Assembly: GCF_000143415.4 (NCBI RefSeq)
Contig: NW_003314314.1
Coordinates: forward strand, 439,771-503,770
Length of the DNA stretch: 64,000 nt
Source of the DNA: Selaginella moellendorffii
Lineage: Eukaryota > Plantae > Lycopodiophyta
Direction of reading: 5' to 3'
The position numbers were made by a program, and so were the translations under genes. Of the stretch, positions 1 through 64,000 are shown in pieces (position 1 is the first letter of the stretch; every line of letters begins with the position of its first letter). The notes beneath the pieces are model-generated. The model was not told the DNA's origin. It worked only from the letters and a program-made list of their open reading frames with translations, and made no database searches.

Positions 1-2697
1 CTTTTCCTTAGAACTTGATTTTTTATGTTATTTTTCTTGTTAGTGTTTAACTTATACTTGATCTTGAAGGTGATTGAAAAAGAATGTTAGTGAAATATTT
101 AGTATTTATAATTAAATTTTAGGTATTTATTATGATATTAATGTTGAATATTTAAGCATGTTATTAAATACTTTAGTATTTTATTGGGTCATAAGAATTT
201 GTGTTAAGGTGAAACTATGTGATGTTGTAAATAAAAAGAAGTTGGTTAAGTCTTAAAAATTTGCATTCTTAATCTAAGAGTCATTCTTTCTTTAGGATAG
301 AAAATTTTTCACACATTTTTTAGACTTTTCTAATGGTTGATATATTATTTATTTTGCCTAAAAACCATTCTGTTTTTGTAAACTATTACAAACTAGTGAA
401 AGAGTTGGAATTGACTTCGGTTAGCTTAGACTTTAGTAAATAGTTTATATACTTAAAAGGGATGCTAACTAAGACAATTGAGTTGAATGGAATTTAGAGT
501 TGAAGTAGAAAAGTGGTTATTACATTTTTTTAAGAAAATGATTTTTATACTTTTCCTCTAAATATTATGCTCAATGGTAAATTGCACTTTGCATTTGGTA
601 TGAGAATAGTGAGCTCTCATTGATTTTAACTTGGTTTTGGTAGCCCTATGCATTTGGTTGGTTGAGGATAATGATGTGTAACTTAATTATTTGCGGTTGA
701 GGTGTTAGTACTCGTATTATAATTTTATCCATTAGGAAGTTGTGTACATATATGAGCTAATTTAATAGTCTTCACTTTAGTTTTGCTGAGTGTTGATTAT
801 TTATAATTAGCCTTTTCAGTTATACTCAAAGTTAAAATCAAGCATCCTCTTATCCCATTTGAAGCTTTGACCATAATCATTTATAAGCTTGGTGATTACT
901 GAAGCACTTCGAATAAAGCATTGCATTGTTGTTAAAATTTGTAAGAAGCTCACTAAAAACATAAGTTCCATTAAGAAAAGTGCTAATACTCTTGAGCTTT
1001 CCACCATTGATGTGCTTTCCTGGGTCAACCAGCTTTCATCAGACTTAGAGCATCAATTTCAGTCTTTATTCCACTATTTTCTGTAAGCCCCTAACCTTTA
1101 CTCATTCCCATAGTAGCTCATTTGTCTCCTTAAGAACCTTGAGAGCAATAATGTGTAATGTATTGTAAATAGAGGCAAAAAAATCTTGCTGAAATCTTGC
1201 TGATGATGTAGTCAAAATATGACCTTTAACACCAGCAATTGTAGCATCTACAATATTGCCCAATTGCAAACAACAAACCCCTGTAAGCACACTTAGCATC
1301 ATTCATGGTGGATTTAAACATCTTCATATGTGTTCCCCTGTTATTATTCACCACCAACACCTTTGACAAGGAACAACACCACCTTCTACAGAAAAGAGTC
1401 AAATATAAAAATAAGTAAGAACGAAAAAATATTGAGATTGCCAAATGAAAGCTTGAGGAGTTAACATTCAGCTACGTGATCAGTTGTGATAGCATAAACA
1501 AGGCTCCATAGCATACACTAAAATGGCAGTCCAAGAACTTTCATACCATAAAAAACTTCAACTCCCACATAGAAAAACTCCTCAAATTCTGCAATAACAT
1601 GTTCAAAAACAGTATCTAAAGAGTACACACCTTCTAGTTTTATGACATCCTTGCAAATATACAGAACAGACAGTACAAGCTTCTCCACTGCAGCTATTCC
1701 ACTGGCTCCACCATTAAGCATTGTAATGCATATGAGTTATGCATTTTAGTCCTTGTGCCTGAATCCGGGTTGAAATGAGCTTGGCAGAAAGCAATGTGAA
1801 GGTCTGGCAATGTATTTGCTGCAGTTTGGACAACAAGCTGGCAGCTCCCAGCTTTTCTTCTCATTGAAAACGTTTTTATACTCTTGGAACTTCGCACTAT
1901 ACCAGATTTCACAAATTGTTGTTGAAACTTGATTGTTGTCTCTCAGTATAATAATAATAATAATAGTAATATATAATTCACACCTTCCTTAGTTCACCAC
2001 AAACCTTGCAAGCTTCTGCTGCTTTCCATTCACTCTCATGGGATATGGAGGCATGTCTTTGTGAAAACAACCAACATGCCTCTCCATCTTTGATTTTCCC
2101 AAATGCCTATATAAATTTTGTTGACTGCATCCCAAATTTCAGGAATTCAAATCCCTGGCACTATCTCAATCAAACTTCAAATGCTATGCCCCCTATTGTC
2201 ACCTGAAAAAAGTATCTTCAACACTTTATCCATGCAATTTTGTGAGCCATCCAATGTTGCAAGAAGCTTCATATTTTTTTGCAAAGCATGATCTTTTATA
2301 TGGAGCATGTTTGTGGCTAGAGTAAGAAGAATTTGCCCACTCCCACCTTCATGTTGATTAGAATCCTTTGGTAGATCAGGGCCAACCATTTGAGCATCTT
2401 CTATTTGGAAGTAGCACCAGGTGAGAAGATCTACTACCCTCCACAACTCTAAGGATGTGTCTACTGTAATAATTGCTGAGAAAAATCATCCATCAAAATG
2501 CGTTGCTAAACAAGTAGAGCATCTACACAGAATCTTTGCTCGAGATGATGAACTCTCACCCTCTTTTGCTTTAGCTTGTCGCAGCAGCCGACTAACCCAT
2601 CTGCCTGCTTGTATCTCGGACTGAACACGCAAAAAGCCTAAACTTCCTATCATATTCAGGCATTAAAGTGAAATTAATTACAAAGCCCTAGAGCGGC

Positions 2698-3858
2698 ATG
2701 GCGATGGCTGGAGGAGCGGAATTCGCGAGGGTACGTCTCTGATACGATATCAGTCTCGAATCCTTCTCACCGCAGGTGAGCGCATTCACGGATGATCCAT
2801 TTGGTGGAAATCCGGCTGCTGTGTGCATTCTCTCGAGCGAGAGAGAGGACTCATGGCTGCAACGCGTTGCCAAGGAATTCAATCTCTCGGAAACCGCATT
2901 CTTAGTAGATCAATCTCGCGACGAACTCGCGGAAGAGGCAGAGTACAATTTGCGATGGTTCACGCCCAAAGTTGAGGTAACTATTCTTTAGATGGTTTCT
3001 TTTGCCTTGTTTCTACTAAGTCTGCGATTTCTTCTCTATTTGTAGGTTGATCTGTGTGGACATGCAACACTAGCTGCTGCTCACACTCTCTTCATGAATC
3101 ACGTCCAGAAGACCTCGATCGTTTTCCATACCAGGTCTGGCGCATTAAAAGCTCGCAAAGTCACAGGCTATGGAGATGCCGAACAAAATCCTCCTTCATC
3201 GCTCAAAGCACAAGGCCTTCTGGAGCTTGACTTCCCTCTAGCTTTGGCAACACCGTGTTCTTCTCCGGAAACCACCCGTGTCTCAAACAGCCTTGGAATA
3301 TCAAGCGTTGTTTGGTGTGGCAAGACAGACTTGGGAGATTATCTGGTGAGACAATATTCTCTATCTCAGCTTCTTCACAAGTTTTGTGTGACTAGGTGGA
3401 GCTTGAGAGCAGCGAGCAAGTGATGGAGATTGTCCCCAACTTTGACGCCATGCTCGATTTTCCAGGCCGAGGTGGAGTGATTGTCACTTCTCAAGCTCCA
3501 TCCGAGAGTGCGGACGATTTCGTGTCGAGGTTTTTCTGTCCAAAGTCGGGTGTGCTGGAGGTGAGCTACAATGAAAATAGTTCCTTGTTGAAAAGCTATG
3601 GTATTTCTGTAGGATCCAGTGACCGGAAGCGCGCACTGTACACTGGGTCCTTACTGGGCCGAGAAACTCGAAAAGAACAGCGTGCAAGGATATCAGGCAA
3701 GACGAAGTATTTAGTTTCTCTCAAATGAAGCCATGGTTTTCTAGGGCTCGGAGCGAGGAGGACGCGTGTTAGTAACAGTGGACAAAGCCAATGGTAGAGC
3801 ACACTTGCAGGGCAGTGCGGTCATTACAATGGCCGGAGTTTTGCTTGTCGATGCATGA
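2698..3858 (+). CDS. PhzC/PhzF-family (DAP-epimerase fold) isomerase, multi-exon
   Basis: Spliced exons give [48 protein letters not shown] and EDPVTGSAHCTLGPYW; ATG 2698, TGA 3856-3858. Confidence 0.92.
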
Positions 3859-4392
3859 CATGGCTTCGCGACCTTCAATAATTCGTTATTGGTTTTCTGT
3901 AATAATACCGTTAAATTAAAACAAATAAATCCAAACCATAACCTTACCAAAGTATTAACTCGCCGCATGTCATCAATGTTTTCGTGCGAGGACTTGACTT
4001 GCCGTTGAAATGTCAATAATGTTCTACGTAGGCAGCAATCTACAGCAACTCGCATTGCATTTTTACAACTCCCCGACTGATTCGTTCATGCGCGTGTCCT
4101 CAGCGGTAGAATGCCGCTTGCTTGACCGCCGAGGCTCGAGGCCCCGACGTGTTCCCGATGGTCAGCTCTCGAGTCATGAAGTTCTTGCCCTTGCACAATT
4201 GAGAAATATCAAGTCTAGACTCTGGGAATGTCCAAGAAACCGCACTAACAAGCGAATTGAGTGGAACTTTCTCGTACCTAACACTTACATTTCTCACCAT
4301 TGGGCGATCCCAAGTGAAGAACACTGTTATAAGCTTTGGCTGGAGTGCAAAAAAGTAAGTGACAAATATTCTACATGTTTCAATGAATGTAT

Positions 4393-4466
4393 TGTTTAGG
4401 CCCGGGATTAAACCGGGGACCTCTAGTGTGTGAGACTAGCGTGATGACCAACTACACCACCCTCAT
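4393..4466 (-). pseudogene. Degenerate tRNA-Val(CAC) copy
   Basis: Reverse complement matches the tRNA at 10516 across the D and anticodon arms; T-loop is TTTAATC instead of TTCGAAC and the acceptor stem is disrupted. Confidence 0.85.
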
Positions 4467-4540
4467 TCATATGTCTTTGCCCACAAAAGATTCTTTTAGC
4501 ATGAAGAACAAACTTTGTATCTCCACTATTTTTCTCTCGA

Positions 4541-4835
4541 TCATTGGAAGGTAGACGCTGCAAATGTTCTTGCAAAATTCAAATGGTTTGTTACTGATGA
4601 AGGCTGTGCTCAAGATATGCAGACCTCTTCTTGACAATAGAGCTTCACGATATGCTTATATTAACGCAGGTGTGACAAAACTGGAAGTGGATGATCCACG
4701 CTACACGTTCACTGGCGAATTCAAAGTGAACGACGTCCTCGAAATGATAAAGAAGAAGTGTATCTGTGTGGAGTCGATTCAGGAGATTTCTGAAACAGAC
4801 AAGACACCAGCTGTTGCTGCTCTTCTTGCTGCTAG
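4541..4835 (+). pseudogene. Pseudogene of small HMA/poly-Cys protein (copy 1)
   Basis: Near-identical last exon to the 10029-10431 gene (GVTKLEVDDPRYTFTG..KCICVESIQEI); ATG lost, exon with CxxC partly deleted, Cys tail shifted out of frame. Confidence 0.8.
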
Positions 4836-5349
4836 TTTCATCAACAGTGGTCTGAAGTGTGACCATCGATAGAAGTTTTAAGTTATTTTTATCGCCAATT
4901 CTTTGCTTTCTGTGTCAGCTCAATCTCAAGAGTTTTCCTATGTGGATCCATGGAATATAAGGATGGGAGTAAAAACATCGTTGCGTCCTGGAAGTGGAAC
5001 TCTTCCATAAAAACTATATGAATTCCTCAATTGTAGCACTCTTCTCAGTGGGGCCTTTAGGTTGTCGTCCACCTTGTGAAGTTGTAAATTACTTCGCTTT
5101 CTGCAAAACCTGGAAATTTGAGAGAGAATAAAAAAGCACGAAATTTGCTGTTCAAAAGAACAGCAAACCTGTAGACTTTATCAAAAGCCTTAATTCATTG
5201 TACCGCCGTTGGACAAAGATACACTATCTCACATCATGTCAAAGTCAATTTTTATTAACGGGGACTTGACTTGACCGCTGAATAGTCAAGCGCACGTGTG
5301 CCGACAGCCTTGAAATTTAAACATTGCCGCTCCCGCAAAGATGGGAGGA

Positions 5350-5690
5350 CCACTTCAACGTAGCACTCGCGGTGTTATCAAAAAGAAATAGATGCTACAA
5401 TTATAGATGCCGAAAGCAGGCTTCTATGCGTGACTGGGCTTTAGACCAGGTATTTCTTTCCCCTAATTTTTGTAATCCCAAGCACACCATTGCAACAGGA
5501 GATGCATATTCATTCATTCATTAACTCTTTACAAGGTCTTGTAGTGCCCATGAAGAAGCATGAGACCCATGAAGAAGCATAAGAAGCACTTCAACGTAGC
5601 ACTCGCGGTGTTATCAAAAAGAAATAGATGCTACAATTATAGATGCCGAAAGCAATTCCCGGAGTCTTTACAAGGTCTTGTAGTGCCCTT
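5350..5690 (+). repeat. Local direct duplication (~68 bp plus ~24 bp pieces)
   Basis: cacttcaacgtagcactcgcggtg...gatgccgaaagca at ~5351 and ~5587; tctttacaaggtcttgtagtgccc at ~5526 and ~5665. Confidence 0.85.
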
Positions 5691-5755
5691 ATAGTGAGTT
5701 GTTTTGATGATGAAAAGAACATCATCTCAATCCCAGCAAAACTCAAGTGGCCCAC

Positions 5756-5956
5756 CTGCAAGATGTCGATGCAAATGTTGCCGTGCTGATCGACATTGGG
5801 ATGGAAACATGGCGTCTCAAGGTGGCTTGAATGGATAATTGGTGGGAAAGCGCAGCAAGAGCTTGAAAGAGAGACCTTCATACACAGTCTCCCTTGATGA
5901 TGCCAATCCATGTAAAGATGTTGTCACCATGTGGAAACGCTGAAATTCTGGGATCC
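5756..5956 (-). pseudogene. Ubiquitin-conjugating enzyme E2 fragment (UBC19/20, UBE2C-like)
   Basis: DPRISAFPHGDNIFTWIG..TVYEGLSFKL and ETPCFHPNVDQHGNICIDILQ in shifted frames; C-terminal exons not found. Confidence 0.8.
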
Positions 5957-6241
5957 CTGCAAGGCTATAGCAAGATCAAAACATAGAAGACACCACTGAG
6001 ACCAGCTAAGAAAGAAGAAACAATGAGAGCCTTCCAGCCCTTCACAAACCAAATGGAATAAATCAAGAGCAATCAAGCATAAACATACCAAGTTCATCTT
6101 CTCGCATATCTCCTCTTCATCACGCGCCAATCGCAATCCTGGATCTTCGCCGCCGCTCTCTTTTCCTTTGCCAGGAAAACCAACTAAAAATTCCCCCACA
6201 CAAGCACACCTCTCGAATGGCCCACATTTGTTAATAAAAGA

Positions 6242-6570
6242 CAGTGCTCTCTGGCCGCGTATCACCTCGACGGCCTTGCGCTTATCGCCCTATCGCTTAT
6301 CGCTTATCGGGCTGGTAAAGTGGTCGCCGATAGTGGTTTTTTTTTGCTTTGCTTGTCATCTGTCGGCTATCCAAATAGCCGCATCGGCAGGGAGGGAGGG
6401 GTCGATGCTATAAACCCTAAAAGGACTTTCAAACCGCTGCTCCTCCCCCGCGCTGCCACCGCGCTCCACCACGCTGCGCCGCTTCCCGCCACAGCGCAAT
6501 CATCCTCCGCCCACCATTCTCTGCGTCGCTACGCCTTTACCCGCGGGAATGCGGGAACTCAAATTTGTAA
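6242..6570 (+). mobile_element. Possible truncated end of a hAT-like DNA transposon
   Basis: Starts CAGTG, followed by clustered (T)TATCGC subterminal-type repeats and a GC-rich tract; no partner TIR found. Confidence 0.3.
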
Positions 6571-6622
6571 ATAATTTTAACTGGAATTAATTTCAATTAT
6601 AAAGGTTCATGTGATTCTAGCA

Positions 6623-7033
6623 TCAGGAGGAAGAGCAGCAGCAGCAGCAGCAATCGTCCTTTGGCTTCGGCTTGGGCTTTTCCACCTTGATCTCCTGGAC
6701 AGATTCCACAGAAATACACTTGCGTTTCTTCTCGGTGGCCTTGAGGAGGTCGTCCACCTTGAAATCACCCGTGAAGATGTAAAGGGGATCTTTAACCTCC
6801 ACTTTCTTCACACCTGCAAGAGCACGAAGATCTCTTGATCAGCGATCACAGCATCGAAATTTGGGAGAATTCGCGGAATCTACACTCACCGGAGACGCCG
6901 TGATAGATCTGAGACATCATCTGGTCCTTGCATTTGTTGCAAGAGTCCACTTTCAAGACAACCTGCAGCGAAGAGCTCGAGATCAAACAAGGTTCAAGGA
7001 AATCAGTGGCGCAGTGCTCACCTTCCAAGCCAT
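6623..7033 (-). CDS. Small heavy-metal-associated (HMA) protein with poly-Cys tail (copy 2), 3 exons
   Basis: Spliced MAWK|VVLKVDSCNKCKDQMMSQIYHGVS|GVKKVEVKDPLYIFTGDFKVDDLLKATEKKRKCISVESVQEIKVEKPKPKPKDDCCCCCCSSS*; CxxC loop and HMA-like pattern. Confidence 0.8.
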
Positions 7034-7122
7034 CTTGATTGTCTAAGAATTCGACTGAGATTCAGATCACAACTCGCAACTCGAGACACTAGATTATCGC
7101 GATCAACCAGAGGTGGGGAGAC

Positions 7123-7275
7123 GGAGAAGCAGAAGAGAAGAGGGCCCTGCTGCTGACTGGGGAGACGTCATGAATTTATATCCGAGAAGATTCCCAACAG
7201 GTCCGAGAAGCAGAAGAGAAGAGGGCCCTGCTGGGAGACGTCATGAATTTTTGATCGAGAAGATTTCCAACAGGA
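7123..7275 (+). repeat. Tandem ~80-bp duplication between the HMA2 and F-box starts
   Basis: gagaagcagaagagaagagggccctgctg...ggagacgtcatgaattt...gagaagatt(c/t)ccaacagg occurs twice. Confidence 0.8.
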
Positions 7276-7526
7276 TGAAGTGCTCCTTCGTGGAAATTTC
7301 TGGCATAATGGATACTCTCAGATACTTGCGTGAATTTGCTTCTTTCCTCAGATGCAAAACTTTTTTGACTGGAAAGTCTCATAGCTCCTGAGAAATCCTT
7401 AGGTCGAGAGTTCGAGCCTCAATTCCATTTTCTTTTTCTGCCAACTTTTTCAACCATTTGCCCAAGAGCCCTGGAATCGCCCTAATTTTTGCACAGGAAA
7501 TGTAGGGCTTGATCTTTCTTGGAGCG

Positions 7527-9136
7527 ATGGATTGGTCCGCGCTGCCGCTCGACGTCTTCCTCCAGATCTTCCGGTACCACGCCCTCGATTTCCTCTTCTT
7601 GCTGGCGATCTCAGGCGTGTGCAAGACCTGGCGCGCTCACACCGCCTGGATCGGCACGCTCGTCGTGCGATGGCCGCCGGTGGAAGATCGCCCCCAATTC
7701 GACAACCAGGGCGCTATGATCCAGAAGGAGCGCCGCCGAATCTGTGGCAACCATGGGGTGGAGCTCCACCTCTGCGATTGCGTCCACGACGCCATCTCCA
7801 GCGTCATCGCGCGCCTCCGCAAGGTCTGGTACCTGGATCTTTGCTGCACAGAGATTTGCCCCCGCGGACCCACGGCAGTGCAAGTCGCCAAGCTCCGCGA
7901 CGCCGACTGGGCCAAGGTTGTCAAGTCGCTACTCCATCTCGAGCTCGCGGCCGGGGTGGTGGATTCCAGGGCCATGAATCACATCCTCCAGTGCAGCGAT
8001 CTCCGCGAGCTACGGCTTGTGAGTTTCGAGTTCGCGGATGGATTGGAGTACCCGCTGCTCGGGGATGCCGGCGAGTTCTCGAGCTCCAGCGGCGTTTTGG
8101 AGAATCTCTGCCGGCTTTACATCCTCACGTCCTCCATGCAAGAGGAGGCGCTCAAGAGGTTCCTGGAGCGCTGCCCGGAGGTGGAGGAGATCGAGCTCAA
8201 CGCTTGCGGCGCCAAAAGCGAGAGGGAGTTCAACTTCGAAGCTCCCACCAACTTACACGACTATGATCTCAAGCTCACGTCCTTTAGCCGGTTCAAGAGG
8301 GTGAGAGCTGCTGGTGCTCGGCGGCTGGAGATTCTTGGGGGCCAGCTCTTGATCCTGGAGGAGGCGGAGTGTGTCGAGGAACTGGCGGTGCTGCCCGTGT
8401 ACATAGAATTCGCGGAGCCCGAAGCCATGAAGAACTTCTGGAGGCTGACGCTCAAGGGGAGCTTTTGGGAAGTCCATGAAGCTATGTCGGCTTGCCAGAC
8501 GGCTCCCACGACCAAGAGGCTTTGTCTGGACGATGATTTTGGAGTCTACTTCTTCCCGTACGTGCAGAGAGATGAAAACGACGACTCGGTCGAGTGCTAC
8601 AAGCTTTTCTCGCTCATGTTTCGGGGAGGTTCTCTGGAGGAGCTGGAACTCAAGTATGGTTTCCTTTGCCGGGTAAGTTCTTACCTTCTCTTGTCGTTGC
8701 ATGACTTGACAATGGTTTGGTTTTTCTTGTTTTCAGATGTGGCTAAACGAGCAACAGGAAGACCTGAGTGAGCTTCTACCGAAAATGCCAAAGATTGAGA
8801 TCCTCGTTCTCGACCTCCACGTACGTCCCGAGAAGGAGCCCAACATTCCGAGGTTTGCAGATTCAGTCGAGTCGCTCATCAACTCTTGCAACATGGATTG
8901 GATCTCGCTAAGCTTCGGCGGGGACAACAACGAGGACGTCAACTTCCACCGGGAGTGTTTTGACAAGGAGCTGTTTTCTTCGGTTGTACAGAATGGTAAT
9001 TTTCTTTCTTTGTTTCTGCAAGTTCTTGCTGATACACTTTCTTTTTCTGTTATTTGCAACAGTTGTGCGCCATGGAAACCCCGGACCTTGTCCCGAGGAC
9101 GTACGCCTTCAGCAAAACTCGGATGTTAAGCGCTAG
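7527..9136 (+). CDS. F-box/LRR-like protein
   Basis: N-terminal MDWSALPLDVFLQIF..ISGVCKTWR F-box; LRR/RNI-like repeats (LRELRL, CPEVEEIELNAC, LEELELKY); introns 8673-8736 and ~8996-9062. Confidence 0.85.
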
Positions 9137-9445
9137 AGTTTTGCTATTTACACACACACACACACAGAACCAGGTATTTGGCTTCAAAATCAAGTTGATT
9201 CCAGCATATCCAAAGCTTATGTGAAGACGGCATCACGAAGGTTCACGCAACATGCTAGCTAGAGGCCAACGATTGACGAGAGTTAACTAGCAGCGATAGC
9301 ACTGGATTAATCGGCTCTGAAACCTCTTGGGTGAGTTCCACATATATATTTATCTTATCTTCTCGGCAACTTAGGAGAGCATTCGTATATGAGATTGTTA
9401 TTTTAGTCTAGGATTACGTGCCTGAAACGTCGTCATTGCTCTAAC

Positions 9446-9896
9446 ACGCAAAGGAATGATCCGGAAACTTGGGGACTCTGGTGAATAATATATATGGTCA
9501 TTCGAATGTGACCTTGTTTATCTTGACGCGAACACATGCATTGTGACAATAGTGGCAAAAGGTCTCAAATCATAGCGGTCAGGTTGGCAAAAGGTCTCAA
9601 ATCATAGCGGTCAGGTTGGCAAAAGGTCTCAAATCATAGCGGTCAAGTGCTACGACTGAGATTTTCTATTGAAGAGTTTCGTTTCCAGGACGCAAAGGAG
9701 TGATCCGGAAACTTGGGGACTCTGGTGAATAATATAATATGACCTTGTTTATCTTGACGCGAACACATGCACTGTGACAATAGTGGCAAAAGGTTTCAAT
9801 TCATAGCGGTCAGGTTGGCAAAAGGTCTCAAATCATAGCGGTCAAGTGCTACGACTGAGATTTTCTATTGAAGAGTTTCGTTTCCAGGACGCAAAG
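9446..9896 (+). repeat. Nested tandem repeat: two ~200-245 bp units holding 3 and 2 copies of a 32-bp subunit
   Basis: ggcaaaaggtctcaaatcatagcggtcaggtt at 9554, 9586, 9618 and twice more from ~9784. Confidence 0.9.
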
Positions 9897-10028
9897 ATGT
9901 TCTTACTACCATCCTTTGAATCCACAAAGATGAAAACTTGAGATTGAGCTGACAGAATATATGTAGTATAAGAAACTAGGAAAGCAAGCAATCTAGTTGT
10001 CAAGCTTCAGAGACCATTGTCGATGAAA

Positions 10029-10431
10029 CTAGCAGCAAGAAGAGCAGCAACAGCAGGAGTCATGCTTATCTTTGTCCGGCTCCGCAATCTCCTGAATCGA
10101 CTCCACGCAGATACACTTTTTCTTCTTCTTTATCATTTCGAGGACGTCGTTCACCTTGAAATCGCCAGTGAACGTGTAGCGCGGGTCATCCACTTCCAGC
10201 TTTGTCACACCTGCGTGCATAAATTAAGCGCATAGGATGAAACAGCTCTATTGCCATGAAGAGATTTCTCTTGGACGAAACTACGTGCCTGAGACGTTGT
10301 GATAGATCCGAGACACAATCTTGTCTTTGCATTTCGTGCAGGTGCATATCTTGAGCACAACCTTCATCAGCAACAAAAACCATTTTTGTGAATTTTGCAA
10401 GAACATTCGCAGCGATTACCTTCCAAGCCAT
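10029..10431 (-). CDS. Small HMA protein with poly-Cys tail (copy 3), 3 exons, intron 2 with GC donor
   Basis: MAWK|VVLKICTCTKCKDKIVSRIYHNVS|GVTKLEVDDPRYTFTGDFKVNDVLEMIKKKKKCICVESIQEIAEPDKDKHDSCCCCSSCC*; intron positions match copy 2. Confidence 0.8.
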
Positions 10432-10515
10432 TATCGAGAGCAAAATACTGGAGATGCTCTTCTCCATTAAATACCTAAAAAGTCATGACTTTCAATGACT
10501 TACTTACCATCATGA

Positions 10516-10589
10516 GTCTGGGTGGTGTAGTTGGTTATCACGCTAGTCTCACACACTAGAGGTCTCCGGTTCGAACCCGGACCCAGACA
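10516..10589 (+). tRNA. tRNA-Val(CAC)
   Basis: GTCTGGG/CCCAGAC acceptor stem, A-box TGGTGTAGTTGG, anticodon loop CTCACAC, B-box GGTTCGAACCC, T-rich tract downstream. Confidence 0.96.
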
Positions 10590-10695
10590 TGCATTTATTT
10601 CGAGAATGTCAGACCTTTTTGGTGCATTCCTAGTCTACGACGGACTTTCTAGCCAAGCCAAAGAGATCAGTAGACCTCTCTCTTCCGATCTCTCA

Positions 10696-11831
10696 ATGGG
10701 GCCAAGTTGTGTAAGAGTTCCACTTCTGGTTTCTTGAGCTTTTTCTCATGATCACGTCCCGAGCCCATGCAGACATTGTCCTGGTTGGAGAGAACAGTGC
10801 ACACGGCACCGACGGCGGCAAACGCTTCGACTCGGATCTCGGTGGCCTTCAAAGTTCTGGGCGATGCAATCAACTTCATCCCGTATATCAAAGGGGTGAT
10901 ATACGTTTGGCAGTTTTTGGGCAAGGAACTCCCAGTGAAGTGACGGAAGGAGTCCGAGCACTGGTCTCGAGTTGACCAATCCTTGCAGCCGACTTCTCAA
11001 GCTCGGAGGTAACTTCATTTCTCGTTTCTTTGACGTGCTTAGAATAGTTTGTTCGTGTTCTCTTCTCAGGTAAACCCAGGTCTAGTCGTCTTAGAGTTCG
11101 CTTCAGCAGATACCAGACTAAACGCAGGCAAACAGCAGCCGTTTTTCAGTTAATCTCCTTGCCATCGTCGTCCTTCTTGACTCCCTTGCAGCAACCTGAC
11201 ACCGAGTTCTTTCCTGATACTTTCACCCGAGCAGCTGTACGAGCATTCCTGGACACCCCTGACCCGTTTTCAAAGTCTCCGTCAACTAGAGAGCTCTACC
11301 AGATGACATAACGTCCAGCATAGTCTGTCTTATAGTCTCTGCAGCCTCTCTGTGAATCCGAATACCCCCACCGTCACGAGCAGCTTCAGCTATATCATAT
11401 TCTCGCTATCACCATCTCGTTGCAGTCGTTCCCAACATTATACCGCAGCAGTAGCTCCTGTCTCATCTCCGTTGACTGGAAAGCTGATAAGGTGAACACC
11501 GTAAGGTGAAGGTAAGGTGAACACCAGCCTCAGCTGCTTGACTAGAGAGCTTTGATCAGAGTTCGCAAGCTGCATCGGCTGATTATGTCCGGCTCAAAGC
11601 CGACTTGCACCGTCTCACTGGGTGGAACCTGGAGGTGGTGAGAGTTGGGATCAAGGCTACGACGTGACTGCTTATTTCTTGGACTACTGCAATGGCATTC
11701 AAGGTGATTTTTTGTGGCAGATGAATGCAAGGCTTGCAAATGGTGTGTGGAGTGAGTCTGTGTTCTTTGATCTCCTCGGAAAGAGCGTTCGGGACTTGTG
11801 GATTGATGATAAGAACGCTTTCAAGTTTTAG
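10696..11831 (+). pseudogene. Basic secretory protein (BSP/PR-17) pseudogene interrupted by unrelated sequence
   Basis: N-part ENSAHGTDGGKRFDSDLG; C-part ADYVRLKA..HWVEPGGGESWDQGYDVTAYFLDYCN..LLGKSVRDLW; frameshifts; central HExxH region missing. Confidence 0.8.
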
Positions 11832-11930
11832 TCTATTTTGAAGACAAACTATTGGCCAATTGGCGACAATTTAATGGTAAATGTCATTTTTTATATAATG
11901 CCTTGCCTACACGATTTTTTCCTTACAAAC

Positions 11931-12305
11931 ATGACTGTATTATATATCTTGATTTTAGTTTTGTGTTTGCAAAATGCATCATCGTCTAGTATTTGTCCTG
12001 ATAATGAGGTGTTAGGCAAGGTAAGATATAGTACAGCTGTAGCTTCTCCAGGTCAAGGTTTTCATATTCCCCTGCATGAAGCCTTTGACGAACTTCTTCC
12101 ACTTCACAACCACGAAAAAAAGATACAAATTGGCTCTATGTATGCTACCTCACAGTGCTCAGAGGAGCTTGATATTGATGCATGTGCCTTTTGCTTATCT
12201 AATATTGCAGCCTCAATGGAAAGGATTTATCCAGTTCCTCTTGGAGCAAGCTCTTGTTCTGCAGGGGGTGAATGTTATCTCCGCTATGAGACATATAAAT
12301 TTTAA
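11931..12305 (+). CDS. Secreted single-domain Gnk2/DUF26 (ginkbilobin-2-like) protein
   Basis: Hydrophobic signal MTVLYILILVLCLQNA; C-X8-C-X2-C (QCSEELDIDACAFC); terminal CYLRYE; intronless. Confidence 0.85.
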   Translation: MTVLYILILVLCLQNASSSSICPDNEVLGKVRYSTAVASPGQGFHIPLHEAFDELLPLHNHEKKIQIGSMYATSQCSEELDIDACAFCLSNIAASMERIYPVPLGASSCSAGGECYLRYETYKF

Positions 12306-12450
12306 ATTCCAAACTTGAAATAATCATTCAAAAATATTAAGAACCAATGCTGTCTTTGATTAATAACTAGTAAATTAATAAATAATGAGTGATTGGATCT
12401 TAAACAAATCCTAAAAGAAAATGGCATTCATGCCCTAGCCTTGTAGCGCC

Positions 12451-14309
12451 ATGGAGGCTCTCGTCGCATCGATCGGAGCTTCTTCATCTCAGTCGCCCTC
12501 TTGTCACGACAAGAAATCGGCCAGGTATGTCCCCGCGGCAATGCAGCCCTCGAGGAATCGAGCATCGCCGCTCCCTAGGCTGGCAGCAGCTCGTCGCGAT
12601 GATCAAGCAGCTACCGCGGCCAGGATTACGAGCGAGCAAGGATCTGCCGCTCCCGCCAAGGAATTCCGGGGGATCCTCGCCTCTCCTGGGCTGCATTTGG
12701 GCCCGGCATGCCACGACGCGCTCAGCGCCAAGCTCGTCCAAAACGCGGGCTTCAAATTCACGTTTATGAGCGGTACGCGTGTCTGTTCTTCGTGTTCTTC
12801 TTCTTACACAGCACTCTTGTTTTTTTTCTCTACTTCGTCCAGGCTTTGGCGTGTCTGCCTCTAGACTAGCTTGTCCAGACACTGGGCTTATTTCTTATGG
12901 AGAGATGGTCGATCAAGGAAGGAACATCACGGCGGCCGTGTCCATCCCCGTCATAGGAGATGGCGACGCTGGCTATGGAAATGCCATGAACGTTAAGAGG
13001 ACTGTAAAGGGGTACATACAAGCTGGTTTCGCAGGAATTCTTCTGGAAGATCAGGTAACAAGAGATTTTGCTTCTGTTTCGCTAGCACAGTCTGTGGTTT
13101 TGAACTACTGTTTTACAGATATTGCCCAAGGCCTGCGGTCACACAACTGGAAGGGAAGTTGTGTCGAGGCAGGAGGCGATTGCGCGAGTCAAAGCTGCGG
13201 TCGATGCTCGAGAAGAGTCAGGAGAGGATTTAGTGATAGTTGCAAGGTCTGATGCTCGCCAGGCGGTTTCTTTGGAGGAAGCGCTGTGGCGAGCGGAGGC
13301 ATTTGCCGATGCGGGAGCTGACGTGCTTTTCATCGACGCTTTGATGTCGAAAGAGGAGATGCGGAAGTTTTGTGGCCGTGTTCCAGCCGTGCCGAAGCTG
13401 GTAAGCTTTTTCGTTTCGTCCATTTTTGTCAATGTTGTATTGTTTGTTTTGTTCGAGTTTCAGGCTAACATGCTCGAGGGAGGAGGGAAAACACCGCTGT
13501 TGGCACCGATCGAGATTGAAGAAATCGGGTATAAGATTGTAGCCTATCCACTGTCCTTACTTGGGGTCTCAATTCGCGCAATGCAGGTTGGTGTGATGGT
13601 TTTCCTTTCCTTTCTTCTCGTTTGATTGCCGTGGAAAACAGGATGCTTTGGTTGCTCTTAAAAGTGGACGATTTCCCAGCAAAGTTCCTGCGTTTGACGA
13701 AGTGAAAGACGTAGTGGGATTCAATCGCTATTACGATGAGGAGAAGCGCTACTTTGGTGAGGGGTGTTGGTGTGCAGTACTTTCATCCCTTGTCTATAAT
13801 CATAATTGTTGCAGGTATCAGCAAAAGCAGGAGAACATCTGAAACCGCTAATAACTTCAGCACGAAAGAAGAAACACCATTCCACGATAAGCAAAGTTCG
13901 ACTGTGCAAGTTATCACTCCGGAAGTTTTAGAAGAAGATTCTGATTCCGACTGGGCAAAGAAAAGCAGCAATCTGCTTGGAATTTGGTCGCGTGTTCTAC
14001 GAGTTAAAATAACAGGGAGCAGTGGAATAGTGAAGCTCGATGTCAGAATTCCTGTGAGTGATATTACTTTCCACCGATTGCAAGACTTACGTTCCGTTCT
14101 GCAGGCTGGGTTTCTCGATGGTCTGGCTAAAACAATACCTGGTACTAAGGTTTTTAATTGGGTAACCATTACATGCCTGCATCTTTGCAGGTGTTGCTGG
14201 GATAAATTTCAAGGAGATACTCGATAACGCGTCGTCTCCCACCAGCGGCCAGCAGCTCCTTGATATTGAGGATAAGCAAGGGGATCGGATCCAAATATTT
14301 TTCGAGTGA
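12451..14309 (+). CDS. PEP mutase/isocitrate lyase superfamily protein, probably plastid-targeted
   Basis: ACHDALSAKLV, IPVIGDGDAGYG, ILLEDQ, PKACGH, IVARSDAR, AGADVLFID; N-terminal transit-like sequence. Confidence 0.92.
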
Positions 14310-14690
14310 GGCGTTTGGCGAGCTCAGTAGCAAAGTGCACAGCAAGGCTGCATGCAGTGCGCAACATGACTTACTTTATCGCATTGCCACTAAAAGGTAC
14401 ATAGAACTACTCTCGCTCTCTCTAAATTGATTGAGAGTTCTACTGCGACAGGAAATTATAAAAATGTTTCGAGGACCCGAAATGAAGGACTGCTGTTGAG
14501 CGGCAGAGTTTACTGTACGACTTCTTTGTTTCGCTTTCCTCTTTCACATTTCTCTTCATTTCTCTCTATGAGATGGGCATAAGCAGCGAAGAGAATAAGT
14601 ATGATCTGGCTTGTGTTTGCATTCAGTCATTTAGATTAGTTATCACATAGTTTTTTTCATACAGGTCATAACCCGATAAGGTTGCAGAGT

Positions 14691-16103
14691 ATGTGGGCGT
14701 TGCTTAAGATTCATTCTGGAGTGTTTTCTCCTGTAAGAATTTTCTACGCTGGTGCTTCCAGGGCAGTCAGACGCCACGCACAACCAGGTAAACTCAAATT
14801 TGGATGATCTCTGCGGCTGAGGTTTGATGGTATTTTTGCAGCGTCTGCAGTACTGATTGATCCATTGGTTTCAAGTGCTTGGCTAGAGAAAAACTTGTAC
14901 AACGTGTCTATTCTGGATGTCCGAGGTCAGCATTACCCTGCATCTCACTGCGTGACTTTGTTGGTCCCTAGGAATTGTTGACACAAAGACACTGTCTAAG
15001 GGAGTGGAAAAGTCGGACTACATCGCCTGCTACGACGATTATCTCTCAGGCCACATTCCCGGAGCAGTGTTTTTCAATTGGGTAAATTTTTCGTTTTTGT
15101 TATTGATGTTTTCCTTTTCTAACTCGGTATCTATTTTGCCGAACCAGCTTACAGATGGAATCGACATAAGCCAATCCGAAGTGTCTTGTAGACAACTAAC
15201 AAATGACACTGCTAAGTTCTCCGCGGTGGTATGTATTAATATACTTGGAATTCCACATTTATAGGCAGTTCTTTTCAGGTAGAAGCCAAAGGAGTGTCAT
15301 CTGAAAAGCCAGTAGTCGTTTACGATGATTGCGATTGCCTTTTGGCTTGCTGGTTATGGTGGTCTCTTGTAAGACACGGCCACGAGCGTGTGCATGTCCT
15401 CGACGGAGGATACAAAAAGGTTCTGAATGTTATATTTTCTTTGTACTTCCTTGGAGTAACTCTATGTTGTACAGTGGACGGCAGAGGGAAGAGCAACTGA
15501 ACTCTACGAGCCTTGTCCTCTGAAGGTTAATATTGTTCATTCCAGCTACTATAACTTATCGATGTTATGGCAGATTTATGGAGATTTCAAGCCATCAAAT
15601 CCAAGGCCTTTCACTTCAGTCACTTGTGATGAGATTCTTGAGCTCTTGTCGACAAAAGACCAGAGTATAGCATTTGTGGACGCTCGAAACTTAGAACAGT
15701 ACTCGGGACATGTTAGGAGATCCAAGCGTGCCGGAAGAATTCCAGGTGCCATCAGCATTCCAAGAAAGGTGCGTCGATGCATTCTTTTGCGTGTAATATA
15801 TTCAGCAAGGTCTTCACCAGAGCTTGATTACTACCAATGGGATCTTTAAGACAATAGACGAACTGCGAGAAGTGTTCCTTAATGCTGGACTCAACCCGGC
15901 GCAGCAAAAGAGACTAGTAAGTAGAATCAAAATGGAAATGCTCTACCTATTAACTTTCTCTAGCTCAGATTTTCTACTGCAATGGAGGAGTAGCATCTTG
16001 CAGCGTCTTACTATCATGGCACCGGATTGGTGGCAAGCTCTGGTCAAATTACAGTGGCAGCTGGAACGAATGGGGTAACAGAGAGGACGTTCCTGTTGAG
16101 TAA
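14691..16103 (+). CDS. Two-domain rhodanese/3-mercaptopyruvate sulfurtransferase
   Basis: LVSSAWL, ILDVRG, YLSGHIPGA, VHVLDGG, VDAR, GRIPGAISIP, FYCNGGVAS, YSGSWNEW; start codon tentative. Confidence 0.88.
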
Positions 16104-16720
16104 GTAGTATCGAATTAATTTGGACAACTTGCTTTTGCGTAACTCAGCTGATTTCTGTTCAGGTCATAGATCACCATGTAGACAAGCAACCAACATGCAT
16201 GCTCGTTCCAAGGATGCCCAAGTCCGCGTTTGGGCCATCAGGTTCTTTAATCTTAACACAAGTGTGAGCACCGAAAAGGTAGCTCACTTGAAACGGGGTG
16301 CGAGCGGCACCGAAGTAAAATGAGCAAAGGAAGGCTTTTCAGCGACTGCCCTTCGTTGTAGTGGTAACACAGGGGACTGTCCAAAGCTTTGGAAGCCTGC
16401 GTTAGCGCTCTATCAAACGCGATTTGCACACTGGTGAGGAGGTCTTCCAGCTTCTTGGCTGGAAGAAGCACCGGAATCGAAGATAAGTCGAACTGATGCT
16501 AAGATGAAGTCGCTCAAGCAAGTGGAATGGATTTTTCACAGGCATGCCGGTTGGAAGGGCAAGCTTGAAGAGTATAGATGGGCTCCGGATTTCTACAGTG
16601 GAGGGAAATTCAATACAAAGTGAAAATGGATTGTTCATTCCTTGGCCAGAAGAACATGGAGAGGATGCAATAAAAGCAGTACAAACTTTTCTCATTCTAT
16701 ACCATTAACCAGGAATTAGT

Positions 16721-16830
16721 CTAGATGATCCAAAATTTATATTGCCTGTTGAAGATGCCTAGAAGAGCTCTTGGAAGATCTAGATGTTGCTTTCAAGATT
16801 GTTATGGCTGTAAGAAGTTTAGATAGTTGG
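16721..16830 (+). repeat. Dispersed repeat, diverged copy of 22499-22625
   Basis: gatgatccaaaat...gaagatg...gaagagc...ttcaa(g/a)attgttatggctg(t/c)aagaagt at both sites. Confidence 0.75.
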
Positions 16831-17599
16831 TAGACTAGACTCATTGTGGCTATTGGGTTAGTAAAAAATAAAACTCAAAAATAAATAAAACTAATACAAC
16901 ATTGAATTGATCTTTATGATAATATAAGTTTAATAATATTATTTAGTAACTTCAAATATGACATTTAAGGAGTGATTAAGCAGTGCTAGAATCTCTAACT
17001 TCTGTCTAGAAACTTCTACACGAAAAATATTTCTTTATAAAGTTTTTTGCTATTATTATTGGTCAAATCAACAGTTAAAGAAAAATTATAAGAAAAATTG
17101 TTATTTAAACAGAAAGGAAAATGTAATTCTATTATTTCCAGTGTGTAAGTATCATAATTATTTGTGTCCCAGATTTTAAAGATTTCACTACAATGCTAAA
17201 ATCAATATATTAAAATTTACAGCTACAAACTATACAATTCACTTTAAATCTATTTAAAAGAGGTATATATGGGATTCATGGTTAAGATAAAATTATCAAT
17301 CCAGGGTATTAAATTATAAAGTTTTATGTTAAATTTTGTGAGTTTGGCAAGTTTTCATAGTAATTATTGATAATAGTAAATATTATAAATGAATTTATAT
17401 TCCATATAAAAGATACTTTCATCCATTTTAGTGGGTTTTATGGTTGTAACCCTTCTCTACCATGATTGTTCTTTTTCTCGGTGCTACAATTGTAAGTCTA
17501 TAATGAGAAGGTATCTTTTGACATAAAATAGTTATATGATGGACAAGTGAAAATTTTGTGTTTAAATTAAGATGGTGAAAAAATTAAGAATTCACACCT

Positions 17600-19050
17600 A
17601 AGTTATAAAAGGCATGCAAAATCCTTAACTTAACATTGTTTTTGCACTTAAAGTTAGGAATATTAATGTAAGACTAAAATCCCTAAGTGGTAAAATAGAG
17701 CTAAAGGTGTGTCATGTGCTAAAGCAAAAGTTTAATAAATGTAACACATTTGGACCAAAAACTCTAACTCAAAAAGTTAAGAATGTGAATAGAATTCCTA
17801 AAAAAGGGTTTGAGAAACAAGCATCAAGTAATTAATAAATGAGTCTCTAGAAAAAGAAAAAAAAAAAAGAAGAAGGATTGACATATGACAAATGTTATAA
17901 TATGTAGAAGTGTTGAGATTGAATCTAGGATTAAGTCCAAGATCAAATCTAACATTAAATTTAAAATTAAGTTCAAAACTAAAATTGAGACTGAGACCAA
18001 AACTAAGACTGAAATTGAAACTGAATCCAATAGATGAAAGCCCAAAGTAATCATCTCTTACACTTTAAAGGATTTAGTGAGTCCTTACAAAATGATAGGA
18101 GGAGGACTACAAGAAAATTAATGTGGGCCAAAAAAGTTAGTGTAACAAAAGGATATACTCACGTGGTGGATGATAATATAAACATTAGGGAGTTTAAGAT
18201 TATAATGAATATGGATAAACAAAAAATGTGACTTGGTGAAGTATTTAAAAGTTAGTTTTAGATTCTTTAAGAAATCGAATGGTCAATATTTCCAATTTAA
18301 GTATAGGTTGCACTACTTACTTAAATATTTTGTATGGCTCATTAGAACCTTGATTTAGCTATATAGTTGGGGCTAGAGTACTTAGACAATTTATGTTTAG
18401 CCATAGTATTTTGAAATGTCATTATAAAGTCCTTAACAATAAAAAGGAAGAGGAGTCACATTTTTGCTTAATAACTAAAGGTATAGTTACATAGTGTAAT
18501 AAGTCTTAAAGATTAGTAGGATTTAGTGGTCATGATGTTAGCGAGTACTATTATGGATTAAGGGTTTAGTGGGGATTGAATAAAGGATATTGGAGAATGT
18601 TATTCCTTATGTTTTGGGGCATTTTAAGGATGTTAATAATTAGTCATAGTATAATCATTCATGAATGAAATATTTAGTTTTGAAGAAATGGGATTGTGGC
18701 ATATAGTTTTTTACTACCAATAAAATAGTGAAGATGGATATAATTTTAACATAAGAGGTTCGTATTTCAACTTTTAGCTGTTTAAAATGAAATTAAACAC
18801 ATGGAACACTTAGATTGAATGCAAAATTAAAATAACCTTGAGATCACTTATAAGAGTTAGTAAATAACCCAAATTGGGATGAAGATCTATAGAGATTATG
18901 AGTGAAACTCCTTCAAGTAATTTAAAGTGTGGTTAATTGGATAAAGTAGAATAGAAAATTTAGTCAATTATAATTAACAAAAAAGTCATCCTACTATTGC
19001 AAGAATTAGATCTTGGGTTTATTTATAAATATGACATCATGCCTCTTAAG
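17600..19050. mobile_element. Heavily decayed, AT-shifted copy of the LTR-like element at ~59210-61270
   Basis: Collinear anchors: aaaatcccta, gtaacacatttgga, eroded GAGATGGAGTCC/GAGACC minisatellite, tgaaagcccaaag, tgagtgaaactcct..aagtgtggttaa..aaagtagaat. Confidence 0.8.
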
Positions 19051-19954
19051 TTGGGAAGATGGTCTAGAAACATAGTAATAATCTCTTCAGGAATATTATG
19101 GTTTTTGAACGTTGTAAATTTATCTATTGGAAATCATTGTAAAGAATTTTAAATATATTTAAACTCATATATATATGTTTTTAAATAAATTGTCTAAAAT
19201 CTAATTGACATTTTGTTATGCCTTTAAAATCCATATGAATGACTATGAAAGTGTTATATGCCACGGCTAAAGGTTATGGCATTTTCACCACCACTTTATT
19301 ATTGTGTTTTAGAATTACAAAATAAAAGCTACACTATAATGCAATTAATTTGGATGAAGTGTTGTTTGCTTTTTGACAAACTAAGTATGAAAAAGCCCAA
19401 ATGTGTTAGATTCCATATTGTAGTTATCAATAATTAGCTGTTGTGCAATGCAATAATACCATGTAATAATTTCCTCTAAATGTCTCTTTTTGAAAAGAAA
19501 AGAAAATTCAAAATTAATATCCATTATAAAGATCCTTACACATACTGTTTAGTATCTCCGAATTTAAATTATTTCCAAGTTCTATATAAACATTGCATCA
19601 TTAAGTAACAAGAGTTAGTGGGGAAAACAAAAAAAGAATAGAATGTACTAACATTTAAATGAATTGAGGAGACAATGGTATAATAACGTGATAAAAGAAT
19701 ATAATTGTAATGAATCTAAAAATATATTATAACTTTTATAGAAATTACTTTCTGAATTAGTTTTGTGATGTCATCACATATATTTCATAATAAAACTTGT
19801 AGAAATTTACTTTTTGCTAAAAATAGTTAAGTTTCATGAATAATTTTTTTTCATAACTTTTTATTATACAAAGCTCGAGCTAAGCAACCACGAGCAGCGC
19901 TTGAAAAGTCTGCCATCATTGGTTACTCAGGCTGGATCATGCAAGACCTACGGA

Positions 19955-20530
19955 ATGGTGGTAGAGCACCTCTGCGCAAGGAATACGCTCCTGCCGCCGC
20001 AGGACGCTGTGCTCGAGGGGAGGATGACGGTTGCGCTGGATCTGGACAACACACTCGTCTCCTCCACGTCAATTCTGCTGCACCGGCGGAGCCAGTGTGA
20101 TTTCGAGGTGAGAGATAATGGCAGTCGCAAGTGCATCAAGAAGCGACCGCATCTCGACGAGTTTCTGGACGCCCTGGCGCTGTTTGCCGAGGTTGTGCTC
20201 TTCAGCTCGGCCCCCTACGCAGCTCGATCCTCGCGGGACTCGCTTCCGATACGTTCTTGGCCTGAGTGATTGCACGCTGTGGCACGACACCCGCTCGGCA
20301 AGGAGGCGCTGTTCAAGGATCTGGCCATCCTCGGCAGGGACTTGCGCAAGGTTGTGCTGGTGGACGACGACCCTGGCTTCTTTTGCCAACCTGGGAGTGG
20401 CAACGAGATTGTGATTGGGAAGTTCACTGGGCAGAGGAGCGACGACGAGCTTCTCAAGCCACTTCCTGTGTTGCAGTCTCTGGCACAGCTCGACGACGTG
20501 AGGCCTGCTGTAGCCTCAAGCACAAGGTAA
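19955..20530 (+). pseudogene. NIF/SCP1-like CTD small phosphatase pseudogene
   Basis: TVALDLDNTLV (DxDxT), KKRPHLDEFL, KDLAILGRDLRKVVLVDD, DDELL..DDVR; internal deletions and a stop, no introns. Confidence 0.85.
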
Positions 20531-20784
20531 TAATAGTTCACTTGTTCTCGATCTAAAAGCTTCAATGGTGTTGGTTTTCTACGTAGTTGTGAGAGGTCAA
20601 GGCCTGAAGAGACGTGGCGAATGGCTATAGAGGACAAGTATTCGAGGAAGTTGTTTTCATGTTAAGGTTTGGTGAAGTTGACGATTAGCCAGAACTAAGA
20701 CTTGTTTGGTGAAGTTGACTCAAAGCAACGTGGGGTTTCTTATTTGATCCATTTGATGCAGAAGGAAACAAACCCGGAAGCGGG

Positions 20785-20975
20785 TATATCCAAACGCTGG
20801 CAGCAAGAGACATCATGACCATCGTCGCGTGTGAAGGGCTAGTGGACACGTATCACATCTGGGATGCTCGGGTGAAGCGAGCAGGCTTCGAAGGGGTGGC
20901 AGTGACGGAGGAGATTTACGAGAAAGTGAGTGGCGCCTGCACGAGCAGGAACAAAGAAGTTAAAGAAAGAATGTA
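20785..20975 (+). pseudogene. GRAS transcription factor C-terminal fragment
   Basis: ARDIMTIVACEGL..TYHIWDARVKRAGF matches the GRAS PFYRE/SAW region. Confidence 0.75.
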
Positions 20976-21079
20976 GCTGGTTACAGGCACAGGGTGGATG
21001 AATGGTGTTTGAAGCGCGCTAGCTTCTCAATCGGCTTCCAGACGCTCAAAGCATTCAAAACTACGTCTTTCTCGTCCAT

Positions 21080-21950
21080 TCAGCAAGTCAAGTTCTCGCA
21101 AATGGACATGACCATCTCGAGCCAGGCGGTCCCAGGTTTTGCACGAGGAGATGCGCTCCACATATCCATGAAGTCAAGCTGCGACTGGTCGATCAACCCG
21201 AGCTTCATCGTCTCCTCGAACGACTCCAGCCTCGCCAGGAAGCTCCTCCAGGCCCTGTCGAAGCGGTGGATAAAAAATGGAGAGCTTATGTCAGCGTGCA
21301 CCACGGACTGGAACAACATAACAGGCTTGAAGCTGAGGATCTTCTCGAAGAAGAGCTTCCGGGGCTGTCGATGATCCCGTCCTCGCAGACGTGCCACATC
21401 CAAAGGATGATATCTCGGCTGCGCTGACTCCCATGCCACGGTGGCGATGGAGTGCAACTCGAGGTGCATCCCACACGTAGTCGACCAGCCGGTTTTCTCG
21501 AGGTTGACACGGGACGGGAAGTTAATGCCGGTGATCTTGAATAGTGGCAGCCCCTCGGCTCTCTCGGACAGCGCCTTGATGAGCGACGGCCACTGATCGC
21601 CATAGAGGACCCCATAGTCAATTATGTGGACGCGCTTGGCAGGATCATCTGGTTGGTGAAGCGCTCCATGGCCCGGAGGCTGGGAAGATTCATCCGGATG
21701 GAGATACTCTGCATCCTCGTCACGTCCTGGTGCATCGCAGCGTACATCCGAGCTCCACACCCGGACAGCCTTCTCCACTGGACGCAACTGAGGTGAGGCT
21801 AAAGTTCTGATCTCTCTCACGAGCTCATGGACTTCGGTAGAATTGTTGGCAGCCACGGCGGGCGCAGTCCATGAGCTTTAAGCTGTGGAAAGAGACGGTG
21901 GAGGTGCGGAGGAAGAGAGGCGGCGTCCATGGACGAGGTACTGCTAGCAC
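21080..21950 (-). pseudogene. GRAS-domain pseudogene
   Basis: KRVHIIDYGVLYGDQWPSLIKALSERAEGLPLFKITGI (VHIID), SPFFIHRF; deletions and frameshifts. Confidence 0.85.
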
Positions 21951-22702
21951 AAGAATTTGGGGAGAGACAAGGAGACAATTTCCGTGAGCTCGCAGAGCAG
22001 TCTTTTGCCATTGCCACCACCACTCTTAATTCCAGATTTACTAAATAAAATTTGATTCGGTTGGAAGTTTAAGCAATCAATAAAGAATATTAACTATTGA
22101 TTAAATTATAAGATTAAAAATAATATGCTAAGAATATTCTTAAAACTCCCAAACAATATCAAATAAATATATAAGATAACTTTCTTAAAGACCAATAGAA
22201 GCACAATGAAGGTTGCCATCTTCTTTCTCCCTCTCATGTTTGTGAGCACTACTTTGAGAGTGGATATTTGTGAGCGCTACTTTGAGAGTGGATATGGAAG
22301 GATGTGAAAGATGCGATGGCTAAATTGTTTCTGGCAATTGATATCCTTCCAAAGGACAACTTGATTCGTTTAAGGGATTCAAGACTTGATCAAGTTTGAA
22401 TACAAATGGGCCAAGAGTGCAATTCAAAGCTAACAGCACAAGAAGTCTTTCAACAGGATTATGACACACACAATACTCCATATTATGGTAGACTTAATCT
22501 TGATGATCCAAAATCAAATTTGTCTGATGAAGATGAAAGACTGATGAGCCTGGAAGAGCCTTGCGAGATCTTGGAAGATGTTGTCTTCAAAATTGTTATG
22601 GCTGCAAGAAGTCCAGATGTTATAGAAACAGTTGTTGTAGTAAAATAGAAAAAAGTAAAACTAAAACATAGAAACTTTCAAGAAAATAAAGAATGAAAAT
22701 TT

Positions 22703-22950
22703 AAACTTCAGATCTTGTACTAGTGCATTATGCGGTCTAGAGAATAAATTCAAACTTCAGATCTTGTACTAATGCCATTATGCCGTCTACATTCTCTAGA
22801 GGAAAACTCGCCACCTTCTTCCTCAAGTCGAAATAACTGTAGAATTATCGGCTTCCTTTTTCACAAGACGAGTCAAAATAACTGTAGAATTATCGGCGAC
22901 GAGTCGAAATAACTGTAGAATTATCAATTTTCTTTTTCACAAGACAAGGC
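22703..22950 (+). repeat. Short tandem duplications downstream of the AKR
   Basis: aaacttcagatcttgtacta twice; agtc(g/a)aaataactgtagaattatc three times. Confidence 0.85.
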
Positions 22951-23081
22951 CTATGCAATGTTGTGTATAACCTTTTCAAGCAAACACCCAAATCCATATG
23001 TTAAGGTTGGGGAATATATTTCTCTTGAGCAAAGCAACAGACACACCAAATTTACAATGTTTTTATGTTTCTCGTTTCCAC

Positions 23082-24256
23082 CTATATGTTTTCTGCCTGC
23101 TCTACTTCGTCTTCTTTCACAGCTTGGAGTGGGGCGTTCTCTGAGAGGTAAGAGAAAGTGCCGTTGATAAGACGAACCTGTGGTTCCATGGCATTGATGG
23201 CCTTCCAATCATCGTCAGCCAAACACCAATCCAGGATGTCGATGTTGAGCTTGATCCTTTCGGGTGTCAAGCTCCGAGGAAGAACACTCGTCCCTCTTTG
23301 CAATCCCCATCGCAGTATCACCTGCAAGTGCACCAATACTTGAGAAAACTAGTGACGAAACAAGACACAAACTCGTACCTGGGCTGGAGTTTTCCCGAGT
23401 TCTTCAGCGATGGCTGCAACTACAGAAGCTTTGAGCATTGGACTGTTCACGGATTTGGTTCTTAAGAACGTCTTTCCTTCAGCGCTGGAGCTCTCACTGT
23501 TACTCGGGAGTTGCAAACTTCCAATGTTGGTGCCCGGAATCCCGAGCGGTGTGTGGGCCGAGACATGGATTCCTTTCCTCTTGCAGAACTCCACCAGATC
23601 GTCTTGCCTCCAAAAAGGATGTAACTCCACCTAAAAAATCCAATGAAGTGACAAAAGCTTTAGAGAATCCTTGAAGAAGAAAACAAACGACCCATCCATA
23701 CCTGGTTTACTGCTGGAACTATGAGACAAGAGCCCAAAAGCTCTTGAAGCTGTGAGATCCCAAAGTTGCTCACACCTATAGCTCGAACTTTGTTCGTGGC
23801 AAGCAACGCTTCCATGACTTGCCACGACTCTTTGATCTGTCTAACCTCTTCCCGATGCTCCAAGGCAGCAGCTGGAGGTGGATCGGTAGCGTCTCCCATC
23901 GGGGCTGGAGTCGGCCAATGGAGCAAGTAGAGATCCAGATAATCTAGCCCCAAGTTCCTAAGCGACGCATCCACGCACGTCTCAACATGCCGTGGGGTCT
24001 TGGCAGTGAACCACAGCTTGGAGGTCAGGAAGAGATCCTCGCGCTTGATCCCTCCTCCATCTCCAAGGATCTCCCTCAAGGCAAGGCCTACCTGGATCTC
24101 ATTACCATACAAATGCGAGCAATCTATGTGCCTGTATCCAGCCTCCAGCGCCGCAAACCTCACTGCTCTTGTGCACGCCTCGCCATCGGCCTCCCAGGTT
24201 CCAAGCCCAACCGCGGGAATCCTTGCACCGGTGTTGAGCGGGAAGAAATCCGTCAT
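23082..24256 (-). CDS. NADPH-dependent aldo-keto reductase, 3 exons
   Basis: LNTGARIPAVGLGTW, GYRHIDCSHLYGNE, LTSKLW, YLDLYLLHWP, IGVSNF, PAVNQ|VELHPFW, ILRWGLQRG; catalytic D/Y/K/H present. Confidence 0.95.
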
Positions 24257-24354
24257 GATCCTCGTCTACTCGCTCGCCATTCACTCAAGAACCCTAAAAA
24301 TCGGGCAATTTGGGGGCAGATCTTTTTCTTGGCGCCCAAAATTCAAATTAGGGC

Positions 24355-24366
24355 TTTCGCGCCAAA
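24355..24366. promoter_or_regulatory. Overlapping E2F-type sites about 100 bp upstream of the AKR ATG
   Basis: TTTCGCGCCAAA fits TTTSSCGS on both strands; telo-box-like AACCCTA at ~24290. Confidence 0.45.
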
Positions 24367-24382
24367 AATTTCAAGTTTTTGG

Positions 24383-25604
24383 CTAGCAGCGCCTTAGGAG
24401 CTGTATTTCTATTGTGAGCCCCGGGCCAAAGGAGAGCAACACGCCCCATTCGCCGCTACGCGAGCTCTGCCGTACGATTTCCTCGAGCACGAACAAGACT
24501 GTGGGGCTGGACATATTGCCGTACGATGCCAGTGTCTCCCTTGTCACGCGGAGCTTGTCACTGCGTAGCCCTAGCTTGGTTTCGATTTGATCCAGTATCG
24601 CTCGCCCTCCCGGATGGATCGCCCAGAAGAGATCATTCGGAGCCAAATCCCTCGTCTTGGAGGATGCCGCGAGCGCGCTGGGCAGCAATTCGCAGACGCT
24701 ACTGGAGATTAGGGCTGGGACGTGCTTGGAGAGAAAGTAGATCAATCCCTGCTCGCTTAGGGTAGCGGTGAGATCGTCCTCACTGTCTGGGACGAAGAAC
24801 TGGCCGGCCCAATGGAGCTCGAGGAGCTGCCCGGGGCTGGAATTGAGCTTGGGATCCCGGCAGCCCACCACGAGTGAAGCGGCGCCGTCACCCACGATGG
24901 CGGAGCCAACAAGCCTGTCGGGATGCTTCTCGTTGGGCGGCCGGAATGTGAAGGCCCCAACTTCGCTGCACACGATGAGGACACGTGTCGAGATTCCGCC
25001 GCTCTCCGCCATCTCCTTGGCGATTCTGAGAGCGGTTCCGCCGGCGTAACAGCCTACCTGATTGAGCATCAATCGACGGACGTCGTGGCGGAGGCCCAGA
25101 ATCTTGGCGATGGCCAGGTCAGGGCCGGGCATGCGGATGCCGTTGGATGTGGCCACGATCAGGTGGGTGATTTCCGCCGCGGAATGTCCACCTTCCTGGA
25201 GAGCTTTCTTGGCGGCCCGGGCGCCTAATGCGGCCACTTCGGCATTGGCGATGGATTGCCTGGCCAGAAGAGAGGATGTCTCGCTGCTATCTTTGCAAAG
25301 CTCTGGATTTCCCGCGAGGATCGATTCGGTGAGATGGAGGTGGCGCTTCTGGATTCCCGACTTGTCACCTATGAATTCGAAGAACAACACAAATGTTGGA
25401 TGGATACCACATTTCTCAATTGGCGCAGGAAAACTACTCACAGATCCTCTTGAATTTCTCCTTGAGCTCCACCAGATTCTCTGACTCTGTGATCCGGAAG
25501 AAGAAATCCGGGTACTCGCTCTGCAGCACGAATTCCTCTGGAGTAGCGGTGCCAATTGCGAGAATCGTCGCGACACAATGGTTGACATCTTCTTTTTCAA
25601 TCAT
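24383..25604 (-). CDS. Type III polyketide synthase (CHS superfamily, non-CHS active site)
   Basis: ILAIGTATP; conserved intron splitting the KRIC Cys codon (25369-25441); triad [18 protein letters not shown]; [13 protein letters not shown]. Confidence 0.96.
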
Positions 25605-26058
25605 CGTCGCAAGGCATGATCGATCAATCCTCAGAGAGAAATTGAAGAGAGGAGATATAAAGTCTAACAGCATAAGTATATTTATGTGCTAGCCTCCAAA
25701 TTTTCTATTAGGCCACGATGGGCACTTCTGAGATTCGACCCCACGACTGATTAGACACCACGGTTTCTTATTTGTCCACGTGGTGTTTTCTGATTAAAGA
25801 ATAAAAATTTGCGTGGCAAACTCTGATTGAGAGGATTCCGTGGGATTCTGTGGCTGTAAGGGTGGCCTTATTTGGGATCTTCTCTAGCGCCATAGCTTGG
25901 GGGATCTCGCGGTCGGGGACGGACTTGCTGCGTCATCGCATTGTCGCCGCGATCAATCCAGGTATCTTTGATCTGCTCGGATGTGATAGACGTCGGGATT
26001 CAGCTGTTAGAGCGATGCCGCGGTGACAAGAATCCCTCGTCTTCCTCGGAAATCCAGA

Positions 26059-26446
26059 ATGCAGTGTTACGGTTTCCTCCAGACGAGCTGCGTTTCGTGC
26101 CGCATTTTCAGTGATCAGACGCTTGTGGCGTTGAGATCGATCAATCCGCGGCAATGCGCTTGCCGGATCCAGTCCTCGCGGATTATGCTATCTCGCACGC
26201 GCGATGATTTATTTTTGTCCAAGATGTTTGGAGCCAGCCCCAATTCCAGGAGGCTTAAAGATTCCGGAAGAAAGAGAGCTACCATTTTTGTTCCACAGGC
26301 TGCTTCAGAGGTACTTAAAACTTTGCTCCTGGTCAGTTCTAACGATGATTTCTTTCTTTCTCTTTTACTGTTTGTGTTCTTTCTTTTTAGATCTCTCAAG
26401 ATTTCAATCTTGATGGTGGTGGCATTTTAAAGGTAAGCACGCAAAG

Positions 26447-26479
<33 letters not shown>

Positions 26480-29400
26480 TCTTTTCACCTCATTCCAGAT
26501 TAAAACGGGTGTGCAAAAGGATGGCGGCCCAGCTTATGTCGAGTTTCAAGTTCACAACACCCATACCACATCTCTCTTTCTTCACTGGGGCGCGCTTAAA
26601 GCAAATGATGGGTGAGTTCTGCCGTGTTTCGTTTTGCCTCGTTATGTTTCTCACATGTTTGCTGTGGGGTTCACGTGTAGAAAGTGGAGGCTTCCGTCGC
26701 ATCGACCACCTGGAACACGGGATTTCAATAATACTGCGTTGCAGTCGCCTTTTGTTACGGTGAGCCTAAACTTTGTGGCTGAGTCTGTTAAAGGAAGTTT
26801 TTGATCACCACTCGCAGTCTGGTGATGTCAATACGTTAAAGGTTGAAGTACCCGACAAAGAATTGAAGACGATCGAGTTTTTGTTGCGGGATGATGCGAC
26901 TGACAGATGGTGAAGCTCAGCAGACTTTAACGTTTTCTAAGGAAATCTACGTTCTGATTTGTGCAGGTTCAAGCTCAATGGCAAGAATTTCCGACTGGAC
27001 ATTCCTCACTCACAGGTATATATACCAGAAGACCTCATTGCCCTTCAAGCATTTATTAATTGGGAAAAAAAAGGGAAAAAAAACTACACACCTGAACAAG
27101 AGAAGGTAGATGAATGCCTCGTGCTTGTTTGGAAAATCAGCCGTAAAACATGCTCTGTTGATGTCAGTCAGAATACGAGGATGCGCGCAAGAAACTTCAG
27201 GAAGAGGTTGCTAATGGTGCAACTATCGAGAGTGTTCGAGCAAAGCTGAAGGGAAGCAACTCGGCTCCACCAAAACCGGCTTCAAGGGGATCCGGGGGCA
27301 GGATTTCAAGGAAGCAAAGAGATTTTGGAGAGCTTATTAACAAGTATACAGGTAAAACTGAAGAGAGTACACCTGTATCTGCAACACCTCGAGAAACTAG
27401 TAAATTGGAGTCGGCATTGTCACAAATGGCGGAAGAAGCGGGTGATGCTGTTCTTTTCAAAAAAGTATTTAAGCTGGGCAACAAAGAGCTTATGGTAAGG
27501 TCGTCAAGTTTTCCTTACCTTGTTATTGATGAGAAAATTGTGGTGCATGTAGAATAGACTATTGCGACCAAGGTTGATGGAAATGTTCGTGTGACCATTG
27601 CGACTGACTTTGAGGAGCCTGTGGCTATTCACTGGTCATTATCGCAAGATAATCCAAGAGAGTGGAAGGTAAAACTTTTGCCAGATTTCAAGTTACCTTC
27701 TGGGTAAATGCAGAGGCCGCCAGCAGAGTTGCATCCTCCTGGATCTGAGGACATGAAAGAAGCAGTAGATTCGCCTTGCGAAGGAGAATTTGGCGGTGAC
27801 ACATCTTTGCAGGTAATGCAGCATTTGTTTTGTTCCTTAATAAGTTTGCTCAATCGTCAATTTTTGCTCACTCTTGTGTTATAGTCCTTGGAAATCGATC
27901 TTGGGAAAGGAAAATTCCTTGGAATGCCGTTCGTTGTAAGAGCGGGAAGCAACTGGATTAAACTTAATGATTCGGACTTCTATATCCCTCTTCAACCATC
28001 CGAGAAGAAGGAAGCAAAGGTAGCTTTGTACATCGTAATTTTAATCCTGAAAGCTAGTGTTCTTTCTTTATTCCAGGGAAATCTAGATGGTTCAGGCACT
28101 GCGAAGTGGTTGCTAGATGAGATGGCCAGCTTGGAAAGTGAGGCGGAACGTTCGCTGATGCACAGGTTCTATCCTCCGCTTTCGAAGTTTTTGCTGTTCA
28201 TAATTTTTATAGTTTCCTATAGGTACAATATAATGGCAGATTTGTTGCAGCGCTCAAAAGATGGCGGAGAACTTGTAATTGCGGGATTTCTTGTTTGGCT
28301 GCGTTACATGGCCATGCGCCAACTGACTTGGAATAAAAACTACAATGTGAAACCTCGGTTAGTACACAATTTCCAAATAACAATATGCTTATGCACTATA
28401 TAATTGGCTGCAGTGAAATCAGCGCTGCTCAAGACCGACTAACAGACTTACTTCAGGCAATCTACGTGGAGCAGCCCCATAATCGGGAGCTTGTCCGACT
28501 AACTTTAAGCACCGTCGGAAGAGGTGCACAAGGGGACGTTGGCCAACGGATTCGGGATGAAATATTAGTTATACAGGTAGAGTTGATATTGTCTTTGTTT
28601 GCGTGCTGAAATAGTCTAAAAATGCAGCGGAATAACGATTGCAAAGGCGGTATGATGGAAGAATGGCATCAAAAGTTGCACAATAATACTAGTCCTGACG
28701 ATGTTGTTATTTGCCAGGTAAGTGCCTTATCAGAAAAAACTTATATGTTTGAACAACGAATTTTTTCTGTAGGCTCTCTTGGACTACATCTCAAGTGATT
28801 TTAATATTGATGTGTACTGGAAAACCTTGAACGACAACGGAGTCACAAAAGAACGTCTGGCAAGCTACGACCGACCGATTGTCTCAGAACCAAGGCTAAG
28901 ACGAGACCAAAAGGATGGTTTACTTCGAGACTTGAAAGCGTATATGAGAAGTTTGAAGGTACGTTGCAGGCTGCATTTGAGTAGCTACCTGATTCCGTTT
29001 TTACTGTGTAGGCGGTTCACTCAGGTGCAGATCTAGAGTCCGCCATCTCAACATGCATGGGTTACTCTTCAGAGGTAATAGCTCTGTGTGCTCTCATTTT
29101 GATTGGCTTATTTCTTGAAACAGGGACACGACTTCATGAAAACAATTGATGTGCATCCCATTAGTGGTCTGTCCCCAGCGTTGCCGGTAATAATCATGAG
29201 TTTTCTTCGTTTCTGGTTGATTCACTCACGTGGATTCGCTCCAGGAACTGTTAAGGTTTGTCATGCAACATGTTGAAGACAGGGACGTGCTTCCACTTCT
29301 TGAGGTTCGTCTTTCCTGTAAGGAGCGGTGTTAGGATCATGTTTCTGTGCAGGGTTTATTGGAATCCCGAAGGGAGTTACTCCCAACTCTTCAGAAACCT

Positions 29401-31983
29401 CATAACAGGTTAAAAGATATCATTTTTTTGGACCTTGCTTTGGACTCCACGGTGCGGACTGCAGTAGAAAGAGGCTTGGAAGGATTGAGTAAAGCGAGCC
29501 CCTCTGTAAGCCAGCTCTAAAATGCACTCATTTATTTTCCCTCGCTAAACATCTTTCAAACATTTTCAGGATATGATGCTCATAATTTGTCTTGTTCTGG
29601 AAAACTTGTGTCTGTCAAGCGATAGCAATGAAGAGCTCGTTTACTGTTTAAAGGTAGAGGCTTTACTTTATGAAAAAATGTCCTCTAACAGCTTCCCTTT
29701 GCAGGATTGGTACAATATCATCAAGCTTTGCAACTCTAAAGCCGAAAACTGGGCGTTACAAGCGAAATCAGTTCTTGATCGCACTCGTCTTGTTCTTGGT
29801 GATAAAGTAGAGCATTATCAAAAGGTTTTGCAGCCGACAGCTGAGTATCTTGGTATTTCATTTGGCGTCGAACAATGGGCCGTATGTACTTACTTTTATG
29901 CTAACTCCTGATCAAAATGTTGGAATGTTGTTTCTGTGTCAGATGGAAATTTTTACAGAGGAGATGATACGAGCGGGCTCAGCCGCGTCTCTCTCTGTTC
30001 TTCTCAATCGATTAGATCCGGTTTTGCGTAGTACAGCGCATTTAGGAAGGTGTGTTTTTGTTTCTTTCTATGCATGTTTGTCTTACAATTTTTTTTCCAT
30101 ACAGTTGGCAAGTTATTAGTCCAGTAAATGTTCAAGGTTTTGTCTCGGTAGTACATGAGCTCGGTGACGTGCAAGATAAAGTTTATGATAAGCCGACAAT
30201 ACTGATATCCGGAAGAGTCAAAGGGGAGGAAGAGATTCCTGATGGCGCAGTTGCAGTTTTAACTCCTGATATGCCTGACGTGCTCTCTCATGTATCTGTG
30301 CGTGCACGAAACAGCAAGGTAAATGCCAGAGTTTCAGGATGCTTCAAAAGTCACTCTGATTTTTCGCTTATGATAGGTCTTATTCGCGACATGTTTCGAT
30401 CCTAACATTTTAACGGACCTGCGTTCGTTGGAAGGCAAAGCTTTAAAGCTGCAGCTCACTGCGTCTTCTGAGATCGTGTACAGGTAGTACGAATGACAAG
30501 GCTCTTTTTCTTACGTTGGTTTTGCCATAGTAAGGTGAGCGACACGGAGTTGTCAGGCGACGTTGCTGCAGCAGTGGAGGAGGAACCCCCGCACATTGTG
30601 TTGAAAACCAAGAGATTCATGGGAAAGTACGCGGTCACGGCCGATGAATTCACGCCTGAGCTGGTAAAGTAGGATCCATTTCTGTGTTCGTTGTTGACAG
30701 CATTTAGAAACAGGTCGGCGCTAAATCTTTGAACACTGCAAACCTGCGAGGGAAACTTCCTTCGTGGATAAAACTTCCAACTTATGTTGCGTTGCCATTT
30801 GGAGTTTTCGAGGAAGTGCTTTCAAACAGTATCAACAAGGTACTGGTCCGCTCTAATATTTTTCAGGTTGACGCTTTCTTTTGCCTCGTTGCAGGAGGTT
30901 TCCGCAGAAGTTGAGCGGCTTAAAAAGCCGCTGCTCGGCGGTGATTTGAGCAAACTCAAAGAAATTCGCGACACTATTTTGAAGCTCAAGGCTCCACCGG
31001 AACTGGTAAAGTCGGCTGCCACGACACTTATACTAAAGTTCTTGACTCTTTTGTTTCGAACAGGTTGAGGAGCTGAAAACTACAATGATCAATTTCAACA
31101 TGCCATGGCCGGGTAACGAAGGCGAGCATAGATGGGAGCAGGCGTGGATGGCCATCAGACGAGTATGTCCCCTCTCTCCTTTTGTTCTTTTCCTCTCGTG
31201 CTGAAGCGTTGGTCAAACAGGTGTGGGCGTCGAAATGGAACGAAAGGGCCTTTATCAGCACTCGCAAGGCAAAGATAGATCACGAACATCTTCGCATGGC
31301 AGTGTTAGTTCAGCAGATTATCTGCGCGGACTATGCCTTTGTCATCCACACTACGAATCCTTCGAATGGGAATGCCTCGGAAATCTACGCAGAGGTAAGG
31401 AAACCAAGCTTGTTTTTCATGTTTTTTAGAAAAAAAACTTGTTTCCAGGTCGTCAAGGGATTGGGAGAGACATTGGTTGGCGCATACCAAGGCCGTGCGT
31501 TGAGTTTTGTCACGCAGAAATCAGACTTGAAAAACCCAAAGGTAACTGAAGTTTCTCGTCTTTTCTCTTGGTAAAGCTTGCATTGCATTCTCTGTTGGAG
31601 CAGATCTTAGGATTTCCCAGCAAGCGACATGGCTTGTTCATCAAGCCTTCGGTGATTTTTCGCTCCGATTCCAATGGAGAGGATCTGGAAGGCTATGCCG
31701 GAGCTGGTTTATACGACAGGTAACTTCGCATTTCCTTTTCCATTGAAGAGCAAAGCTAAAGCCATGATCAAACAACAGCGTTCCAATGGATCGAGAAGAA
31801 GAGCGAGTGGTGGACTACTCCACGGACAAGTTACTCCTGGATGCGAGTTTCCAGAAGACGATTCTATCCAACATCGCTAGCGCCGGAGCCGAGATCGAGA
31901 GAGTCTATGGAACTCCTCAAGATATAGAAGGGTGTATCAAAGATGGAGAGCTCTACGTTGTCCAAACGAGACCTCAAATGTAA
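26059..31983 (+). CDS. GWD1: Alpha-glucan water dikinase, about 30 exons
   Basis: QLTWNKNYNVKPREIS, GQRIRDEILVIQRNNDCKGGMMEEWHQKLHNNTSPDD, phospho-His LSHVSVRARN, RSDSNGEDLEGYAGAGLYDS, VVQTRPQM*; start tentative. Confidence 0.95.
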
Positions 31984-32143
31984 GAGTAGAAATTGAAAGT
32001 TAAGAGTTTACTACGGCGTGGTAAAACGTGAGACCGCCAAGTAACTAAAAGGACGGTACGGTATCGTGAAAGCCAGGCGCGTGAGAGAGAAGAGAGCTAG
32101 GCTAGAATTTGCGGGAGAGAGCGAGAGCGCGGGAGGGACAGCG

Positions 32144-33074
32144 ATGGCGCAAGCAATGGAGCTGCCGGCGATGCCAGCGGAGGCGAAGCTCTTCGGCAAG
32201 TGGAGCTATGGCGATCTTGCGGAGGTTTTGTGGAATTTCTTGCTTCTTGCTGCCGCCGGTCGATCGATCGATCGATCGATCGATCTGATGATCTGCATTG
32301 TTTCTTGCTCGATCGCAGATCGAAGACATGAGCCTCGAGGACTACATCGCCGTGAATGGCCACAAAGTGGGAAGCTTTGTCCCTTGCACCGCCGGGCGCT
32401 ACTCGAGGAAGCGATTCAAGAAGGGGCGGTGCCCGATCGTGGAGAGGTGCGTGCTCGAAATCTCCCTCGGTCTTGGCAAGATTTCTCTCGATCGATCAAG
32501 TCAAGCGATGTTCTTGATCTCTCTGTGTCTGATCGCCAGGCTCGTCAACGCGCTCATGTTCCACGGCCGCAACAGCGGAAAGAAGGTCATGGCGGTGAGG
32601 ATCGTCAAGTACGCGATGGAGATTATCCATCTCCTCACGGATGAGAACCCGATCAAAGTGGTCCTGGACGCCATCCAGCACTGGTATGGCACGCGCATTT
32701 CTTGGATAGGAATTCTTTTTGGTGTGCCTGATCGATCTTTCCAGCGCTCCTCGCGAGGAGTCGGTGAGCCTGGTGACGAGAGGCGTCGCCAGGCGCAGCT
32801 CCGTGGACACGTCGCCGCTGAGGAGGGTGAATCAAGCCCTGGCCTTCATCGCCACCGGCACGAGGGAGAGCGCATTCAAGACCGCCAAGCCCATCGCCGA
32901 GTGTCTGGCGGACGAGCTCATCAACGCCGCCAAAGGATCGTCCAACAGGTGAAAGAGATGAGAGATTCAAAGCCTCCTCCTTTTCTTCTTGTTCGACTGA
33001 GGGCGATCTTTGCTTGCAGCTATGCGGTGAGGAGGAAGGATGAGATCGAGCGCGTCGCCAAAACCATGCGATGA
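32144..33074 (+). CDS. RPS5: Divergent 40S ribosomal protein uS7 (RPS5) paralog, 5 exons
   Basis: Exons 32144-32224, 32319-32446, 32540-32683, 32745-32948, 33020-33074 join in frame; [59 protein letters not shown]. Confidence 0.93.
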
Positions 33075-35234
33075 GTGGAAGCTCGATTCAAGGTCTTTGA
33101 TTTCGTTTCGTTTCGTTTCGCTGGTTTGGCTTTGTTCGCTTGACTTATATTACCAAGAGGGGTGAAATGATATTCTGGATAGCCTATGTTCTATTTTCCC
33201 GTTAAAACTCATTCTGATTTGCAACGTGGCGAAAGGATGTGCCAAAAAGATTTCTAAGTATGAAAATTGTGTTCTTTGGGTGCTTTTGGCGCGATCGCGC
33301 CTTCAAAGAGATAAAAGTAAGGGCCTCCCAAGGTGGTGCTTGAGCAAAGCCCTGGCTGTGTTCTTGGATAAAATGTGGAAGTGTGAGGATGGTTACATGG
33401 TTTTCAGCGCCGTGGAAGCTTTGGCTGGCGGATGGGAAGTGGCCGCGGTAGGGAAATTGGAAGCGGTGCGGCAGTGGCGGTGGTGGCGGGGTGGCAAAAA
33501 AGATCTCCATCCCTGAGCGACCAGGAGATGATCCGGCTGCATGGCGAGGTGATCCGGGCGGAGGGCGTGCTGAGATTCTAGTGGACCGGGAGCAGGCGGT
33601 GTCGCCAGAGCCACTGAGGATGAAAATGCGTGAGGGATCATCAAGATCTCACGGAGACTTAGAATTCTTTTACTGTCTCGCCACATCATCAAGTCCTTTT
33701 TGCCACGCGGGCTTCCACGTTGCAAGTCCTTATACATGTTTTCTAAAGCTTAACGAGTCTTTATACATGTTTTCGAAAGCTTGGAAATCTGTCTAGATTG
33801 CAACATAATTATGGTTTGAAATCTGGTTTGATCAAGGTAAAACTTAATCACTGAAATTCACTGAAAATTAGGCATCCAAATATCTCTTGGAAATTTATTT
33901 GCTTTTGCATATGCCTTCAAGACAAAAAACATATTTTATTATATTTTAAATAGTTACTAATAAATAAGAATCAAATTCATACCATTTGCTTTAATACCAC
34001 ACTCTATTTCTCCCTTTAAACGATCTAAAAAAATCAGGCAATTAATACCTATTTGATCCTTATATATCCTAAGATTCCCAAGATTTCAAAGATTCATATC
34101 TAAATTTTATGGTATATGGAAAGCATCAATGGCAAGAAAGTGGAGAGTCTTGTTGTTCCTAACTGCCACTCAATAAAAAGAATTCGTCAATATTTGCTAG
34201 GATTTCAAAAGTTTTTTTAATCAATATTTATCTTCTAAAAAATGCATTAAATTCTCAATTTCTCTATTTTTTTGATGCACATGCCAAAAGTGAAACAAAT
34301 CATCATAAATGCTAACAATATTTTCTAACTCACAGATCATATTATATCATACATAATATTTTAACAGTTGACTAAATTTTATGTCATATATACTACACTT
34401 ATTTAGTTTTTGACTAAATTAAGTAGAATATAATAGATTTAAAAGAATTCAAAGTTATTATCTGTGATTATAATATAAATAGTTATAAACAAAGTATAAA
34501 TCATGAAAGGAAAGTTTTTTAGCAATGCTTTGCTCTAGTGTTTAGGATTGTGCTTTTTTGTTCTTATTTCTTCATTCTTTTTTAGATTTAGATCTATATT
34601 AATGTTTTGCAAAATCTAGAATTTTAGCTATCATTGTGCTTAGATTTGCTCTTTCTTTTGATTTTCATTGCATGCTTTTCTTCTATCATGCCACGCCGTC
34701 ATCAATCAAGGAATATGTCACTTGAGGTTACTATTGTTACTTTATTGGATCAAACTTTTTGTGTTATGGGATGTGATTATGTTGGTGTTGTGCCTATTCT
34801 TGATATGTTGCTGTCTCCAACTTCCATGGGACATGATTACATAGTTTGTCTTGTTCTCGGTGTTCTACCATTTTCTATTGATGTAGAGTGTGATCGTGAC
34901 ATTGATTAGTAAATTATAGATGATGTAGTTTAATTGTTGAAGAATGTTTAAGGATTAAATTTATAGGAAGACAATGTATACAAGCTTGAGTGGATTCTAG
35001 AGTGTGATGATGAGCTTGATTATTATGGAGATAGCTTTGGAGTTGAAGTGGAAATTTCACGGGATAGGTGTCAATTTTTCAATCTGCCATCTGATCATTT
35101 TTCTTTCCCTTCTGCTCTTTCCTAACCTTTTCTTATTTCTCGGTCTGAGCCACCTTCTTATATTCTTAATATTTTTTTTATCATTTGCAGTGTTTTCTTT
35201 TTCTAGCACATCAATTATTTGTGATTTTCATTTT

Positions 35235-35645
35235 TAGTCTAGTGTTAAGTTGAGTATTTTCTATCCTCCTCATACTAATTTGGATGTTAAGTGTGTCCAT
35301 AAAGTTGAGAATCTTGCTTTTGTTTCATTAGCAAAGTTTTTGATTAGTTCTAGTGTTGAGATTTGGATGTTGAGTGTGTCCATGAAGTTGAAAAACTTGC
35401 TTTTGTTTCATTGGTAAAGTTTTTGATTAGTTCTGATGTTAAATATTCCCCTGCTTTTGTTTCATTGGCAGAGTTTTTGATTAGTTCTGATGTTAAATAT
35501 TCCCTTGCTTTTGTTTCATTGGCAAAGTTTTTGATCAATTCTAGTGTTGAGATTTGGATGTTGAGTGTGTCCATGAAGTTAAGAATCTTACTTTTGTTTC
35601 ATTGGTAGAGTTTTTGATTAATTTTAGTGTTGAGTATTCCCCTGT
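35235..35645. repeat. Degenerate tandem repeats (about 54 and 84 bp units) in decayed AT-rich DNA
   Basis: Repeated cttttgtttcattggcaaagtttttgattagttc; minus frame reads ELIKN(F/S)ANETKAxEYLTS repeatedly. Confidence 0.85.
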
Positions 35646-35694
35646 TCCAAGGGTTAAATTGCTTTGGCTAGAGTTTCAAGTTGAATATATATTC

Positions 35695-35888
35695 TGTAAG
35701 CTCTTGAGTTTGGATTTCCCGGGAGGTCACCCAACCCAATACTATTCAAACCCAAGGACGCGTAACCCTAAATATCTAAAACTCTTAATTGATTAAGAAA
35801 AGGGATGCACTTTTGTTTATGGGCCCTTTCCCTTTATATTTGAACTCTTATGGATTGTTTCTCGAGTCATTCCCTTTGGTTACTTATA
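35695..35888 (-). mobile_element. Solo LTR with 5S rRNA-derived segment (Cassandra-like TRIM)
   Basis: TATTC flanks at 35690-35694 and 35889-35893; termini TGTAAG...CTTATA; 35712-35766 matches plant 5S rRNA 45/55 ungapped against a recalled sequence. Confidence 0.8.
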
Positions 35889-37876
35889 TATTCCCACTTG
35901 TGAGTGTTGTTGAGAGTTTTTGCTTTACTGTTACTATTGAAAAGTTTATATATTCCTTTGAGAGTGTGGAAATTGTTATTGATTTTTTTGTCTTTAAGTG
36001 TTGAGTTGTGTGTTGAAAAGGTTGAGTGGTGTGAATCTTGTACTTATATTGTGGTGGCTAAAGTATTTTTCCAAGATTTGAGCATATGTTTTTCTTTTGA
36101 TTTCCTCATTTCTGCATTGTTAGGTGCTTTAAATTCCTCTTTTAATGCTTCTTTATCCACTTTTTCTTCTTTCATAATTGTTTTTCCTCAATTTTTCTCA
36201 TTTTCTTCTTTTTGCCCTAATATTTCAAACTTTTTTTTCTTCAAAGGAGGGGGTAGAGGGGATGGATGGGAGTTTGGCCCCGACAATAGAGTGAGGATGA
36301 GTGAATACGGTAGTGGAGCGAGGATTAATGATATAAATTATGGAGTGAGAACGAGTATAGAGAGTCTGAACAAAATATCTAACCCTAACGTAATAAGGCT
36401 TAACAGATGCAATAGTGGAGTGAGGCCGAACATAGATGGCAAAGTGATAATGAGCGTAATAAGTTCGAATAGAGTCAATGTTTTTTTCCTTCGAGGAGGG
36501 ATAAAAAGGATGTGGAGGATGAATAGAGTAAGTCCAATCTCACATATACAATGCTAGACGAGGATGATAGTTTTACTTATGGTCCTAAGTCCAAGTTAAT
36601 GGTTGTCTTGGAAGATTGTCAACATACAGATTTAGAGACATGATATATTGTTTGCTACAATGATGTTCTATAGACTGTAATGGCTCTCAAAGTCCTTTAT
36701 TTCCATTCAAAGTTATGGTTGCATGATTGGTTTGAGCATTTGGGAAGTATATCTAGAGTTGCAATTAGTTCGCTAGGATTCTATAATCGGCTGATACTTA
36801 TGCCATGGTTTTAAATTTTATTTCAGTCATGGTTATTAACAACTTTATTGGTGGTATTGTGGGAGTTTACAATTCTTGTGGTAATTTATAATTATCCAAT
36901 AGAAACTCTAGATATTCCACTTGACTTATTATCATCACCTTTTCATCTTCCGGAAGGGAAGATGGTGTAAGGTTTGTAAATACATGTATATATATATATA
37001 TATTACTCTGCTTAAGGTAATACACTAATTTTAATACTAAAGCATATGGATTGTCCATTTGGGATTGAATCTAGTCCATCCATTTTTGTATATAAGCAAG
37101 GGCTTAAACCCCAATTAATATACCTATTCTTACTCACACACATTATAGTAAGCCTTAATTAGATTTACCAAAACAAAAGTAGCTGAATAAATATCCTACC
37201 AAAATTGTACTAATAAAGTTGGTGTCTCATAATAAAATATTCTATGAGTTTACAAGTTTTTATATTAGCAGCAAGGGATTAAAACTCCTTATATGTTTAA
37301 GGGCTTGAAATCAAAGTATTCTCTGCAAAGATCCAGGCTAGAGGGAAAGAGCACATATCATTGCTAAGGTCTTGAGAGGTATCCATATACTAAGATTGGT
37401 GCTTGAATGCCAAATGGCTCATAAGAGTGAATATTGTGAGCTCAACTGCTCTAGCTATTTGAAAACTTTGAGATTTTTGCAAGAAGTTTCATTAAAATCA
37501 TCTTAATGGAGTGGGGAGCCCTCACCTTTAGAGGGTAAGAGGCCATAGTCACAACATCATTCCCCACAATCGTCAGCATTCTGATTTTAATTTCCAATGC
37601 TATTGATAACATGGATACTAAAAAGCATGAAACTTTTATAAAACCCAAGGTTGCTGCTTTAAAAATCTAAACGATTTCGCAAATACCAATAGTGTAATAC
37701 GTAAAGGTGAAAGCCACTCCCTTTTTATTAAGCTAAATCACTAGTTTAGAGCGAAAAGAAACCAGGCGTATATCCAAGGGGTGAAAAGATATTTTAGCAC
37801 AGGATACGTTTAGGGCTCTTGAGGTGAGCATATTTTCTCCTGTGGTCTCTAGAGGTTTCTAAACATTGGTGCGTAG

Positions 37877-40462
37877 ATGGCGAGCGCGAGTACCAGCCTA
37901 GCTGCGCTCACAGCCCTCAATTCCACCTTCCTCTCCGGCTCCAATTCGGCTTCTCCGCTGGGACTTAGCTTCCCCAAGCGAAGGCAATGGCGACACAAGA
38001 GCTGTGTGCGCACCTCCGCAATGGCCAAGGAGCTTGTCTTCAACAAGGACGGCCAAGCCACCAAAAGACTCCAGGTTTGCAGAAAAGCTTTCTCTCTCGG
38101 ATTGGCATTGGGCCATTGGCGAGTTTTTCTTATCGGGTTTTTGCGAAACAGGCTGGAGTGAACAAGCTCGCGGATCTTGTTGGAGTGACTTTGGGTCCCA
38201 AAGGAAGGAATGTCGTCCTCGAGAGTAAGTATGGTTCTCCAAAGATTATCAACGATGGTGTCACGGTGACCAAGGAAGTATGTGTCTTGTCTTTCTTGTT
38301 GATGCTGTGGTTTGCTGATGGAAATGTATTTTAGATTGAATTGGAAGACCCGGTTGAGAACATTGGTGTGAAACTCGTGAGGCAAGCTGCTTCTAAAACC
38401 AACGATTTGGCTGGGGATGGGACGACGACTTCCTTGATCCTGGCACAAGGATTGATTGCCGAAGGCGTCAAGGTTTTTTTCGTTTTTTTGTTCTTCCAGA
38501 TTCATTAAGCCTTCTGCTTGGCTGTAGGTTGTGGCTGCTGGCTCGAATCCTATTCAAATCACGAGGGGAATTGACAAAACCATCGCAGCTCTGGTGAAGG
38601 AGCTGAAGGAGATTTCGAAAGAGGTTTGCTTTTCCGGATTCCAAGTTGTATGTCAAGTGAAAAAAGTCTCTTTTCAGGTCGAGGATAGCGAGCTCGCAGA
38701 TGTTGCTACGGTGAGCGCCGGGAACAATGACGAAGTGGGCAAAATGATAGCCGAGGCCATGAACAAAGTCGGGAGGAAAGGCGTTGTCACTTTGGAAGAA
38801 GGCAAGAGTGCCGAGAACACACTGCACGTAGTCGAAGGCATGCAGTTCGAGCGCGGCTATATGTCTCCCTACTTCGTCACGGACACTGACAAGATGGCCG
38901 TAGAGTACGACAATTGCAAGGTAAAGATCTGTTTTTGGTTCTTGCTTGCTCCCGTGCTGATGAAGAGATGCGTGCACAGCTCCTCCTGGTTGACAGGAAG
39001 ATTGCTACTGCGAGAGACGTGATTGGAATCCTGGAAGATGCAATTCGCGGGGGCTACCCCCTTATGATTATGGCCGAGGAGATCGAGCAAGAAGCACTTG
39101 CAACTCTGGTTGTGAACCGGCTTCGTGGCTCTCTCAAGATTGTGGCCATCAAGGCCCCAGGATTTGGAGAGAGGAAGACTCAGTATCTCGAGGATATTGC
39201 CATCCTCACTGGAGGTAAGGAGAGTTTTTTTTGTTTTCCAGAGGCTTGTGCTTATCGATTTGTATATCGTAGGCACGGTTGTGCGGGAAGAAGTTGGGCT
39301 GTCTTTGGATAAAGTTGGCCGTGAAGTCCTTGGGACTGCTGCAAAGCTGGTGGTAACAAAGGATTCGACGACAATTGTCGGGGATGGAAGCACACAGGAG
39401 GCCGTCACAAAGCGCGTTACTCAAATTCGCAACTTGATGGAGGTGTTGTTATTTCTATTCTCTGTCACGAAGCTAACTTATGTTTGTAGGTTGCCGAACA
39501 AAGCTACGAAAAGGAGAAGCTGAACGAACGTATTGCCAAATTGTCCGGTGGAGTTGCAGTTGTGACTGTAAGACATCGCTTTTTTTGCCGTTTCCGGAAA
39601 AAATTCTTCTGACATTGATTCGCGCAGGTGGGAGCTCAAACGGAAACCGAGCTGAAAGAGAAGAAGCTTAGAGTGGAGGACGCTCTAAATGCAACAAAGG
39701 TAATATACCGGTCTTGTCACCCGTTTTTTCTGCAATTCCTCGCTTTTCGCAGGCTGCTGTTGAGGAAGGCATCGTTGTTGGTGGAGGCACAGCTCTTTTG
39801 AGGCTGTCGAAGAAAGTGGATGCCATCAAGGAAACGCTTGAAAACCAGGAGCAAAAGGTAAGGATATAGCGCTTTCGCCATCTCTTTGACAAGTTTGGAT
39901 GAATCGCTTGCCAGATTGGCGCAGACATTGTCAAGCGCGCCTTGGGCTACCCGATCAAACTCATCGCCAAGAATGCAGGAGTGAACGGGAGCGTGGTCGT
40001 CGAAAAGGTTGGCAAAACTTCGTTTCATGCGCTTACCGACTTGCATGCATGGATTTTCCAGGTTTTGGCCAATGATAACTTCAACTTTGGCTACAACGCA
40101 GCCACAGGAACCTACGAGGATCTCATGGCGGCAGGAATTATCGATCCCACAAAGGTAAGAAAAAAGAAAAAAAAACACACTAGAGTTTCAAGTAGAAAGC
40201 GATAAATTTTCTCTTGGTTGTTTCGTTCTCTCAGGTGGTGAGGTGCTGCCTTGAACACGCGGGATCAGTGGCCAAGACCTTTCTTACGTCGGACGTTGTG
40301 GTAGTAGACATCAAAGAAGAGTTTATTCCCACTGGAGCTGCGCAAGGAATGGCCATGGACAATTCAGGTACATTGTCTCTTCTTTCCTTTTGTTTTTGGT
40401 TTTTGGGCTATTGTGAGTGATGGAATCTCTGGGTTTTGGCTGCAGGCTATCCTCCTTACTAA
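37877..40462 (+). CDS. CPN60B: Plastid chaperonin 60 beta subunit
   Basis: Transit peptide; [73 protein letters not shown]. Confidence 0.96.
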
Positions 40463-40979
40463 GCAGGATCCACACATTTTGTTTCTATCGTGATTTTTTT
40501 TTGTTTTCTTTGGTACGTGCGGAAGAAGTATCAAACAAGTTTTGCGAGCAAAGCAAACACAGCAGTTCTATTGCAGTTCTCTATTGTAGTTCAGTTTCAT
40601 AACGGCCTTGAATGGAAAGATTTTTGTTTGTTGAAGTGAATGAAGAAAAACTTCAACACCTTTTTGTGGATGAGGAAAATGTTGGTGAATTTTCATAGAT
40701 ATTTTAGACAAAAAAGGCTTGAATTTTTTTTATTTTTTTTCTTGTTTTTAATTTCTGCTTCAGGAGAAACTTCAACACATTTTTGGATGAGAGAAACAAT
40801 TCCATAAATATTTTTTAGACAAAAAGAAAAACCGTTAAAAAATTTTGTGGTGAGTGTACATGCCTGTCTTTTTTTGTTGGTTGTGGTGACAAAGGTTCCT
40901 CTTCTGGACCAACATTGGAGATCACAAGAACAAGGAATCACCACCCTGCTGATATTTCTTCTGCAAAACCATTCCATCC

Positions 40980-43023
40980 TCAGATCTCAACCTTCATGTG
41001 CCCTGTGGGTAGCTGCACTGAGATTTGTGAAAACAGAGTCAGAGCCAATTTGCAAAAGATCTACAGCCAAGATCCCAACCTTGCAGCTCCTGAGATAGTG
41101 CTCCAAAGCTCATCTGGACAACGCTTTGCAACTCGCCGTCCCAGACACTAGATGCCTGGAAGAAAAAGAAGAAAGAAGCATATGAGCTTTTTGCTGGAAG
41201 GAGATAAGGACTTACTTGAGATGCCGCATCTGTAAAGCCACCCTCCCCTGGAGCCCGGATTGCATTCTCCACTGTGCTGCTCAAGGCCCTGAGATCGAGG
41301 CCGCAACTTCCCAGTTGCATTACGGCCGCTTGTGCCTGCTGGAGCTGCTGGAGGTGGGAGTATGTGGAGCTCATATCATGGTTTAGAACAATGGGTGAAG
41401 TGGATCCACGGCCTTGGAGCACCTGTAAATGCAATCAGTAAGGCTGGGATCGGGATGGTCGTATGTGATCCAAGCTCACCTCTTTGGTTAGTAGGCCGTC
41501 CAAGTTGATGTCTAGCCTGGGATTTACCGCGGCTAACTTCATGGAGAGGAACTGTGGAAGAGAAAAGCCTGGCTTAGTTCCAATGATCCACTAGGCTACA
41601 GCTGAGAGACCACCGTACCTCGACTTGGCGCTGTAGAGATTGGACGTAGTTGATTATCTCGTCGAGCATGACAGCTTTACCGGTGACCTGAAGAGAATAA
41701 ACTTGCGTTAGAGTTTTTCTCTTGTCCTACATTATTATGTAAACAGCACCTTGCTGCAACCTGGTACCAAGTCCTGCAGAAACTTCATTCGCTCGCTGAT
41801 CTTCTCTCTTCGAACCTGTACGTGCATTAGTTCATGTTAGATTAGATTCTCGCCGCACTACATGCAGAAACAAAAAAGAGATATACTCACTCTTTCGGCA
41901 AGGCTGTGGCTGTCAGTTGCTTGGCCTCTTCGAGCTCTCACATGAATGTAATCTTGCTTCGGGGGCTCCGGGGGCTTGGAGTTCTCTTTTACGGACTTTG
42001 GGCTCGAGCTGCCAGAGTTTTCACTGCTACTCCTCTCCGTCTTTGTTTTAGCCTCGTCCTTTTCCTTGGACCCCTCGGATGCCTTTTGGCGCTTGACTTT
42101 TGTCTCTTCGCCTTCGGGGTTCTACACATCCACAGAAACGTTACAAAGTTAGCCTATATTCGTTCTAGCCACTCACGCATCATTCAGAAATGCAGTACCT
42201 TTACGTCTCTCCGGATTGGAGCATCCTTGCATTTGTCTTCGCTGGTCTTTCTCTTTTTGTTGCCTTGCTCCATTGAATTCTGTGCGGAGCTGAAAGAATC
42301 CTCCTTGGTGGGACTTGAGCCAGTTTCCTGGGAGACTTTATGGAGCTTGTTGAAGAGCTTGCCCTCGTCTAGCGCATTTTTCACGCCCTCATCCGCCGCA
42401 TTATTGTCGCCTCTCATACTCGACGTCCTGGACAGCTTGTTGGGACTTTGCTGCCCGTACCCGCCACCGCTGTGGAACGACGAGTACCTGGCAGCACGCT
42501 CCGCAAAGCCAGGATCCGCTGGAAAATCCGCAAAGCATTGCGACGAAATCCCTTGGAGAGCAAGGCCACCCTTTGAAGGATCCACTGTCAAGCTCAGGCC
42601 ATTCGACGTCGCCCAGGCATTCGAGGGAGCCCTCTCTATCCCTTGGCTCGGGCTCGACGCGAGCGAAGAAGGCCCATAAGTTAAGTTGCTGCCGGGATGC
42701 TTGCTAGCCTCGGAATTACTCGCCGAGACGACTGCGTTGCTGGCCGGCATCGCCGACGAGAAGGAGATGCTTGGGTCGACAAACTGATGCCAGTCACCGC
42801 TGCCAATGGCGTTCAGAAACTCGGGGCCGAAAGCGCTGCCTTCCGCCCCCGGCGCTGCTGCCCCCATTGGCCACGAAACCGGGCAGTCGGTTGATGGATA
42901 GCTCGAGTCCATGAAGTACTTGGATGATGATAAATCCGCGCCAATAGTACTGGAGAGTGGGACTGAGCTCCTCATATACGAGAATCCTTTGTGCTCTGAC
43001 GACGAAACGTGAGCCATGGCCAT
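40980..43023 (-). CDS. bHLH transcription factor, CIB/BPE-like (subfamily XII)
   Basis: [22 protein letters not shown]|[22 protein letters not shown]|[23 protein letters not shown]|[11 protein letters not shown]; [15 protein letters not shown]; ends HMKVEI*. Confidence 0.93.
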
Positions 43024-43929
43024 ATAGGAGGAGGAGGAGGAGGCACAAAGCAACTAACCAAGCTCAGCTCTCCAAGCGGATGCTCCGAGCTAGCCTTCAC
43101 AACTCTTGAATCGCTGATGCGTTGCAGTCATTCACCCTGTGTCACCCAAGTCAGAAGCGTGGAAAAAAAAAACTAAGCTTTCATCAATGCCAGAGAACCA
43201 GTTTCCAAGATCAAATTGGGAACACGACACCAAACAAATGTAAGCACTCCAAATTTGAGAATGGAACAGTTCTGTTCACTGATTCTAGACAGCCCTCGGG
43301 AGCCAACACTAACAAACAATTCACAGGCGAGAAATAAGATATGGCAAGGAAAGCAATCGTCGCGGCGGCAAAGTAGCGAAATCCACACACAATGCAGGTC
43401 CCAATTCACACGGCCAGGCACGAGAGAAGGCTATGCCATCCAAACTCGGGAAAAAGATCGAGAGAAGGAAGAAGTACCTGTCGAAAGATCCGTGAACATA
43501 TCTTGGATCGATTCCACAATGCCGGCTCGCGGCGCTACCCCTGGGGCCGAAATGCGGGAGAAATCGCCGAAATGCGGGAGAAATCGTGGACGAGAGCCGA
43601 ATATTTCCGGGAAATCCACAGCCGCGGGAGCTCCCGGCGATGAATCAAGCTCGAATCAAGACGACAGACCTCGATAATCTTGGCGCAAGCCGCCCGTCGG
43701 GATCGTCCACCACGGGAGGCGCAAAAGGGCCTTCTCAAAAACCCTGGAAATGGGGGAGGGCCTTTAACGAGTTCTTCCACAAAGACACGCATAGCCCAGC
43801 CCTCGCTTTTGTGGCTCTACCAGTACGGCACCGCCGCGAGCATCCCGGCGCCCGTACAAACGAATATTCCGGGACGTCCGTATATGTTGACCGGTCTCAT
43901 TGATTGGCCGGAAATGCGGAACGCCCGCG

Positions 43930-45270
43930 ACAGCTGCCTACGTGGCGGGCGCCCATAAGCGCCATGTCTGTCGGAATGCATCCAGTGGCGTGGGGCCACG
44001 TGTCAGAGCTTGCCACGTTGCGTCTTTTAATGGAAGGGGGACCGCACGCGGGAGGACGGGTTCGAATCCGGCACGCCTCACTGCGAGCGATTAATGTGCA
44101 GTGCACCAATGTACAAAGGTTTAATCAAAACAATTTCCATCCTTTCTTGTTTGATATTCTTATTGTTTATCAATATTAAATTCTTGTTCTACCATCGTTA
44201 CCCTTCCTGATCGCTGCTTGGCTTTTCTATGTTCCTGCCCATGGCTCAAATGCATGAATGCCTTTAAAAAACTGGGGAGAAAATACTGGAACTCCTATGT
44301 GAGATTGAGAAGCCCCCTGTCTCACATGGACAATCCAACCCATTGGAGTTATGGAATTTGTCCTTTGGCAATTTGATCCAGACAGTATCTTCCGTAGCGA
44401 TAGCATTCTCCCGCGAATATTCCATCGGCAGTTAGCGGGTTTAACTACGTTAAACCCGTAACCGCCATTTCAATCGCAGCCGTCAAATATCGCTTTCATC
44501 TGAAAAAAAGTGGCGCCTTTTACCTGGTGACTTTACCATTTTTACTTACGTGTACAATTCCCAGGGGTGGGCCCGGACAGACTGACATGGCTGTCGGCTA
44601 TGTGGCAAGGCCAGTGGCCAAATTCAAGCGGGCTTTGGGCCACCCGGGCTCACGTGTCAGCCCTTCACGTGACCTGGGGCCAATTATAAGCTACGAGGTC
44701 CGCTGACGTCCGCCGGACTGCGTCAGCGCAATACCCGGCTTTACCGCATCGCCATGTCATATGCGCGCCAGCAAGGCCCGCGCACCTCCACGTCGCCTCC
44801 AGCTCATGGCCGACGTGTCGGGGCGCGCCTCTCGAAAAGATGGGGGTTCGATTCCCCCTCTCTCTCTGATGACGTCCTTCTCACACACGTCACTCTCCCA
44901 GTGGGCTTTTTTGCCTGTACAGTGGACCCAGCCAAATGGCTAAATGGCCTCTGCCACGCTGGCAGCAAAATGCCGGGGGCAGTACCGGGCAAAGCCGCTT
45001 GAATGCCAGCATTATCGAGGCCTGGCCAGTCTTTGTCCGGGGCCCCGGTCAAAATCTCGCCTTGTCACGTCAGCGGCAGAAGGGAGAAGGGAAGGCACGC
45101 GTGGGAGACGTATGGGCGTTATTGTAAAGAAATACCAACTCACACTGCCCTAAAGAAATTGTCCCTTCTTTCCCTTTTCTTTTATCTACTTCGGTCAGTG
45201 ACGCGTACAAATGTATGTGCATGGGAATACACTTCTATATACAGTTATGCTACGCTGCTGGACGTGTATG
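43930..45270. promoter_or_regulatory. Dense cluster of ACGT-core (G-box/ABRE/C-box) elements upstream of the bHLH
   Basis: TACGTGGC, CCACGTGTC, TCACGTGTC, TCACGTGA, TGACGTC, GACGTGTC, TCACGTCA in GC-rich non-coding DNA. Confidence 0.55.
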
Positions 45271-47699
45271 TGGCTATGGAAATACATTTCCACATACAGC
45301 CATACCTTCCTCTCTCTCCCTAGGGACAAGAGAAAAAACTTCCTCCCCAACTGCAGCAGATGCCTCAACTTGGCAATTGATGGGAAGTGGGGACTTTGTC
45401 TCTCACAGTGGGGACTGTTTGCATTTGTGTATAGGGCTGCTGTTTCTGGGGCTTTCTGATCACCACATTCAATTTCTTCCCAATGTGGTCCAGGTAAAAA
45501 CTTGTTTGCTCACTCTTGGAGGATAAGCAGGATAGATTCTTCTGAGTGTGGGTGATTAGTTGCTGGTTTCTCAAGAGAGAAATCTATCTGAGAAAGGCAG
45601 GAAGGGGGAGGGAGAAGATCAAGCATCATTTCAGATATAGATTGCTCATCCACCACCCTGACAAATGCCACCCTCCCTTTTTTCTTCACTAGAAAAAAAG
45701 ATAAAAACAAAGAGGGGGGAGGGGCTAGCAGTGTAAGGGTCATTTTTCTTTTTATTAGAAGGAATGATGGACCCCTCCAACATGGGACCAAAATCTTTGT
45801 CCTCCAAAGGTCCCCAGTTGCCCCCACCTAGGGCAATTTGTCAATATTTGTTGTTCCTGTTTTCTAGCCTTGCTTTGCTTTTACCCAGAAGAAAGAATTG
45901 GGGGGGTGATGGAGTTATGGGACCAACCAAAAGCCAGCAACAACAACATTTATAAAAATCATATACATGTATATAGTTCTCTAACAAACTCTATCATTGC
46001 TTTCTTTGTTTGTTATTTATTTGACTGGCTCTCTCCTCCCTCCATGCCCCCAAGGCCCGTTCCACAAAACTGAAGAAAAAGGAGATTGTCCTGTTGATCT
46101 ATGATCTAGCTATTTTTCTGCTTTGTGCATTATTCCCTCCCCTCTTTTCTCCTTCAAGCTGGTACTCAATCATGAAAAGACTCCACAGCAACTCAATACT
46201 GCTGGCTGGCTGGCTGAGGGGTACTTGGGAAAAGTTCTAAAGTTCTAACCCCTCCCTCAAAAGAAAACAAAAAAGAAAAGAGTGAGACAATGGTTAGGAT
46301 TCAAAATGATGTGCTTGTCTTTGTGTGTGTGTTTTGCATAGCTGTGCATTCTCATCTTGTCTGGCTTAGGTCTCAAGTAACACACACAGACACAAATCAA
46401 GATGTATCAACAGTAGAGCTGTGGAGACTTTGTTGATAAGCTCGTGTTGGTTTATACATCTTTTTCCTCAGCTGTATGAAAACAAAGGGGCAACCAACTG
46501 AGAACAAAGTGCTCCTTGCAAATTGCACCCCACAGCAAACAATCTGCTGGTGCTGTGGTTGTAAAGAGCTCTCCCCTTTCCATTGTCAGTAGATTTCTTC
46601 GAGTCTGGTGAAAGAATCACATCACTTTTTTCCCCTTTTCTTTTTTTTTTTTAAGGAAGGGGAAAAATGCAAAAATTAAAAGTGTGGATTTCAGTGGGAT
46701 TTTAGCTGGTTTTTGTTGTGCCAGCCACCAGCCAGCATCTTTGTGGCTTGTCTACACTACTGCAAAACGAATGAATCTCACAATCAGCCCTCAAACTTCA
46801 TCCGGCAAGACCAAGCCCCGTGTCAACTTTTGTTTTAAAAGCACGTCATACTCAAGCAGAAAAATTCCAACGCTTAACTAGACACCGATGTGGTAGCAAC
46901 GCCCAGAATCCCCTTTCAGACCAGTAGACAGGATTCTCACCAATATCTTCTCTTTGATATATAGTTGACATCGTTTTCTCCTTCAACAAAAAAGTTGGCG
47001 GTCATGCTTTCCCTTCGTTAAACGGGCTGAAATTCTCGACTTTTAAAAAATGTGATACCTTGTCTTGGTCTGAAGTACACGCGCTTCGCAGTAGCTGGCC
47101 GGATCGGCCAAATAAAAATCGCTACAATATAGTATTATCGGGAAGAAGTGGGATCTTCGTCCTCTTAAAACGTACAGGGTGGTGGGATTTCCTCTCCAAA
47201 GTTTCCTCACGCGGAGGAGGAAAGAATCATTGGGAACAAGGTGGCGGAGCACTTGTTTTATGCGCTCGAGATTCGCTCGAGCCGAGAGAGCTCTAAAGAG
47301 CCTTGCCTTTTCTTTTTTCCTCCTTCCCGGATGGATGTTCTAACGCTTTTGTATATTACTTGAAAACTCCCAAATGCAAGCCAGAGCGTCCTAGGCCAAG
47401 ATCTTGTACACCCAACACTCAGATCTTGTGGCTTATTCTAAGCATCTTTGTGATCGAAGTGTCGACACCGGAAAGAAAGAGATCCAGTGCCGCAAGGAAA
47501 GCTCAAACTAGTCGCCGATATAGTTTTGTAAGCCAACTTTCCACTGGGGTTCAATCTAGACCATTCCTTGTTGTATATATAACTAATTATCTAGATTATA
47601 CAAGACAATTTATATATGAATCAACGGTCTTTTGTATCTCCACTTTATTAATTATTGAGAATAACTTAGATTTTGTTTGTGTGGCTCTTGCAAGCACTA

Positions 47700-49271
47700 C
47701 GTAAGACAATTGCCCCCGTTTTCCATATCGTTCTCGTTTTGCTGCCAAACTATCTTCCATCCAGCCGGGAGTAAGTTGGTGCTTAGCTTTCAGTCATCAA
47801 AGCCTGATGGATACGAGATAATATACTCTTCTCTCCAATCCTTCTTTTAAGAGCTTTGCTGGCTTGTGGTGTGATGTTTCTCTACAGCTCTACTTTACAT
47901 TGTCGAGATCATTGGCGTTGCATCCATCGCTCGATCGCTGGATGGATCACACGGCTCATGATTACACGCCCAAAATTCCACCTTGTGAAAGAGACTCTGT
48001 AAGATACGCTTTCACACAATGATAAGGAAGGAATTCTTATATCTCGCTTTGCTCCAGGTTAAGCTTGGAGGTTTTAATGAAACCATGTGCCAAGGATCAT
48101 TAAATCCGTGACGGTTAAGTTTTAAAACCTCGATCCTCGATCGATCGCTTTCCTGGCTTGGGCTTTCGTACTGGGTTCTCGCTATACTTTTTTTCTTTGA
48201 TCGCGGGATAAAAAAAACCATGTGGTTGTTCGAGTGTTTCATCCTTGCTGATTCTTCTTGTACTGGCTGCCATTGTGTCGCTTTAGTAGAACGAGGGGAA
48301 AAAAAATGGAGAGAAAACGAAATTTAAACTGGAAGCTTAACTTGTTCTTGCTCTCTTGCAACTGGCACGATCGAGGGTCATTGTTTTGAGAGATTCCCTT
48401 CTTTACAGCTGAACTAGCCCCGCACCATCCACCAAGATTTTCTGTGAGCTGGTTGTTTCGAGAGTACAGTCGCAACCTATCTGGAGAGCTAGATCCTGCA
48501 GGCACTCGAGATCCCACTAGTAAAAACTTTGAGCACCAGAAACTTTAAGAAAAAAGTGATAGCACACTCACAGGGACAAGAAGATTGCAGCCACTTGGAG
48601 ACCACCTGGAACAAAGGAATTCGATACTCAAAACGAGAAACCAAACAAAAGGAAGGGAGTAAAAAGAAGATTCTCACCTCTGTAATGAGCTTGTCCATTT
48701 TCATTTCGAACGCAGTATTGTTGCCGCTTTGGGATTGCTGCAATGGCACCACCGCCACCACCTCGTCTTTAGTTTCGCTCAAACTTTGAGAGTTATCTGA
48801 CTCCTTGCCGGTAAAACCACCTTCCAAACTCCTGCAAGTGTTCCTCTCTCCAAGTTAGAAGAAAGAAAAAAGCAAAGCCTTTAAGCGAGTAAGTTACCTT
48901 GAAGTCTGGATTTCCGCATCGTTGAAATTCCTCTCACGGCCCGAGTTTAGAGTTGACAATCCCAGCGCTCCAAAGTCGTCGCCTCGGGGGAAATGAGGAG
49001 CATAAGTTTGGTACCGCGCGGGCTCGAGAATCTTTTCCAGACGACGAGACAGATCTTTGCGTGACGGTGTTTGGCAGTACTTTGACAATTTAGCTCCCTC
49101 GATGAGAAACTCGATGGCGGACTTGATCACAGCATCCTCTCTCTCTCTCCAACGAGCAGCCTGAAAGTTTTCACCCAAGAGACAGGAAAAAAGTAAATGT
49201 AAGAGTAACCAAAGTTGACTTACCTGGATATTAGCAATAGTTTTGTCTCGAGACACCAGACTACGCTCCAT
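47700..49271 (-). CDS. Hypothetical multi-exon gene, no recognised domain; 3' end uncertain
   Basis: Open exons with GT-AG boundaries: MERSLVSRDKTIANIQ|AARWREREDAVIKSAIEFLIEG... Confidence 0.5.
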
Positions 49272-49395
49272 TGCCGAAGCTACAGCAAGAAAGTAAACAA
49301 ACACGGAATTCGTCGCCCTAACACTCGAAACTAAAGTATATTCATTTGCCCGGTTCAGAATATGCTCCCAGCAACCACTTGCTATAGAGGAACTT

Positions 49396-50884
49396 TCAGT
49401 GTGGCAGAGCCATTTCGAGGATCTGCAAGCTGCAAAACAAAATCTTTTGATAAGTTTTGGAGAGTTTTCGAGTAAAAAAACTTCATTCTTACCTTACGGA
49501 CATGAGAGCCATGCCAATGAAGACGGCAGTGACTGCTCGTCGATGACCAGCGTACTCGAAGGCTAGAGGAAGCATTTCGTGAAGCGTAAGAAAAGCCATG
49601 ACACCGCCGACTGTAAGATTAAAGGACGAAGAGTAAAGTCCACTACGTTTCTGCATTGCAAAAACAAAACGACACAAATCTTACCACCTCCCAATAATCC
49701 TTCTAAAACGTCCGTGGAGAGACCGGAAGGAAAGAGTGCCGCTGGAAGCAAACACGAAAAGAGTTAGCACGCTTTTCTGTTCTTCCTTTCAAGCAGTGAA
49801 AGAATAATAAAATTTTTCTTACCAACAATTATCACTCCGAGCGGCTCCGCGAAGCCAGACAATGCTGCAAGTTTGAAGCTCTGCCACTTGCTAGGAGCAA
49901 AAATCAAAGAGACAATGAGCAATCCTTGTTCTTTTCCAGCACTAATGAATACCTGTTGGTTGCAAAATAAATCGGCAAAGCGACGGCGATTCCCTGTTAA
50001 ACAAACTGTTGAGCAAAAATAAAGAACCATAACTTAAATTACCTCTGGGATGTTGTGCAAAGCAATGGCCAGGGCTAAGCTTATACCAACTCGAATGCCC
50101 TGAAATGTAGCAACGCGTAAGGTTGGAAGTTTTTTCAATAAGCGGTAGTGTTTCATACCTTCATGGATCCAAGGAACACAGCCATTCCCTCAGGAAAGTT
50201 GTGCAAGCTTATTCCTGCCCAAAACTTAACACGAATGTAAACTTCTCTTGTGAGCGCGAGAGAACAAGGAGTACCTATAGCCGTGATTATGCCACTGAAG
50301 AGAACCTGCTTGCGGTGCTTTTTCATCACATCCTTGTCACTGCCATTTCTATCCTACAAATGCCACACAAAGTTTGAAGATGAAAGACATAAGAAAAAAG
50401 AGAACCTCAGAGCTGGAAGTTTTTGTGATGGAAGCCATTGAAGGCTCAGGAACAAACGTAACTATACCAGCAAAGAGCACAACCCCTCCAAAGAACTGAC
50501 CAGGGAGCAAACCAGAGAGAAGATTAGAAAACGAAGAAAGAAAAGAACGACTTACCCAAAGATTTGCTCTAGCAAAGCCAAGGTTGTTTATAGCGTTATA
50601 CATGAGGTCTAGAAATGACAATGTGAGCATCAAGCCTGCTGCGAGCCCCTACATTTGAAGGAACAATGGCTCTTCAAGCCCACAAGGAAAGAATTTAAGG
50701 ATCTTACTTGCAAGAGGCCGAGGCGATTGAGATTGGGAGCCGGATACAGGATCACGAGCAACGCACCTATCAAAAGGGAGGAGAGAATGGTAGCTAATCC
50801 AGAAAAATGTTACAAACCTAGCGCAGTGCTTGCTCCTCCAACCATGGACAGCGCCAGGGCGACTGGAACCGATCCAGTAGCCAT
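49396..50884 (-). CDS. ZTP29: ZIP/ZupT-family zinc transporter, ZTP29-like
   Basis: GLLQGLAAGLML, KKHRKQVLFSGIITAIGISLHNFPEGMAVFLGS, AIALHNIPEG, LSGFAEPLG, FLTLHEMLPLAFEYAG. Confidence 0.92.
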
Positions 50885-52910
50885 TTTTCTCATAAACCCT
50901 AATGTGCCATAAGTTTTAAAATGAAATTAAGGGGCATCAAATCAGAAACATTAAATTAAAGGTTATTAACCATATCTTGCTTCAAACTCATTGGTTTTAT
51001 TACTATTAAATACTATAGAGGCATTAGAAATACTTCCATATACAACTCTTGGGTCAGAATACCTTTATAATAAAATGTTATATAATTTTTATATTAGAAT
51101 TTTAAATATATGATTTTACTATAAAAAATTCTAGAAGATTGGAGTAGTGTTTTCTTTCGGCCACTAAAAAACTATTTGAAATGGCTTTTTGGCAGAGAAA
51201 ACATAAAATTTTAATACAAATTAGTGTCACTTGAAAAGTCCATTGCCAGTAGTGGCTGGACCGACAATTTCCTTAAGCAGCCTAAAAATTAAAAAAAACA
51301 ACATGTGCATGTCAGTTTAATTATGAATTAACAATGTCAATATTCTTCGAATAATACCCCTAACAACTTAAATATACATTGAATTGCCATTGAATCTTTT
51401 CTCTGGTGGGGTTAAAGGTTCAAGGGTTATGCTTAATTAAACAGTCATAATTATTCAAAATGCCAAAAAGTAGTTTTGAATAAAACCCTAGATTGGAACC
51501 ACTTTCGCAACTAATCCATAGTTCTATTTTATAGAAACTATTTTATGGTTTTTAATACTATAGTGAACTTGCTAATAATTGCAAAATATTTAAGACTTTA
51601 AAGTATATATATTTAGTAAATATTTAGTTGTGTGATAATAAACGATGCGAGGTGGCAGAAGACTAAATAAATTGTTTGCACTTTAAAACAGAATACAACT
51701 ATAGAAGCAAGAAAAAAAAATTAATCAAAGAAAAATTAATAAAAAAAACATACATTGCCAATGTTGCTTCGGGTGTGTTTACCTCCCTTTACCATCTGAA
51801 ATTTTTCATCTCACACAGCCTAAATGCCTTGACATAGTCTTTCAGTGGCTACAGCTGCAAAAGAAAAAGAAATGGAAAAAATAAAAAAGCAGCAAAAACA
51901 CCAACTATATTTATAAAGCCATAACAAATTAAGGTCCTAAACCTTGACTGGCTTAAGATGGCGTTGATAGTAATTATTTTGAAGTAGCTGCTGCTGAATT
52001 TCTTTTTAACTAACACAAGATCAAAAAATAAATCAGCTAACAAAAAACAAATCCACATAAAAAACTTTTAATGCTTATACATATGTAATTCTTAAATATT
52101 AAGAAATTAATTTTTATTTTAAAATATTTAGATAGAATTATAAAGATAAATATCTTTTTAATTTTCTCTTATATGCAAAATTATTTATATAGTTATATTA
52201 TTCAATAAAACTTATAGAATATGGAAATAATAAATTAAATATATAAATCTTAAAAATCTTGGTTACTTTTGAGTTATTAGAATTTACATAAGTATATTCT
52301 AGAATATTTCTCAATTCATGATATTTTTAAGTAAATATTTTTATTTAAGAATATTTTCATGCATTGTTCCATAATACAAACTTAATATACTATCTTGATA
52401 TATATCAATAATTATCCAACCCAATAATCACTAGTACAATATAAAATATATAGACCAAAATGCCAGCAATTTAATGGAAATTAAACAGATTTGAATGAAA
52501 AAGCACAATGTGATTTATGAAAAACATTTTTGAGATGTAAAGTAATATAAAATTTTAATAACCAACAATAATTCTAGTATGAGATGATGTATTATTGTAT
52601 ACTCATATATTTTTTTCTTATAAACTTAGCAAAACCAACTTAGTATATGTTTTCTTCTAATTTGATACATAAGGAGTTGTACCATATGTTGTGAATGCCA
52701 CCATCAACTGAGTCTAATTGTTTAATTATCAAACAATTGCACCAATTACTAATCCAAAGTCAAAAGAAGAAGAAGCTATTACTCTACCATGAATATGAAC
52801 AAAAAAGAAAAAAACAAAAAAGAAGAAATTCAAAAAGTTCATCTCCATATATTAAATGTACTAATTATATAAAGGCCTATTCTATAATTTCTTTAATTTG
52901 TATTCCCACT

Positions 52911-54707
52911 TTAATCTTCTTTTCCTCGATTCCACAAACCCACCAGTATGGAGTCTAATATAATCTGTATGTATGTATTTATATGTCAGATATGATGAAA
53001 GAAAAACAAATTCAAGACTCACCTGTGAAAAATGAGCTGCAATGCATGGTAATACAAGCAGCCCACTGCCTTCTCCAGCCTTCAAAGTTTCCACCACAGC
53101 AACGCTAACAGGCAGTGTTTTCTGTGATAAAAAAACTCAACTTCGGAGAAACCCCAATCTCGTTAATAACACTACCTGGCTTGCAACAAGTATGACTGCT
53201 CGAGAGGATGCTTCGTCATCTTCCTTTGAGCCTGTTTTTATTAGTGATACGAGGAACATGTTTACTGCCAGGAACATGAAATGCAAAGCACTGCAACGAG
53301 GAAAACTATAAGAAATCATGAAACCATCTTAAAGCGAACTTACATTCCCAGAAAGAGTGCCGCAATCAAGTTTCTAGCATCCAATTGTAAGAGCAAAGAC
53401 CTCGAAGAACTTATTTGCATCCAAGGTACCTACAAGCAATGGTAACATGAATGCGAAAAAGAAAGACAAAAACAGAGATCGACTTAACAGAATCAATACC
53501 GAGCTAAGCAAGAGAGCGCTCGCAAACGAGATCTCCTCGCGGTGTCTGTCAATGGACTTGTGTCACGACAAGTTAGAAAAAGCAAACGATTGAGGTTTCG
53601 ACTTTAGTACCTCCGCAGGATGATAGAAGCAGAAAACTTCCCTTAGCAGCTTTCCAATCGCGAAAGGCAGCACCAGCGTCTGGACTAAGCTCCGGAAGAG
53701 CTTACTGGCAGGGAATTTGATCCCGAGCTTTCCAATCCACAGAGAAACTGATACTGGCATCTGCATCAGCTTAAGCAATTACTCGATCAAATGGTTAAAG
53801 GGAAAAGCTTGATTACCGTGAAGACTGCTAGCAAGTTGGACGATATCGTGAGCGCCAGTGCAAGTGCCTTGTTTGCTCCAGCAAGCTGGGAGCACATTTC
53901 AGACTTTAGTCTAAAGCTAAAGTCCGAAAGAGCAAAAAAGCACAAGACTTTACCTGAGTGAGCGACACGCCAGTCGAGAGTGTTGTTGGTGCGCAACAAA
54001 AGATTGCAAGGCCTAGCAAGCACATTCGATCGATCCATCAAAGCTTTCAAATCAAATCAAAACTCAAAAGTGATAGAACTGTCATTACCAGTGACAAGCT
54101 CCTTCGGGTTTAGCTTGATTTGCATGACGAGCCAAGCAGCAGCAGGAGTAATAAACAGAATAGAAATCTAGAAAAGAAAGAAAGAAAGAAAGAAAGAAAG
54201 ATCATAGAAAGCAGGAACAATGCATAGACGATGCTTTACCAGTCCTTGCAAGGCAAACGGCCATGCCTCAAGCGCTTTGTTGATATCCCCGTCCTGCAAA
54301 GTAAATCCTGAAAGTCAAAAGAAGTCAACTCAATAAAAGTCAATATGGTCAAGTCAAAATGCCAATGCTGACCAGACAGAAGGAATATGCCCGCGGTGGC
54401 CCATCTCGAGAGGCCGAGGTGTTGAGCGAACTGTCCGGGCCTGGGCTCGAGCATTCCAATACTCATCCCACCAATGAGAGCTAGAGAGAACGAAGAAATC
54501 GAAGTGGAGATGATAGATCCAATCAAACTTACCCAGTGACACGAAGTTCTTGCTCACGATTCGCTTGATCTCTTGTCGAGACATTGATGCCGCGGCAATG
54601 ACCCTGCGATTGAGCTCGGATTGCCGCTTGGATCGCGGGAAAGAGATCGCGCTGCTTGTCCATGGCCGCCCAGTGGCGCCTACGAGTGAAACGCAGAGAT
54701 TCTCCAT
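52911..54707 (-). CDS. BASS4: Bile acid:sodium symporter family transporter, BASS4-like
   Basis: Transit-like N-terminus; KNFVSLALIGG, ATAGIFLLSG, PTTLSTGVSLTQLAGANKALALALT, LVASQKTLPV, LVLPCIAAHFSQIILDSILV. Confidence 0.85.
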
Positions 54708-55245
54708 ACCTAAAAGGTTTTAGAATGCGATGTTTGAAGATTCTTCCAAGAAGATGGTTTCCCAAATTAATTTTTTATTAGCCACTTTACTCTTTTTTAT
54801 AAAAGTTTATTTTGAATATTTTGTCTAAATAGCATGATTAAACTTTTTAGCACCAGTTCTTTGACTACGTAAAGGTACCGATATCTTTCAAGCATCATCC
54901 AAAAGTTCTCGTATTGCAAACAAAAACCCGGATGGTGATTGATTACAAAAAAACCAGGGCTCGAGCTTGCCACCAACGAGAGCTGGAGAGAAGCAAGAGG
55001 TCAAAGTCGAAAATAGATTCAACCAAACTTACCCAGTGAAACTAAGATATTCTCCAGATCTAAGAGATGTTTGAAAATTCTTCCAAGAACAATGAATGCA
55101 CAAAACTTATTTCCTTTGGTTTATGTACAAGAATCTCTCTCGACCGAGAATCGATCTCTCGGTCGCCATCGCCAAGCTTGCCTGCTTCCCCAAAGCTCTG
55201 GCCAGCAAGAAAGACGAAGAGAGAAAAAAAGAGTTCCAGATCCTC

Positions 55246-55615
55246 TCACGCTGCCGCTAGATTGGAGGTGAAAGAGACGCCCTTGTAGCCCTTGTAAGCG
55301 TAGTAGGCTGTTCTTGACTGATAGATCCCGGGCATGAAAACGAGGCCGCCAAGCACCATGAACGCAATCCCTGTGATTTTGGTGAGATCTAGCGGATCTG
55401 ACGCTGCCTGGCTAGGAATTGGCGAGATGCCTACCGTGAGCTTTGTCGCCCCCGACTCTGTGATACATCATGACTAGCCCCGCGACCATGGACACGCTGC
55501 CCAGACCCAGGCACGCCGCCGCCAGGGCGATCTCCTTGACTGGCGATCGGCCATCGATGGGCGTGCCCGCCGGCTCGTCGTCGCCGATGGAGAATGTGTG
55601 ATCGACGTAGGCCAT
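55246..55615 (-). CDS. TMEM230/DUF872 small membrane protein, 2 exons
   Basis: MAYVDHTFSI..KEIALA..HRVGGDKAHG|IAFMVLGGLVFMPGIYQSRTAYYAYKGYKG. Confidence 0.9.
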
Positions 55616-56319
55616 GAGTGATCCCTGCTTCTCTCTCGTTGCCCTAATTCCAGGCCCTAGAGCATATTCGAAGGATATACTTTTACGGCACACAGCTTTT
55701 GACCAGTCAAATAAATATGGGCAAAAGTATGCCTTAAAACTGATATTCTTAAGGTAAAAGATACAATTTCAAATTTAGGGTTAAGAATATGAGCGTTTGC
55801 CAAGGCGCTCGAGGTCGTGGATCACCTCAAGAACAAGGGCGAGAAGCTGCGATCTCCAGTGAGCATTTCGCCACACAGTCAAGGCTCACAGGAATTGGAT
55901 CGTGTACACCAACACAAGAAGGAGTTGCTGAAGAACTTTCACCATTCTGGCGATGAATTTGCTTGCGACAAGGAGGCGTACGAGCTCTTTGCGAGCGCGG
56001 CGGAGGAGGAGGGGCGGCCTCTCTGCCTGTGGGTGAAGCGGATGTTTGGCGATGGTGCGCTCTTCACCGTTGTCAACTACTTGGAGCAGCCGGGATGGCG
56101 CCATTGGCCTTTCTCGCATTGCTGCGAGGGGTAAAGCGAGTATTGGCATCGCGGACAAGGAAGCGAATTTACACGGCTTATGGTATAAACTCCTGAAACT
56201 CTATCATTTCAGCATTTGCCCAGTTCGGGGAAATACTCCAGGCTTACGAGTAGATGAAAGGTATACAGACGACAATCGTGGCATCGACTTCTATGATATT
56301 TGCGTACGAGACATCTAGC

Positions 56320-57510
56320 CTGGATCAAGAAGCTTAATTTTTGTTTGATTCCATGCCGCAGAAAGATGTAATCTCATGGACTGCGCTCCTCGCTGCAAAT
56401 GCCGGAAGACGGGACCTTGTGGAACTTGCAATAATGATCTTCGCGGCCATGCCGCAGTGGAACTTGGTCTGCTGCACGACCATGATCCAGATGCTGGCTC
56501 AGGACCGAAGCTTGGATCAAGCACGCGATATCTTTGATCGATTGCCTGAAAGGAACATCGTCGCCTGGACTGCAATGATCCAAGCCGCCAGTTCCACCAA
56601 GCGAACTATCAACTCCCGATTCCACGCTCTCCACCTTGCTGATCTCTTCCCTCCCGCGAGACGCATCCATCGACGACGCCATCGCTATCTTCAACCGCAG
56701 CTCCCCGCGCGATGCAAGAACCTGGGAAGCGATTCTCTCGGCCTTTTCGCATCTTACTCTCGTCCAGGAAGCTGACAGCGTCTTCTGGATCATGCCACAA
56801 CACTCGACGATCGAGCCATATTGGTATGGAGAACAAATGGTGCCTAGAGGAGGCGGCATGCTCTCAAGGAGTGCGGCTCGGCGCGTTCCAACAGGCAGCG
56901 TCCCTCACCGGGAGAGTATCGAAGAGCGCTCGAGCTTGATCTAGAGTTCCTCGACTCCGACTATACGCCGAGATCATCGTCGTGGAGCTCACAACGTCGA
57001 AGGTGTTCTCTCGAAGGTGTTCTTGGCGGGCTCGACACTGTCACTGGCAACGTATCCTTGCAGAAGTCCGTTGTAGGAGACGAAGTTCCTCTTGGCCATG
57101 GCATCGAAGACACTGCGTGCTTCGGTGTTATGCGTAGCACTGGAGGATGGTGGTTCAAGAGCAGGCTTCCCAGGCGGGCATTGCGTGAAAGATCTCGCGA
57201 GCGGCCTCCAGATCGTGGTCCTAAGAGAAGCAGTGGATCATCGTGTTGAAAGAGATGGCATCCCGGTGCTCCATTCGATCGAAGATGAGCTTGGAGCTCG
57301 CGGTATCGGTTTGAGCGAGGAGAATGATCGTGCAAGCAGCGATTCCACCACGCGCCCTTCGCTTGATTGCTCGTGCTCGCTGTAAACCTCCTATAAAGAT
57401 ATGCAGAGTTCGATGGAACTTTCACACACGACAACAAATACATTCGGCGGACTCGTCTCTCACAAAGTGGTCGCAGCAGTCCAACTGCGCTCCTCTCGGG
57501 CTTCCTCCTC
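56320..57510. pseudogene. Scrambled PLS-class PPR gene fragments on both strands
   Basis: FDSMPQKDVISWTALL, FAAMPQWNLVCCTTMI, FDRLPERNIVAWTAMI; frameshifts; similar remnants on the minus strand. Confidence 0.85.
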
Positions 57511-57769
57511 ATCACACAAAATCATGCAACTAGAAAGGAAATGTAGCAGGATGCAAAGGCGTCGCCAATGGAAAATAAACCTTTCAGACCAAAGATATCT
57601 TGATGCCTTTTTTATTTCACTTTTTACTTGTATATTTCATTTAATTAAGATTCTAATTTCCATATTAAAATTTAAATATGGCATAATATATGGTTATTTG
57701 TACCAGACGCCCATAATACGTTATTAGGAAACTTTGATTTATAAATAACTAAATTACAATCATTTTGGA

Positions 57770-58546
57770 CTATAAAATATGTTGGCATAAAACATTCAAG
57801 TTTAGGGCTGCAATGTTTATTGAAGACCACAATACTTCCTGCATATGTTTAAATACAAGATTCCCATTATTTTGTAATATTAAATTACAACTAAACAAAT
57901 TTTTAGAAGAATAATTTTTTTCCCAAATTATTTTTTCCTTTGAATATACAGTAAGCACACAATCTACTTTTAAAAACAATATATTTTTAATATTAGGAGA
58001 AACTAAAAAGCTATCACTATAAAGAATTGTATTAGAGTATAACACACTAAATCTTAGTTGGCAATAAATAATATCATCGACTAAACTTTTTCTATTTAAA
58101 TATGCAGTTATAGAAATAGAATCATCTGTTTTGAGATTATATTTTAATATATATTTATACCCTTCCTTTTCAAAAGAATCTGCACATTCTCTGTTTATAA
58201 TATCTGTACTTAAAGCTATTAAACTTTGGAAACCATTCAATATGTTTAAGCCTGAAATTGATGCATCTGTGTTTTCAACAGAACAATGATCTTTGCATTT
58301 AATAAATACTGAAACTATTCCTCTTGAAGTATCGACTTCAGCATCATCACCATAAGTTGTTGGATAACTTTCATCATATTTAATTTTTTCTAATAATTGA
58401 TAAAAAGCTGTAATAATTTTACCAATATCATAAGGATTTAAATACCCACTCCTTCCAATAATAGGCTTTTTAGCAATAGATTCATTAAAGTGTAAACTTA
58501 ACATAGTAGCTATAACTAAAATGTATATTAATCTAGTTTTATCCAT
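57770..58546 (-). CDS. Intronless secreted protein with C-terminal bulb-type (GNA-like) lectin repeats
   Basis: 258-codon ORF in very AT-rich DNA; signal peptide; NTILYSDSFL..LKVDCVLTVY..IIW..CNLILQNNGNLVF..VLWSS resembles B-lectin. Confidence 0.65.
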   Translation of the reverse strand: MDKTRLIYILVIATMLSLHFNESIAKKPIIGRSGYLNPYDIGKIITAFYQLLEKIKYDESYPTTYGDDAEVDTSRGIVSVFIKCKDHCSVENTDASISGLNILNGFQSLIALSTDIINRECADSFEKEGYKYILKYNLKTDDSISITAYLNRKSLVDDIIYCQLRFSVLYSNTILYSDSFLVSPNIKNILFLKVDCVLTVYSKEKIIWEKNYSSKNLFSCNLILQNNGNLVFKHMQEVLWSSINIAALNLNVLCQHIL

Positions 58547-59209
58547 TTTAAAAAATACTCATGTTTTAATGTTATATATATGTTATATATATATATTGGT
58601 GGGACACATGAATTTCTCTCAATGAAGCTATACCAAACGTGCTTCAATAAAGATTCAGATAAACAAAATGATGATATGCCAATTGTGTCTATCTTTTTAG
58701 AAATGATTTTATACTTAGATAAATATTATTCTATTAAAACAATTTTTATATATTATATTTTTCCTAGTGTATTTGATGTTTCAATAACAAATTAAGAACT
58801 TAATTTAACCAATAAATTCTAACTAAATAGCTAAAAATATTCTAAATTAATATATTTCTAATTTCAAATATTAAAATCCACTACTTGTTTTATAATTAAT
58901 AATAAATCTTTTTATAATGATATTTTAATAAAAATTATATTTTAATTATAAAGCTTCTATTTAAAATAAATTATTAAAGCACAATTAAAATAAAACAAAA
59001 TATATTAAAAAAATTTGCCTTTATATGGTAGTCATATGTGCCACTAGATATAACATTTTTTTGTTTGCTATAAGTAAATCTGTTATAGGTGGGATATTTG
59101 AGAATACTCTCAGTATATTTATTTGATACTTTGGATTATATGAATTAATAGAATCAATGGATTATATTAATTTGAAAGTGTTTAAGAAATTTAAATTTTT
59201 ATAATTATA

Positions 59210-61270
59210 ACTGTTGTGAGTGCATGGAATATGGAAAGGAAATACAAAAAATGTGCATATCAATTAGCCCAAAAACCTCAACTTATATACAAAAGCAATT
59301 GATCTGGTGTGAGACACAAAATCCCTAGGCCCTAAAGTGGAGCTAGAAGGGTGCCATGTGGTAATGGTAAAAGCGAAAACTAAATGAGCGTAACACATTT
59401 GGATTAAAAGCTCCGACTTGAAAGGTCGAGAGCGGGAGAAAAACTCCTAACGAAGTGCTCAAAGAACAAGCACAAAGTGGGCAATAAGCGAGGCTCCAAA
59501 AAAGGACCCAAAAGGACCAACACATGACATGTGGAAGTGTCCAAGATGGAGTCTGAGATGGATCCAAGATGGAATCCGAGATGGAATCCGAAATGGACCC
59601 GAGATGGAGTCCGAGATGGACCCGAGTTGGAGTCCGAGATGGAGTCCAAGATGGAGTTCGAGATGGAGTCCGAGATGGACCCGAGTTGGAGTCCAAGATG
59701 GAGTCTAAGATGGAGTCCGAGATGGAATCTGAGATGGACCGAGATGGAGTTCGAGATGGACCGAGATGGAGTCTGAGATGGAGTCCGAGATGGACCCGAG
59801 ATGGAGTCCGAGATGGACCCGAGTTGGAGTCCGAGATGGAGTCCAAGATGGAGTCCGAGATGGAGTCCGAGATGGACCCGAGTTGGAGTCTGAGATGGAG
59901 TCTAAGATGGAGTCCGAGATGGAGTCTGAGATGGACTGAGATGGAGTCCGAGATGGACCAAGATGGAGTCCGAGATGGACCTGAGATGGAGTCCGAGATG
60001 GACCCAAGATGGAGTCCAAGATGGACCCGAGATGGAATCCGAGATGGAGTCCGAGGTCGAGACCGAGACCGGGACCGAGACCGAGACCGGGACCGAGACC
60101 GAGACCGAGACCGATACCAAGACCGGGACCGAGGCCGAGGCCGAGACCGAGCCCGAGTCCGAGTCTGAGTCCGAGTCCGAGTCCGAGTCCGAGTTTGAGT
60201 TTGAGTTTGAGAGGGTGAAAGCCCAAAGCGTTCGTCTCCCAGACCTTAGGGGGTTTGGTGAGCTCCAAAAGTATAGTAAGGGGAGGACTGTAGTGGAGCC
60301 CGTTTGGCCAGGAAAGGCTAGTTTGGCCCAAGAAAGCTGTACCCAGTGTTGGGTGATGAGCTGCCCACTGGGAAGTTCAAGACTAGAGTGAACACAGACC
60401 GACAAGCGGGGTAACTTGGTGAAGTGTTCAAGAGCCAGCTCTAGTTTCCTCGGGAGATCGACTGGCCGATGCTCCCAGCCCAAGTGTGGGTGGCACTACC
60501 TACTTGGATACCAGGCGTGGCTCAACAGAACCTCACTTTAAGCCCATGGCTAGAGCACCCAAAGGCAGAAGGCAGGGAGAGTACCCACGAGGCTTGCATA
60601 AGGCCACGGTGTTCTGAAATGTTGCCCCAAAGTCCCAGACAGTGAAAAGGAAGAGGAGTCATCCTATAGTGTAGAGACCAAGGATACGGTCATGTGAGGA
60701 GCAAGTCCCAGAGGACCGTGGGACTTAGTGGTCGGGCCTGTGGGCCTTGATTCAGTGGCAGTGTTGGCGAACACGGCCATGGGCAGAAAGGGACTTGGTG
60801 GGGACCGGAAAGGGGATATTGGGGAAGGCTATTCCCTATGTCCATGGGCATCCTAAAGATGCTAAGGAATGGATCTAGGATGATCACTCATGGACGGATG
60901 GCCCAGTTTTTAAGAGACGGGACTGTGATGTAGGTGGTGTCAGACCACCGATGTGACCAAGGTGAATGGGCACGGCCTTAGTGTAACGGGCTGATATGTC
61001 GGTGGTACCTTAGGGTGTCGGTCATGGGATCGGACATGTGGAGCACTTGGACCAAGTGCAAAGGTTGAGTGGCGGGGATGCCATTCTCGGGGCTAGCAAG
61101 CCCAAGTCCAAAATAGGACTTATGCAGGTTGTGAGTGAAACTCCTCCAAGTGATCAGAAGTGTGGTTAAGTGACTAAAGTAGAATGGAAAAATTAGTCAC
61201 TTACATCTAGATTAAAACCAATCTAACAGTTACCAAAATCCCATTATGGTAATATTAGTATATGGCATCG
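59210..61270. mobile_element. LTR-like repeat element with internal minisatellite; boundaries approximate
   Basis: Abuts Gypsy integrase remnants; has an older decayed homolog at ~17600-19050. Confidence 0.65.
59545..60210. repeat. Compound minisatellite
   Basis: GAGATGGAGTCC/GAGATGGACCC units, then GAGACC, GAGTCC and GAGTTT hexamers. Confidence 0.97.
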
Positions 61271-61299
61271 TAGTCATACACTTGGATCTCACATCATTC

Positions 61300-61852
61300 C
61301 TTTTGGAATAATGGAAGACTATTAGGGTTCTTTTGTAGGTAGGCTGGGATCTGGAGGGACTTCAGGAGGAGGCATTGGCGGATCTATAGTAGTATCAATT
61401 GTTCCTAATCCCTTTATAAACCGTTTCAATTGATGCACATACATAATTTCTGGAGGATTGGCATACTGGATGTCATGCCGAACCTCATAAACTTCTGGTC
61501 AAACTTGCCGCAACACTTAATACAGTCCTTTCCATTGAGCAAGGAGCCCCTTAGATAAACCACATACTATAAGATGGGGAAAACAGACTAACACCAAGTC
61601 ATCCATTTTATACTCCGCGGGTGGACAATGATGAGAATTGTAGCACTGTTATTGTCCCAGTTATACACGGCCTAATTGTTTGGCAGACTTTAGTCGGATA
61701 AGTGGAAGAATGCTTATCAAATACTGATCCTACGACTTAGCATCAATAGTTCGTGGCAATCACGAAAGTAAAACCAATTCCGTTAGTAATATTGGATCAT
61801 GACCATATAAAAGTTTTTATGGTGAAGCACCAATAGAACTCTGCACCCCTAT
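61300..61852 (-). mobile_element. Degenerate Ty3/Gypsy integrase C-terminal remnant
   Basis: SSIGASP.KLLYGHDP and KGLLAQWKGLY.V..V..EVYEV with stop codons. Confidence 0.6.
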
Positions 61853-63040
61853 TGTGAAGACCCCGAACAAAATAAAAACTAAAAAATGCAAAAGACAAAG
61901 AGAAAAGCTAGTGGAAACAAAGAAAAAGCATTAGACTAACGTTGATTCAGATTGTGGAGAAATGGAACAAGGCTAACCTATATATACTATAGGTTGATGA
62001 AGCTCCACCACTCTTGGATCGAGGACGGCCTAAATATAGCTGAGGTCGAGGAGGCACCACATCATCATTAGGAATGTGGCTTGAGAATTAGGAATCGTAC
62101 AGGAAATCAGAGAGTCAGGAATAGATAAGTGTTTCGAGAGTCAGGAATGTGGTCTGCAAGTTAGGAATCCGGCAAGAGTCAGGAATGTGGCAAGAATTGG
62201 GGGATTCCTGACAGCACCCCCTCCTCAAGAACAAGTGGAACGAGGATGTGAACAAGAACGAAGAAGAGGATGAGATGAGCAGTGAGGGATGGGAAATGGA
62301 GAAAAAGAATGAGGATTGGGATGAGAAGGATAGCAGCAGTGGAAGTCCTGAACAAGGTCAGGAGAATGAATCAGGTTGTTCGCAGGTTCCCAAGTGCGTT
62401 CCTCAGGTCCATAACCCTTCCAGTCGACCAGATAATAGAGTTTAGACTGTGAAATCTTGGAATCAAGGATGTTCTGAACTTCGTACTCAGACCCATCCTC
62501 GAGCTGCACTGGTGGAGGCAGAGGAATGACCCGATTTGGAATAGGATTAGGAATATAAGGCTCAAGGAGAGAAGAGTGAAAAACGGGGTGAATTTGATAT
62601 GAGGAAGGAAGTGCAAGGCGATAAGTGACAAGATTAATGATGGCAGTGATAGAGAAAGGACCGAGGCGTTTGAAATCAAGTTTTGGACAGGGCCTGGTGG
62701 TGGAGATATTTTGCCTGAGGAGCTAGACTTTATCCCCGATATTATAAGGGGGACAATCCTAACGATGGACATTGGCAAATGTTTTGTGAGATTCCTGAGC
62801 ACGATGGAGGTGAAAGGAGATGGAGTTGTGGATTTCCTAGAGATTGGAGACAAATGCCTCAGAGCGGGGATTTGAACGAGAGGATTTAAATGGAGAAAGA
62901 AGTGAGAGATTAAATCGGGGATTTCGGGCAAAGAAGGGGGAAATTTGAAGAGAGGAGTGAACAGAGTTGTTATAGGAGAACTCAGCAAAGGGAAGGATAT
63001 CGAACCAATTATCCTGATGATAGTTAATGAAGCATCTCAA
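61853..63040 (-). mobile_element. 5'-truncated chromovirus (Ty3/Gypsy): integrase end, chromodomain, PPT and 361-bp 3' LTR (61853-62213)
   Basis: RCFINYHQDNWFDILPFAEFSYNNSVHSS; EYEVQNILDSK..YYLVDWKGYGPEERTWEP; PPT GAGGAGGGGG; LTR TGTCA...TCACA. Confidence 0.92.
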
Positions 63041-63149
63041 GACTCCAGGCCTACAAGTAGATGAAACGTTATACTGACGACACTATTGTGGCATCGATTG
63101 CTATAATAGTTGCGTACGGGAGGTCTAACCTGGCCCACGAAGCTAAAGT

Positions 63150-63675
63150 TTGAAAGATGTAATCTCATGGACTGCACTCCTCGCTGCAAATGCCAGAAGA
63201 AGGGACCTTGTGGAACTTGCAAGAATGATCTTCGCAGCCATGCTGCAGTGGAACTTGGTCTGCTGCACGACCATTATCCAGATGCTGGCTCAGGACCGAA
63301 GCTTGGATCAAGCACGCAATATCTTTGATCGATTGCCTGAAAAGAATAAGGCGCCTGGACTGCAATGATCCAAGCCGCCAGTTCCACCAAGCGAACTATC
63401 AACTCCCGATTCCACGCTCTCCACCTTGCTGATCTCTTCCCTCCTGCGAGACGCTTCCATTGACGACGCCATCGCTATCTTCAACCGCAGCTCCCCGCGC
63501 AATGCAAGAACCTGGGAAGCAATTCTCTCGGCCTTTTCGCATCTTACTCTCGTCCAGGAAGCTGACAGCGTCTTCTGGATCATGCCACAGCACTCGACGA
63601 TCAAGCCATATTGGTGTGGAGAACAAATGGTGCCTAGAGGAGGCGGCATGCTCTCAAGGAGTGCGCTTGGCGTTT
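63150..63675 (+). pseudogene. Near-identical direct copy of the PPR fragment at ~56360-56885
   Basis: Shares gaaagatgtaatctcatggactgc through ctctcaaggagtgcg, including the frameshift junction. Confidence 0.9.
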
Positions 63676-63815
63676 TGGGTCGACTCCATGGCCCCCCGTA
63701 ATGGTGCCGGCAAATGCAAGACGGGACTGTCCAATCACAACCAGCAACCGAAATAAATGGTTGCTAGCAATGAATTTAGTTCTTCAGTACATACCGACAC
63801 TATCAGTTTGCACAG

Positions 63816-63942
63816 GATCCCAGCAATGGAGTCACACATCTTGGCTTACGTGCTTTCTAATGAGCTAGTGAGTATGGCATTTGCAATGGTGGCTAAAGAT
63901 AAACAGATCAACCGTGTCCTTGAAGAGCTTTTCTCTGAAGAG
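63816..63942 (+). pseudogene. CASTOR/POLLUX (DMI1) ion-channel exon fragment
   Basis: YVLSNELVSMAFAMVAKDKQINRVLEELFSEE followed by a GTGAGT donor; no upstream exons. Confidence 0.8.
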
Positions 63943-64000
63943 GTGAGTTTTCTTGAGTGTTGAAGAAGATCTCGGACCCGTATGATGACGAGCAAGATTT

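Follow-up and report, generated by a model that had tools for sequence, protein, structure and literature searches.

Besides its ordinary cytosolic uS7/RPS5, the lycophyte Selaginella moellendorffii carries a strongly diverged paralog, which is an old DNA-level duplicate of the cytosolic uS7/RPS5 gene with its introns retained, is maintained as a protein-coding gene under purifying selection, and is transcribed at trace level only in the sporophyte tissues sampled. Its protein retains the core that defines the fold and nearly every charged position of the RNA-contact type, and its substitutions cluster in the beta-hairpin loop and the C-terminal tail. Judged from its sequence, it may be a maintained, restricted or low-stoichiometry ribosomal uS7, a reading for which we hold belief and doubt in about equal measure.

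The paralog lies at 32144-33074 on the forward strand of the window, namely the whole 64,000-nucleotide stretch of DNA that was analysed. Its five exons, assembled from the DNA, are separated by introns of 94, 93, 61 and 71 nt, all of them GT..AG, and yield a coding sequence of 612 nt for 203 residues and a TGA stop (Table 1). This independent exon model is letter for letter that of XP_002982261.2 (P0002), the '40S ribosomal protein S5' of S. moellendorffii, which was retrieved by a word-index search with the long in-frame open reading frame across exons 2, 3 and 5; the unbroken, full-length, canonically spliced reading frame of five exons described in the first-pass annotation was therefore borne out. 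The P0002 locus resides on a 1.42-Mb scaffold and has a counterpart on the second haplotype (XP_002966189.2; P0179), while two older models of 194 residues, a length that fits a start at Met10, are also filed for the gene. An annotation artefact was ruled out, as our own model equals that of RefSeq and both haplotypes encode the paralog; the true artefacts among the matches, the visibly mis-spliced P0030 and P0096, show contiguous out-of-frame blocks, unlike the paralog.

Table 1. Features at the paralog locus, given in positions of the window
Feature	Position	Strand	Description	Support
GWD (glucan-water-dikinase), last eight exons	30529..31983	+	stop codon at 31981-31983	Pfam families, splice joints, depth ~60
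Spacer	31984..32143	+	160 bp, GA-rich, from the GWD stop to the paralog ATG	
Exon 1	32144..32224	+	codons 1-27, followed by a phase-0 intron	intron 1 joint 32222>32317 in X1 and X2 contigs
Exon 2	32319..32446	+	holds CTAGRY (His to Cys, residue 50) and the altered AFRNIKTIAE segment	conservation comparison; intron 2 spliced, an X2 contig passing from 32447 straight into the start of exon 3
Exon 3	32540..32683	+	144 nt, as canonical exon 3; ends DAIQH	
Exon 4	32745..32948	+	204 nt, as canonical exon 4; beta-hairpin (residues ~118-142, most altered) and conserved core helix	read depth up to ~2 in X14
Exon 5	33020..33074	+	55 nt, as canonical exon 5; C-terminal helix, tail ...AKTMR and TGA	intron 4 joint in X1 and X2 contigs and one X14 read
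3' UTR	33075..33185 (at least)	+	indel-polymorphic between haplotypes	X2 contig record 6 reaches 33185

The upstream GWD gene served as the local control for expression and haplotype divergence. The short spacer between the two genes must carry the end of the GWD 3' UTR (~32037, where the X2 GWD contig terminates), the paralog promoter and the paralog 5' UTR. An Rfam scan of 31500-34000 returned zero matches, and hence no intronic snoRNA was found in this interval.

The encoded protein belongs to the uS7 family over its full length. Single exon-level pieces scored 48.4 and 49 bits with PF00177 (Ribosomal_S7; cut-off 24), which is also precomputed for P0002, and the paralog aligned collinearly with the Arabidopsis uS7 chain 9h3g_AD of a solved ribosome (E = 3.4e-79, residues 9-202 with 14-206), while 67 distinct uS7 chains of solved ribosomes matched it at E < 1e-20. 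The eukaryotic N-terminal segment and the C-terminal Arg are present, as are the conserved basic positions and the E144-R225 pair (yeast numbering; E122 and R203 here), and the protein bears no new domain, extension or localisation signal, with a pI of 9.6 as compared with 9.75 for the canonical protein. The near-invariant hairpin sequence GPREDxTRxG...RRQAVD, in contrast, is not preserved in the paralog. A single-sequence AlphaFold model of the paralog reached a mean pLDDT of 49, too poor for use.

That this gene is a paralog, as the first-pass annotation had it, and not the ordinary RPS5 of the genome was settled by the canonical copies P0137 (SELMODRAFT_228853) and P0182 (SELMODRAFT_271466), which were found in the same genome, are one residue apart, and are ~64% identical to the paralog (63%; 64.8% across 199 aligned columns). 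The canonical locus and the other-haplotype paralog locus were fetched and their exon structures solved exactly. Paralog and canonical gene have five exons each, and their four introns correspond in position and phase, intron 1 falling in both between the aligned residues E and I in phase 0; the protein lengths agree within one residue and the core helix is identical. The structural core quoted in the first-pass annotation is indeed kept. The four introns kept at homologous positions rule out a retrocopy and indicate that the duplicate arose at the DNA level. The paralog shares with the canonical Selaginella uS7 genes (P0137, P0182) the exon number, the Pfam family and the core helix, but differs from them in its rebuilt hairpin loop, its promoter without telo-box or site II elements, its GC content at third codon positions (GC3; 0.84 vs 0.68) and its trace RNA.

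The duplication is old. Synonymous divergence between paralog and canonical gene is saturated, NG86 giving a dS of 1.6 and maximum likelihood a larger value, and dN is 0.27; with dS at 0.8-2.3 in every 30-codon window and no window of low dS, recent gene conversion with the canonical copy was ruled out. In a PMSF mixture-model tree, the paralog stem was 3.65 changes per site long, whereas tips had a median length of 0.22, and the placement of the paralog was not settled, because the uS7 family is too conserved and yields a near star tree. A clade of the paralog with the Selaginella canonical copies was not rejected by the AU test (p = 0.51), a result that only fails to reject a Selaginella-specific origin.

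If the paralog is old and has been retained, orthologs would be expected in related species, given the saturated dS. A full-length search of 5.8 billion proteins gave only ordinary uS7 as the best non-self matches, at no more than 67% identity, and a search with the C-terminal half, in which fragments of 55-173 residues were admitted, likewise gave none above 67% identity. A gene so silent would rarely be assembled from transcriptomes, which limits such an ortholog search.

Two stranded RNA-seq runs and two contig sets were placed on positions 30500-35000 of the window. Read depth over the paralog was 0-2 (sense strand) as compared with ~60 over GWD, all introns of which were spliced, and paralog contigs had a k-mer depth of 3-5, where GWD reached 207 within that run. 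RNA-derived contigs and reads provide splice evidence for introns 1, 2 and 4; the intron 3 joint was not seen in these runs and contigs, and one low-depth contig, which bears the four other-haplotype differences, retains intron 3. A single X1 contig spans the last GWD exon, the spacer and paralog exons 1-2, which reflects either overlapping UTRs or GWD read-through, so that part of the trace signal could be read-through rather than the product of the paralog's own promoter.

The expression atlas is in agreement with this low level. The values taken from supplementary Table S2 of the atlas (bioRxiv 10.1101/744326), given there for the allelic model Smo85986, cover 49 samples, with strobili, shoot apex, stress and whole-plant samples outside these. 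Among the 49, the paralog is recorded at 0-0.5 TPM in 39 aerial samples, at 0-0.34 TPM in aerial roots and rhizophores, at 0 in two 'Roots' samples, and at 0.84 in one of three samples of the root elongation/differentiation zone with 0 in the other two, and it peaks at 0.85-1.9 TPM in three samples of the root meristematic zone. The tissue-restricted expression envisaged in the first-pass annotation thus found no footing in the samples covered, where the gene is near zero throughout. A literature search by gene identifier found no paper on the paralog, and the gene is absent from the accessible part of the supplement of a second atlas paper.

Neither a telo-box (AAACCCTA/TAGGGTTT) nor TGGGCY/RGCCCA occurs in the spacer in either haplotype, which confirms the motif-free gap of exactly 160 bp reported earlier. 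The canonical gene promoter, in contrast, carries AAACCCTA at -51, TAGGGTTT at -22 and one site II element further upstream. Housekeeping ribosomal protein genes of plants are recognised by a telo-box with site II elements and by high, growth-linked expression; the paralog has none of these and has left the housekeeping ribosomal protein regulon.

Although nearly silent, the gene bears the marks of a maintained coding sequence. The overall dN/dS against the canonical gene is ~0.17, which is an upper bound on account of the saturated dS. As a conservation baseline we used 120 uS7 sequences, in which 112 positions are at least 95% conserved: the paralog is changed at 25 of these 112 and at 44 of the 89 variable sites, so that changes are rarer at conserved sites (p = 9e-5). 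The conserved basic sites are still basic in 24 of 25 cases, four of the five changes there being K/R swaps, the conserved acidic sites are all kept (15/15), and so are 11 of the 13 conserved Gly/Pro sites. When neutral evolution to the observed amino-acid divergence was simulated with substitutions and without indels, a stop-free reading frame persisted in 5% of runs, and the ATG together with all eight splice dinucleotides survived with a probability of ~0.02. The GC content at third codon positions is 0.84-0.87 in the paralog, compared with 0.48 in its own introns and 0.68 at third positions of the canonical gene; GC-rich third positions beside introns of 48% GC indicate that the sequence behaves as codons.

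The comparison of the haplotypes leads to the same conclusion. Only 4 of the 612 exon positions differ (0.65%), two of them synonymous and two non-synonymous, A12T and A74V, the latter inside a conserved motif, whereas differences occur at 9/319 positions in the introns (2.8%), 6/160 in the upstream spacer and 13/326 in the 3' flank. The exons are 4-5 times less diverged than non-coding DNA (0.65% vs 3.5% for all flanking non-coding sequence, p = 2e-4), and the exon-to-intron divergence ratio of the paralog, 0.23, equals in effect the 0.22 of GWD (1.23% vs 5.56%). The claim of an intact gene is accordingly supported by purifying selection as well as by structure, and since no ortholog was found in other organisms, the evidence of selection is confined to S. 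moellendorffii, where the haplotype comparison counts no more than two differences of either kind in the exons.

These data bear on the view that the gene is a redundant duplicate under relaxed selection which is becoming a pseudogene, its trace RNA being GWD read-through. The near silence of the gene, the contig that joins GWD to exons 1-2, the orthologs that were sought and not found, the 25 altered near-invariant sites and the two further amino acids at which the haplotypes differ, with A74V in a conserved motif, all fit such decay. However, neither haplotype shows damage to the reading frame, the start codon or any of the eight splice sites, even with dS at 1.6 or more, the exons are protected relative to the introns to the same degree as in the functional neighbour GWD, the charged sites are conserved, and the third positions retain their codon-like composition; we consider decay unlikely. 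None of the usual signs of a pseudogene, namely a broken reading frame or splice site, intron loss or a dN/dS near 1, was found. As findings that would refute it, the first-pass annotation had itself named no expression, and a dN/dS near 1 with no orthologs as in a recent pseudogene; orthologs were indeed not found in the searches, but dN/dS is far from 1 and trace expression is present.

uS7 is among the most conserved eukaryotic proteins, and in other eukaryotes its hairpin and C-terminal tail line the mRNA exit channel and E site, with eIF2alpha docking at the hairpin. The paralog protein has changed at roughly six times the rate of the canonical one. In Tajima relative-rate tests with five outgroups, 40-51 changes were unique to the paralog and 7-10 to the canonical copy (p <= 2e-5). 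GC-biased gene conversion was ruled out as the driver of this acceleration, and as the source of the raised third-position GC content, since the W-to-S excess (39 vs 8) is restricted to third codon positions, with balance at the other two and no effect on the introns. At the 112 near-invariant sites, the 25 deviations of the paralog compare with 0 in the canonical Selaginella protein and 11 in a ciliate, and only the mis-spliced artefacts P0030 and P0096 reach comparable counts. The particular peptide differences quoted in the first-pass annotation, in the hairpin, in the CTAGRY segment and in the AKTMR tail, are real with respect to both the 120-sequence consensus and the canonical copy.

The changes are unevenly distributed. 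Within residues 117-137, the beta-hairpin and its lead-in, 9 of 15 conserved sites are altered, as compared with 16 of the 97 in the rest of the protein (odds ratio 7.6, p = 7e-4), and 11 of the 18 hairpin residues differ at once, while PRE, G131, R134, R135, V138 and D139 are retained in this region. Yeast numbering, which is that of the paralog plus 22, was derived from structure chain ranges and from the residue strings 144EDT146, 147TR148, 151GGG..ARRQ158 and 222KSNR225 of yeast Rps5 (PMC4513230). By this correspondence, the paralog retains the equivalents of E144 (E122) and its partner R225 (R203), of the loop arginines R156 and R157 (R134, R135), and of D215 and R219 (D193, R197) at the eIF2alpha interface. 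The equivalents of R148, Q158, S223 and N224 are changed, to Ser126, Ser136, Thr201 and Met202, respectively, and further changes are Gly128Val, His50Cys and a new Arg at position 130, four residues past Ser126; the R148 equivalent is the only yeast-tested loop arginine that is lost. The earlier claim that near-invariant functional surfaces are rewired therefore holds in part: 'rewired hairpin' is a fair description, as the hairpin changes are significantly concentrated, yet the positions that matter most are intact.

A close reference for such changes is the set of yeast rps5 mutants of the Hinnebusch laboratory (PMC4513230; PMC5323038). In yeast Rps5, E144R and R225K cause strong initiation defects, and fidelity against UUG is raised by R148A/E, R156A/E and R157A in the loop, where most changes are mild (PMC4513230). 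D215, R219 and S223 act through eIF2alpha to tune the open and closed states (PMC5323038). The paralog resembles these mutants in that its substitutions fall in the same hairpin and C-terminal elements. It differs in that the yeast changes are single and engineered, with measured phenotypes, as compared with 11 of 18 hairpin residues known here as sequence, and in that the positions of strongest phenotype, E144, R225 and D215, are unchanged.

Of the known systems, RpS5b of Drosophila comes nearest as a precedent. It is a germline-enriched uS7 paralog that shares 76% identity with RpS5a, or 90% within the modelled core, and is high in ovary, present in 80S ribosomes and conserved in 11 of 12 Drosophila species (PMC6760144; PMC8887423; PMC12704716). 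Like the Selaginella gene, it is a DNA-mediated uS7 duplicate beside a canonical copy, encodes an exit-channel protein and has been proposed as a specialised-ribosome subunit; the Selaginella paralog, however, is more divergent, almost silent where sampled, without orthologs found, and known from sequence and RNA only. In coding-sequence swaps, RpS5b proved interchangeable with RpS5a (PMC12704716), and that outcome, reached despite the proposals, cautions against inferring specialisation from sequence alone. Arabidopsis has two uS7 genes, RPS5A and RPS5B, with different expression domains, as far as they are cited in PMC8887423. Hairpin and core are canonical in both proteins, the invariant motif being intact in chains 9h3g_AD and 9sdq_BF, and their divergence is regulatory, without the rebuilt functional surface of the Selaginella paralog.

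With these systems in view, the paralog could be a dedicated subunit of specialised ribosomes, specific to a tissue or stage, whose rebuilt hairpin and tail would shift the stringency for start codon and context. The concentration of changes in the hairpin, the loss of the R148 equivalent, which in yeast raises fidelity against UUG when changed to A or E (PMC4513230), the altered tail residues equivalent to S223 and N224, which adjoin the eIF2alpha interface (PMC5323038), the loss of the housekeeping promoter motifs and the known germline switching of uS7 paralogs in Drosophila (PMC8887423) would all accord with such a role. However, no tissue among the samples covered shows appreciable expression, the equivalents of E144, R225, D215, R219, R156 and R157 are all retained, flies in which the coding sequences of RpS5a and RpS5b were seamlessly exchanged are wild type (PMC12704716), and relaxed constraint on the translational surface would predict hairpin drift equally well, so that we give a dedicated role of this kind little credence. 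Since the residues of strongest phenotype are kept and RpS5b is interchangeable, altered initiation stringency is offered here as a hypothesis, and any effect of the paralog on initiation is drawn by analogy.

The same divergence pattern could arise outside translation, in an extraribosomal derivative that would keep the uS7 fold and RNA-binding surface, would act as an RNA-binding regulator or assembly-related factor, and would let the hairpin drift. Charge and core are conserved with the translational surface alone altered, expression is orders of magnitude under that of any stoichiometric ribosome component, and the ribosomal protein promoter module is lost, as such a derivative would predict. 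However, the paralog retains the N-terminal segment specific to eukaryotes as well as the C-terminal helix, including the equivalents of the E144-R225 pair, for which we know of no recognised role other than that inside the ribosome, and the protein has gained no new domain, extension or localisation signal; an extraribosomal function seems improbable.

Replacement of an organellar protein, in which the divergent cytosolic-type uS7 would be imported into mitochondria and substitute for the bacterial-type rps7 missing from Selaginella mtDNA, is very improbable indeed. It has precedents of a kind, as loss of ribosomal protein genes is documented for the Selaginella chondrome (PMC3325193) and Silene conica has lost mitochondrial rps7, with cytosolic RPS5 as the sole remaining homolog (bioRxiv 10.1101/2025.11.24.690252). 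However, the paralog has no N-terminal extension relative to the canonical protein, its N-terminus has acidic residues, its expression is far too low for a constitutive mitoribosomal protein, and its eukaryote-specific cytosolic features are retained.

We therefore return to the reading we prefer, that of a maintained ribosomal uS7 of restricted use or low stoichiometry. As such, the paralog would still bind the 18S rRNA head as a uS7, and would be used in a cell type, stage or condition outside the sampling, or at a very low stoichiometry; 40S subunits made with it would bear an altered hairpin loop without the arginine equivalent to yeast R148. A more far-reaching form of this proposal, that 40S subunits with a largely replaced exit-channel loop are formed in strobili, spores, gametophytes or embryo and have a different start-site or E-site behaviour, appears quite unlikely. 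If it is true, no natural cytosolic uS7 known to be in use would be more divergent, and the paralog, unlike RpS5b, could probably not stand in for the canonical protein.

In conclusion, the paralog is in effect a ready-made multi-site mutant of uS7, kept by selection with 9 of 15 near-invariant sites of the hairpin region altered, a case weakened by the near-absent RNA, the lack of orthologs in the searches and the recent negative result on the fly gene, the best studied of uS7 paralogs. It could reveal how much of the exit-channel surface is needed, and it could show whether plants use divergent ribosomal protein paralogs beyond dosage.

The coding sequence of the uS7 paralog is markedly rich in G and C at third codon positions, with a GC3 of 0.84-0.87, compared with 0.67-0.68 in the canonical RPS5 copy and 0.56 in the upstream glucan-water-dikinase gene (GWD), whereas its own introns have a GC content of 48%. 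The third-position changes are predominantly W-to-S (39, vs 8 S-to-W), and this excess is confined to third positions. Such a raised GC3 is unexpected in a nearly silent gene.

Additionally, a single RNA-derived contig from run X1 links the last GWD exon to the first two exons of the paralog; it spans the intervening 160-bp spacer without interruption and has intron 1 spliced out. Either the UTRs of the two genes overlap, or part of the paralog RNA is GWD read-through. The repeats and haplotype differences in the non-coding parts of the paralog are listed in the table. Downstream, RNA reads and contigs align to a stretch of 59 nt, but all of them mismatch the window at 33541-33542 and continue at both ends into sequence absent from the vicinity; the stretch appears to be a copied exon whose source, an expressed gene, lies elsewhere.

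Coordinates of features in and around the uS7 paralog and at the canonical locus (L002)
Feature	Coordinates	Location
Coding positions scored for GC3	32144-33074	uS7 paralog
GWD-bridging contig	31848-32434	GWD to paralog exon 2
(GATC)n microsatellite	32260-32285	intron 1
TTTCG-type repeat	33109-33165	3′ UTR
Blocks lacking in other haplotype (L001)	33109-33134; 33146-33165	3′ UTR
RNA-covered stretch	33513-33571	downstream
Telo-boxes	L002:2950-2986	upstream of canonical RPS5

Among the uS7 homologs, P0111, from a Logan assembly, is genuinely divergent, deviating at 12 conserved sites (at least 95% conserved among 120 sequences). Independently, it has the same 14-residue variant of the conserved motif LTNSLMMHGRNNGKK as the Selaginella paralog.

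The canonical Selaginella RPS5 carries two inverted telo-boxes at most 51 bp from its ATG, and its upstream region represents a lycophyte example, in compact form, of the plant r-protein promoter module.
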